Notes under the pieces: generated by a model
Seen by the model: only the letters and a program-made list of their open reading frames with translations
What the model was told of the DNA's origin: nothing
The model's database searches: none
Shown here: positions 1-64,000 of the stretch, piece by piece
Layout: each line of letters opens with the position of its first letter
Position numbering within the stretch: position 1 is the first letter of the stretch
Position numbers and translations under genes: made by a program
Assembly (NCBI GenBank): GCA_951406725.2
Contig: OX597834.1
Span: 11,346,001-11,410,000, forward strand
Length of the DNA: 64,000 bases
Origin: Octopus vulgaris
Taxonomy: Eukaryota
Reading direction: 5' to 3'

Positions 1-242
1 CTTCAAGCCTTTAAGAAGATATAGCAGGATTTTATATTTACAACAACAATGAACGATGTATATTTTCATATATTTTAAAACTGAAATTTTAAAATATTTA
101 ACTGCTAAAATTAATAGGGCATGTGATGGCGTAGAATATCAATGCTTAAATACGTTGCGATTTCGCGGTACATTGAATAAGTCATTTAAAGTTTAATGGT
201 ACCCCATTAGATACACACACACCTATCTATATACAAGAATGT

Positions 243-293
<51 letters not shown>

Positions 294-308
294 TGTGTGT
301 GTGTATGA

Positions 309-347
<39 letters not shown>

Positions 348-362
348 TGTGTGTGTGTATGA

Positions 363-398
<36 letters not shown>

Positions 399-404
<6 letters not shown>

Positions 405-1343
405 TACTGGAAGTATAAGAAGAAACGAAACGTAACGAATCGAATCGAATCCGTTCGTACATATATGTATGTATGTATGCATATATTTTATTTATTACAC
501 AATTGTATGACTGAGCGCCTTCGCGTCGATTCGATTCGATTCGTTCCGTTTCTTCTTCTTCTCCCAGTACAGTTTTTATATATAATTATGACGCGAAACC
601 CTATACCTCTTTGCTTAACCTTCCCTTCTCTCCCTTTCTCTCTCTCTCTCTCTCTCCTCCTCCTCATCTCTCTCACAGCCGTTTGTCTTCCTCTATCTCT
701 CTCTCTCTCTCTCACTCCTCCTCATCTCTCTCACAGCCGGCCAAATACTTCCTTTTGCATGCGGCCTTCTAACTGTAAACACACGGTTTTCTTGCGCTCC
801 TTGAATCTCTCCTCGTCTAGGCAAAAAAGGCCCTCTTTGGTTGTTTTCTTGTGTGTTTTTCTTTCTTGTATTGTATTTTTTTGTAATTGTATTTTTATTT
901 TGTATTTTATTTTGTATTTTATTTTGTATTTTATTTTGTATTTTATTTTGTAATTTTATTTGTATCGTTTTTACGTCCTGTTTGTGTCACATTTTGTTCT
1001 TTCCTTGTTTTTAGCCCTCTGCGAAGTATTTTCCTTTAATTTCTTCGCAGGAAGGGCTAGTTCGACGAGTCATGTTCTGTCCTCACCTTCGAAACACGCT
1101 GGAGTTGAACTAGGGACAGCTGATGAAGGGGATTTTTCCTTGTGTAGTTTGTCTAGTACTCTGTTTTTTCTTTGTAAAAAACAGGTTCGTTCCATGCTTG
1201 TTTTTACGTTTTCGTTCTCGTTCAGTTCTGCGTCTATTTCTGGTGTCCTGTACTCACGTATATATATTTATATATGCATGTATATATACATGTAGGTACG
1301 TACATATATGTATGTATGTATGCATATATTTTATTTATTACAC
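399..1343 (+). mobile_element. Non-autonomous Penelope-like element inserted in (TA)n
   Basis: 45-bp direct repeat at 456-500 and 1299-1343; 5' inverted segment (399-451 vs 528-575); hammerhead core words GAAAC (1091) and CTGATGA (1120); (TA)n on both sides. Confidence 0.5.
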
Positions 1344-1386
<43 letters not shown>

Positions 1387-1446
1387 ATACATAGATTCAG
1401 ACATACATATATACATATATATACACGCGCGCACGCACACAGACAC

Positions 1447-1486
<40 letters not shown>

Positions 1487-1525
1487 ATATATGTGTGTGT
1501 GTGTGTATATATGTGTGTGTGTGTG

Positions 1526-1589
<64 letters not shown>

Positions 1590-2018
1590 TGTATGTATCG
1601 TTATATATTTTTGAAGTATTAAATTCGTTAGTTATTTAAAAGCTGTACTCAGCGCATTCAATACCGACCGCTTCAACAGAAAGAAGCGACCTTTTAAAAT
1701 CAAATTGCAATTAGAGACGCTACAATCTTAATGGGGAGTAACTCTGAGAGCAAGTATTGTCTGTCAGTTGCATGTTTACCTCCCATGTATCCTGATAGAT
1801 TTTTACGCTTAGCACTGAACCGGATTATATCTCTTGGACCAGTAAATATTTTACCGATCTCGGACAGTATATAAAGTAAAAACCTCTGCATCGCAATTTC
1901 AACAAAGGCTATGTTGAAAAAAAAAAAAGAAACAAAAAGGTGAAAGAACAGCTTAAGTGTTTGATACTATACCAATTTTCCAATCCATTGTAGCAATTTC
2001 GTTACAAGTTTGCTCTAA

Positions 2019-3017
2019 GGCGGTGAGCTAGCAGAAACGTTAGCACGCTGGGCGAAATGCGTAGCCGTATTTCGTCTGCAGCTACGCTCTGAATTCAAAT
2101 TCCACCGTGGTGGACTTTGCCTTTCATCTTTTCAGGGTCGATAAATTAAGTACCGGTTACGCACTGGGGTCGATGTAATCGACTTAATCCCTTTGTCTGT
2201 CCTTGTTTATCCTCTATGTGTTTAGCCCTTGTGGGTAGTAAAGAAATAAGTATTTCGTCTGTCGCTCCGTTCTGAGTTCAAATTCCGCCGATGTCGACTT
2301 TGTCTTTCATTCTTTCGGGGTCGGTCTTTCATTCTTTCGGGGTCGATTAAATAAGTACCAGTTACGCACTGGGGTCGATATAATCGACTTAATCCGTGTG
2401 TCTGTCTTTGTTTGTCCCCTCTGTGTTTAGCCCTTTGTGGGTAGTAAAGAAATAGGTATTTCGTCTGTTGCTACATCGTGAGTTCAAATTCGAGGTCGAC
2501 TTTGCCTTTCATTCTTTCGGTGTCGATTAAATAAGTATCAGTTGCGCACTGGGGTCGATGTAATCGACTTAATCCGTTTGTCTGTCCGTTTGTCCCCTCT
2601 GTGTGTAGCCCCTTGTGGGTAGTAAAGAAGTAAGAAACGTTAGCACGCCGGGCGAAATGCTTAGCGGTATTTCGTCTGTCGCTTCGCTCTGAGTTCAAAT
2701 TCCGCCGAGGTCGACTTTGCTTTTCATCCTTTCGGGGTCTATCAAATAAGTATCAGTTACGCACTGGGATGGATATAATCGACTTAATCCGTTTGTCTGT
2801 CCTTATTTGTCCTCTCTGTGTGTAGCCCCTTGTGGGTAGTAAAAAAATAGGTATTTCGTTTGTCTTACGTTCTGAGTTCAAATTCCGCCGAGGTAACCTG
2901 TACCTTTCATCCTTTCGGGTTCGATAAATTAAGCACCAGTTGCGTACTGGGATCGATCTAATCGACTGGGACCCTCCCTCAAAATTTCGGGCCTTGTGCC
3001 TCGAGTAGAAAAGATTA
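2019..3017 (+). mobile_element. Head-to-tail array of about 5 units of tRNA-headed SINE family 1
   Basis: Repeated GAGTTCAAATTCCGCCGAGGTCGACTTTGCCTTTCATCCTTTCGGGGTCGAT...TAGCCCCTTGTGGGTAGTAAAGAAATA; A-box-like head at 2019 and B-box-like GAGTTCAAATTCC. Confidence 0.9.
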
Positions 3018-3169
3018 CAATCTTGCACTCAAAAAGGTATCATTCCTAGTAGAATTTGTGTCCAAATGTATACAGTAAGATATTGCATATACCTTTATGT
3101 TATATACACATCAAACGTATACACTTCTCTACTGTGTAGGAGAATGTACTGTATATACTAGTAAGCCGC

Positions 3170-3495
3170 AACTGGCACTCCGTCGGTTACGACGAGACCG
3201 GTTCCAATTGATCCAATCGAAGAAACAGCCTGCGCGTGAATGTAAGGTGCAAGAAGCTGAGCGCTCCACAGACACCCGTACTCATAGCGTAGTTCTCGGA
3301 GTGATGCAGCGTGGAAAAGAATGTACCTAGACCGGCCCTTTGGAATAGATGTACTGTTCAAATTTGCCAGTTGTGTGTACTGGAGCAACATGAAATAAAA
3401 TGTGTTGCTCAAGGACACAACACGCCGCTGAGAATCGAACCCAAGACCTGACAATCATGAGCCAGACACCCCTAACTACTAAGCCGCGTGCCTTC
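3170..3495 (-). mobile_element. SINE family 3 variant (tRNA-headed)
   Basis: Shares CACTCCGTCGGTTACGACG...AACAGCCTGC with the copies at 52538 and 57783; tRNA-like head at the right end. Confidence 0.75.
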
Positions 3496-3635
3496 ACGAA
3501 TCACTGTAAATAATATTAAATACTCCGTTGATGAAGGATCTGCTGAATTAAAGCATAAAACTGACTGGAATCGATCCCCAAACCTGGGATATTGAAGCTT
3601 AGGAGAGGCTCGGCTGACATCATTCTATCTCCATT

Positions 3636-3885
3636 GTGACAAATCATTTTGAAGCTGAAAGTCAGAGGAAAGAGGAAGAGGAGCGACAAGGAAGAACATC
3701 GGGCCTGCAACAACCAAAGCCTCCACCACGGATCCCTTGTGAACTTTGCAACAGACAATTTCATGCAAGAATCGGCCTCATTAGTCATCAGAGGCATAAA
3801 CACGGACAGGGGGAAAGAAGTGGTCAAGAAGAAACCAAATAAATTATAGGACATACGATAAAACGACGCCGACGACGACGATGTC
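3636..3885 (+). mobile_element. RTE-clade LINE 3' fragment
   Basis: Translates to ...IPCELCNRQFHARIGLISHQRHKH, the C-terminal CxxC...RIGLxSHxRxH motif of RTE/BovB ORFs; short 3' UTR ending in (GAC)n. Confidence 0.75.
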
Positions 3886-3998
3886 ATACTCTACTTCATT
3901 ATACATACTTCAGGACCTTTTAGACTTCCGTTCTGCATACAGTATACGTTAATATTTCTATCATGTATAACAACATTTTACAGTAAACACCGCTATAA

Positions 3999-4405
3999 GG
4001 CGCAGGAGTGGCTGTGTGGTAAGTAGCTTGCTTACCAACCACTTGGTTCCGGGTTCAGTCCCACTGCGTGGCACCTTGGGCAAGTGTCTTCTGCTATATC
4101 CCCGGGCCGACCAAAACCTTGTGAGTGGATTTGGTAGACGGAAACTGAAAGAAGCCCGCCGTATATATGTAGATATATATGTGTGCGTGTATGTTTGTGT
4201 GTCTGTGTTTGTCCCCTTAGCATTCCTTGACAACCGATGTTTATGTTCCTGTCACTTAGTGGTTCGGGAAAAGAGACCGATAGAATAAGTACTGGGCTTA
4301 CAAAGAATAAGTCCCGGGGTCGAGTTGCTCGATTAAAGGCGGTGCTCCAGCATGGCCGCAGTCTAATGACTGAAACAAGTAAAAGAGTAAAGAGAGTAAA
4401 GAGTA
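3999..4405 (+). mobile_element. SINE family 2 (tRNA head, CORE-like segment, internal microsatellite)
   Basis: GGCGCAGGAGTGGCTGTGTGGTAAG head, GGGTTCAGTCCC B-box-like motif, CACCTTGGGCAAGTG CORE-like motif, AAAAGAG tail; about 12 copies in the window. Confidence 0.9.
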
Positions 4406-4599
4406 GACGTCAAACTGTTCTATATCGTAAACACCTCTGTACAGGATCTCCTGATGTGGAGTCAAACATCTCATCTCAGTTATCTGCTGCATTTATTTCA
4501 ATTGTTTTGCGAATGGGAATGTTCTGAGAATAGATAATCGAATTTATTTATTGCATTTTAAAACGAAAAAAAAAAAAAGGTAAAGTTAACTTCCCGAGT

Positions 4600-4826
4600 C
4601 ATACTGACTCATGAGGGCCGGTTTCCTGGTTTCCATGGCGTCTGAATTCCTCAACTGGATGGAACCCCTTTCCATCGCAGCTTTACTTATTTTTCCAGCT
4701 GAGTAGACTGTAGCAACGTGAAATGAAATGTTTTGCTCAAGAATACCGTGCGTCAATCCGTTCAGGAATCGAAACCACAATCTTTCGATTGTGAGTCCAA
4801 CACACTAACCACTAACCCATTCACCT
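4600..4826 (-). mobile_element. Diverged SINE, family 3-related head
   Basis: GGAATCGAAACCACAATC...CTAACCACT matches the reverse-complement tRNA head at 14310-14377. Confidence 0.6.
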
Positions 4827-5055
4827 CCAAATATTGTTTTCCAGCTTTCCGTTCATCAAACTGACACGAACAATGAAAGAAGAAGCTTCATCATTGCAAG
4901 TTAAGTCATGTAATGTGTACTTAGTTAAAGCCCCAATAAGTTGGTCCCTGTCATTGTCTCTTAAGACAAGGAGCAAGATACCAAATTCTAAGCTACACAT
5001 AGCTGTTGACTCTGTATCTCGCGCCACATCTGCATACATACATACACATGTGTTT

Positions 5056-5096
5056 GTGTATGTATGCATGTATGTATGCATGTATGTATGTATGCA

Positions 5097-5127
<31 letters not shown>

Positions 5128-5476
5128 ATGTATGTATGTACGTGTGTGTGTATGTGTGTATGTATTTATGTATGTATGCATGTATGTATGTATGTATGTA
5201 TGTATGCATGTATGTATGTATGCATGTATGTATGTATGTATGTATGTATGTATGTGTGTGTGTGTATGTATGTATGTATGTATGTATGTGTCTGTGTGTA
5301 TGTATGCATGGATGCATGTATGTGTGTATGTGTGTTTGTGTGTGTATGTACGTATGCATTGTATGTATGTATGTATATATGTATGTATGTATGTACGTAT
5401 GCATTGTATGCATGTATGTATGTATGTACGTACGTGTGTATGTATGTATGCATGTATGTGTGTGTGTATGTATGTA

Positions 5477-5538
<62 letters not shown>
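5056..5538. repeat. Compound (TATG)n/(TG)n microsatellite
   Basis: Seen directly; source of several spurious ORFs. Confidence 0.95.
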
Positions 5539-5539
<1 letters not shown>

Positions 5540-6339
5540 CCACATGTAAAGTGATTCTCTCGGGAAAACAATAGCGAAGTTATACCTTCTCAATTTTGTT
5601 ATTATCTGTATGGGGTAATCACGATTTTATGCACTTTTGATCGGATGTAAAACAACAACAACAACACCAAAAACCAAAACCAAGCACAAAAGCAACAACA
5701 ACAATAGGGGCAAACGGAAAACGTTTAATCTTGATAAGACTAAAACATTCAAGGGAAATAACCGTTACATGTAAGGGAAGAAACTTTATATTTTCCTTGC
5801 TTTGTTAAGTCCCCTATATTTTATTGCCTTATATATTATACGATGTATCTGGAGGCAAATGCGTCAACAGAAAACAGGAAAGGGTGGGATGTGAGAGTAG
5901 TTGAAACAACAGCGACAGCAGTTAACGAAATGGTATCGCTTTTTCATAATACCTCTCTCTCAATGAGAAGAACTGAGATGGTCCCGTTGGCAAAGGAACT
6001 TTCACTCTGTCGATATGCTCCCCCGCAAGCTACTAAATATTTTTGCGAAATCTCCCTCCAATTACTCATCCTACCGTCAATGGACGCTTGTAAATAGGTA
6101 TCGTAGAATGCTTTCGACTAAAATGGCGATATAATTCAAGTAATTTCGCTCTGCCAATCATCGTTCTGGTTGAATTAAAAAAAAATTTTTTTATTTTCCT
6201 TTTCCTTTCTTTTTCTTTTTCTTTCTTTCTTTCTTTTATTTTTGTTGGTCAGTTATTATTTAAAATTGGTTTTTAACGCAAGTGTGCCCAAACAAGTAGA
6301 ATGCTTACGCAGAGCAGGTTTCACAGCCACATCATCCAA

Positions 6340-6370
6340 ACCGACCGGGAGAAACTGGGCTTAGCTGCTA

Positions 6371-6371
<1 letters not shown>
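6340..6371 (+). mobile_element. Helitron-like 3' terminus
   Basis: Imperfect hairpin ACCGGGAGAAACTGGG about 9 nt before CTAG|T, the same layout as the Helitron end at 11983-12010; 5' end not located. Confidence 0.4.
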
Positions 6372-6404
<33 letters not shown>

Positions 6405-6855
6405 ATATGTATGTATGTATGTATGTACGTATGTATGTATGTATGTACGTATGTATGTATACATGCATGTGTGTATGTATATATGCATGCATGTATGTAT
6501 GTATGTGTGTGTGTGTTTATGCATGTATGTATGTATGTATGTATGTATATATGTATACATGCATGTATGTATGTATACATGCATGTATGTATGTATACAT
6601 GCATGTATGTATGCATACATGCATGTATGTATGTATACATGCATGTATGTATGCATACATGCATGTATGTATGCATACATGCATGTATGTATACTTGCAT
6701 GCATGTATGTATGTATGTATGTATGTATGTATGTATGCATGTATGTATGCATGTATGTATGTATACATGCATGTATGTATGCATACATGCATGTATGTAT
6801 GTATACTTGCATGCATGTATGTATGTATGTGTGTGTTTGTGTATGTATGTATGTA
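6372..6855. repeat. (TA)n plus compound (TATG/CATG)n microsatellite
   Basis: Seen directly. Confidence 0.95.
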
Positions 6856-7275
6856 TTATGAAAAACAGAAACCGTCAAAGGGCGGAGGAACTCTTGAGAG
6901 TCAACAGCCATCTAATAAATGTCTTAAGGCTGTATCATGCGCGGGGACATAGAAATAATCGGACTGAATACCCGATCACGTGGTTAAACCATTGGGAGTG
7001 AAGGACTCCTAGCCTTTGTTAGGGCATCCTTCTAGGAGAAGGTAACTCAGGTAACTGGGATAACTCCGACATAAAACTGCGGCTCAGTGGTTACCGATGA
7101 TGTTGACTTTTTCTTCTTTTCGGATTATGGCTGCTGTTGCTTTGTGAGTGGGATTGACTCAGTGCACAGCCTTTCCTCACTTTAAAAATAATCTTCTTGC
7201 ACGGGCATTGCACGATAACAACATTGATCAAGCTTCGTGCAATGGCCATACTCGATAACGAGAAGGCAGCCACCA

Positions 7276-7442
7276 TGTATGTATGTATGTATGTATGTAT
7301 GTATGTATGTATGTATGTATGTATGTATGTATGTATGTATGTATGTATGTATGTATGTATGTATGTATGTATGTATGTATGTATGTATGTATGTATGTAT
7401 GTATGTATGTATGTATGTATGTATGTATGTATGTATGTATGT
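7276..7442. repeat. Pure (ATGT)n microsatellite
   Basis: About 41 perfect units. Confidence 0.95.
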
Positions 7443-7805
7443 ATTATGTATGAAGCTATGTATGAAGCTATGTATGTGTGTTTGTGTGTATGTATGTATA
7501 TAGATTAATATTATGATAGCAGTTTTGTGAGTGTGTTTGTGTGTGTGTGTGTGTGTGCATTTTTATTCATGACACGGAGATTTTATTTATCCATTATCAA
7601 TTTCCATACAATAGATAGATTATTTTACTGGGAGAAAGTTAATGTACCTTCCATATATACACACAGATACCGACACGGCCTTGTGTTTAAGAAACGCAAC
7701 ATCCTATCACTCGGTTTTCGGTTCAGCCACTTTGTGCAGAATATTGGGTAACAGCTTTTAACCAAAAATTTCGCAGACACTTGTAGTTATAACTTATAAA
7801 TTTTA

Positions 7806-8185
7806 AGGAGTGGAGTGTGGTAAGTAGCTTGCTTACCAACCACATGGTTCCGGGATCAGTCCCACTGCGTGGCACCTTGGGCAAGTGTCTTCTACAATAG
7901 CCTCGAGTCGACCAAAGCCTTGTGATTGGATTTGGTAGATGGAAACTGAAAGAATCCCGTCGTATATATGTATATGTGTTTGTGTGTCTGTGTTTGTCAC
8001 CCCAACATCGCTTGACAATCGATGCTGGTGTGTTTATGTCCTCGTAACATAGAGGTTTGGCTAACGGGACCGATAGAATAAGTACTAGACTTACAAAGAA
8101 TAAGTCCTAGGGTCGATTTGCTCGACTAAAAAAGGCGCTGCTCCAGCATGGCCGCAGTCAAATGACTGAAACAAGTAAAAGAGTA
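7806..8185 (+). mobile_element. SINE family 2
   Basis: Collinear with 3999-4405. Confidence 0.9.
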
Positions 8186-8776
8186 ACAAAAACAATAACA
8201 GCAAGTAAGAAAAACATCTTTAAATGATTATTCCGGAGCATATTCACCATCTACTTCGAGTACTGCTTCCCATTTGCTTGGCTGAGGGTGAGACCGCCAC
8301 TTAAAGATGCTTTTGTTAAATATTGATATTGTTTAAAATTTGTGGAATTGAAAAAAAAAAGCCGCAGTAATTATGCACCAACCCAAGAATTCACCATAAT
8401 GTATTCTTTGACGATTTCGACGTTGATCGTTCAGTCGTTCGCTGAAATGAACTACCTACCTTTAATTACTATAGTTCAGGGTATTCTGCAGGTGTATGCA
8501 TCGTTAATGTACTTTTGTTCGATTTAGAGATACAATCCATCTGATGTGCAATCACCTTGTTTTCGTCGACGCAATTTCAACCACATTTTTTATAATCCTT
8601 CGTTGTCAATGGTAAGACATGCATGCCTAAAGTAATACCTTGTTGTGTCATATGTAGTATTTCACAGGTGCGAATTCCTCATCTTAATTACTGAGACTTG
8701 ACTGCATTCCTTCGGAGTAGAAAAAAAATTCTAATAATAAATTTAATTTTTTCTAATTTGGTTACCTAAAGTTGAA

Positions 8777-9008
8777 GGCGGCGAGCGGGCAGAATCGTTA
8801 GCACGCCGGTCGAAATGACTAGCGGTATTTCGGCTGCCGTTACGTTCTGAGTTCAAATTCCACCAAGGTCGACTTCGCCTTTCATCCTTTCGGGGTCGAT
8901 AAATAAAGTAACTGTTTCGCACTGGGGTCGATGTAATTGACTAAATCCATTTGTCTGTCCTTGTTTGTCCCCTCTATGTTTAGCCTCCTGTGGACAATAA
9001 AGAAATAG
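8777..9008 (+). mobile_element. SINE family 1
   Basis: Full head GGCGGCGAGC...TTAGCACGCC through the AAAGAAATAG tail. Confidence 0.9.
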
Positions 9009-9796
9009 ATTATCCAAGGGAGACAATGAAATTAAATAGGAATAAATGCTACGCAAGGGAGATAACTCTATACCGCTCACATCTGAAATTTGTTGAATGT
9101 CTGTTCATTACTAAATTATTTTTATTTTTATCTCATATAGGTCTTTTGACTTTCATGAAATAAAAACCTCTCAGAATCACAACTAAACGCTGCTCTTTGA
9201 TAATACAAAGGTCACAGAGTTTTGTATCGCTTTGAATAAAAGCGAAAGAAATATGCTTCATTCACATTCTCAAAACAAATCTCATTTTTATTTTTTTATT
9301 TTTACAGTAGACGAAACTGCCAGCAACGAGCGGTATCAAAATTTAAATGCATTTGTTTGAATTGTGGACGAGGAAACGTCTATCATTTTGTTTGGATACT
9401 TCGTCTAGTCGAGGGATTTTTTTATTTGCGATAAAAAAATAAGTCCTTTTATTTTTTAAGAAAAACAACCATTTTAGTCAAGTGAGAATGCAGAGTCCAA
9501 GAGCTTTCACAAGACGTCCGTCATTACTGCCAGTCAGGGACAAAGATATCCTTGTTGAAATACTTGCAACGGAATCGACTCCACTGTAACCATATCAAAT
9601 GTCAGGCAGCGGATAAGCATCGCAGCCTAGCATCTTTGAGTAACGAACTGAGATTACCATCCAAAAGGACCTCGACGGTATTTGAAATCAGAACGAGGCG
9701 AACCGTAACGAATATTGCAAGGCAGCCATCACGACATTCTTACAGCTCGACATTCGATCCTGCATCCGTATTATTGTCACAGCCATGAAAGGTTTA

Positions 9797-11033
9797 GAGG
9801 TAAAGTTCTTCTGGGAAGGGTTTGATCACTGAGTGTCAGAACAAATACTACGGTGCTTCCACGAGTTTGAGGTAAAGTTCTTCTGGGAAGGGTTTTGATC
9901 ACTGAGTGTCAGAACAAATACTACGGTGCTTCCACGAGTTTGAGGTAAAGTTCTTCTGGGAAGGGTTTTGATCACTGAGTGTCAGAACAAATACTACGGT
10001 GCTTCCACGAGTTTGAGGTAAAGTTCTTCTGGGAAGGGTTTGCACACTGAGTGTCAGAACAAATACTACGGTGCTTCCACGAGTTTGAGGTAAAGTTCTT
10101 CTGGGAAGGGTTTTGATCACTGAGTGTCAGAACAAATACTACGGTGCTTCCACGAGTTTGAGGTAAAGTTCTTCTGGGAAGGGTTTGATCGCTGAGTGTC
10201 AGAACAAATACTACGGTGCTTCCACGAGTTTGAGGTAAAGTTCTTCTGGGAAGGGTTTTGACACTGAGTGTCAGAATAAATACTACAGTGCTTCCACGAG
10301 TTTGAGGTAAAGTTCTTCTGGGAAGGGTTTTGATCACTGAGTGTCAGAACAAATACTACGGTGCTTCCACGAGTTTGAGGTAAAGTTCTTCTGGGAAGGG
10401 TTTTTATCACTGAGTGTCAGAACAAATACTACGGTGCTTCCACGAGTTTGAGGTAAAGTTCTTCTGGGAAGGGTTTTGATCACTGAGTGTCAGAACAAAT
10501 ACTACGATGCTTCCACGAGTTTGAGGTAAAGTTCTTCTGGGAAGGGTTTTGATCACTGAGTGTCAGAACAAATACTACGGTGCTTCCACGAGTTTGAGGT
10601 AAAGTTCTTCTGGGAAGGGTTTTGATCACTGAGTGTCAGAACAAATACTACGGTGCTTCCACGAGTTTGAGGTAAAGTTCTTCTGGGAAGGGTTTTGATC
10701 ACTGAGTGTCAGAACAAATACTACGGTGCTTCCACGAGTTTGAGGTAAAGTTCTTCTGGGAAGGGTTTTGATCACTGAATGTCAGAACAAATACTACGGT
10801 GCTTCCACGAGTTTGAGGTAAAGTTCTTCTGGGAAGGGTTTTGAACACTGAGTGTCAGAACAAATACTACGGTGCTTCCACGAGTTTGAGGTAAAGTTCT
10901 TCTGGGAAGGGTTTTTACACTGAGTGTCAGAACAAATACTACGGTGCTTCCACGAGTTTGAGGTAAAGTTCTTCTGGGAAGGGTTTTGACACTGAGTGCC
11001 AGAACAAATACTACGGTGCTTCCACGGGTTTGA
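9797..11033. repeat. Minisatellite, 17 units of 72-73 bp, highly homogeneous
   Basis: Unit GAGGTAAAGTTCTTCTGGGAAGGGTTTTGATCACTGAGTGTCAGAACAAATACTACGGTGCTTCCACGAGTTT; 0-3 differences per unit; no spacers. Confidence 0.97.
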
Positions 11034-11610
11034 CGATAGGACTAAGTAACTGTGGTACGGGGTTCAATTCCTAGCAGATTTTTATGTGATCTTTCCATTA
11101 CAGACTGTTAAATTGTGCTTGCGGTTGTTGTTGATGTTCTTTGTGGTGACGTTCTATTCGTGGATGTTGCTGGTGTTGTTGATATTGTCGTTGTTGTTAC
11201 TCATTTTGTTGTTATTGCTTCCTGCTACTACTGCTGCTGCTGCTGCTGTTGTTCTTATTGTTATTGCTGCTGTTGTTAATGCTATTACTGATGATCATCA
11301 TCATCACAATGGTGTTGTGTTGATGCGTATTCTTCTTCTGGTGATGCTGTCGCTATTTTTGTTGTCGTTATTGCAACATTTGTCTTCGTTGTTGACATTG
11401 TTGTTGTTGTTGTTCGGGGCCTTGTGCCTAGTTGTTGTACCAGTGAAACATAGGGGTAGATGTAATCGACTTAACCCCTACTCCAAAATTGCTGGATATT
11501 CGCCAGAATTAGAAATGATTGATATTTTATGAAGGAGATGGAATTGAATAATCTGTATAATAATATACTTATTTTTATGAATTAATACTTACTTCTATGA
11601 ATTAATGTTA

Positions 11611-12010
11611 TCTTTATATATAAAAGTGAAGTTGTGTGTCTGTCTCCTACGATTTAGATTCCTAACTACTCCCACATTTTGCGGTGCAGTTTAACCAAAA
11701 CCGGGTATCTTATAGTCGTGATTCATATCGAGCCCTTCTGGGTATTAGCGCGCGTCTACGATGAGTCTACGATTTTAAAAATAATTTACCATCATTTTTT
11801 TCCCATTTTAATGCATTTTTTCGCTATTATATAAGGGAAGTAACTCTCTAAAAATGTCTACGATGAGTCAACGATTTAAAAAAAAGTTTACCATCATTTT
11901 ATTTTCCATTTTTAATGCATTTTTTGGCTATTTTTTGGCTACAACTCTCTAAAAATGCTTATAAAGTTATTTCCCTTACAAACCCGAGCAACGCCGGGCG
12001 ATACTGCTAG
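11611..12010 (+). mobile_element. Non-autonomous Helitron, family A
   Basis: A|TC 5' end, CTAG|T 3' end, subterminal hairpin CCCGAGCAACGCCGGG, no TSD; three copies in the window. Confidence 0.9.
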
Positions 12011-12277
12011 TCGTGTACAAAGATGTTGTACCCATCTTTATACTTAAATATTTACCGGCAGAGATAGGCACCCTGTCGGCCCTTCCATCGTATGGACCAG
12101 CAGAACAGCTTAAGAGGGAAACTGCTGCTCCAACCCTAGACTTGAGCGACGCGAAGGGGAGCGCCTTGCTCATGAATACAACTCACTTTTAAACATTCCT
12201 CATTAGTCCACGGAATGTTTTATGCTTAATCGACTCTCGTCATTGCAAACATATGTGGTATTGGTCAACTACCAATA

Positions 12278-12471
12278 GGCGGTGGGCTGGCAGAAACGTT
12301 AGCACGCCGGCCGAAATGCGTAGCCGTATTTCGTCTATCGCTACGTTCTGAGTTCAAATTCCGCCGAGGTCGACTTTGCCTTTCATTCTTTCGGGGTCGA
12401 TTAAATAAGTACCAGTGTCTGTCCTTGTTTGTCCTCTCTGTGTTTAGCCCTTTGTGGGTAGTAAAGAAATA
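12278..12471 (+). mobile_element. SINE family 1, internally deleted
   Basis: Family 1 head and tail; flanking duplication GGTATTGGTCAACTAC. Confidence 0.9.
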
Positions 12472-13205
12472 GGTATTGGTCAACTACAAGAAAACAGATA
12501 AAATCTGCATCATTTGAGTGGTACATGTATGGTACATGTATCATTGTGTTGTACATGTGGCATTGAAACAGTTTCGGCCAAACTATTTCGTAAGTACATA
12601 GTTATGTTCTTTTAATTTCTGAATGTAACACCCATATGCTTTGCTTGCCTTTGCATTTTTCCTTTTCATCCACCAAGGAACGATAGAATATATACCAATA
12701 AAAATACATGGGTCTTTGAAATCGACTGTCTCTTAAAGTGGTGCTGTGTCTATGCTAGGAATCAATAACATAAGCAGGAACTGTAGCCAGAAGTACTATC
12801 GGAGAAAATACGTTGTACTGCTTATTCACAATATCTAATTTCGATGTTTAAATTCTATCTGAGTCGATAAATTAAATTACCATGATGAACAAGAAGAGGA
12901 AGTAGAGTGTTGCTTAAGGAGAAATGTAGATTTCCTTAAAGAAAAAAAAAATGGAAATTTAACATATATTTTGTTTTATTATGGTTATTATTTCATAGAC
13001 TGAAATTATTTCGTGGTATTTTGTTTTTTTTTTATGAAGGTTTAGTTCGTTCAAAATATATGTATTTTCTAACGTTTTTTTTTTTTTCGAGCCCTCGGCG
13101 TCGGAAAACGTGTTTGTTTGAGTCCACGCGTCTATGAAAGTCCGCTTTCCGTCTTCCTTGCGTTTTATTTTCTTTTTTCGAGTCTTTCAGATTAATAGGG
13201 TGAAC

Positions 13206-13360
13206 ATCATCATCATCATCATCATCATTATCACCACCACCACCACCACCACCACTATCATCATCATCATCATCATCATCATCACCATCACCATCATCAT
13301 CATCATCACCATCATCATCACCATCATCATCATTATTATTATTATTATTATTATTATTTA
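13206..13360. repeat. (CAT)n/(CAC)n/(ATT)n trinucleotide tract
   Basis: Seen directly. Confidence 0.95.
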
Positions 13361-14094
13361 TTTGTTATAAGAAACTGCGTGGTATATATATATACACACG
13401 TGCATACATTTGTTGAAAAGATTTTATATTTCTGCCAGCTTGTGAGTTGTTGTGAAAAATATAAGAGGGAAGATGGAAAGAATGTAAATATATTTTTATA
13501 AAATATTAACAGAGCCAACTGATTTCACCTTTACTAATCATGACTAAGAAATTAGCGAAATATTACAATGTCAAGTTATGATAAGAAATCCTCAGTCCAT
13601 ATTAAGAAGGTAATGGCGAACTTCTGCTCACTCTTTCGCCACAACTTTCACTCTTTCCTCGTGCATCTTGCATCTCACCAGCGACGGACGGGCATCTCGT
13701 CCAGGTGGGGAACCTACATGCCAAGGAAACCGGGAAACCGGCCCTTATGAGCCAGGCATGGCTCGAGAAGAAACAGACAACATTTCTAACCTAAATGCAT
13801 ATTTCTGCTGTTACAGCTAAACCATGGTAAATGTTCTGTCACCACTAATGTTTATTTCTAACTTAGCTGTTAGTGGGCGGAGCTACAATTAGAAGTTGGC
13901 CAGATGTAGCAGTTTCATCCCATCTGGCATGCTTTTTCCAATGTTCAGGTCCGTATCTTTAAGACAGTAGGACATTATTTGTAGATTTCGTTGCTCTTTC
14001 TAGCAAATAATGGAACCACTTAGAGACTCTCTTGGTATCTCGTGGCTAACCTGGTCTCAATGGCTGATAGATAACATCTTTATTTTTTATTTAT

Positions 14095-14377
14095 GCGCCC
14101 TTTTCAAGTCTAGCCAGGCTCATGGGCCCGGTTTCTCAGTCCCTATGGCGTACGTGTTCCCCCGCCAGTAGTACGGGACGCCAGTCGATCGCAGCATTAC
14201 TCAAGAAACAAGTGAGAGAAAATTGGGCGAAAAAGTACAACAGGGATCACCACCACCCCCTCCCGGAGCTTTAGGTGTTTTCGCTCAATAAACACACACA
14301 ACGCCCAGTCTGGGAATCGAAACCGCAATCCTCCGACCGCGAGTCCGCTGCCCTAACCACTGGGCCATTTTGCCTCC
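14095..14377 (-). mobile_element. SINE family 3 variant; a related partial copy lies in opposite orientation at about 13610-13775
   Basis: Minus-strand head GGAGGCAAAATGGCCCAGTGGTTAGGGCAGCGGACTCGCGGTCGG...GGTTTCGATTCCC, tRNA-like with TCG at the anticodon position (Arg-like). Confidence 0.8.
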
Positions 14378-14598
14378 ACGATAAATGACAGAATGTACTT
14401 ATAATGTTTCTGCATGATAATCACTTCAATGCTGACGAAAGAAAAATGGTAACTAAAGAAAACTTAACCGTATTGCTGAATTCTATTAAAATTCCATTTA
14501 ATATCTTCATTTGAACTTATTCCCTAACAAGTTTGAGAACATATTCCCATACCTGTATGCTCGAAAATATTGTTTATATTATAATGTATATTGGCGAA

Positions 14599-14829
14599 GG
14601 TGGTGAGCAGGCAGAAACGTTAGCAAGCCGGGCGAAATGTGTAGCCGTATTTCGTCTGCCGTTACGTTCTGAGTTCAAATTCCGCCGAGGTCGACTTTGC
14701 CTTTCATCCTTTCGGGGTCGATAAATTAAGTACCAGTTACGCACTGGGGTCTATGTAATCGACTTAATCTCTTTGTCTGTCCTTGTTTATCCCCTCTATG
14801 TTTAGCCCCTTGTGGGCAGTAAAGAAATA
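14599..14829 (+). mobile_element. SINE family 1 with 19-bp TSD
   Basis: TSD TATAATGTATATTGGCGAA at 14580-14598 and 14830-14848. Confidence 0.92.
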
Positions 14830-14893
14830 TATAATGTATATTGGCGAACACGGTTGCATATATATTTTTGATGAATAATCATAAGAACAATTT

Positions 14894-15073
14894 AGGCGTA
14901 GGAGTGGCTGTGTGGTAAGTAGCTTGCTTACGAACCACATGGTTTCGGGTTCAGTCCCACTGCGTGGCACCTTGGGTAAGTGTCTTCTACTGTAGCCTCG
15001 GGCCGATTAAAGCCTTGGGAGTGGATTTGATAGACGGAAACTGAAAGAAGCCCGTGGTATATATGTGTATATA

Positions 15074-15111
<38 letters not shown>

Positions 15112-15325
15112 TGTGTGGGTGTGGGTGTATCTGTCCCCCCAACATCGTTTGACAACCGATGCTAGTGTGTTTACGTCCCCGTAACTTAGCGGTTCGGCTA
15201 AAAAGAGACCGATAAAATAAGTACTAGTCTTACAAAGAATAAGTCCTGGGGTCGATTTGCTCGACTAAAGGCGGTGCTCCAGCATGGCCACAGTCACATG
15301 ACTGAAACAAGTAAAAGAGTAAAGA
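14894..15325 (+). mobile_element. SINE family 2
   Basis: Collinear with the other copies. Confidence 0.9.
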
Positions 15326-15956
15326 GAGAGAGAGAGAGAGTATGTATATAAATTTATTGAATCAATATGGTTATTGCATCGTGGTTGTAGATCTTTTTCC
15401 AGTTTCTGGCTTCGAATTTCAATTCTTTTGAACGCATGAGTATGTTGACGTACCAGCTTCACTTTGAAACAGCTTAATGCAGGAACTCAAAGCTTCAAGA
15501 AGCAGCATCTGTGACCAAGCTGGAAGAGACAGCTGGTTTCTAAATACATTATTAACCTGAAAATGTACGAAAACATTAGTAAAAAATAACAGCATATATT
15601 TTACAGGGTCTTAAGGCTTCTTTCGTCTTCCTTTTTTGTATTGCTTTGTTTTTTATTTTTTTGCTTTTCATCACCGTCTTTTTCTTAGTTCATATTTCTG
15701 TTTAAGGTTGTCAGCACATGGAAAGAATCGCACCAGTGATATTCGTGGGGCTGCTGTGAGTGGTAAAATGATGCAGTAGAGGTTCAGTTTGTTTGGCTGC
15801 AAATCGATACATTTTGGAAAAGAATTGAGAGAATGGTAAAGAACTGACGAAGGGGTGTCTTTGTGATCGATCCACTCGGTAGAAATATCAACGAAATAAA
15901 CCACATTTTACCAAGGAAATCATGCAGTGGAAAATGAAACTTTAAATAATCTTTTC

Positions 15957-16215
15957 TCTCTATATATAAAAGGCAGTTTGTCTGTCTGTGTGTCTGTCAG
16001 GTTGTACCCTCACCCTGACCACGGCTTTCAACCGATTCTGATGAAACTTGACACACACATAGCCCAATGTCATAATTCAAAACTAACGCAGCGAAAATTT
16101 TTAAAAGTTCCCCCAGTTCTGAAAAAAATCGATAAATTCGACATGTAAAAAGATAAAGGGCATTGCTTATCGACAAAGTTTCTTACATACCCGGACAACA
16201 CCGGGCTACAATACA
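15957..16215 (+). mobile_element. Non-autonomous Helitron, family B
   Basis: TCTCTATATATAAAAG...GTCTGTCTGT 5' end and hairpin CCCGGACAACACCGGG near the 3' end; terminal CTAG degenerate. Confidence 0.6.
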
Positions 16216-16427
16216 TGAGAAATAAAATCGAGGTGTTCACGGCTGCGATCTCTGCGTCCGTAGGTCTGCTCATCAAATTTAACGTGAAGTGAAACAACAC
16301 GAGTGCAAGAGGAAACTTCTAGAATGTTGAGTCTTTTAACCGGTTGTGGCAATATTAAAACACATTGGGGCAAAACATGTCGATGGTGGGCGCTATTCTT
16401 ATACTTTAGTACCATTCTTATATATTA

Positions 16428-16690
16428 GTTGTTTTTTTCTTCAATTTCTGCAATTTCAACCAATCACTGACGTCTATTGAGTTAAAAAGCATTCTGTGCC
16501 GTATGAGTATGTCTCTCGTTTAAGAAACAGATTGGGTTTATTTACATTTGTGAAGAAAAAAAGATACCCTTCCCCCACCTCTAACTCTAAAAGAGATTGA
16601 AATGCATAGATCGATTCTAGGGTCATAATTATGGGTGACAATTTCATATGACACCGCTAGAAAAAACTGCCGTTCAAACCGAAAAGATCT
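16428..16690 (+). mobile_element. MITE family M (GGATCTTTTCGG TIR), 3' half
   Basis: Ends AAAAACTGCCGTTCAAACCGAAAAGATC; collinear with 17940-18214. Confidence 0.85.
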
Positions 16691-17266
16691 AGCCCTTCTT
16701 CCTAGAACAGAAAAGGATAAGATAAGTAACAGCTGAGTATTGGTTCGATGCCATTGATTTCTCCCTTCCCACACAGCTGTTGGCGTGGTACTAAAGTTAG
16801 AAAATGTGATAATAGTTAAATTGATAGAGCAGCGTGTTGGACTGGGCGAGTCGTTAAACCTACGAAAACTGTATTATTTTAAACTTCTGGTGGGGACAAC
16901 TTTGCGTTCAAACTTAAAATACCACTCCTGTATTAGTATCGATGATATAGACTAACCCTTTGCTCAAAGTTGCTGAACTTCTGTCAAGATTCGAAACTAT
17001 AATTAAAGGCAGTTGGGCGTGGGGAAAAATCATTGCAAATCTTGGCTCTTTAAGTTCGGTGTTCAAATCCCGTCGAGGTCATACTTGACTTTCAGAATCG
17101 ATAAAATAATGTACCATTCAAGTTCTGCAATTTCAATGATATCGAGAAACAGCCTACACCCAAAACTCCTGGCTCTGTGTGTAATTCAGAAGCAATTATT
17201 AGAAGCTTCGTGGCTTAGTTTTTATGTTATCATTGGGTCGGGGGTTCGATATATGGACCCGCTTAA

Positions 17267-17440
17267 GGCGGTAGAAACGTTAGCACGCCGGGCGAAATGC
17301 TCAGTGGTATTTCGTCTGCGATTACGTTCTGAGTTCAAATTCCGCCGAGGTCGACTTTGCCTTTCATCCTTTCGGAGTCGATAAATTAAGTACCAGTTAC
17401 GCACTGGGGGTCGATATAATCGACTTAATCCGTTTGTCTG
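17267..17440 (+). mobile_element. SINE family 1, 3' truncated
   Basis: Collinear with family 1. Confidence 0.85.
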
Positions 17441-17796
17441 GTCAAATGCAGAGAAGTCGAGTTACTCTCTAATTCACTCTTGCTTTTTTTTATCTGCGAG
17501 AATTTGCAGATGTATGACACTGAATACCAAATTATACTCACTTGTGAGTAGTGACAGTTGTGCTTTTAATAAGGTTGTAATCTGACAGACTCATTAGAGC
17601 TTAAGAATTATTTGTGGTATGTGTTCTGTCTCTTGCATCCTATATATTCAAATGACATCGAATATCAAGAAAGTGCTAGTGAAGTACCTTTTACCAGTCA
17701 AGAACTACGGGCAGTTTAATTGAATAATATACTCTCCATAAATACGTAACGTTGGTACTGAGTTAGAAATATATATTTTTAAAGAACGGGCATTTC

Positions 17797-18214
17797 GGAT
17801 CTTTTCGGTTTGAACGGCAGTTTTTAACATAATTTCTAGGTAACTAAAAAATGTTAAACTTCGTATACTGGTAGAATCTGTTTATAAAACATCTTTTTCT
17901 CTTGGCTTTATTGAGAAAACTCTATAGATTGTAAGATATTTGTTGTTTTTTTTTCAATTTCTGCAATTTCAACCAATCACTGACGTCTACTGAGGTAAAT
18001 AACATTCTGTGCCGTATGAATATGTCCCTCGTTTAAGAAACAGATTGGGTTTATTTACATTTGTGAAGAAAGAAAGATACCCTTCCCCCACCCCTAACCA
18101 ACTCTAACCCTAAAATAGATTGAAATGCAATAGATCGATACTAGGGTCATAATTATGGGTGACAATTTCGTATGACACCGCTAGAAAAAACTGCCGTTCA
18201 AACCGAAAATATCC
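17797..18214 (+). mobile_element. MITE family M, full length
   Basis: 29-bp TIRs GGATCTTTTCGGTTTGAACGGCAGTTTTT / AAAAACTGCCGTTCAAACCGAAAATATCC. Confidence 0.9.
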
Positions 18215-18488
18215 AACATACTCTCCATAAATATGTGACCTTGGTACTGGGTTAGAAATATATATTTTTTAAAGAACGGGCATTTCTTTTTTTAACTTTC
18301 GTGTACCCAGCTTGTCGTTTTCAGAAGTCGTAGATTTGCTGTCATGCTGTCGTCAACAATAGGTGGATACTTTACTATCGACGAGATAGCTTCTATTACT
18401 ATGTCAATCTAAAATTAGTAACGCTATAATACGGGCATAGTCAGGTTCAAATGACTCCCGGCCTTAACAAAGAAATTGAAAATATTAG

Positions 18489-18640
18489 CAATGAAAAATA
18501 TTCGAAGGGAATGATTATGAGTGTAACGTCTATCGTCAAAGGTCTTCTTTATTGAGGCAACATTCAATGAAAAATATTCGAAGGGGATGATTATGAGTGT
18601 AACGTCTATTGTCAAAGGTCTTCTTGATTGAGGCAACATT
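18489..18640. repeat. Tandem duplication, 2 x 76 bp
   Basis: CAATGAAAAATATTCGAAGGG...GAGGCAACATT twice, about 3 mismatches. Confidence 0.9.
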
Positions 18641-18770
18641 AGCAAATGATAGTTCAAACTTAAGTATTTTTATAATTATTTAAAATAATAGATAGAAATA
18701 CAATGGAAACCGCAATCGAAATCATTTGCAAAGGAAGAAAAAATGCAATGTTTTTGTTTTACATATAATA

Positions 18771-18911
18771 TAAGGTTGTCCCAAATGTTCGTAGAAAGTC
18801 TTGGAAAATAATGGTCTTTATTTTGAGGAATAATTTTTGTTGTTTTTGTTAGTACTTGGCGAGTAAAAATTCAATTTTCGCAAGTGTTTACGAACTTTTG
18901 GGACAACCTAA
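18771..18911. mobile_element. Tc1/mariner-type MITE
   Basis: TA|TAAGGTTGTCCCAAATGTTCGTA ... TACGAACTTTTGGGACAACCTAA|TA; TA TSD. Confidence 0.8.
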
Positions 18912-19942
18912 TAGTAGCGTAGCATTTACCACAACTGTAAGATTTCCAGGGTACTAAAAACATTTGTATAGAACGGGCTAAAAGAGGAACATCTTCGACA
19001 ATGATGAATTAGGCTGCTCTTTTTTGTAAGTGCTGCAGCTGTCTAATAATGGGTCCAAAATGGTTAGTATTTCCTTCTGCCTGTTTGGGGAAGACTTAAG
19101 TGACTGTATGAACGTGCGTTTGATGGTTGTGATGATGAATATCAACATGTGCGGAGACAAGATTGACCCGCTCGGAGTGTTGGTGATTCTTTATTACCCA
19201 CTAGGGGCGACACAGAGGGGACACCAGAAGACATTGGGGACATAGAACATTACAATTAATAGTATGGAGAATGCATTTTTAGAATGATAATGATAATATG
19301 AAAGCGATGCTGACGGCCCCATCCGCCAGCACCACTTACCTGTCCTTCACAACTCTTCGTCACCTATCATCTCCAATCAAAAGCCCCTCTTTTCTTATCA
19401 CTTTCTCAAATATCCTTTCATACTCTTTTATCTTCTCATTCGAAAATTCCACCTCAATCGCTTTTACACCCTCATTTACACACATCTTCATTGTGTCCAT
19501 TACTTCGCCTTCCACCACTAAGTAACTCCCATCTTCTCCCTCATGCCATGCTTCTTTGCCAAAGAATCTTGTTGAGTTCTCATTGTCTTCCTTTTTTTTT
19601 TCAAAACATAAAAAATGGGACTTGGGCTCGGAGTGTTGGTGGAGTTCGACGAACTGCCACCCATAGTTGAACTCAGAGACTTGGAGCTTTCATGAGGTAT
19701 TAAAAAGGAAAAAAAAAAGAGTAAAATTGTTTTGTTGAAAGAAAAAAAAGGAAAAAGTAGAAGTGTGTCATGTAAAAAAAAAAGAATTAGAAAAAAGAAT
19801 GATTAAGAAAAATCAATAGAAAAATAGAACGATTGTAAATAGTGGGTATAGACGTTCAAATGGTACTGCATGGGAATGGGGCCCCATGCAACCATTTCAT
19901 TGCTTCATTTTTATATAACATTTCATTCTCATTTGTTTTATG

Positions 19943-20344
19943 AGATCTTTTCGGTTTGAACGGCAGTTTTTAACATAATTTCTAGGTAACTAAAAAATGT
20001 TAAACTTCGTATACTGGTACAATGTGTTTATAAAACATCTTTTTCTCTTGACTTTATTGAGAAAATTCTATAGTTTGTAGGATATTTGTTGTTGTTTTTC
20101 TTCAATTTCTGGAATTTCAACCAATCAGTGACGTCTATTGAGTTAAAAAGTGCCGTATGAATATATCCCTCGTTTAAGAAACAGATTGGGTTTATTTACA
20201 TTTGTGAAGAAAAAAAGATACCCTTCCCCCCACCCCTAACTAAAACAGATAGAAATGCAATAGATCAATATTAGGGTCATAATTATGGGCGACAATTCCA
20301 TAGACACCGCTAGAAAAAAACTGCCGTTCAAACCGAAAAGATCC
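19943..20344 (+). mobile_element. MITE family M with 8-bp TSD (Merlin- or hAT-like)
   Basis: TIRs as above; TSD GTTTTATG at 19935-19942 and 20345-20352. Confidence 0.9.
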
Positions 20345-20699
20345 GTTTTATGTTTTATGTTCCCATTGTGGTGTTGTGCCTGTCCTTGTAGCGCCAAATA
20401 AAGAAATAAGTGATGAATATCTAGTTCCTTGTGTTAGTACAGCCAACCGCTCATCGCCGAGTAGAGTCTGCGAGTGTCTATCGCAGACTGATTCATATTC
20501 GTAATGATGGCAATCCTCGCAGTCTTCGTGTTTGTAGATACCGTCTGTCATCTCTCTGTTGGTATAGCCAGCCTCAGCAGTGAGTAGACTGCGCGTGTCT
20601 GTGAGTGTTGTCGCTAACATAGCACACAGACCTGCACAGTCTCTTCACCTATGAGGGAGCGTTTGGAAATCGTTCGCATGTCCGGTCGCATCTTCGTTA

Positions 20700-21153
20700 T
20701 TTCACATGATTTCTCTCCAAGTAGGCGAAAATATCTTTAAAGCCGCACTGACTCAGTTCTGAAACGTAAATACCACACCAAATCTTTTCACACAGAAATT
20801 AAAAATAAAATTTCGGATTTATTTTATTATGCCTGTAAAGGAAAAAAAAAACAACCCTTTCTTCACACAACTTGCCGTTTAATTGTTGAAATCTTCTGTA
20901 AATAATTAATATAAAATATATATTTCGGATTTCACATGATTTCTCTCCAAGCAGGCGAAAACATCTTTAAAGCCGCACTGACTCAGTTCTGAAACGTAAA
21001 TACCACACCAAATCTTTTCACACAGAAATTAAAAATAAAAATTTCGGATTTATTTTATTATGCCTGTAAAGGAAAAAAAAAAAAAACCTTTCTTCACACA
21101 ACTTGCCGTTTAATTGTTGAAATCTTCTGTAAATAATTAATATAAAATATATA
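20700..21153. repeat. Tandem duplication, 2 x about 230 bp
   Basis: TTTCACATGATTTCTCTCCAAG...TATAAAATATATA at 20700 and 20930, near-identical. Confidence 0.92.
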
Positions 21154-21165
21154 CTTTTCTATTCT

Positions 21166-21368
21166 AGGCACAAGGCCCGAAATTTTGAGGTAGGGGGCCA
21201 GTCGATCAGAACAACCCCAGTACACAAGTGGTACATAATTTATCGACCACGAAAGTTTGAAGAGCAAAGTCGACCTCCCTCGGTGAAATTTGAACTCAGA
21301 ACGTAAAGAGGCGAAACATCGCTCAGCATTTTGCCCGGCATGCTAACGTTACTTGCAGCTGGTCGCCT
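21166..21368 (-). mobile_element. SINE family 1 variant, diverged
   Basis: AGGCACAAGGCCCGAAATTTTG...AAAGTCGACCTC...TTTGAACTCAGAACG is the reverse complement of family 1. Confidence 0.75.
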
Positions 21369-21600
21369 TTTAATGTACAACATTACATCAATATATTGCC
21401 TTGATTCAGTTAAAACTGTGCGTTAAAACAATATTATTCTTATTCAGATGATAAAACTACGAAAGCCTTGCGGGGGAAAAGTGTCAGAAAACAATAGAAT
21501 GCCGGATTAAATACGCACAAAGGTTTTAATTCTAAGCATTCTGGTTTCGAATACCAAAGGAGTTGACTTTGTTACCTGAAGATATGTAAAATATTTATGT

Positions 21601-21995
21601 TGTGGCTGTGTGGTAAGTAGCTTGCTAACCAACCACATGGTTCCGGGTTCAGTCCCACTGCGTAGCACCTTGGGCAAGTGTCTTCTGCTATAGCCCCGGG
21701 CCTACCAATGCCTTGTGAGTGGATTTGGTAGATGGAAACTGAAAGAAGCCCGTCGTATATATGTATATATATATATATATATATGTATATGTGTATGTCT
21801 CCCTAGTATTGCTTGACAACCGATGCTGGTGTGTTTATGTCCCCGTCACTTAGCGATTCGGCAAAAGATACCGATAGAATAAGTCCCAGGTCGAGATACA
21901 AAGAATAAGTCCCAGGTCGAGTTGCTCGATTAAAGGTGGTGCTCCAGCATGGCCGCAGTCAAATGACTGAAACAAGTAAAAGAGTAAAAAGAGTA
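21601..21995 (+). mobile_element. SINE family 2
   Basis: Collinear with the other copies. Confidence 0.9.
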
Positions 21996-22204
21996 AAACA
22001 GTAATATTGGTTTGGTAAAAATCAATCTGCCACACAAATATGTACATCCTATTTAGTCAAAGTAACTTATAAGGCATAAATATGGCGCATCATAACTTCG
22101 AGAGACATTGTGGCTGTCGCTTTCATACATATTGTTTTCCAACTAAAAACAAGAGCTAACCGGTAGATAACGAAAGCAACCAAATCTCTTTTAAATTACC
22201 TATA

Positions 22205-22612
22205 CTCTCTTTTTCTCTTTTACTTGTTTCAGTCATTTGACTGCAGCCATGCTGGAGCACCGCCTTTAGTCGAGCAAATCGACCCCGGGACTTATTCTTT
22301 GTAAGCCCAGTACTTATTCTATCGGTCTCTTGCCGAACCGCTAAGTGACGGGGACGTAAACACACCAGCATCGGTTGTCAAGCAATGCTAGGGGACAAAC
22401 ACAGACACACAAGCACACACACGCATATATATATATATACATATATACGACGGGCTTTTTTCAGTTTCCGTCTACCAAATCCACTCACAAGGCATTGGTC
22501 GGCCCGAGGCTATAGAAAGAAGACAGTTGCCTAAGATGCCACGCAGTGGGACTGAACCCGGAACCATGTGGCTGGTAAGCAAGTAACTTTCCACACAGCC
22601 ACTCCTGCGCCT
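22205..22612 (-). mobile_element. SINE family 2
   Basis: Reverse complement of family 2, full length. Confidence 0.9.
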
Positions 22613-23734
22613 ATAAAATATATTTTTTTTAAATCAAAGGATGGGAAGAACATTGCTGAATGAGAAGTCTGAGATTATTTCTTGATCGATCATTGATAAA
22701 CTTCAGCTAAACAACCATTATTTTTTTCCTGTAGTGAAATGAAAACGAAGAAGATTTACTTAAAAAAAAAAACCAAGATGTATATTCAAAGAAAAGTATA
22801 AAAACAATTTTCTATAATTCTGTGGTAAGAAATTAATGTAAAATAAATCTAAAATTTACACCCAAAATTTCTGATAGTTTACATGTCCTTTCATACAAGA
22901 GCTTAGCTTCTTATAGTAAGCATTATTAACAGACGGCAAGAAGCTAACTAGGATATTCTCTACATGGTCAGAAACGCCAGTTAAACTTTCCTTGAAATCA
23001 AACTATTTTTATTAAGAACAGAGGGTACACTGGCTGCAATGTATTACCTCCCCTCGCAAAATAAATGGTTTAGTCAAGAACTTCTGTCTACTTTCTAAAG
23101 GCTGACTTAGAATTTAATTATAATATACAACTCCTTCGGGATTCGAAACCAGAATGCTTAGAATTAAACTCTTTGTACGAATTTAATCCGGCATTTTATT
23201 GTTTTATGACACTTCCTGCAAGGCTTTCGTAGTTTTTCATTTGAATAAGTCGAGCGAAACAGGAGGCCACGGATTTTGGATACCTTAACAAAAGATTTGT
23301 CACGCAATACCAAGGAATAAATGTTTCTACTGAAGAAAACAGAACAGAAAAAGGTAGGACTATTTTGATAGTATAAATGATTTGTTGGAATCTACCGTGC
23401 GTAGTATCCTAGTTTAGTTTCATATAACTTCGTGATATATTTTTACATAGATATTGCAAATTCTTGTTTTGTCCTCGTAGCTTTATCATTATTCATAACA
23501 CACTGTTATGTTTCCTGAATTCTTCTTGCCATTATTCTCTATAGTTCACTCATGCCATTTTAGTCTTTGACTTATTTTCCTTGATAAGGTGGCAACACCG
23601 AATCAATTTGCATTGTATCTTCAATTCATGACTTATATTCGTACAAATACTTTTTCTTTCTTCTGTTCATATCTACCTGAGTTGTGTTTTCTATTGGTAA
23701 CAGTTTCAGTTCTGGATCATCATTATTATTATTA

Positions 23735-23878
23735 TAGGTTGACTTTGCCTTTCATCATTGCGGGATCGATAAATTAAGTACCAGTTACACACTGGGGGTC
23801 GATATAATTGACTTGATATCTTTGTCTGTCCTTGTTTGTCCACTCTATGTTTAGCCCCTTGTGGGCAATAAAGAAATA
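23735..23878 (+). mobile_element. SINE family 1, 5' truncated
   Basis: Collinear with the family 1 3' half. Confidence 0.8.
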
Positions 23879-23898
23879 ATAATTATTATTATTATTAT

Positions 23899-24874
23899 GG
23901 TACTACCTAAGAAGAGTGGTCCCTGTGCGCGCACTCGCGTACTCGCGCATCCGCGCTAGCTCGTTGTGACTAGTCGATCCTTATTTTGTGTTTTTGTTTT
24001 ACTTTGTTAAAAAATATTGTGCTTTTGTTATTTATTTACATTGTTTAAAAAATATTATTTGTGTTTTTGTGATTTATTTTCATTGTTTAAAAAAAATGAC
24101 TTTCATTGTTAAAAAAAAAATGATTTAATTTGTTTAAAAAAAATGATTTAATTTGTTTAAAAAAAATGATTTAATTTGTTTAAAAAAAAAATGATTTAAT
24201 TTGTTTAAAAAAAATGATTTAATTTGTTTAAAAAAATGATTTAATTTGTTTAAAAAAAATGATTTAATTTGTTTAAAAAAATGATTTAATTTGTTTTAAA
24301 AAAATGATTTAATTTGTTTAAAAAAATGATTTAATTTGTTTAAAAAATGATTTAATTTGTTTAAAAAAATGATTTAATTTGTTTAAAAAAAATGATTTAA
24401 TTTGTTTAAAAAAAATGATTTAATTTGTTTAAAAAAATGATTTAATTTGTTTAAAAAAAAATGATTTTAATTTGTTTAAAAAATGATTTAATTTGTTTAA
24501 AAAAATGATTTAATTTGTTTAAAAAAAAATGATTTAATTTGTTTAAAAAAATGATTTAATTTGTTTAAAAAAAAATGATTTAATTTGTTTTAAAAAAAAT
24601 GATTTACATTGTTTAAAAAAAGATTTACTTTGTGTAAAAAAAGATTTACTTTGTGTAAAAAAAAAAAATATTTATTTTTTGTTTTATTTACTTTGTTTAA
24701 AAAAATATTGTGTTTTTGTGATTTATGTACATTGTTTAAAAACATTATTTACTTTGTGTAAAAAAAAATTATTTTGTGTTTTATTTGCTTTGCTAGGTAG
24801 TCGTTGTAGGATTGGCTAGTCACGACTAGCTAGCGCGAATGCGCGCACCGGGACCACTCTTCTTAAGTAGTACC
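23899..24874. mobile_element. Foldback/MITE-type DNA element with long GC-rich TIRs and an internal minisatellite
   Basis: GGTACTACCTAAGAAGAGTGGTCCCTGTGCGCGCA / TGCGCGCACCGGGACCACTCTTCTTAAGTAGTACC, with pairing extending about 70-80 bp; ATTATTAT on both sides (possible 8-bp TSD). Confidence 0.85.
24105..24620. repeat. 21-24-bp minisatellite (A6-9 TGATTTAATTTGTTT)n inside the foldback element
   Basis: More than 20 units; they vary mainly in A-run length. Confidence 0.95.
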
Positions 24875-25060
24875 ATTATTATAATTGCTCGTTATATCTT
24901 AAGCACAAAAGTCTGATATAGATTCGAAATGTCGAATTGGTAACACATAAGCTTTTGTTAAAACGCTAAATAGAGAAGCATATGGGGCTCTAATGACTGC
25001 GTTTACTGTTACTCAGTTAATCCACGGCGATCTGCTACGTAATGATATCGTCGGAATTTG

Positions 25061-25310
25061 GGATCCTTTCGGTTTGAACGGCAGTTTTTAACATTTCTAG
25101 GTAACTAAGAAATTTTAAACTTCCTATACTGGTAGAATGTATTTAGAAAACATGTTTCTCTCTTGGCTTTATTGAGAAAATTCTATAGTTTGTAAAGTAT
25201 TTGTCTTTTTTTCCCTCCAATTTCATCCAATCACTGACGTCTATTGAGGTAAAAAAAACATTCTGTGTCGTATGAATATGTCCCTCGTTTAAGAAACAGA
25301 TTGGGTTTAC
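25061..25310 (+). mobile_element. MITE family M, 5' part, truncated at a SINE
   Basis: GGATCCTTTCGGTTTGAACGGCAG start; homology stops at GGGTTTA where SINE family 2 begins. Confidence 0.85.
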
Positions 25311-25471
25311 TCTTTGCTCTTTTACTTGTTTCAGTCATTTAACTGCGGCCATGCTGGAGCACCGCCTTTTTTAGTCGAGAAAATCGACCCTAGAACTTAT
25401 TCTTTGTAAGCCTAGTACTTATTTTATCGGTCTCTTTAGCCGAACCACTAAATTATGGGGGGTGTAAACAG

Positions 25472-25504
<33 letters not shown>

Positions 25505-25665
25505 CGACAGGCTTCTTTCAGTTTCCGTATACCAAATCCACTTAGAAGGCTTTGGTCGGCCCGAGGCAATAGTAGGAAACACTTCTCCGAGGTGCACGCA
25601 GTGGGACTGAAACCGGGACTATGTGGTTGGTAAGCAGGCTACTATGCACACAGCCACTCTTGCGC
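25310..25665 (-). mobile_element. SINE family 2
   Basis: Reverse complement of family 2 with an internal deletion. Confidence 0.85.
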
Positions 25666-25888
25666 CGCGAACTTTCTTACATCTCTCTCTCTTTCGTTCT
25701 GAACAGACATGAAGACTTGAAATGGCGGCTGCATAATTCACTGATCTATTTCTTAATGAGTCGTAATCTCAAATCTGTTGCAAGTACATTATTTTGTATG
25801 ACGACTCGATACATGATTGAAACATTTCCCCAGTTAATCTAACTCTGAGCAACAGTATCATAATGTCGCAGCCTCTTAAATGGAGGAG

Positions 25889-26290
25889 GGCGGCGAACCG
25901 GCAGAATCGTTAGCACACCGGGTGAAAAGCTTAGCGGTATTTCGTCTGTCATTACGTTCTGAGATCAAATTCCACGGAGGTCGACTTTGTCTTTCATCCT
26001 CTTGGGATCGATTAAATAAGTACCAGTTACGCACTGGGGTCGATAAAATCGACTTAATTCGTTTGTCTGTCCTTGTTTGTCCCCTCTGTGTGCACCCCCT
26101 TGTGGGCAGTAAAGTGATAGGTATTTCGTCTGTATTTGCGTTCTGAGTTCAAAATTCGCCGAGGTTCAAATTTTCCTTTTCATCCTTTCGGAGTCGATAA
26201 ATTAAGTACCAGTTATGCACTAGGGTCGATGTAATCGACTAGCTCCTTTCCCCGTAAAATTTACAAGGCTTTGTGCCTAGACTAGAAATA
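25889..26290 (+). mobile_element. SINE family 1 dimer
   Basis: Full unit followed by a second unit restarting at GGTATTTCGTCTG. Confidence 0.85.
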
Positions 26291-26681
26291 TCTTAATAGG
26301 AGGCGTTGACAAGCGCTTACACAGTTCAGCCAAGAGGGAACAAATTCAAAAATCGAGAATCTGGAATGGTTCACAATGGCATGAATTAAGCCCCTTAAAA
26401 TACCAAGAAGCTCTAGTCCCATTAGAAATGTAGAGCTGAAAACTTCCCGAAATATTAGAACATAGTCTGCAACTTCAATGTGATGTGTAATATTATTTCA
26501 AAGCAAAGCAGACAACTGTGTGTGCATAAATACAGTTTTTTGAGTATTCATAAACATTCTTTCAGACTGAGTTTTAAAAATCAAGTTATACCAACTACAA
26601 ATATACAAAGACAGCCGGTAATCATAGAATTGCCTCCTGAGAATACAGCTCGTATTTTAATTCATCTTATATATATTATTA

Positions 26682-27072
26682 CTAGCAGTATCGCCCGGCG
26701 TTGCTCGGGTTTGTAAGGGAAATAACTATATAAGCATTTTTAGAGATGTAAAGTATAATAGCCATCTCAATATGGCTAACCACAAAGGGGGGGTACTGTA
26801 GCTTTTTACGTTCTGAGATTTAATAAAATTTTAGAGAGTTACTTCCCTTATATAGGCCAAAATGCATTAAAAATGGGAAAAATTGATGGTAATTTTTTTC
26901 TTAAAATCGTAGACTCATCGTAGACGCGCGCTAATACCCAGAAGGGCTCGATATGAATCACGACTATAAGATACCCGGTTTTGGTTAAACTGCATCGCAA
27001 AATGTGGGAGTAGTTAGGAATCTAAATCGTAGGAGACAGACAGCACGCAACCTCACTTTTATAATATAAAGA
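26682..27072 (-). mobile_element. Non-autonomous Helitron, family A
   Basis: Reverse complement of 11611-12010; A|CTAG...GA|T termini. Confidence 0.9.
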
Positions 27073-27075
27073 TAT

Positions 27076-27545
<470 letters not shown>

Positions 27546-28040
27546 ATTTTATTATAGTTAAATTATATAATCTTCATCCTTCTGAGTACAAATAAAAAAA
27601 TATTTCTATACCCATTACTTTACAATCAAAAATTTTTATATTATAATTAACTTAATCATCTTAAACTATTTAAAAATTTACTATATAAGATTTTTCCGTA
27701 CTTTCTGATCCTACATGATGTATCAGTCAATTTACATTCAACTCCGAAACTTGTTTACATTTTCCGTAGCAAAATATAGATTAAATCCAACGATTCTTGC
27801 CAACAGGAAATTCGTTAGATCCCAAGTACAATGTTTGTTTTTAGAGCTAAGTTAGGATCCCTATTTTAGCAGACACTCGGTTATTACGGTTTTACTTCAT
27901 CGCTATAACACCTTTGTAATAATGAAATGTTTAGAATATCTCTGACATAGGTCTGCCTTATTAGCGACGACTTCGGGTTACATGATAAAGTGTCATGTTA
28001 AAAATAATCCCGTTTCAAAGATCACATATAAATGAGTTCA

Positions 28041-28215
28041 CAGTTCTATATTTAAAAGATGAGGAATTTCGTACATTGTTTACAATTGACGGATATTTGT
28101 CCTCATCTTGCTTGTTGTTAAAACAACATTTCGGCTGATATACCCGCCAACCTATATCAGGTGTTTTGGGGGAAATTTAGAACCTGGGTTCTCATTCCTA
28201 AGGTATTTTTGATGA

Positions 28216-28246
<31 letters not shown>

Positions 28247-28571
28247 ATTATTATCATCATTATCATTCAGGTCACTGCCTGAAATCGAACTCGGAATCTT
28301 GGAGTTAGTAGACCGAGCTTTTAATCGCTACGCCATATGCCCGGGTATATTGCGTAGTGGTTAAGAGCGCGGGCTACTAATCCCAAGTTTCCGAATTCAA
28401 TTCCAGGCAGTGACCTGAATAATAATAATATCAAAAATACCTTAGGAATGAGAACCCAGGTTCAAAATTTCCCCCAAGGCACAGGATGAAGGCTGGCGGG
28501 TATACCAGCCGAAACGTTGTGTCAACAACAAAGATGAGGAGGATAAATATCCGTCAATTGTAAATAATGTA
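28041..28571. mobile_element. Palindromic tRNA-headed, hammerhead-tailed retroelement (Penelope-like, non-autonomous)
   Basis: Arms 28072-28342 and 28343-28571 are imperfect reverse complements centred on CCC|GGG. Each arm reads outward: tRNA-like head, (AAT/AAC)n, conserved body, hammerhead-like motif. Confidence 0.75.
28478..28523 (+). ncRNA. Degenerate minimal type I hammerhead ribozyme (right arm)
   Basis: GGCAC-[AG]GATGA-A-GGCTGG(cgggtata)CCAGCC-GAAA-CG-TT-GTGTC; core CT is replaced by AG. The left arm retains CTGAT on the minus strand (about 28118-28165). Confidence 0.6.
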
Positions 28572-28905
28572 AATTAGTTCATTTTTCTTATTCATCTCAG
28601 GAAAATCATGAAATATGTATCGGTATATTTTGGAGTAATACAATCGTTTATTAACCGTCTGTATTTCAATAAAAAAAAAGTCGTTCGCGACATAATTTGA
28701 ACTTAGAGCGTGAAGTTATTACATACGACATTCTACCGCTTTTGCCATCAACCAAGCATGTGAGAGAAAAGCCCCCTTTGCACTAATGTGACGAATACCA
28801 CATAGTTACCCCTAATATACTCATAGACGACGCTGACTCTGACGTCATTGAAACTCAGAAGTAAGGCATTTGTTCTTCGATCTGTCTATACAGTTAACCC
28901 ACTTA

Positions 28906-29309
28906 GGCAGCGAGCTGGCAGACACGTTAGCGCATCGGGCGAAATGCTTAGCGGTATTTCGTCTGTCGTTACGTTCGGAGTTCAAATTCCGCCGAGGTCG
29001 ACTTCGCCTTTCATCCTTTCGGGGTCGATAAATAAAGTACCAGTTTCGCACTGGGGTCGATGTAACCGACTTAATCCCTTTGTCTGTCCTTGTTTGTCCC
29101 CTCTGTGTTTAGCCCCTTGTGGGTAATAAAGAAATAGGTATTTCGTCTGTCGTTACTTTCGGAGTTCAAATTCCGCCGAGGTCGACTTCGCCTTTCATCC
29201 TTTCGGGGTCGATAAATAAAGTACCAGTTACGCACTGGGGTCGATGTAATCGACTTAATACCTATGTCTGTCCCCTCTATGTTTAGCCCCTTGTGGGTTA
29301 TAAAGAAAT
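28906..29309 (+). mobile_element. SINE family 1 dimer
   Basis: Two units; CAGTTAACC on both flanks. Confidence 0.9.
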
Positions 29310-29919
29310 ATATTCAGTTAACCTATTGACCCTCCCGTCGACTTCTTCACTAAATACGCTAAGAAGAATGTTGTTGCGTTTACTGTTTGTAATTTTGTTT
29401 AATGAAATCGGTTCCATTTACCCCGATCCCACCTCTGATTCCTGTCTTAATTTTGATCATTTGTGCAGAAAATCAAAATGTAACATCTTTGAAGAGGGAT
29501 CACGTTTCGTTGTTACTCTCATATGAACTTGTGCTGGACAACAACTTCAACAAAAGGTACGAGAAAACGTTCCGGTCAACAAATATGAATTTAATTCTAA
29601 TTCCCTGATATTAGGCTGTGTTAACAACAAACAAGATGAGGATAAATATCCGTCAATTGTAAATAATGTAAATGAGTTCATTTTTCTTATTCATCTCAAG
29701 AAAATCATGAAATATGTATCGGTATATTTTGGAGTGATACAATCGTTTATTAACCGTCAGTATTTCAAGCATTGAGAGAAAAAAAAAGAAGTCGTTCGCA
29801 TAGAAGTAGGACAGAAAACAAACATGTGTATCATGACCTAGGTGTGGATAACCTTGGTATTGAGGCCTACCCGATCCAGGAGGTCAGCATGAGAAGTAAA
29901 TGTCATTGAATGATTGACT

Positions 29920-30311
29920 TTACTCGTTTACTTGTTTCAGTCATTTGACTGCGGCCATGCTGGAGCACCGCCTGTAGTCCGGCAAATCGACCCCCAGGAC
30001 TTATTCTTTGTAAGCCAAGTACTGTACTTATTCTATCGGTCTCTGTTGTCGAACCGCTAGGTTACGGGGACGTAAACACACAAGCATCGGTTGTCAAGCG
30101 ATGTTGGGGGGGGGACAAACACAGACACACACACACACATATATACATATATACGACAGGCTTCTTTCAGTTTCTGTCTACCGAATCTACTCACAGGAGT
30201 TTGGTCGGACCGAGGCTATAGTAGAAGACACTTGCCCAAGCTGCCATGCAGTGGGACTGAACCCGAAACCATATGGTTGGTAAGCAATCTACTTACCACA
30301 CGGCCACTCCT
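29920..30311 (-). mobile_element. SINE family 2
   Basis: Reverse complement, full length. Confidence 0.9.
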
Positions 30312-30589
30312 CTGCTTAATTAATAATTTTATTCTTTTTTGTTCACATTTATAGTTCTTTTAGCAAAAATATAAATGGAAAAGTACCCCACGTAATTCTT
30401 TTTCAATGTCATTGCCACGTGGCTGATAAAGTGTGCTTTGCTCAAACAAAAAACGAAACCATTATGCAAGTTATATGTACCAAGAATAACCTCTTTCTGA
30501 ATTGTGCTTGGACATACTGTAGAGTTAATTCAAAATTTCACGTTTCACAATATGAAACTATGAAACATTTTTTAAATATTTACCAACGA

Positions 30590-30920
30590 CTATTTCTCAT
30601 AGGAGGGGGTAGCCACAACGGGACGCACACCAGGTAGTCCATTCATTTCCCAGTTCAAAGAGGTGAACCCCGTCCTATGCTCGAGTCAAGGCATAGAAAG
30701 TGCCCACGATATCACCAGCGGGGTCCGAGAGCACATGATGGTTTACCTCAGCCGCATCATCCTGGTTCCGTATCCCTTTGAGCAACATCAATTCACTAAT
30801 CCGTCCGCAAACACTCTCCAAGCTTTCCAACCATTTATAAACCCTCTTGCCTCTCTCACTCCAATACCTCTAACCGCCAAAGCTTTCCTCACTCCATCCA
30901 TCCATTCATCCGCTCAAACA
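30590..30920 (-). mobile_element. RTE/RTE-X LINE 3' fragment
   Basis: Minus frame EWMDGVRKALAVRGIGVREARGFINGWKAWRVFADGLVN* fits the RTE C-terminal WxDxVxxxL...WR pattern; a GC-richer 3' UTR follows. Confidence 0.6.
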
Positions 30921-31583
30921 TTTTAGAGGCGACGTATATCAAAGGGAAGTGCGTGTGTATGTTTGTGAGTAACATTTAATACTTATTTTCTAGTCGTTAC
31001 AACACCGTGGAAGCAAAAAGGTTAATAGGGGCCACGTTGTGAATGACCTTTCTCGTTCCTTTCAAGGGGCCTATTCCAAAAGAGAGGAGAAATGGACCCC
31101 AGTATTTAACTAGTAGTTTATCGATATCTAAAGGTCAAAAGTTGATGTTCACCGCGACGGAATAGGAACTCAGAGAGAAGGGTGTAGGAAAATTAACATA
31201 ATGCAGTTCTTCTAACATTATAATGACTCTGCCAATTCACTATAATCTTATATTTATTCGTTAATTAAAGATGTAGAATGGAAAGACAATTTTAGCGTTA
31301 ATGATAATTCTGCTTAAGGAAACCAAGGTAGACAACCCTAAATACAAAAAAACTGTTAAAATGAAACCTGCTTCTTTAGTCTCTTACATCTTTCAGACAT
31401 GGACTGCACCCATGCTGGGGCATCGTCTGGAAGGGTTTAGTCGAACTAATTGCACCCGGTATTCATTTCTTAAAGTGTGATACATAATTTATCGGTCTCT
31501 TTTGTTGAGTCGTTATGTTACGAGAACTTAAACCAACACACAGTGTCAAGGGATGATGGTGGGAGAAACACATACACACCCAC

Positions 31584-31703
31584 ATACATATATACATATG
31601 TATATACATACATACGTATGTATATATACATACATATATGTATATATATACATACATATATATATACATACATATATATATACATACATATATACATAGA
31701 TAC

Positions 31704-31748
<45 letters not shown>

Positions 31749-31867
31749 CATAGATACATATATATACATAGATACATATATATACATAGATACATATATA
31801 TACATACATACATATATATATATATACATACATACATACATATATATATACATACATACATACATAT

Positions 31868-31910
<43 letters not shown>

Positions 31911-31941
31911 CATACATACATACATACATATATATATACAT

Positions 31942-31978
<37 letters not shown>
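31584..31978. repeat. (TA)n/(TACA)n compound microsatellite
   Basis: Seen directly; adjoins a diverged minus-strand family 2 SINE remnant (about 31385-31580). Confidence 0.95.
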
Positions 31979-32149
31979 ACCTCTCTTCACCTTTGGGAGA
32001 GCTAGGTCGGTATTCATACTGCATTCAGTGAAGGCTAATCTTTCATAACCGTAACTGTAGCAGCAACCATTATCAGTTTATTCCCACCATAAGAAAAAGT
32101 TCTCTGGTGAGAGAAATGAAGCCATGATTGTATTATTATTATTATAAAA

Positions 32150-32478
32150 GCGGAGAGTTGGCAGAAACGGTAGCACGTCGGGCGAAATGCTTAGCGGTAT
32201 TTCGCCTGCCGTTACGTTGTGAGTTCTAATTCCGCCGAGGTCGACTTTGCCTTTCATCCTTTCGGGGTCGATAAATTAAGTACCTGATACGCACTGCGGT
32301 CGATATAATCGAATTAATCCGTTTGTCTGTCCTTGTTCGTCCCCTCTGTGTTTGGCCCCGTGTGGGTAGTAAAGAAATAGGTATTTCGTCTGTTTTTTTT
32401 TTATATTCTGAGCTCAAATTCACCCGAGGTCGACTTTAAGTTTCATAGTTTCGGCATCGATAAATTAAGTACCAGTTT
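32150..32478 (+). mobile_element. SINE family 1, about 1.5 units
   Basis: Collinear with family 1. Confidence 0.88.
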
Positions 32479-32787
32479 GTTTGGCCCATCGTCAGCACTG
32501 ATCGGGCAAACATCATTATTCTCGACATTCAAAGCGTATCTTGTTTATATTTTTCCCAAGCGTAGAATATCTAGATCTACAAAATTCAGTATGTTCTTTT
32601 TCTAAAGAAGCATATACGCTATACAATTTAGGGTAGATTTTGCTGCTAATTTTAGCCGGACAAAATCCATGTAGACGCTCATAGATTGGTTCTAGAAGTC
32701 TTTGTCGCTGATTAGATCATTTAGCATCTATTTTGTAAGCTCTGTCGCAATGCTACTACAGCTTACGTCAGTTACCAAGCTACTCTC

Positions 32788-33020
32788 TTATTTCTTTATT
32801 GCCCACAAGGGGCTAAACATAGAGGGGACAAACAAGGACAGACAAACGGATTAAGTCGATTATATCGACCCCAGTGCGTAACTGGTACTTATTTAATCGA
32901 CCCCGAAAGGATGAAAGGCAAAGTCGACCTCGGCGGAATTTGAACTCAGAACGTAACGGCAGACGAAATACGGCTACACATTTCGCTCGGCGTGCTAACG
33001 TATCTGCCAGCTCGCCGCCT
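32788..33020 (-). mobile_element. SINE family 1
   Basis: Near-consensus reverse complement. Confidence 0.92.
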
Positions 33021-33311
33021 CTTCTCTGATAACTACCAATGATTTGTCTTGACTACAGACCCACCAGTAACGTTTATCGTACTATAGAGATCGGCTAGGT
33101 TACAAATACTTTATTCTATGCCTTAAATGCAACGCATTTTGTTAGTTTATGTTTTATGTTTTCCAGTTTCAGCTCTTGAGCTGTGGCCATGCTGGGGCAC
33201 CGCCATAGTGGAAAGGTTACTTAAAATCCTCTTCCGCTCACTGACAACGTGTGTTAGCAGCCGGCTGCATTTATTGATAGATGACCATCAATAAAGTAAT
33301 CTATTATTACA

Positions 33312-33682
33312 TTTTCGGTTTGAACGGCAGTTTTTTTCTAGCGGTGTCATTATGACCCAAGTATCGATCTATTGCATTTCAATCTATTTTAGGGTTAGGG
33401 GTAGGGAGAAGCGTATCTTCTTCACAAATGTAAATAAACCCAATCTGTTTCTTAAACGAGGGACATATTCATACGGCACAGAATATTTTTTTTACCTCAA
33501 TAAACGTCACTGATTGGTTGAAATTGAAGAAAAAAAAACACATATCTTACAAACTATAGAATTTTCTCAATAAAGCCAAGAGAAAAAGATGTTTTATAAA
33601 CACATTCTACCAGTATACGAAGTTTAAAATTTTTTAGTTACCTAGAAATTGTTACAAACTGCTGTTCAAACCGAAAAGATCC
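33312..33682 (-). mobile_element. MITE family M, reverse orientation
   Basis: Both TIRs present; internal TTAGGGTTAGGGG. Confidence 0.88.
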
Positions 33683-34086
33683 AAATTTTCTTCAATGGCA
33701 TGTGCATATGTGTTTGTAGCTGTCGTTTAGCCTTCATCTAAGAGTTACTGTGAGCAGATGTATTATCAGAAACATTCCATCAGTGAGTGTACCACCTTCA
33801 TTTTTTTACAAATCGATCATTATACAATCAACCTTGTACTTTCTTATTTTAAAACAAAATAGCATCGCTTTTTCAACGATGCGCCGCGGTTCGTTAGGGC
33901 CCTTTGTTGTACCGATGGACTATCTATGTACCACCCGGATATTTAAAAATATACACAGTCGCTTAAGAGGTCACAGGACGTGTGAATAAATATTTCAAAC
34001 AAAGGACACTAAAAAAAGAATAATCATAATATAGCTGAAGTGAAGAACGGGTATGCAGTGCGTGTGGTTAATTGGCCATATACATA

Positions 34087-34140
<54 letters not shown>

Positions 34141-34530
34141 CTAGCAGTATCGCCCGGCGTTGCTCGGGTTTGTAAGGGAAATAACTATATAAGCATTTTT
34201 AGAGTTATAGCAAAAAAAATGCATTAAAAATGGGAAAAAAATGATGGTAAATTTTTTTTTTTTTCATTGACTCATCGTAGACATTTTTAGAGAGTTACTT
34301 CCCTTATATAATAGCGAAAAAATGCATTGAAATGGAAAAAAAATTATAGTAATTTTTTTTTTTAATCGTAGACTCATCGTAGACGCGCGCTAATACCCAG
34401 AAGGGCTCGATATGAATCACGACTATAAGATACCCCGTTTTGGTTAAACTGCACCGCAAAATGTGGGAGTAGTTAGGAATCTAAATCGTAGGAGACAGAC
34501 AGCACACAACCTTACTTTTATATATAAAGA
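34141..34530 (-). mobile_element. Non-autonomous Helitron, family A
   Basis: A|CTAGCAGTATCGCCCGGCGTTGCTCGGG...TATATAAAGA|T; inserted in (TA)n. Confidence 0.9.
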
Positions 34531-34984
34531 TATATGACCATAGGGAATTGCGGTTATTTGACTTGGAATGAAATTTTGCTCAAAGTTTTCTTGTTTTACT
34601 CCAGCTTCTATCTATACAGCATTAAGTGCAAGGGAAAAAGGGGACTTCCTTTTGATCACTCAGCAATTGTGAGGGAAGGGGTAAGTCCCTAACATCGACT
34701 TCAGTACACGATTGGTATTTATTTTATTGACACTGAGAAGACGAAAGGCACAGACAATCTCTGAAACATTTGAACTCAAAAGAAAAAGCGCCAGAAGAAA
34801 TATCGCTAAGCACATTGTCCGACGCGGTAACGAATCTATCACCTCGCTGTCTCCCAAACTCATATAAACAGGGGGTGGACCAAAGCAGGTATGCATTTGG
34901 TTAATATGAATGGGATGTTCTTTTGCTCTGCCTTCTTTTGTCTATTCCCTTTTTAGGATAAGTATTCTATAATAAGTATAGGAT

Positions 34985-35148
34985 AGGCGCAGGAGTGGCT
35001 GTGTGGTAAGTAGCTTGCTAACCAACCACATGGTTCTGGGTTCAGTCCTACTGCGTGGCATCTTGGGCAAGCGTCTTCTGCTATAGCCCCGGGCCGACCA
35101 ATGCCTGGTGAGTAGATTTGGTAGACAGAAACTGAAAGAAGCCTGTCG

Positions 35149-35179
<31 letters not shown>

Positions 35180-35390
35180 TTGTGTGTCTGTGTTTGTTCC
35201 CCTAGCATTGCTTGACAACCGATGCTGGTGTGTTTACGTACCCGTCACTTAGCGGTTCGGCAAAGAGAGACCGATAGAATAAGTACTGGGCTTACAAAAA
35301 GAATAAGTCCCGGGGTCGAGTTGCTCGACTAAAGGCGGTGCTCCAGCATGGCCGCAGTCAAATGACTGAAACAAGTAAAAAGAGAAAAGA
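34985..35390 (+). mobile_element. SINE family 2
   Basis: Full length; GATAAGTATTC on both flanks. Confidence 0.9.
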
Positions 35391-35537
35391 TAAGTATTCA
35401 ATAATTTTATAATTAGTTCAAATGATCATTGAATCCTAAAATTCTCATCCTGAAAAAGAAACAGAGAAAGGAAAAAAAAAAGAAAGAAACTCATATTAAG
35501 CAATTGCATACCGTGTTTGGTTAGTTTTGTCTACTAC

Positions 35538-35755
35538 GGGCTCTTTTGCCGAACCGCAAAGTTACGGGAACGTAAACACACCAGCATCGGTTGTCAAACT
35601 ATGGTGTAGGGACAAACACGGAGACAAAAGCACACATATACGACTGGCTTCTTTCAGTTTCCATCTACCAAATCCACTCACAAGCCTTTGGTCGGCCCGA
35701 GGCTATAGTAGAAGACATTCGCCCAAGGTGCCACGCAGTCGGACTGAACCCGGAA
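35538..35755 (-). mobile_element. SINE family 2, partial
   Basis: Reverse complement of the central part. Confidence 0.8.
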
Positions 35756-36474
35756 TCTCACACCCCATCCTGCTAATGCATATTTCATTAATACCAATGT
35801 GTATAAAAACAAAAGGACATTCTTGACGTGATTTGAACCCAGGATCTCAGTATGTATTGTTACTGCTCAATTGATTATTTCGCACGTGTAATGGTTGTTG
35901 TCATTTAGCCCCAGGACAACATTGATCAACAGAAATATTTTATGAAAGACCTTCCAGTCCAGACATTTATGTCTTGTTCCTAAGTGCAGAAGATACAGAA
36001 CTACATTGGTCATTGTGTGCTGTCCTAAGACAGTGATAGTGGAATCTAGATAGAACTGGCTGCTTATTTATCGCACGTCGAGTGACCATGTTGCGGCTAC
36101 TTTGCTGCCAGACATTTCAAGTAGCGGTGGTGTTGATATGAATGATGCAACCGATTCAGTCGAAGCCTATATTAAATCAGAACTTTATTTCATCGGACCG
36201 TTAGACTTAATGACAAGGTAGCTCTGGGTAGGGGTCAGTCTGAATGTAAATGTCTAGAAATACACACACACATACATACATGCATATGACTCCCTGACAG
36301 AATATAGTGTTTTTACTTCAAATTTTTATTAACTTTTACTGATATTTGATAAGATGAGAGTACTCATCGAAACCGATAATATTTTCTTTATATAACTTCT
36401 AAATCATTTTATTAAATTCCATCTTAAATTTAAAAGTCTTAGATTTACTGTTATGCTATTTCCATCTCCATCTT

Positions 36475-36502
<28 letters not shown>

Positions 36503-36506
<4 letters not shown>

Positions 36507-37400
36507 GATTGCGATGGGCAAATTGTCGCCATTTTATATTTGTAATGTCACGGATGGGCATTATGCTTTTGATTTTGTCGACTACACAGTATGGTAGGGT
36601 CAGATACATTTCGATGAAAAAAACACAAACAAAAAGAACATATAATAACCAAAAACATTATTGGTGAACAGTTTTGATTAATTCTATAAATGAGAAAACA
36701 ACACCATGACGCAATTCACCCAGCCATAAATTTTGAAATCACATGCTGTACTGCTTGGCATTCGCACCAGAAGCTCCAATGTGAACGTTTCAGTGTGTTT
36801 GGGTGTCAATCTGAGGACAGCGCAATTTGAGGACACGTGCCAAAAGCGATAAAAATCAAACATACAGTGAACATCATGGTGTTTGGAGTGACCTCAGACT
36901 CAACACGGAGGCCTACATCAAGTTCCTGCCCTCGGTCAAGAGGATGGATGCTGGAAGACCCTATATCTTGCAACAGGACTCTGCACCATGCCACACAAGC
37001 AAGAGAACCCATTCATGGCTGTTAGACAATTTCCGCGACCACATCACTCCTAACATCAGGCCAATTAACTCCAGACTGCAACCCCCTTCATTATTATCTG
37101 TGGGGCGCAGTTAAGCGAGAGACCAACAAAACTCCTTGTAACACCAAAGATGAACTGAAGGCAAGGATTATGGAAGCATTCAACAACTTAAACAAGGAGA
37201 CTGTCCAGAAAATTCGCAGGAGATTCCGACATCGTCTGGAGACCTTGGTTGAACCCCATGGCGATTTTATTGAATAAATTTACTCATTAGTGTTTCAAGA
37301 TATTTTTATGTAATTTTGATAATTATAACTTTTAAAATGAGTTGACAGTGATATCTTCATTTTTGCGTAATTTAGACGACAGTTTATTCACTGCACCCTG
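36503..37400 (+). mobile_element. Decayed, internally deleted Tc1/mariner-superfamily transposon, DD37D (maT) type
   Basis: Frameshifted peptides KHTVNIMVFGV, RPYILQQDSAPCHTSKRTHSWL and (S)PDCNPLHYYLWGAVKRETN...GDFIE*. After frameshift repair there are 37 residues between the QQD Asp and the third catalytic position. Ends CACCCTG|TA; 5' TIR diverged. Confidence 0.8.
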
Positions 37401-37600
37401 TATATATATATAAGTATAGTCGTCAGTAAATGGAGGATTGTGTTAGTGAGAACCGGTATTGCTACAAATAAGAGTTAAAACAACTCTTAGTTAAGAGAAA
37501 GCACTTATCTAACGACTGACAAGTGAGATAAGCACCCTCCCCGCGGCAAGCAAGATGGCATCATAAGGGAGATAAGCACCCTCCTCGCGGCAAGCAAGAT

Positions 37601-37651
37601 GGCATCATATCAGTGCTGATTTCAGATTTGATTAATCTTCATCAGTGAACC
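37601..37651 (-). ncRNA. Candidate type I hammerhead ribozyme with intact core
   Basis: Minus strand: GGTTCA CTGATGA AGATT(aatca)AATCT GAA ATCAG(ca)CTGAT A TGATGCC. Stems I (one bulge), II and III all pair; cleavage triplet AUA. Confidence 0.65.
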
Positions 37652-37660
37652 TTTATTATA

Positions 37661-38913
37661 CAGGGTCAACCCATAAATAATGTGGTATTTTTATACTTAT
37701 ATTAGTTTTCAAAATTAAGACGAACTAAGTTCTTTTTTAATCTAAACTATACTCTATTTCATTTTCTACCATACTGTTCCATCTATCTAGTAGACTTGCA
37801 AGGCCCCTCTTCCAAAATTCACTTGTCCATGACGAAAAATACAACCCCAGTATTGTTCTGAACGCGTCTACAGAATTCATATTTTCCGTCCAAATGATTT
37901 TGAAGACTGCGGAATGAATGATAATCAGATGGAGCAATGTCCGGCGTATATGATGGGTGGGGCATCATTTCCCATTCAAACTACTCCAGTCTTTGCAATA
38001 TCATCCTCACTGTATGAGGCCGCGTAATTATCCTGATGGAAGAATACCTTGCGTCTTGAAAGCAAAGATGGTCATTTTACTACTAGCGCTGATTTAAGCA
38101 GCTGAAGCTGCTCGCAGTAGATCTCATTTATTATCGCTTGGTTTGGGTTTAAAAGTTTCATAGTGGCGTAAATCTTTCATATCTCAACAAATAGATAACA
38201 CCTTAAGTCGGTGAAGACCTTCTTTAGCTCTTTAGCCTGGGGTGCCGGTGTTTCTCCTTTCCCTACTCACTGTCTTCGGCGCTTAACATTTTTATAGAGT
38301 ACCCATTTCTCGTCATCAGTCACTATTCAGTCCAAAACAGGTTCATTCGTGAGACCTGACGGCAAAGAAGAGCACACATTCACTGTATACGCGCGATTAG
38401 ACTCGCAAACTTTTAAGGAACCCGTTGACCCAATTTGCTAACTTTTTTCGATGGCATGCAGCTGTCAATGAATGGTTGAATGACAAAAATTCAACCTTCT
38501 CTACAAGTTCCTCTATAGTTACAATGGGATTTTGTCCCATCAGGGTTCGCAGGACGTCCTTGTCGAGATCTACATATTTTTCAGGACGAGGCTAGGAATT
38601 TCTGGAACCACCGTTGACACTGGTTTACGCTTATTGTCCTATCCCCATGTACTGTATTAATATTCCTCGCACTCTCCTTTGCGTTGTTGCCTATATCGAA
38701 CTCATAAAGCAAAATATGCGCCTTTGTCTTTTCCATTATAGCTTTGAAAAAACAACTGTTAAAATCGAACTGCATTCTTCAAAACTTGCACTAAGAATAA
38801 GGTCGAGGTAAAGTTATCTGCTTTTAAAGCAAGTTGATGTAGGAAGTTTATCCCGACCCCTTTTGACTTTTAGTTCACGCATTTGAAAAAAACGCATTTA
38901 TGTGGTGACCCTA
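37661..38913 (-). mobile_element. Full-length decayed mariner (DD34D) element; transposase is a pseudogene
   Basis: TIRs TA|CAGGGTCAACCCATAAAT / ATTTATGTGGTGACCCTA|TA. Minus-strand peptides MEKTKAHILLYEF...CQRWFQKF (HTH), IVTDDEKWVLY, HPSYTPDIAPSDYH and FWKRGLASLLDRWNSMVENEIEY, with frameshifts. Length about 1.25 kb. Confidence 0.9.
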
Positions 38914-38967
<54 letters not shown>

Positions 38968-39589
38968 GCTGTCATTTTTTACTATAAAAAATGTAGCCTA
39001 GAGTTCTGTCTGTCTATCTCTCTTTCTAGTCTTTCTATCTGCACGAGTTCCTTAACCTGTAAGAACTTACAACCATATTTCCATCAAATTTGAAAATCGA
39101 TTTTCACGAAGTTTCTTGATCAGAATGTAGATGAGTTGAAATACTGTAATGATTCTGATAAGTTGAAGTACATCCAGGATAATTCATTAGTTTGGAAAGA
39201 ATGAAAAGGGAAGTTGATCGGAGCAGAAGTTTTTCTCAGAAGCTTTTTTTTATTTTAAACAAATGTTAAGATCATAAATTTTGAAAATAGGCGCTGAGTA
39301 AATACCATCGACTCGAGTATTTTGCTTGATTGATTCCCAAGAAAGAGCAGGAAAAAAGTTGAGAGTGAAACTTTGAATGTAAAGCTGGATCAAATAACGC
39401 AAGGAATTATAAACAACACTCTCACTTTTGTACGAATCCATCAACATTAAAACCTAATGACAGCAATTTTAGTCAATTATATCTAATACTTAAAGATGAA
39501 ATTACAAGTTGAATTCACTGAAGTGGGAAGGGATGTCGCAAGGTATTTTGTACTGACACGCTAATGGTTCTACAATAATCTCAATCATT

Positions 39590-39890
39590 TCTGCTATAGA
39601 TGCAAGACCTGAAGTTTTGAGGAAGGGGACTTATTTTTTCGACCCGGAAAGAATGAAAGTCAAAGCTGATCTCGGCAACGCAGAACAGAGAGAGAGACGG
39701 AAGAAATTCTGCCAAGAATTTTGTTCGATACGTTACCGTTTCTACCAGCTCAATAACTTACCCCATTAAAACGGTTACAAATTTTAACCCCGAAAGGATG
39801 AAATTTAAAGGCGACCTCGGTGAAATTTGAACTCAGAACGTAAAGACGGATGAAATAGCGCTAAACATTTTACCCAGTTCGTTGCCTTAA
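39590..39890 (-). mobile_element. Two old, diverged family 1-related SINE remnants
   Basis: CCCCGAAAGGATGAAA...GACCTCGGTGAAATTTGAACTCAGAACG. Confidence 0.65.
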
Positions 39891-40273
39891 TTTACATCAT
39901 AAAATAATAACAACAACAACAACAATAGAAATCAATAAAACAAGTACAAAGCAGAAAATACACTGGCGAAAAACCTGTTGCTACAAACTAAAACATGTAG
40001 GTTTAAGTTCGAATTTGGTTCTCAGTTCTTCAACTTATATTCAAGATGGTTAGCTTTACTTACCGTTTTCTTCTCCTTCCTTTTGAAACGCTGTAAATAA
40101 AACCTTCAACCTGTATGCAAATATTCATGTGACAGTAGCAAAACAAAGATACATTTCGATGAAAAAAAAAAGGAACATATAATAACCAAAAACATTATTG
40201 GTGAACAGTTTTGATTAATTCTATAAATCTTTAGAATGGAATGAGGTCATTCCGTTCTAAAAAGAGATATATT

Positions 40274-40332
<59 letters not shown>

Positions 40333-41239
40333 GGGTTTTTGTCAGTAAATTCACAACAAAAATTTCATCACATAAGATGGCAGAAACTAAACATTTTCTT
40401 TTTTAACCGAATTAAACAAATAAGTTCAGACAATCAGCAAGATGATTACCATTTTGTGAGAGTTATTTCTGCGAAATATATTTCGATTCTGTCGATTCTG
40501 TTGATCCACAATCCTGGGAAGAAATAATCAAACCTTGTATGGAAGGATTTACATACAATATGCTGTTCTTTTACAAAAGAAGATAGAAATTTTGTACATT
40601 AGTACAATATTGTGCGTCGAAATATATATATATATATATATACATATGTGTGTGTGTGGTTGTCTGTGTGTGTGAAGAGAGATTTTCTTCAATTAAAATT
40701 TCTTAATTAAATTAAAAGTAATCTTAGAAAAACAGAATGACACGAATCTGCAAAAGGTAAAAGCGCTAAAAAATATTTCGTAAACATCCTTCCAAATTAT
40801 TCGTGTCAAGTTGTTTTTCTAATTTTATTTTTAATTAATTAATACATTTTTAATTTAAGAAAACATTTCTTCAAATATTAAGACCGAATCAATAATTCTG
40901 TGGGTAAATATATATATATATATATATAGATATATATATATATATATAATTTGCAAAAGAGGTAAAATAGTACTTAATACATGTAAAGTATTTATTCGAA
41001 GCTAAAACTTCTTCCGAACAGCATTTCGAGTTTTCCGCTCTGTCGACGTTCATTAAGACTCTGCAACAAATTTGAAATTTTAAACGGTGAAAGATTTTGT
41101 ACAGATGATGTAATATGAACTGTTGAAATTTCGATGATATTTGTGCACCAGTTTACTCGTTGCTACCAAAATGCTTCATATCGCTCATTCTAATTGAAAA
41201 TTAGTTGTATTTAGCATATCAACTTAGGAATTATATATA

Positions 41240-41463
41240 TAGTTTTTGAATTTGGTTTGTAAGATTCTTTATGTGAGTTCGTGTGTTGAAGCATATTCTG
41301 TCGTGTCTGGGGAGAGTCGTTCTCTTTTTGTGCCTTATAATTTAACACACTCACCGGTAAAATTTCCACTTATTTCTTATTTTTATTGTCCCAAAATTTT
41401 CGTTGCGACTTGCAGCCTTTTCAATAAGGCACAAAAAGAAAATAACTCTCCCCAGACACAACA

Positions 41464-41464
<1 letters not shown>
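41240..41464 (-). mobile_element. Penelope-like remnant with terminal inversion
   Basis: 41-bp inverted repeat 41298-41338 / 41424-41464; degenerate hammerhead-like TTGAAAA-G-GCTGC(aagtc)GCAAC-GAAA on the minus strand; (TA)n flanks. Confidence 0.45.
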
Positions 41465-41504
<40 letters not shown>

Positions 41505-42982
41505 CTTGGAACGTTGGAATGATATATATAGTTAGTGATGTGTTAATGAGTATGGAAAATTCGTTTAAGAAATGAGGATAGTGAGGCAAAAGAAAACGAA
41601 CATTCCAGGAAAATAGTGTGTAAAGAAAAGGAAGACTAAACCTTCTTTGAAGCCATATTGAATGTAAATTCGAAAATATTTGCTAACTTTAATCAGAAAT
41701 TATCTTTCAATAACTACAAATATCAAGACTTCGATAAACATGTGATATTAATAGGGCTTAGCTAGCAAACCTGATAGAGAGAAAGAAGGTGATCCTTTCC
41801 AATCAACGAAACATATTAAACCAGGTATAAAATGCAACTTCAACAGAATACTTCTCTGTAAATAAATAGTGAGTTCAGAATGAACTATATAATAATTACA
41901 GGAAATTATAATAAGCGTATGTACGTGAGAAACTTCCCTACACTTGTATATCTGGGACTTAAAACAAGAGCAATAAAAATGTATCCCTAAATTAGTGTTC
42001 AAACGTAGCCATATTGTTATATGAATGAAAAGGTTTGCGACATTCTTATAAATTGATGCTGAACAATAAGATTTTACAGAGAGAAAAATGCTTCGCTGTG
42101 AAATTGTTATAGGACTTAATTGTTAAGTAGCAGAGAACGTTTTAGTTGTTTTTTATGTAAGCTATTACGGTTATTCTATCTATTAATACTATTGAATGAG
42201 ACAAATTCTGGTCGTTTAGACAACTCATAATTCAAATTACGTATCGCGTGACTTGAGTAATGTCAACAGAACTCGAATTTTTGAGTAGCAATTTGAAGAC
42301 GGGTTTCAACTCCGAATACATGTGTGTGAGTGTGTTTATGTGTGTATATTCGTGCACGCGCGTTTATTTATGCAAGTATGCATAAAAAATTCAATTATGA
42401 GCAAAATGTGTAAATATACGCATGAAAAAGTTTGTGCACTTACATAAATATATGTAAACACTTTCAGATATGCAAATATACCTACATTTAAATCAACAGC
42501 AATACATAGATTTTGCAAAATATATACATTCACAATCCTCTATCTGAGTGTCTAAGTGTATGTGCGTGTGTTATAGTCAATATACATGCATAAAAATTAT
42601 GCTGTAAAGGTTTTTGTCAAAGGCATTCCTATGAAATGTATATGTTATGATAAACATAAAAACGCTATTAATAAAAGCATTTTTACTTAATAAAATTCGT
42701 TTCAGCCGAAAGTCAGTGAAATTGACGCTTTGCAATTTCTATGACTAAATTGCATAGAAGAAAAGAATAAGTGCTTGAACTGACCTCACAAAATTTCCAG
42801 GCTGTGTTTTATGCTGTGTTGTGTAGAATGCTTCTATACGAATACTTTTATTATTCACAGTGAATTATAGCTATTGTGTTTAGTTTTATATACTTGTATA
42901 TATATATATGGACGCACATATTTGTATCAGGGTTAACCTATATTTTATATATATATAGATATATATTCCCCTGACAGTATAT

Positions 42983-43314
42983 AGGCGTAGGAGTGGCTGT
43001 GTGGTAAGTAGCTTGCTTACAAACCACATGGTTCCGGGTTCAGTCCCACTGCGTGGCACTTTGGGCAAGTGTCGTCTACTATAGCCTTATATATATATAT
43101 ATATAAATATGTGTGTATGTATTTTTGTGTCTGTATTTGTCACACCGATGCTGGTGTGTTTACATCTCCCGTAACTTAGCGGTTCGACAAAAGAAACCGA
43201 TAGAATAAGTACTAGGTTTAAAAAGAATAAGACCTGGAGTCGATTTGCTCGACTAAAGGCGGTGATCCAGCATGGCCACAGTCAAATGACTGAAACAAGT
43301 AAAAGAATAAAAGA
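42983..43314 (+). mobile_element. SINE family 2, internally deleted
   Basis: Family 2 head and tail. Confidence 0.88.
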
Positions 43315-43963
43315 GTGTGTTCACATACCATGCGTACAGGTGATGTACACATATTCACATAATAATTTATTGAATTTTCCATGGACCTTGCATATATAGG
43401 GTGTGCATAGCAGATACATGGGAACTGTCAGACGGCGATCCACGAGCCGTGGGTTTGTGTCAGCGTATGCATACACATGTGTATCTAATGTTTCTACCAT
43501 TCGTCTCCGTATGTGTGGGAGCGGGTCTATGTGCGAAGATTTCCACCGAGCAGCTTAATTCCAACCATTCCAAGTTATTAGCTACTATCGCAAAACAATA
43601 ACAGACAAAACCATAATAACTTATTTTACTACCGCTTTTAAACCTCTTGTTTTCTCATATTTACTATCAGTTTCTATATGTAGACATAACGACATATTTT
43701 CCCGTTAGGAATCCGAATTTCATTTGGTCAGAAACCGGCACATATTCTGCGTTGGATTTCAAATGAATTGTTAACGTAATGTAATAAATGCTTTGGACCA
43801 CGCAGATTCTTTAACGACGTGCATACCAATGAGCTTATGTACATGTGATAGCCTATACAACAGTCGCAGTAATATTATTATTTATGAATAGGGTTAAAAG
43901 ATTAACGCAGTTTCTCTGTATACTAGACGACTGCATCTAACACTTGGTAGATTTTCTTTATAA

Positions 43964-44004
<41 letters not shown>

Positions 44005-45610
44005 ATCTCATGCAGCACACGATTATATGCGCGTGTATTTGTGTGTCCGTGTGTGTTTATATATATATATATATATATATATATGCGTGTGTGTGTGTGT
44101 GTGTACACAGACACTCATATTACAGAATAACTTTGCTAATTTTAACTTGCAAAGTATGTAATTGATAGTTAAAATATCTTCATTTAGTGTACAGTATTTT
44201 GTGGATAGAAAATAGGCAACAACCAATTCCACGTGGAACCACGAACCCGCTTAAATTATCTGTGCAGACATTGATTTATAAATCTGCTCCTTCCAAGAGA
44301 TCAAGTAACTAGAATGTATGAATTTGCATAAATAACGCTTTTGATATTTAAATTAATAAATTGTACTATAACAGTTCTTTGTTGCTAAGTTAAACAGTAA
44401 AATATTTTATAAATATGTAATTTAAGAAACAATGCATCAATTAGAGAGATGGAAGATGTTTATGATTAATTTGTCCTGTAGTAGATAATAACTGGAACGT
44501 TAAAGTTCTGGATGAAATCTAAAATGTCTGTAAAAGAGTATGAAACAAGATCCTGTTAACAGCCAAATTAAAACTAAATGCCAATAATTCATTCTATATG
44601 TAAATAAAACGATTGCGTTTAATAAAAGACTTAAAAATAACAGGTCCAACGTATTGTGTTCATGAACTTATATAGAGATTTGGCGATAGCAGGTAAAATC
44701 ACAACGAATTTGAAAATATTCTAAGTAGATTTCAAAACCTCTCAAAAACACAGAAATGTTTCCAAACAAGTTACCCAGATATACAGTACAAACTATGTAA
44801 TGCCTTACATCGACAGTAAAACAATACCCAAGAAAACAAAAGACCTTACAATAGTTGCACTCCTGAGAACTAAGAAAATAAATGTTTGCCTCATATATCA
44901 GTTCACAACAGACAGAATGAATACCTACGCGCCATAGGAGAACATTTAGATGCAATAATATGTATGTGTGTATCTGTGTGTGTAAATTTGAAGGCTAGAT
45001 TCTCAGTAAAATATGAATTCACTGTTATTTAAGATTTTTTAAATCAGTCCAATTAGCATTCTTGATTGTGGTCTCCTCATCATTTACTTGATCAGAGATG
45101 TGTTTCGGTATCAACATATAGACTTGACGTTAAACACGCTTCCTAATTTTATGTCTATAACTTTCTGTCGAGAAGTGTCTGAACGAGCGTATTCTCACTA
45201 ACATATATTTATGTGTGTCTGCACGTGTTTGTGCGTAGATGTGTATGTGTGTTCGCGCAAGCGTGCGTAAGATGGAGAAGTGTGTGTTGCGTATAACAAA
45301 GTTTACATACACAACTGTATATCCGTAGAGCTATTTAACTATCAATCTCGTATATGAATTTTCATACAAACGTATCAAAGTATGCCAATGTTTGCAGAAA
45401 TGCATAATAAAACAAGGAACAAAACAAGTACAAAACAGGAAAAAAAATCGTCATTTAATTTATCAAACATATGATCAAAGTTAAAACCACAAATCTAGAT
45501 GAAATATACATGTATATGTCGGTGTATGTTTTTGTTTGTGTATGCAGCTATATGCGTATCACTGTTTGTACATATACATGCATAATACATACATGCACAT
45601 ATAGATATAT

Positions 45611-45682
45611 ATGCATACATACATACATACATACATACATATACATACATACATATATATATATACATACATACATATATAT

Positions 45683-45725
<43 letters not shown>

Positions 45726-45890
45726 CATATATATATACATACATACATATATATATACATACATACATATATATATATACATACATACATACATATATAT
45801 ATATACATACATACATATATATATATACATACATACATATATATATATACATACATACATATATATATATACATACATACATATATATAT

Positions 45891-45940
<50 letters not shown>

Positions 45941-45951
45941 ACATACATATA

Positions 45952-46006
<55 letters not shown>

Positions 46007-46017
46007 ACATACATATA

Positions 46018-46110
<93 letters not shown>

Positions 46111-46130
46111 ACATACATATATATATATAT
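45611..46130. repeat. Large (TA)n/(TACA)n compound microsatellite
   Basis: Seen directly; source of the 200-290 aa spurious ORFs. Confidence 0.95.
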
Positions 46131-46245
46131 ATGTGCGTGCGTGCGTGTGTGTGTATGCGTAAATATTCATATTGTTGCGTGTATTTGTGTGAATCAAAAT
46201 GCACAAACAATCCCAGATATACATATATTCATACATATGCATATC

Positions 46246-46333
<88 letters not shown>

Positions 46334-47453
46334 CGTGTGTATGCGTTAATATTTATTTCTATGTTTGAACAATTCACGTATTCAAATGAATGTTTATAAA
46401 TTTCTTCAGACATTTCATATATCTGCATTCGACGCATAAACACTCATCCAAAAACATCTACATACATATCTACACACACACACACACATATATATGTATA
46501 TATCTATATATAAATTAATATATATAGTTTATGCAGAGCATGCGTTTTCATCTGGGTGAGAAACGGAGCAATAAACGGAACGCATCTCTTATTTATATAC
46601 GTATTGCTGAGTATGTAATGGAACAAATATTTCATTGAAATATTTTCCTTGCTGAAAATTTCCAAAGGTTTTTGTAACGTCGTTGTCATACAAATTTTCT
46701 GCATGAATAACCACAAACACACACACACATATATATACACACACACACACACTTCATACACACCTATATATTACAGTATATCATATTTCAAATTCGAATT
46801 TATCAGTATAATGAAACCACCTGATGTTTCATTGTCCCAAGTCTCCATCAGAATATGAATAATCGCAGCAAAAGAATCTCCGGTTACGAGACAATGCTGA
46901 TACGTCCATTATCGAAATACGTAAGAATAAAAGAGAAGATCGCTTCCATCTTCGCAGCGGGCTGCGCTAAAATATCCATTTCTATACCCAGAAACACACG
47001 CACTCGCATACATAATTACATACATATATATATATATGTATATATATATATTTATATATATATTCATGTATACATATAACGCACACATGTGTGTATATAT
47101 ATATTTATATATATATATATATACATACGTTACTACATATACTACGACTATATGTAATGTATATTTGATATATACATTACACATGTATATATATCATATG
47201 TATATACTATAAATATATACGTATGTATATGTAGATATATGTATGTATATGCATACTATAAATATATACGCATGTATAGGTATGTACATATATGTATATG
47301 TTTGTATATATATGTATATGTTTGTATATATATGTATATATTTCTATATATATATATATATATACATTCATGTATATGTTTGTATATATATGTATATATG
47401 TCTATATACATATGTATGCATATATACCTGCGTTAAACTTGATTTATTTTTTC

Positions 47454-47486
<33 letters not shown>

Positions 47487-48500
47487 ATATATATACACAC
47501 AAACACACACAAAGAACACAACTCATACACATACAGTTATTGTTGATGTGTTATAGTGAAACACCTGCGTTCTTCCGTTTTAATATCTTTATTTGATAAT
47601 TTTTATATTTCCTTGTTTTTAACATTTTGTACCTTTTGCAACAATAAAAGTCCTTTTCCTTTAACATTTCCATTCTTTCTCGGCCGCATCTCAAGGAAAT
47701 ATTGTGGTACGTTGTTGTTGAATGTACGTAGTAATGTACAATATCACCTTTCTTCGACATGGAAAAATACTTTTTCCTAAGTATTTTAATAAATTATTTT
47801 ACGTCTGATATGAGATATACTAATCATAGTATTTATTAATAATGCCTAATATTGATCTGTGTGTATATTTGTAGATGGAAGTGATATAAGCATATTTTAC
47901 AATTTTGACAGCATTAAGATTCGCTGCACTGCCTCTTTCTCGTAAATGCATATTCAACCAGCAGAAAAGCGTAGTGCATATATGTCCAATGTACTTGCTT
48001 TAGCCAATGAACGTACCAAATTTTATAGTTAGTTTGAAAATCCTATATTTTATAATTGTGTGTAGCATGTTATCTGTCATGTGTAAACTGCGATGCCATA
48101 TACAAGGGAATTATTACAAGGAATTGTCATTTCCAAAATTATTTCAATGTCTTTTGCTACTTACTACGAACTACACGTTACCACAACAAACCATTTCAAT
48201 ATGTTAAGATAGAGAATTAGGTCGAGAAGATTTTGGAACGTTAAGAGACTCGTAACGTTATTGCACCAAAGTACATGTAAAGAATTAATGAAGAAATACG
48301 AAAATTCTTTTATCAAAAAATATTAAAATTGAACACTATTGTATCTTTAACATAAGTATGCATAAATAGACATAAATTATATACATACCTATAAATGTAG
48401 AGACATACATACAAAGCTACATACACATATACACACACGAATATATGTATATGTGTGTGAGTTTGTGCGTATGCGCACCAACTTCATACAGATATATGTA

Positions 48501-48545
<45 letters not shown>

Positions 48546-48561
48546 TTATTTATATACGTAG

Positions 48562-48601
<40 letters not shown>

Positions 48602-49284
48602 TTATTTATATACGTAGATGTAGATCTATATATATATGTATATACGTAAATGTATATATACATACATGTAGATGTATATATGCATAGATTTACACTCACA
48701 CATTTTTATATAAACGCATATATATATACGTAGATGTATATATACATATATGTAGATGTATATATTCATAGATTTACACACACACACATTATTATATAAA
48801 CGTATATATACATATATGTAGATGTATATATTCATAGATTTACACACACACACACACACACACACATTATTATATAAACGTATATATATATACTTATATA
48901 CACACAAGCACACGTATATGCGTATATATGCATGATGTACATAATCTATATGGTAATTTGTATTCGTTTTGTTTTTGTTGTTCAGTTGATTGATTTCACA
49001 TTAGATTTACATATTTCAAACAAAAACTCAATAAAAACAGTCGCAATTATACAATCCTTCAGAGAATCAGACATGCACGTAAACACACTTTCTTTGAACA
49101 TTATTTTCTGTTTTTTTTTTTATTTTAATATATAATTATTCTCTCTCCTTATCGCTTTTCGATCACATTTTCTCTGGCATTTTCTATCTCTCATTGTTTT
49201 TTCACTATTAAAACAGTATAGCATCATACATCACCAAAATGAAATACATCAACGAAAGGGGAATTTGAAACCTACAAAAATGTA

Positions 49285-49324
<40 letters not shown>

Positions 49325-49384
49325 TTACATTCACACACACACACACATAATTATACATATATATTTATACATACATACACACAC

Positions 49385-49422
<38 letters not shown>

Positions 49423-49437
49423 GTGTGTGCATATATG

Positions 49438-49468
<31 letters not shown>

Positions 49469-50387
49469 ATATATATGAGCTAAAATTAAACTGTGGTGAT
49501 GTAAACGTTATTCTTGATATTATCGATTTCTTAATGATTTTGATGTGTTATCTTTGAAATTTATTTAAAATTTGGAAAATTTGAAATTTTATTTTTTTGG
49601 TTCTTTGTTAAAAATTTTGCACAGTATAGAGTGTTATTCTTAATCGGTTTCATCCATACGTACATACATACATACGTACATACTTACACATATAAACATA
49701 TGTTTATATCATCATTATATATTTACATATATTTCAAAGTTAAATATATATATATATGCATGTATATATACAATATAATATTTTATATAGGAATCGAACG
49801 CTTTCGACTTTTTATAAAAACTTCGAAAAGGCTTTCGACTTCATGAAAAGTTCATATTTACCCAGCGGTTACATTGTTGAGTTCCTTGGTTTGATGTTAC
49901 ACTTTGACTGACTGAGCAGGCTAATTCTTACATGTATACATCCATCCATACATACATCCATGCATCCATATATACATACAGAATATATATATATATATAT
50001 ATTTAGATTTATATCTGCATACATATATAAATATATATATATATATATATATCTAAGTATATATATATATATGCATACATATATAGATATACATATATAT
50101 CTAAGTATATATATATATGCATACATATATAGATATACATATATATCTACGTATATATATATATATATACATATATAAATATATATACATATCTGTATGT
50201 ATATATATGCATACACATTCACATCATTTGTATCCCAAACGTTTGTGTGCGCGTATGTGTATGTACATCTTCGAGACTCTGTTATCCTTGTAAGTTTGGC
50301 AAAATCTTCTGCACTCGTGGTTGGGTAAAAGTCAGTTTCTACATATTCAGCACTTGCTTGGTCTTCAGTATATATATATATATATAT

Positions 50388-50448
<61 letters not shown>

Positions 50449-51047
50449 CATGTATGTATATTTATGCATGCATATATAGACAGGTTTTTTGTGTGCATGA
50501 ATGTATATAGACGTAAATTTCTGTAATTTGCTTTTTCGATCACTTTTACTGTTGCTACCCTCCAGTTCGGTTTTCCCCAGCATTTCCTCGAATATAGGTC
50601 CACAACTGTAAATAATCCCTTCCGTACAGAAGAGATATATAAGGTTTTTTTTTCTCAAATAATAATCATTTGATTCTTCATCTGTCCTGTTTATTTTTTA
50701 ATTTTTTTTTACTGCTTCGAATTACTGTCTTTCTTATCTGTGTTTTTTTTTCTCGATTAGAATTCAACTAATATATTTGAATGTGTTTTTCTGTGCTGGC
50801 TTCTCATTTCAACTATGAAAGTTTTAGATAATATATACATATATATGTTTTTCTTTTCCTTTTGTTATTAGTCTTCTGCTAATTTCAACTTCTTAGGCTA
50901 ATCTGTTTTTACCAAGAACGTAAAAGAAATTTAACTAATAACATATATTTTCGTGTAAAAATCATCGTTTCTGTGTGTTTCATGTTATCTTGTGTGTGTT
51001 TCATGAGACAAACATTTTCTTATTTTTCTTGATTTGTTAATCGTTTC

Positions 51048-51088
<41 letters not shown>

Positions 51089-51446
51089 TACGAAACACTT
51101 GGTAAGTAGAACCGTCTTGGCGTTTCGTTTTGAATCTTTAAAAAAAAAATGAAGTAAAAAAAACAGGGAATATCAACAGATACATGATAACAAACAATGA
51201 TATGGTCAACAAATTGTCTTCTTCCAATCCACAAATAACATCCCAGATACAGCTTCGGAAGGTACCGGATCTTAATGAATTCAGCAGACCTTACATGTCT
51301 TGTGTTATATAATTAGATATTTGAATTATATTTTTTTAATTAAATATTTTTTTCTATTAGTAATCTGTTACGTTGTGTATGTGTGTGTTTGAATTATAGA
51401 GTTGTTTGTCCAGTCGTCTTTTCTCTCAGATTGATAAGTTGGTAAC

Positions 51447-51498
<52 letters not shown>

Positions 51499-51853
51499 GT
51501 ATAATGTACATGGTGTTTATATTCCTTTCCTTGCTTTTTCAGTGTATTTAGTGTTTTTTACGATTTCTTTTGGTTTTGGTTTCAAAATGTACTACCTGGA
51601 AAAAACCCGAATCATAAGATAGATCATAGCAATTATTTCAAAAATTTCAAAATACGATCGAATATTCACTCAAACAGAAATGAATGCATATGAAATGAGT
51701 TAGATACACGAGTAAAGTATATAAAACAAAACACACTTGGATACACACGGATATACACATACATCCACACGAATATGCACAGACTAAGGAATATATATAC
51801 AGTTCTTCATTGCAGCAAGGCATTCATACATACTCCTAAACATGCTTGAATAA

Positions 51854-51889
<36 letters not shown>

Positions 51890-52187
51890 ATGTGTGTGTG
51901 TATGTGTGTGTGTATATGTGTGTGTATGTATATATATATATATATATATATGCACATATATATATATGTGTGTATGTGTGTGTGTATTTATGGATATATA
52001 TATGTGTGTATGGATATGTGTATGTGTGTATATATGGATATATATGCGTGTGTATGGATATGTGTGTGTGTATGAATGGTGTGTGTATGAATGGATATAT
52101 ATATGTATGTATATGTATAGTTATGTATGTTTATATAAATGTATGTATATATATGCATGTACACACACACACACACACACACATATG

Positions 52188-52236
<49 letters not shown>

Positions 52237-52529
52237 CAAAGCCTTTTGATTCAAATTCGTTGGTACTCAGAGATTCAATCGTGATGCTAATCTTCAGCCA
52301 TTTTGAAGTTGAAAGAAAGAAATTGATTGTACACACATTCATACACTGACATACATACTAACAAAAATATATCGCAGCATAGGCGGTTGTATATATGTTC
52401 GCCAAATACGATAGTTATGTTACTTTGACGTCCATCCTACTGAATTCCAACGTAGCCCTTTTACATAGTTAAACATTGTATTTAAAATAATTAAATATAC
52501 ACCGATAAAGAAATACAGTGTTCAACAAT

Positions 52530-52908
52530 GGATGGATGGAAGCACTCTGTCGGTTACGACGACGAGGGTTCCGGTTGATCCGAATCAACGGAACAGCCTG
52601 CTCGTGAAATTAACGTGTAAGTGGCCGAGCACTCCACAGACACGTGTACCATTAACGCAGTTCTCGGGGATATTCAGCGTGACACAGAGAGTGACAAGGC
52701 CGGCCCTTTGAAATACAGGTACAACAGAAGCAGGAAGTAAGAGTGAGAGAAAGTTGTGGTGAAAGAGTACAGCAGGGATCACTACCATCCCCTGCCGGAG
52801 CCTCGTGGAGCTTTAGGTGTTTTCGCTCAATAAACACTCACAACGCCCGGTCTGGGAATCGAAACCGCGAGTCCACTGCCCTAACCACTGGGCCATTGTG
52901 CCTCCACA
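52530..52908 (-). mobile_element. SINE family 3 with 11-bp TSD
   Basis: TSD TGTTCAACAAT at 52519-52529 and 52909-52919; tRNA-like head at the right end, (TCCA)n tail. Confidence 0.92.
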
Positions 52909-53644
52909 TGTTCAACAATACAACATTTTAGAAACTCATGGATATATATATATTTTTTTTATCACAGATGATATCAAATACGCCGCCTAAGCTACGATAT
53001 ATAATGGTGATACTAATGATTCCTTGTCTTAAACTGTTTTGGTTAATTTAATGATTGTGGGAGGAAACGATTAGTTTTGTCATGCAAACATAATTAACCA
53101 AAACATACATGATGAATGAATTTTCCTCTCTCCAGCAAATAATAACAATAACAATAATAGCAATAACAACATCAACAACAATATACATAATAAATATATA
53201 AAAGGAGACAAATGACAAGATAGACAAAATATAAACAAAAATATTTCTCTATTAATTTCTATATATGATTTTTATGTAATAATTACCACTGCTTTGGACA
53301 GCCTTACAGGTTGTTTGCTATAACTGTTTACTTACATCGATGTTTTTCTGTTCTATTTGTATTTAATTCTTCTTCGTCGATATTATTATTATTATTTTTA
53401 TTATTATTGATGTTTTTATTGTTGTTGCTGTTGCTATTATTATTATTATTATTCCAAAGTTTGTACATATGTTAATTCAGTTAGCTGGGATGTTATCCTG
53501 AGGCCTGTTGACAGTAAGTCTCCAAAAATCTCTTTAGTATTGTTGCGAGTCACTATTTCAGTTTCTTTCAGTCTCCAAGGTAACAATTTGGGTGTTGTGC
53601 CAAGTGCATCATCATCATCATCAGTATTATTATTATTATTATTA

Positions 53645-53961
53645 TTTTTATTATTCAGTAGTTTTATTTTTATAGCGTGCTTTCACTTCACTACCGAGCG
53701 CAGCTCTGTGTGCCTTGGGTATGTGCTGGGATTTATTGTGATGCTCTTATGGTTACTGTATTGAAAGTGTTCTTCGTAAGATGTGTGCAGTGCCCAGTAG
53801 TGCAATTTTGTGTATGTTATATATACTTGTAAGTCCTGGTGTTTTTGTTATGTATTTGTCTGAATATTTTTTATCTTACCTAAATCGCCCACTATGATAG
53901 GAATTGTTTCTGTTTTTAGATTCCACATTCGAGTTATCTCTATTTCTAGGTCTTTGTATTT
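53645..53961 (-). mobile_element. R4/Dong-clade (restriction-like endonuclease) LINE 3' fragment
   Basis: Minus frame KYKDLEIEITRMWNLKTETIPIIVGDLG / KYITKTPGLTSIYNIHKIALLGTAHILRRTLSIQ*; flanked by (ATT)n. Confidence 0.85.
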
Positions 53962-54234
53962 ATTATTATTATTATTATTATTTGCATTTTACTTTACAAA
54001 GCTCTGGATTTAATTTGCCCCAGTTAATTCTGTAACAGCGGTCAGCAATCTGTCGTGAAAGGTCTCACAAGGTCTCTTTCTACGAAACTTAACACCCAAG
54101 TACCAAACTGAAAATTACCCGCTGACCCCAAATAGATAAGTTTTTGTGCATGTTTAACCCTCATGTCAGTCCCAGTTTCTCCGATATATTTCTAGAAAAA
54201 AAAAATTGTTTATTATTATTGTTGTTGTTATTTT

Positions 54235-54465
54235 ATTCTGCATGGTTGATGCAGTCACTTGCCGGGACACACCCAGCACTCGAGGGAAAGTGAAGGTTAA
54301 GATATGTTGAAATATAACTGAAAGCTTGAGGAGGGTAGTTAAGAAATACTTCCATATAATACAACACAAATTGATAGGGTTTTCCAAAGGATGTGGGCAG
54401 TAATTATCAGCACTGTATTTTGGATTTTGTTCTTGACATATGCTTCTCCTAGGATTTTGTCTATT
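54235..54465 (-). mobile_element. R4/Dong 3' fragment, second family
   Basis: Minus frame ...KIQNTVLIITAHILWKTLSI; (ATT)n flanks. Confidence 0.65.
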
Positions 54466-54479
54466 ATTATTATTATTAT

Positions 54480-54511
<32 letters not shown>

Positions 54512-54525
54512 CTGTTATTATTCAA

Positions 54526-54925
54526 GGCGGCCAGCTGGCAGAATCGTTAGCACGCTATACGAAATGCTTAGCGGTATTTCGTCTGCCGTTACGTTCTGAG
54601 TTCAAATTCCGCCGACGTCGACTTTGCCTTTGATCCTTTCGGGATCGATAATTAAAGTACCAGTTACGCACTGGGGTCGATGTAATCGACTTAATCCGTC
54701 TGTCTGTCCTTGATTGTTCCCTCTGTGTTTAGCCCCTTGTGGGTAGTAAAGAAATAGGTATTTCCCGCGTCACTGCGTTCTGAGTTCAAATTCCGCCGAG
54801 ATCGACTTTGCCTTTCATTCTTTCGGAGCCAATAAATTAATTACCAGTGAAACACTGGGATCGATATAATCGACAAGCCCCCACCCCACAAATATCAGGC
54901 CTGGTGCCTTTAATATAAAGGATTA
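54526..54925 (+). mobile_element. SINE family 1 dimer
   Basis: Collinear with family 1; sits within (ATT)n. Confidence 0.88.
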
Positions 54926-55508
54926 TTATTATTATTATTATCATTATTTAATAAAATGTGAATGCGAGCGGTAATTATTGCCCGCTTGGAAGATCATAAT
55001 CTGATCTCGAGTGAAATATAATTTCACGAGGGAACTTCCAATTAGTGTCTCATTATCAAAGCGCAAATATAAACTGTTTGCAAAAGGGATGTTCATTAAG
55101 GATTGCATTATTTATAACTTTTTCGGCGGTATCACTATCGCAATTAAGCAAAATAACAGTCGTTATAATAATATTACTCATTCCAACAACAATGATAAAA
55201 AACAACAATAATAATAATAATAATCCTTTCTGGTACAGGTACAAGTCCCCCATTACTCAACTGGTACTTATTTTATTAAATATCGCTAAGCATTTTTGCC
55301 CGGTGTACTAAGAGTTTTGCCAGCTCTCCGCCTTAACTCAATAATAATTATAATAATAATAATAATAATGATGATGATGATAATAATATTGCCGTGTCTG
55401 AATATGAATACAGACGTCACGACGTAAGCAGTTATATCCACTGGGTAATATGCCAACATGACAACATCAATCAAATTTGCCTCAAAATCAATTTGCCTCA
55501 ATCAAATA

Positions 55509-55615
55509 TTGTAATAATTATCATTGCTTTGGACAGCCTAACAGGTTGTTTGCTATAACTATTTGCTTACATCGATGTTTTTCTGTTCTATTTGTATTTA
55601 ATTCTTCTTCGTCGA

Positions 55616-55646
<31 letters not shown>

Positions 55647-55669
55647 TTTGATGGTTTTATTGTTGTTGC

Positions 55670-55704
<35 letters not shown>

Positions 55705-55967
55705 CAAAGTTTGTACATATGTTAATTCAGTTAGCTGGGATGTTATCCTGAGGCTTGGTGAAAGTAAGTCTCCAAAAATCTCTTTAGTATTGTTGCGAGT
55801 CACTATTTCAGTTTCTTTCAGTCTCCAAGGTAATAATTTGGGTGTTGTGCCAAGTGCATCATCATCATCATCATCATCATCATTATTCTTATTATTATTC
55901 AGTAGTTTTATTTTTATATCGTGCTTTCACTTCACTTCCGAGTGCAGCTCTGTGTGCCTTGGGTATG
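55509..55967. repeat. Dispersed duplicate of about 53272-53723
   Basis: Same order of three unique blocks separated by (ATT)n/(CAT)n tracts of different length. Confidence 0.9.
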
Positions 55968-56184
55968 TTATTACAATATGTAATAATAATAGGGACCACC
56001 CCTAAATATTCGAACAGATGGATAGGAGAAATAGACAGTAAACTTTAGTTTTGTACAGCTCTAGAAAGTGTTCTTAGAGACAGCTTGAATACATGGGGAG
56101 GTTCTTGGTAGCTAAGGTTACTTGTTGTAGCTCGATGTTAGGAATTTTTCTTTTCCAACAGTCTAATCAGTTGCACGTATATGA

Positions 56185-56235
<51 letters not shown>

Positions 56236-56236
<1 letters not shown>

Positions 56237-56422
56237 GAGCTGCTGTCAGGCTCAAAGTGATCCAGAAGACAGCATTGTGGGCACAGCTCGCATTCTAAGG
56301 AGAGTATTGTCTCTTTGAGTCAAAGGAGAAGGCATTACTTGAAAGCATTGGTGGTTTGTTATATCCTGCTTTCAGGTAAAGAATAACCGGTAATTAAGAA
56401 CTATCTGAGAGTCTTTCATAAT
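56236..56422 (+). mobile_element. R4/Dong 3' fragment, third family
   Basis: VRLKVIQKTAL/GTARILRRVLSL* directly after (AAT)n; ends in ATAATAA. Confidence 0.7.
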
Positions 56423-57525
56423 AAACAAAATAATGATGATGATAAATAATAACTATTAATAATGATAATAATGCTTCCAAATTTTGGCACGGGGTCGACA
56501 ATTTCGAAGGAGGGATTAAGTCGATCACATCGACCCCTGTACTCTAGTGGTACTGATTTTGTTGCCTTGCGAAGGGATGAACGGTAAGGTCGACTTTGGC
56601 ATTATTTGAACTGTGAACGTAAATACGGTCGAAATGCCGTTAAGAATTTCCCTCGCCTGCTAACAATTTCTGATAGCTCACCGCCTTAAGAATAGTAGTG
56701 CCCTTATCAGACGGTTAGTAATTATGGGTATACTGGGCTTTGTATATTTTACCCAGTGTCACTTTGATGGCATGCACTGCTCTCTCACTCAATAATAATT
56801 GTAGTAGTAATAATACTAATCTTTTCTACTATAGGCACAAGGCCTGAAATATTTTCGGGGAGGGGATTGTCGATTACGTCGACCCCAGTGCTTCTCTGGT
56901 ACTCTTTTCATCTACCCTGAAAGGCTGAAAGGCAAAGTCAACCTCATCGTAATTGGAACTTAGTACGAAAAGACGGAGGAAACACTTATTTCTTTACTAC
57001 ATACATACATATACGTACATATATATATATAAATATATATATATACATACATACACATACATACATACATATACGTACATATATAAATATATATATATAT
57101 ATATACATACATACACGTACATACATACATATACGTACATATATAAATACATATATATATATATATACATACATATACATATACGTATAAATAAATATAT
57201 ATACATATACGTACATATATATACGTACATATATAAATACGATATATATATATATATACATACATATACATATACGTATAAATAAATATATATACATATA
57301 CGTACATATATATACCTACATATGTATATCTATTTTGACGTGCTTATTTACAATATATAATGTGATATATTAGATGACTTTAAATTTCTATGAATGAATA
57401 TTTCAATGCAACTAGCACATCTTACGAACATGCTTGTGCATACGATATAATCGTGTATATTGTGATGTCATGGGAAACTTAAAATCCCCTTCGGCCGAAC
57501 ATTCCTTTCTTTTATTGTGCATGTA

Positions 57526-57728
57526 CGAGGCTGTGCTGCTAAGTTCCTGGCTTTCAGGTTAACGCTAAAGGCTTGTATGGTTGCTCAACATTCCCTGTAC
57601 TTTGACAGGACTTAGAAAAACTGAAGGACCGCTGCAATATGTGTGTGTATCTCAGAGGGGAATATATAATTCACTGATCCTCCTGAATTTTCTTTTATCA
57701 AAACCAGAAAGTTTTCAATACCTCCACG
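57526..57728 (+). mobile_element. Internally deleted mariner derivative
   Basis: TA|CGAGG...AAGTTCCTGG / CCAGAAAGTTTTCAATACCTCCACG|TA; residual C-terminal peptide KLKDRCNMCVYLRGEYI. Confidence 0.7.
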
Positions 57729-57777
57729 TATTTTACCTTCACTGCCACTTGGTTACATTTCTGGATTTTTGCATCTA

Positions 57778-58163
57778 ATTCGGAAGTACTCCGTCGGTTA
57801 CGACGACGAGGGTTCCGTTTGATCCGATCAACGGAACAGCCTGCTCGTGAAATTAACGTGTAAGTGGCTGAGCACTCCACAGGCACGTGTACCCTAAAAG
57901 TAGTTCTCTGGGATATTCAGCGTGACACAGAGAGTGACAAGGCCGGCCCTTTGAAATACAGGTACAACAGAAACAGAAAGTAAGAGTGAGAGAAAGTTGT
58001 GGTGAAAGAGTACAGCAGGGATCACCACCATCCCTGCCGGAGCCTCGTGGAGCTTTAGGTGTTTTCGCTCAATAAACACTCACAACGCCCGGTCTGGGAA
58101 TCGAAACCGCGATCCTACGACCGCGAGTCCGCTGCCCTAACCACTGGGCCATTGCGCCTCTAC
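57778..58163 (-). mobile_element. SINE family 3 with 11-bp TSD
   Basis: TTTTGCATCTA on both flanks; collinear with 52530-52908. Confidence 0.92.
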
Positions 58164-58461
58164 TTTTGCATCTATATCTCTATCTGGAAGTCTCTAATGT
58201 AAAGAGTACAGACCCCTTACGGTCACGGATGAACATTGGATTGTACCTAGAAATTTCTCCAAGGCACAAGTCCGGGCAGTGTTGTTTATGGAAGGCCAGC
58301 AGTTGCCTATGCATACCAGTCTCCTCTCTACTCATTACCGATGTTATCCAAGGGAAAGTCAAAGGCCGATACAGCTTGGCACAGCGACGTCGCAACTCAT
58401 TTCTGCAGCTGAGTGAACTGCAGCAACGTGAAATAACACAAGAATACATCAAATGTTACTT

Positions 58462-58688
58462 GGCGAGCTGGCAGAAACGTTAGCACGCCGGGCGAAATGC
58501 GTAGCCGTATTTCGTCTGCCGCTACGTTCTGAGTTCCAATTCCGCCGAGGTCGACTTTGCCTTTCATCCTTTCGGGGTCGATATATTAAGTACCAGTTAC
58601 GCACTGGGGTCGATGTAATCGACTTAATCCGTTCGTCTGTCCCTGTTTGTCCCCTCTATGTTTAGCCCCTTGTGGGCAATAAAGAAAT
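58462..58688 (+). mobile_element. SINE family 1
   Basis: Near consensus. Confidence 0.92.
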
Positions 58689-59094
58689 ATATATCTATAC
58701 TCCAAACATCTTATCAATTGAATCATATGTAAAACAATGTAATTATTTAGCTAACACTCTCCTCTCCAGTTATATACACAATAGTGGATGAGTCACATTT
58801 AATTGCTAAGAATATATTGTTTTCTAGAATTAGCACTCAGTCTTCTGGAATTGGCAATCCAGTCGTATTGAGACCCTGAATGGAAAAGGTCAGAAATGCC
58901 ACGAGCCATTTTGCCTGTTATCCTTACGATTCAAACTTCCCTACAAAAGGGTAGTCAACACATTTATGGTTAAGTTTTTAATGCGTAACATCGATCTACA
59001 CCTTATCTTTAACTTAATTTTATCTTAAGACTCTGTGTATCATTGACTAGTAAAGAAGCATCTTATGAATGTTTATGCTGATAGGATATGGAAT

Positions 59095-59562
59095 CATAAC
59101 ACAAGACATACATCATCTCGAAAGGGTCCAGAAGCTGGCTACCCCCATGGTTCTTGGTCTCAAGTATTTGTCTTATGAAGAAAGGCTGAAGACGCTCGAC
59201 CTTTATTCTCTAGAAAAACGACGACGTCGTGCTGATCTCATTTTCGCTCACAACATCATAAGCGGAAAGTGTAACCTCTCGAAAGAGCTGTTCTTCACTC
59301 GGCTGCGGGGTCACTCTGAAAAGCTCTATCTGCGACGATTTTCATCTCAATCGAAGGAGAGAGGCTCTCTCCGTCCGAGTTGCGGATCCGTGGAATAAGC
59401 TGCCGGACGAGATAGTGAAGATGCCGACGACCGCTCGGTTCAAAGACTCTCTTGACCAGAAATGGCCTGAACTCTTTGCATGAACACCCTCCCTGTACAT
59501 AACTCCATGTCCCCCTACATGGCTTTGTTTTTGCTTTTTGAGCCAAAAAATTAACTTAACTT
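59095..59562 (+). mobile_element. CR1/L2-group LINE 3' fragment
   Basis: DIHHLERVQKLATPMVLGLKYLSYEERLKTLDLYSLEKRRRRADLI...RLRGHSEKL / VADPWNKLPDEIV...FKDSLD; (TTAAC)n tail. Confidence 0.9.
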
Positions 59563-60084
59563 AGTCATCAGATGGTCTTCTGAACATTCTGGTGAGTGAC
59601 TTAGTGGCTGATCACAAGTTCTATTTCCGAATAGGCTAGTGGTTTGTTTTAATTAGTAAGGTGTCTTTATTTCACGATATTCCATTTAGGCCATCAAAAT
59701 TAGCACCAAGAACAGCAATTAATATTTAACGTTGCAACGAGCTTGCATCCCGTCCAGTGAGACTCTTCAAGAGTAGGAATGGCGCCCACTGAACGCCGTA
59801 TTCCTGCAGTGAAATATTTTCTATTATAATCACAACTGTGTTACCCCATTGATCCCCGGCTATTGAGTACATTAATTCAACAGCCTTTCACCAATATTGA
59901 TCTCTCTCGTGTACATAAGGAGTCCTATTTGAGATAAACAGTCGATTTAATTGGCATTTGTCTTTAATTGGCAAAGTCGACTATTGTATCATGTGAACTC
60001 AGAGCAGAAACTTTTCTAACTAAATACTGGAATACATTATATCAAAAGATCCACTCAGAACCCCCAAATTGCTATAATATTGAT

Positions 60085-60300
60085 TTCAAATTTTGGCACA
60101 ATGCAAGCAGTTTCCGGGGGTGAGGGAGCTAAGTTTATTACGTCGATTTCTGTGCTAAACTGGTGCTTAATTTACAGACCGCAAGCGTACGAAAGGCGAA
60201 GTCAACCTTTGCGGAATTTGAACTCAGAACGCAAAGGCGGACGAAATTACAGCTCAGCATTTTGCTCGGCAAGCTAACATTTCTTCCAGAGTGACACCTT
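60085..60300 (-). mobile_element. Diverged family 1-related SINE (similar remnants at about 56475-56686, 56835-56985 and 60880-61030)
   Basis: GAAAGGCGAAGTCAACCTTTGCGGAATTTGAACTCAGAACG. Confidence 0.65.
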
Positions 60301-61899
60301 AGATTGCTATTATGCTTGTATGTGATTTTCTCCATAGTAATGTTATCAAGCTGTATCATAGTCCCTCAAATGGGTTAATTCATAATAATGTTTGAGAAAA
60401 ACTTTCCTTTAATTTACCATATTAAGTTTTAATTTGCCCTATTAAATATCTAAATAGAAGGTTATAGACAATTCAAGATCTTCAAGTGGAATTCGGTGGT
60501 AGGTTAAATATCTAATAGTGCATGTGTATTTGTTTGTGTGTGTTTTTTAATGCTCTTGAATATTGAGATTATATATTTAATGTATATATGCAAATTACAT
60601 TTTTTCATGTTCTCAGAAAAATACATCGACGTCATATGCTGTTATAAACCATCAACATTTAAATATTTAACTACAAATCAATAATAGTTTAAAGTTAATC
60701 AATTTAACTGATACTTATATTTAATATAGACAAATTCTTTTTAATAAAGACCAAAAAAAAAAGATTAGATACTCACGGTTTTTGCAGCTTTCCATCTAAA
60801 TTTATTAAATTACCAGCAGCCACCTTTAGATAATTCGATTCTACTTTATTGTTTTTCATATTATTGTTATTTCCGATTCTTTAAGCTCTGGGTTCAAATT
60901 CCGCCGACGTTGACTTTGTCTTTCATCCTTTAAGGGTCGATAAAATAAAGTACCACTCAAGTACTGGGGTCGATATATTTGAATTACTCCCTCCCACAAA
61001 AATTGGTGGCCTTGTGCCAAAATTTAGAACCATCATTATTATTATTATTATTATTGTTATTATTCTATTTTTTTACGTATACACGTATTGTGTATGTTTG
61101 TGATACTTATTCCTAACAACAGTGAAATGAATTAAATAAATAGAAACATTTATTTTATCGATCCCGACAAGGATGAAAATCAAAGTTACATCAGATAAGA
61201 TTTGAACACAAAATGTAAAACGTGTTACTAAATGACTTACGGCATTAAATCTCTCGCTTTAACGATTATTTTGGAGCCACAATATCAGAAAAATTGGACA
61301 AAAGGATTGAATGAAGTCTAAAATTTAACTAGTTTTTTTATTTCCCCAATCTCTGAAGGATATTAGGTAAAATAAAAATTGGTGGGACTTGAACAAAGAA
61401 CGTAAAGTAACGTTATTAAACACTTCAAGTCAGTTTTCTTAGCCTCACTACTGACTGCAAACCCATGGTTTTCTTATACGTCTTATACTAATAATTCGGT
61501 CAATACCCATCTCTAATTAGTAGAGGAAGTGCTGCGTTCATTGCACTTTAAGTAACCAGGAGGCCGGTGGGAAGGATAATGTGCATCTCGGAGACATAAG
61601 CTGGGTGCTTGCTATTTACACTCCGCTAAAAGCATCTTCGGAACAGGGGCTGCTTTAAAATTTCCTAGCCATGGGCTCCAGACCACACATAAGCGGTCAA
61701 TTAACTCGCCCTCCGTTATTGTTCTTGAAGAATGCTGAAGCTCAAACTGCGATTTGATCTCAGAGCGTAGCTGACAGTAACGGAATATTGCAAGATATTT
61801 TGATTGTTACATTATTCAGTCCGCCAATCATTCTTCCCTTTTATATATTATTATTATTTGATGACAACTCACAGCTTATGCTGGGTATGACGAGAAGTA

Positions 61900-63275
61900 T
61901 CAATTATCCATAGACAGCAGATTAAGGTGACACTTCTTTAGAGATAATGCCTCAAGAACCCTGCTATTAATTCTTATTAATGTTTTTACTGATGATGCTT
62001 CAAGAAGCTTGTGAACTATTATTATTATTATTATTTCAAAGTCTTTACGTTGACACGGTCACTGATGATTTGGGGACGGGTGTAAACTCTCACCTTTGCT
62101 TGTGGTTATCATATTAACATTTTCATGTGTTCGTCACAGTTTAGTGTTCGTATTCCATTTGTTAAAATTTAGTTGTTCTGCATTTTAGCATCAAGATCCA
62201 TTATAGATTTAATGCCTTAGGATTCATTCCAATTTTAACCAATTAAGAGATTTTGATGGAAACATATTACAGTATCATTAGATTCACTTTTTGAATAAAA
62301 ACTGCGGAAAAATTATTTGTACAAGATTTTTATAATAGATTTGAATAACCCTATATCATTTTATTTTTTGAAACTTACATTAAAACATTTTTCATTCATT
62401 TTTTTCTCTAATAAATATCGTGAATCGCAAACATATTTTATTTTTAATAATGTTATTACGTAGTTAATGATTATCTGGTTATATTACAATTAGTTAATTA
62501 CATTATGTTATAGTTAACTATCATACATCATCGTATTTGTCGAAGTGTTCACTTCTGTTGGATTTTGTCATATATATATATACTGTATACTCATATATAG
62601 ATACAGACATTCTTAAACACGCACGCAGATACACATTTTGATAAACATTTGTACTCGTTTGATGCTTATTATATCTGCTTCCATAAGTTATTGTATTAAA
62701 TACCTTTATTACTCATTATCTTTATTTTAACATATTTTGTTATAATTTATATTTTTACTGATTTTAATTGGAATGTAATCCTTAATATTTTATATATACA
62801 CACAATTATATATATATATATATATATTTATTCCTATTCCTTGCTTGTTTCTCTAAATCATGGATTAACACACACATATATATATAAATATAATAAACAG
62901 AAAAATACAACAAAAGCAGAAATAAAGAAGAAAATAACAGAAAAAAGCACATTCTCTCGTTCTTCATTCTCTATTAACAATAAGAAATTATAATAGTTTT
63001 AAATAATGAAAAAATAAACAAAAAACAGAAACAAAAACGTGTTTCCCCACCCTCAACTCATCAAAGAGCCTTTACTTGCCATCAATCTACAGCTCTCTCA
63101 ACTGTCTTAGCTGTATGCGTTTATGGATTTGAATTTTTTCCTTCGCTTTCTTGATTTTCGTATTGTTTACGATTCATTTCATTCAGCTGTTTCATTTACT
63201 GAAACGAATGAAGACTGAACAATTTTTTTTTTACTTCCAATCAAAGTAATCGTTTCAATGAGTGTGTATATATAT

Positions 63276-63326
<51 letters not shown>

Positions 63327-63655
63327 GTTTCTTGTTCTCAGTTTAAATCCTTGTGTTAAAAGGACTAACTATATATATTTATATATATAAATATATATTT
63401 TATTTATATATATATATTATATACATATATATATATTATATATATATATATATTATATATATATATATATGTGTGTGTTTCATACATATTCACTTGTATG
63501 ATCTAGTAAGAAATTTATTTAAGTTTTGTCTTTCTGTCTGTCAGTCTTTTTGAAATTTCATTATTTATAATAATAATTATTATTTTTGTTTTATATTGTT
63601 TTTTATTGAAATTTTTTTTTTTTTGTAATTTATTTTTCCAATATTTGATCTTTCA
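61900..63655 (-). other. Probable proximal 3' UTR of the kainate receptor gene (distal end unknown)
   Basis: Directly follows the TAA on the minus strand; AT-rich, free of recognisable SINEs, with several minus-strand AATAAA motifs. The left boundary is a guess. Confidence 0.45.
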
Positions 63656-63955
63656 TTATGATTCTGGATCACTGTAATCTACATGTAAATAATCTCCACT
63701 GAATTCTTGTTTGTAATCCGGTTTGTAGTCGTATTCAAAATCTCTCGGTGTTCCGGTCGCTCTCGGAGATTTACGAACCTCCCGAAGTTGAATGATGCCA
63801 TTCGGAGACTCGACATGTGTCTCCGAGTGAGCCGTTGGGTTATGCGCTCTCGTGGATTTGCACTTTGAGCAGTGTCTTTTAAATCGTGGTTTTTGTGAAC
63901 CATGACAGCGAACGGCAAACCTAAGCTCATCTGCCATTTCAGAACATACAGACTG
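63656..63955 (-). CDS. Terminal coding exon (C-terminal cytoplasmic tail) of a kainate-type ionotropic glutamate receptor (GRIK/KaiR1-like); the gene continues right of the window
   Basis: Minus strand: long polypyrimidine tract ending ...CCGTTTCTCTTTTGCAG (63956-64000), then a phase-0 open frame QSVCSEMADELRFAVRCHGSQKPRFKRHCSKC...DYSDPES to TAA. CSEMADELRFAVRC matches the post-M4 segment of kainate receptors (mammalian GluK2 CSAMVEELRMSLKC), with the same Cys spacing. Composition is non-repetitive and higher in GC than the flanks. Confidence 0.8.
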   Translation of the reverse strand, partial: QSVCSEMADELRFAVRCHGSQKPRFKRHCSKCKSTRAHNPTAHSETHVESPNGIIQLREVRKSPRATGTPRDFEYDYKPDYKQEFSGDYLHVDYSDPES

Positions 63956-64000
63956 CTGCAAAAGAGAAACGGAAAAAAACAAACAAACAAAAAAATAGAA

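Follow-up and report, generated by a model that had tools for sequence, protein, structure and literature searches.

A decayed palindrome in Octopus vulgaris probably represents an insertion of a Penelope-type retrotransposon whose terminal repeats begin with a tRNA-Arg-derived head

In the pertinent sections of the work cited here, Penelope-like elements (PLEs) are recognized by an inverted, 5′-truncated copy, a one-sided tail of 30–40 nt and palindromes at the junctions (PMC8557442, PMC3846280). For the Poseidon element of Anolis, the tail has been tied to two internal reverse transcription (RT) start sites, both target strands are extended and a dimer is predicted, and the hammerhead ribozyme is dispensable for insertion in vitro (PMC11167929). 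The minimal PLE hammerhead has a short stem I, an extra base after A9, a G10.1-C11.1 pair and an ACGU palindrome replacing stem III, and pairs of the motif lying 100–700 bp apart on opposite strands have already been recorded (PMC4209133). Drosophila virilis Penelope is described as TATA-less, with a LINE-like internal promoter in its regulatory region (PMC2377424). By its published description the nearest design to the one considered below is Schistosoma Sm-alpha; Sm-alpha and Sj-alpha are noncoding tandem repeats released by ribozyme cleavage, with a promoter at the 3′ end of the cleaved monomer (PMC6765202, PMC8490949). Among octopus repeats, OR2 has been classed as a CORE SINE (PMC4758252). 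A pseudo-LTR (pLTR) headed by a tRNA is not described in the literature consulted on Penelope elements, SINEs, hammerheads and Pol III retrotransposons, a body of text consisting mostly of abstracts and exclusive of Dfam, Repbase and SINEBase; consensus libraries, for example those accompanying PMC8557442, may already contain the family.

The window, the whole 64,000-nt stretch of Octopus vulgaris DNA that was analyzed, contains two inverted arms, 28041-28342 on the minus strand and 28343-28570 on the plus strand. The locus is probably a decayed, 5′-truncated insertion of an autonomous Penelope/Poseidon-type retrotransposon, seen as two head-to-head 265-nt terminal repeats whose tRNA-Arg-derived head would likely act as an internal promoter. 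Its features are listed here, with positions along the family unit marked q.

28030-28040, plus strand: left copy of the target-site duplication (TSD), 11 bp, last base common with the end of the left arm
28040-28071, minus strand: Penelope "tail" (q233-265), present in the left arm only, 32-33 nt
28040-28195, minus strand: decayed first codons of the Penelope open reading frame (ORF), left arm; the ATG at 28195-28193 is unit position 110
28120-28165, minus strand: minimal type I hammerhead of the left arm, with lesions at G8 and A9 of the core and a changed stem III palindrome
28210-28266, minus strand: expanded (AAT/AAC/GAT)n microsatellite, left arm, bounds approximate
28267-28342, minus strand: tRNA-Arg-like head of the left arm, with a damaged A box at 28335-28325 and a damaged B box at 28292-28282; z 8.3 to tRNA-Arg(ACG)
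28343-28418, plus strand: tRNA-Arg-like head of the right arm, with a damaged A box at 28350-28360 and a damaged B box at 28393-28403; z 7.9 to tRNA-Arg(ACG)
28418-28431, plus strand: short (AAT)n, right arm
28448-28570, plus strand: decayed first codons of the Penelope ORF, right arm, stopping at the inner end point q232 and lacking the tail
28478-28523, plus strand: minimal type I hammerhead of the right arm, with lesions at C3 and U4 of the core; predicted cut after 28518; stems I and II fold, z -3.9
28571-28581, plus strand: TSD copy on the right, with a single mismatch and with microhomology to the element over its first four bases
29617-29768, plus strand: local duplicate of 28518-28669 (element tip and flank), 95% identical

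The two arms agree at 196/228 aligned bases, confirming the imperfect 500-bp palindrome of the original prediction, and they match the family majority at 240/263 (left) and 210/227 (right) positions. The flanking TSD that had been proposed is likewise real: its 11-bp copies differ at one position, and the local duplicate, which arose after insertion, preserves a perfect copy at 29670-29680. The left arm, in which about 30 extra bp had been noticed, has two extra stretches, the tail and some 39 nt more of microsatellite. A and B boxes do exist in the heads, but the sequences quoted for them were composites of the two arms. No remnant of a PLE ORF was found in the window itself.

Both heads and both lesioned hammerheads are present in the sequence as predicted, the heads being tRNA-derived by their A and B boxes and by alignment to tRNA-Arg. 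The right-arm core reads AGGATGAA at 28483-28490 and the left-arm core CTGATATAG at 28160-28152; from these two differing lesions an ancestral core of CTGATGAA had been deduced, and this is exactly the family majority, in which every core position is 95–99% conserved. The intact 46-nt family hammerhead (unit positions 139-184 in the 265-nt family alignment) has 848 exact copies in the genome, as compared with 0 for a reversed control. The family thus shows a CUGANGA/GAAA core, stems I and II and a palindromic stem III, a combination that neither copy at the locus retains in full. The consensus therefore has the intact core and stems that were anticipated, but not the within-family covariation of the stems; their sequences do vary among related PLEs yet still pair. 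Rfam models, run on the window at gathering threshold and on two further stretches (L020 and L272) at E values up to 10, called no tRNA or hammerhead, so the proposed model-based check of the tail came back negative. Unconstrained cofolding of two intact hammerhead copies did not yield the double-hammerhead fold, and no read ended at the predicted cut site in two ordinary unstranded RNA-seq runs. It had been suggested that two transcripts of the locus could pair as a dimeric ribozyme; because both lesions sit in the CUGAUGA strand, mutual rescue is impossible under the double-hammerhead model as outlined in PMC4209133. Nor do the arms end in the hammerhead, or the ribozyme define their end, since they continue beyond the cleavage position for ~50 nt (right) and 86 nt (left), and arms end near q228-238 or q260-274, with the predicted cut after q179.

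What the arms are becomes clear from their relatives. Searching the 2.8-Gb genome with one arm gave 3335 candidates, 40 of which were scored, and a 265-nt unit was built from the alignment of 30 loci plus the left arm; it is composed of the tRNA-like head, (AAT)n, an ORF start containing the minimal hammerhead, and the tail. At one locus (L060) the unit comes directly after a frame encoding a Penelope RT thumb and a GIY-YIG nuclease, and when the ORF DNA of that locus was used as a query the unit lay directly 3′ of the GIY-YIG end in 26/30 loci (the query locus included). The four loci without it (L082, L086, L087 and L090, on C6, C31 and C7) were considered as a headless sister family and rejected, being duplicates of one 3′-truncated copy. 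Long copies, found by searching with the 5′ part of the ORF, show the unit continuing into the ORF N-terminus. Within the unit, the ATG at position 110 opens a 52-aa frame that traverses hammerhead and tail. Its product can be aligned with the N-terminal end of P0005, an 847-aa PLE protein, at a score of 96, 500 shuffles scoring no higher than 62; none of five other PLE proteins matched the segment.

The rest of the ORF points the same way. A natural stretch of 300 aa has 126 longer relatives, mostly RT-bearing, and is 33% identical (E 7e-48) to an 836-aa Anolis carolinensis protein that we take to be Poseidon-like from its length and motifs, and not from its label. The Zn-finger linker preceding the nuclease is absent, the frame being collinear there with the Anolis protein, unlike Neptune and Nematis elements. 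The majority sequence has 820 stop-free codons over four frame segments; relatives of the ORF carry RVT_1 and some of them GIY-YIG (PF01541), and a Pfam search of three ORF fragments, C-terminal ones among them, found nothing. The entire element, ORF and repeat, is covered by contigs from four runs bearing four different organism labels. As in Penelope and Poseidon, there is a single ORF with RT and C-terminal GIY-YIG, no Zn-finger linker, and a pLTR with ORF start and hammerhead at both ends. Because the unit adjoins the RT/GIY-YIG ORF and encodes its N-terminus, each arm is the pLTR of an autonomous Penelope/Poseidon-type element. The original prediction was therefore right to invoke Penelope, on the strength of a minimal Penelope-type hammerhead and a Penelope-made inversion, and the autonomous element sharing the repeat, for which it advised a search, exists. 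It erred in proposing a stand-alone SINE/retrozyme hybrid, and the "conserved body" that it assigned to the SINE is the ORF start. A SINE is non-autonomous and distinct from its partner except in the 3′ part, and here the whole unit, head included, is found in the coding element; retrozymes are tandem monomers bounded by cleavage, and here the ends lie 50–86 nt past the cut and copies are inverted or single.

Several other elements are found in the vicinity of family members. LINE insertions occur within the (AAT)n of the family pLTR at L069 (minus strand, after the head), L242-L271, L050 and L058, and the LINE family at L069 is very young, with copies ~100% identical among 748 candidates. A second, older PLE family (L172-L201, e.g., G000:C11:58309176-58312583) has a CxxC linker, Neptune-like, and a T-rich 3′ region; at L028 the family studied here is inserted into it. 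The truncated copy shared by L082, L086, L087 and L090 rides inside a larger segment duplicated across several contigs.

The structure of individual insertions was surveyed at 70 loci, the first among the 848 exact copies of the hammerhead; all of them lie on contig C1, and they were picked regardless of head or partner. Two arms were present at 37/70 loci and a single arm at 33/70, and arm lengths and palindrome centres vary from one locus to the next, so the palindrome is not, as had been surmised, the transposing unit. In 29 of the 35 pairs with assignable ends, one arm stops near q260-274 and its partner near q220-244 (P 6e-5 under independence of the arms), while three have two tails and three have none; loose RNA-seq read ends fall at these same two end points. 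An exact TSD of at least 7 nt flanks 23/37 two-armed loci, compared with 11% of 1332 mismatched pairs. In 15/31 pairs of a tailed with an untailed arm, the untailed arm extends more than 10 nt further 5′ than its tailed partner, two of these 15 exceeding it by more than 500 nt and four relying on an arm end set at the microsatellite. Because they reach further 5′, the untailed arms of these 15 pairs are not fold-back copies of the tailed ones, a finding that favours independent priming on both strands over a self-primed fold-back. Variants shared between arms are weakly in excess (17 versus 6.8 over 58 pairs, P 0.02), five of them coming from one doubtful pair.

Within the literature consulted, the head is the unusual feature of this family, the palindrome and the ribozyme being ordinary Penelope features. 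Aligned to tRNA-Arg(ACG) of the same genome it shows 49/76 identities (z 9.3), the best of 10 isotypes among 34 genes sampled. ARAGORN, down to a threshold of 80%, found no tRNA in the window or in the head, and Rfam called none either; the tRNA-detector check that had been recommended thus failed, and the likeness of the head to a tRNA rests on its A and B boxes and on the alignment to the genome's own tRNA-Arg.

Other abundant tRNA-headed SINE-like repeats have several copies in the window, at 26004-26249, 28907-29310, 27091-27534 and 29932-30300; a further SINE head resembling the studied one is carried at L213 and is a possible donor; and at G000:C2:211887736-211907126 matches to the tRNA-Arg(ACG) motif are densely arrayed in tandem, often ~206 nt apart. 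A metagenome contig (L272:2822-3030) holds a distant, perfectly tandem Poseidon-type PLE with a period of 2791 nt, in which a weakly tRNA-Leu(CAG)-like stretch (46/86 identities, score 38, as against 32 or less for 150 random stretches) and AAT repeats lie between the ORF stop and the hammerhead. As a candidate for a second tRNA-headed pLTR it was rejected: chance alone would yield 1.3 occurrences of the relaxed A/B pattern in the 31 relatives screened, and its T4 runs, two in each unit, and its TATA-like motif count against it.

Where the arms stop bears directly on the role of the head. The 70 loci have 61 arms with a head, of which 45 reach the A box; setting aside one that is the head of a different SINE leaves 44, and of these 38 stop within -16 to +13 of the head start and six run on into the ORF. 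Expressed as a rate, stopping is ~0.055 per nt at the head start, 0.006 just inside it and 0.0015 in the ORF. The 5′ head is reached in 3/20 long loci, and all three start there (+4, ~-27 and ~+1). This pile-up is read as the 5′ end of the element RNA. The chief competing explanation, to which we would give a minority share of the probability, sees the head as a passenger captured from a tRNA or SINE, has Pol II transcribe the element from an upstream or overlapping promoter, and ascribes the pile-up to RT stalling or fold-back at a hairpin. Such a hairpin does span the junction between ORF end and head, although its computed energy is not exact, and a stall there could add to the pile-up; palindromes at inverted junctions have been interpreted as self-priming in the relevant portion of PMC3846280; and conservation of the A and B boxes does not exceed that of the remaining head sequence, in a star-like family where this comparison has low power. 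However, many arms begin at -7 to +3 and there abut flanking DNA or an arbitrary position in their partner, with no fold-back, a stall would need to halt ~85% of cDNAs, and the long copies start at the head too.

Further discrimination is offered by the coding strand. Pol III read-through requires a sense strand free of T runs. The majority sense strand has 0 T4 runs in 2612 nt (and 31 runs of four A), and with both repeats included, over 2874 nt, 0 in the sense strand versus 34 in the antisense. Natural copies carry 0.54 T4 per kb, none of them recurrent. As controls, 7 are present in 2895 nt of a young LINE whose T content is equal and 28 in 2378 nt of a T-richer Neptune-type PLE, and 36 related ORF stretches average 1.96 per kb with 4/36 having none, in a comparison that sets a majority sequence against single natural copies. 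Among 31 relatives with 3′ sequence none is T4-free over ORF and 3′ region, a further point against the head as a passenger. The significance of the deficit depends on the null: P is 0.007 for a base shuffle, 0.035 for a synonymous shuffle and 0.075 for an order-1 Markov model, but 0.24 for order 2, where the deficit vanishes in keeping with a passenger head, and it is 0.19 on one frame alone. The absence of T4 is thus suggestive of Pol III transcription and statistically modest, and together with the 5′ pile-up it would be consistent with a Pol III promoter in the head, so far as sequence can speak to this. In two unstranded RNA-seq runs (with another organism label) both strands were matched equally and there was no shared start or end, a pattern that fits passive transcription of embedded copies.

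Under the reading preferred here, that of a Penelope/Poseidon-type insertion with a promoter-bearing head, the element RNA, probably a Pol III product, would start ~0–10 nt upstream of the head. Both target strands would be nicked by the protein, ~10–13 nt apart, and one cDNA would be primed at the tail end (q~265) and the other ~33 nt further in (q~232). Each cDNA would extend to the 5′ end of the RNA, where the two would be joined, probably with help from the short palindrome located where the head begins. Given an internal start of reverse transcription, a full-length RNA primed on its 5′ repeat would yield SINE-sized units, and no separate SINE gene would be needed. The most far-reaching version of this model is an autonomous coding retrotransposon of 2.9 kb, transcribed end to end by Pol III from a captured tRNA-Arg promoter, with a T4-purged coding strand, and spawning its own SINE-sized copies via an RT start inside the 5′ repeat; as a whole this must be regarded as tentative, and we would sooner bet against it than for it.

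A somewhat less probable alternative than the passenger head is that most short copies come from noncoding solo units, a true SINE subfamily made by Pol III and mobilized in trans by the Penelope protein. Short units far outnumber ORF-bearing ones (6/44 arms enter the ORF), pLTRs are reported to suffice for mobilization in trans in the cited part of PMC3846280, and a recurrent +1 frameshift in a C run is found in 16 of ~185 arms, with both window arms carrying +1. Yet no diagnostic unit-only lineage was seen, the head also belongs to the autonomous element, and priming on the 5′ repeat of full-length RNA yields an identical product; moreover, the recurrent indels seen most often are in-frame (+9 in 32 and -3 in 27 of 200 arms), although slippage in 3- and 9-nt repeats would give that anyway. 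Finally, a reading of the palindrome as a MITE or foldback DNA element, fixed as a unit and bounded by long terminal inverted repeats (TIRs), can draw on the long inverted arms and TSD at this locus but is exceedingly improbable, given the 33/70 single-armed loci, the varying arm lengths and centres, the asymmetric ends and variable TSD length where fixed symmetric TIRs and a fixed TSD length would be expected, and an arm that belongs to an RT-coding element.

Should the tentative model hold, this would be a Penelope element becoming its own SINE, and a SINE-like family would have arisen inside an autonomous element. If the head is a working Pol III promoter, a coding, uncapped Pol III RNA of 2.9 kb would raise the question of its translation. 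The Penelope papers, in the sections cited, leave open how inversions form; with its fixed start point this family is well suited to serve as a natural test, and the one-sided tail and non-nested arms favour two-strand priming at two RT start sites.

Set against what is described of Anolis Poseidon PAc (PMC11167929), Adineta Pen2/Pen2a (PMC3846280) and D. virilis Penelope, the family has the same single RT and C-terminal GIY-YIG ORF, the same pLTR including ORF start and hammerhead, and the same inverted, 5′-truncated, head-to-head copy with junction palindrome, one-sided 30–40-nt tail and TSDs of ~8–13 bp. Its end points lie ~120 and 155 nt into the ORF, and the internal RT start of PAc lies 111–118 nt into the ORF (PMC11167929). 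It differs in that the pLTR starts with a tRNA-Arg-derived A/B-box head, where Adineta elements are described with a TATA/Inr-like and Drosophila with a LINE-like internal promoter, in a sense strand without T4 runs, and in an ATG that lies upstream of the hammerhead instead of at stem II. The hammerhead motif itself is no different from the minimal PLE form as outlined in PMC4209133, sharing the short stem I, the base after A9, the G10.1-C11.1 pair and the ACGU palindrome, with U at position 17 and lesions in the copies at the locus. With Sm-alpha and Sj-alpha, by their published descriptions, it shares the joining of a Pol III-type promoter and a type I hammerhead in a short repeat, but its unit belongs to a coding element and has the putative promoter on the 5′ side, its insertions are tailed inverted pairs flanked by a TSD, and no end coincides with the cut site. 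SINEs of tRNA origin such as OR2 have the same tRNA-derived A/B-box head, 5′ ends at the head and thousands of short copies; the octopus family, compared with OK, OR1 and OR2 by description only, differs from them in having no poly(A) or simple-repeat 3′ tail and in a head that is also found in its autonomous partner.
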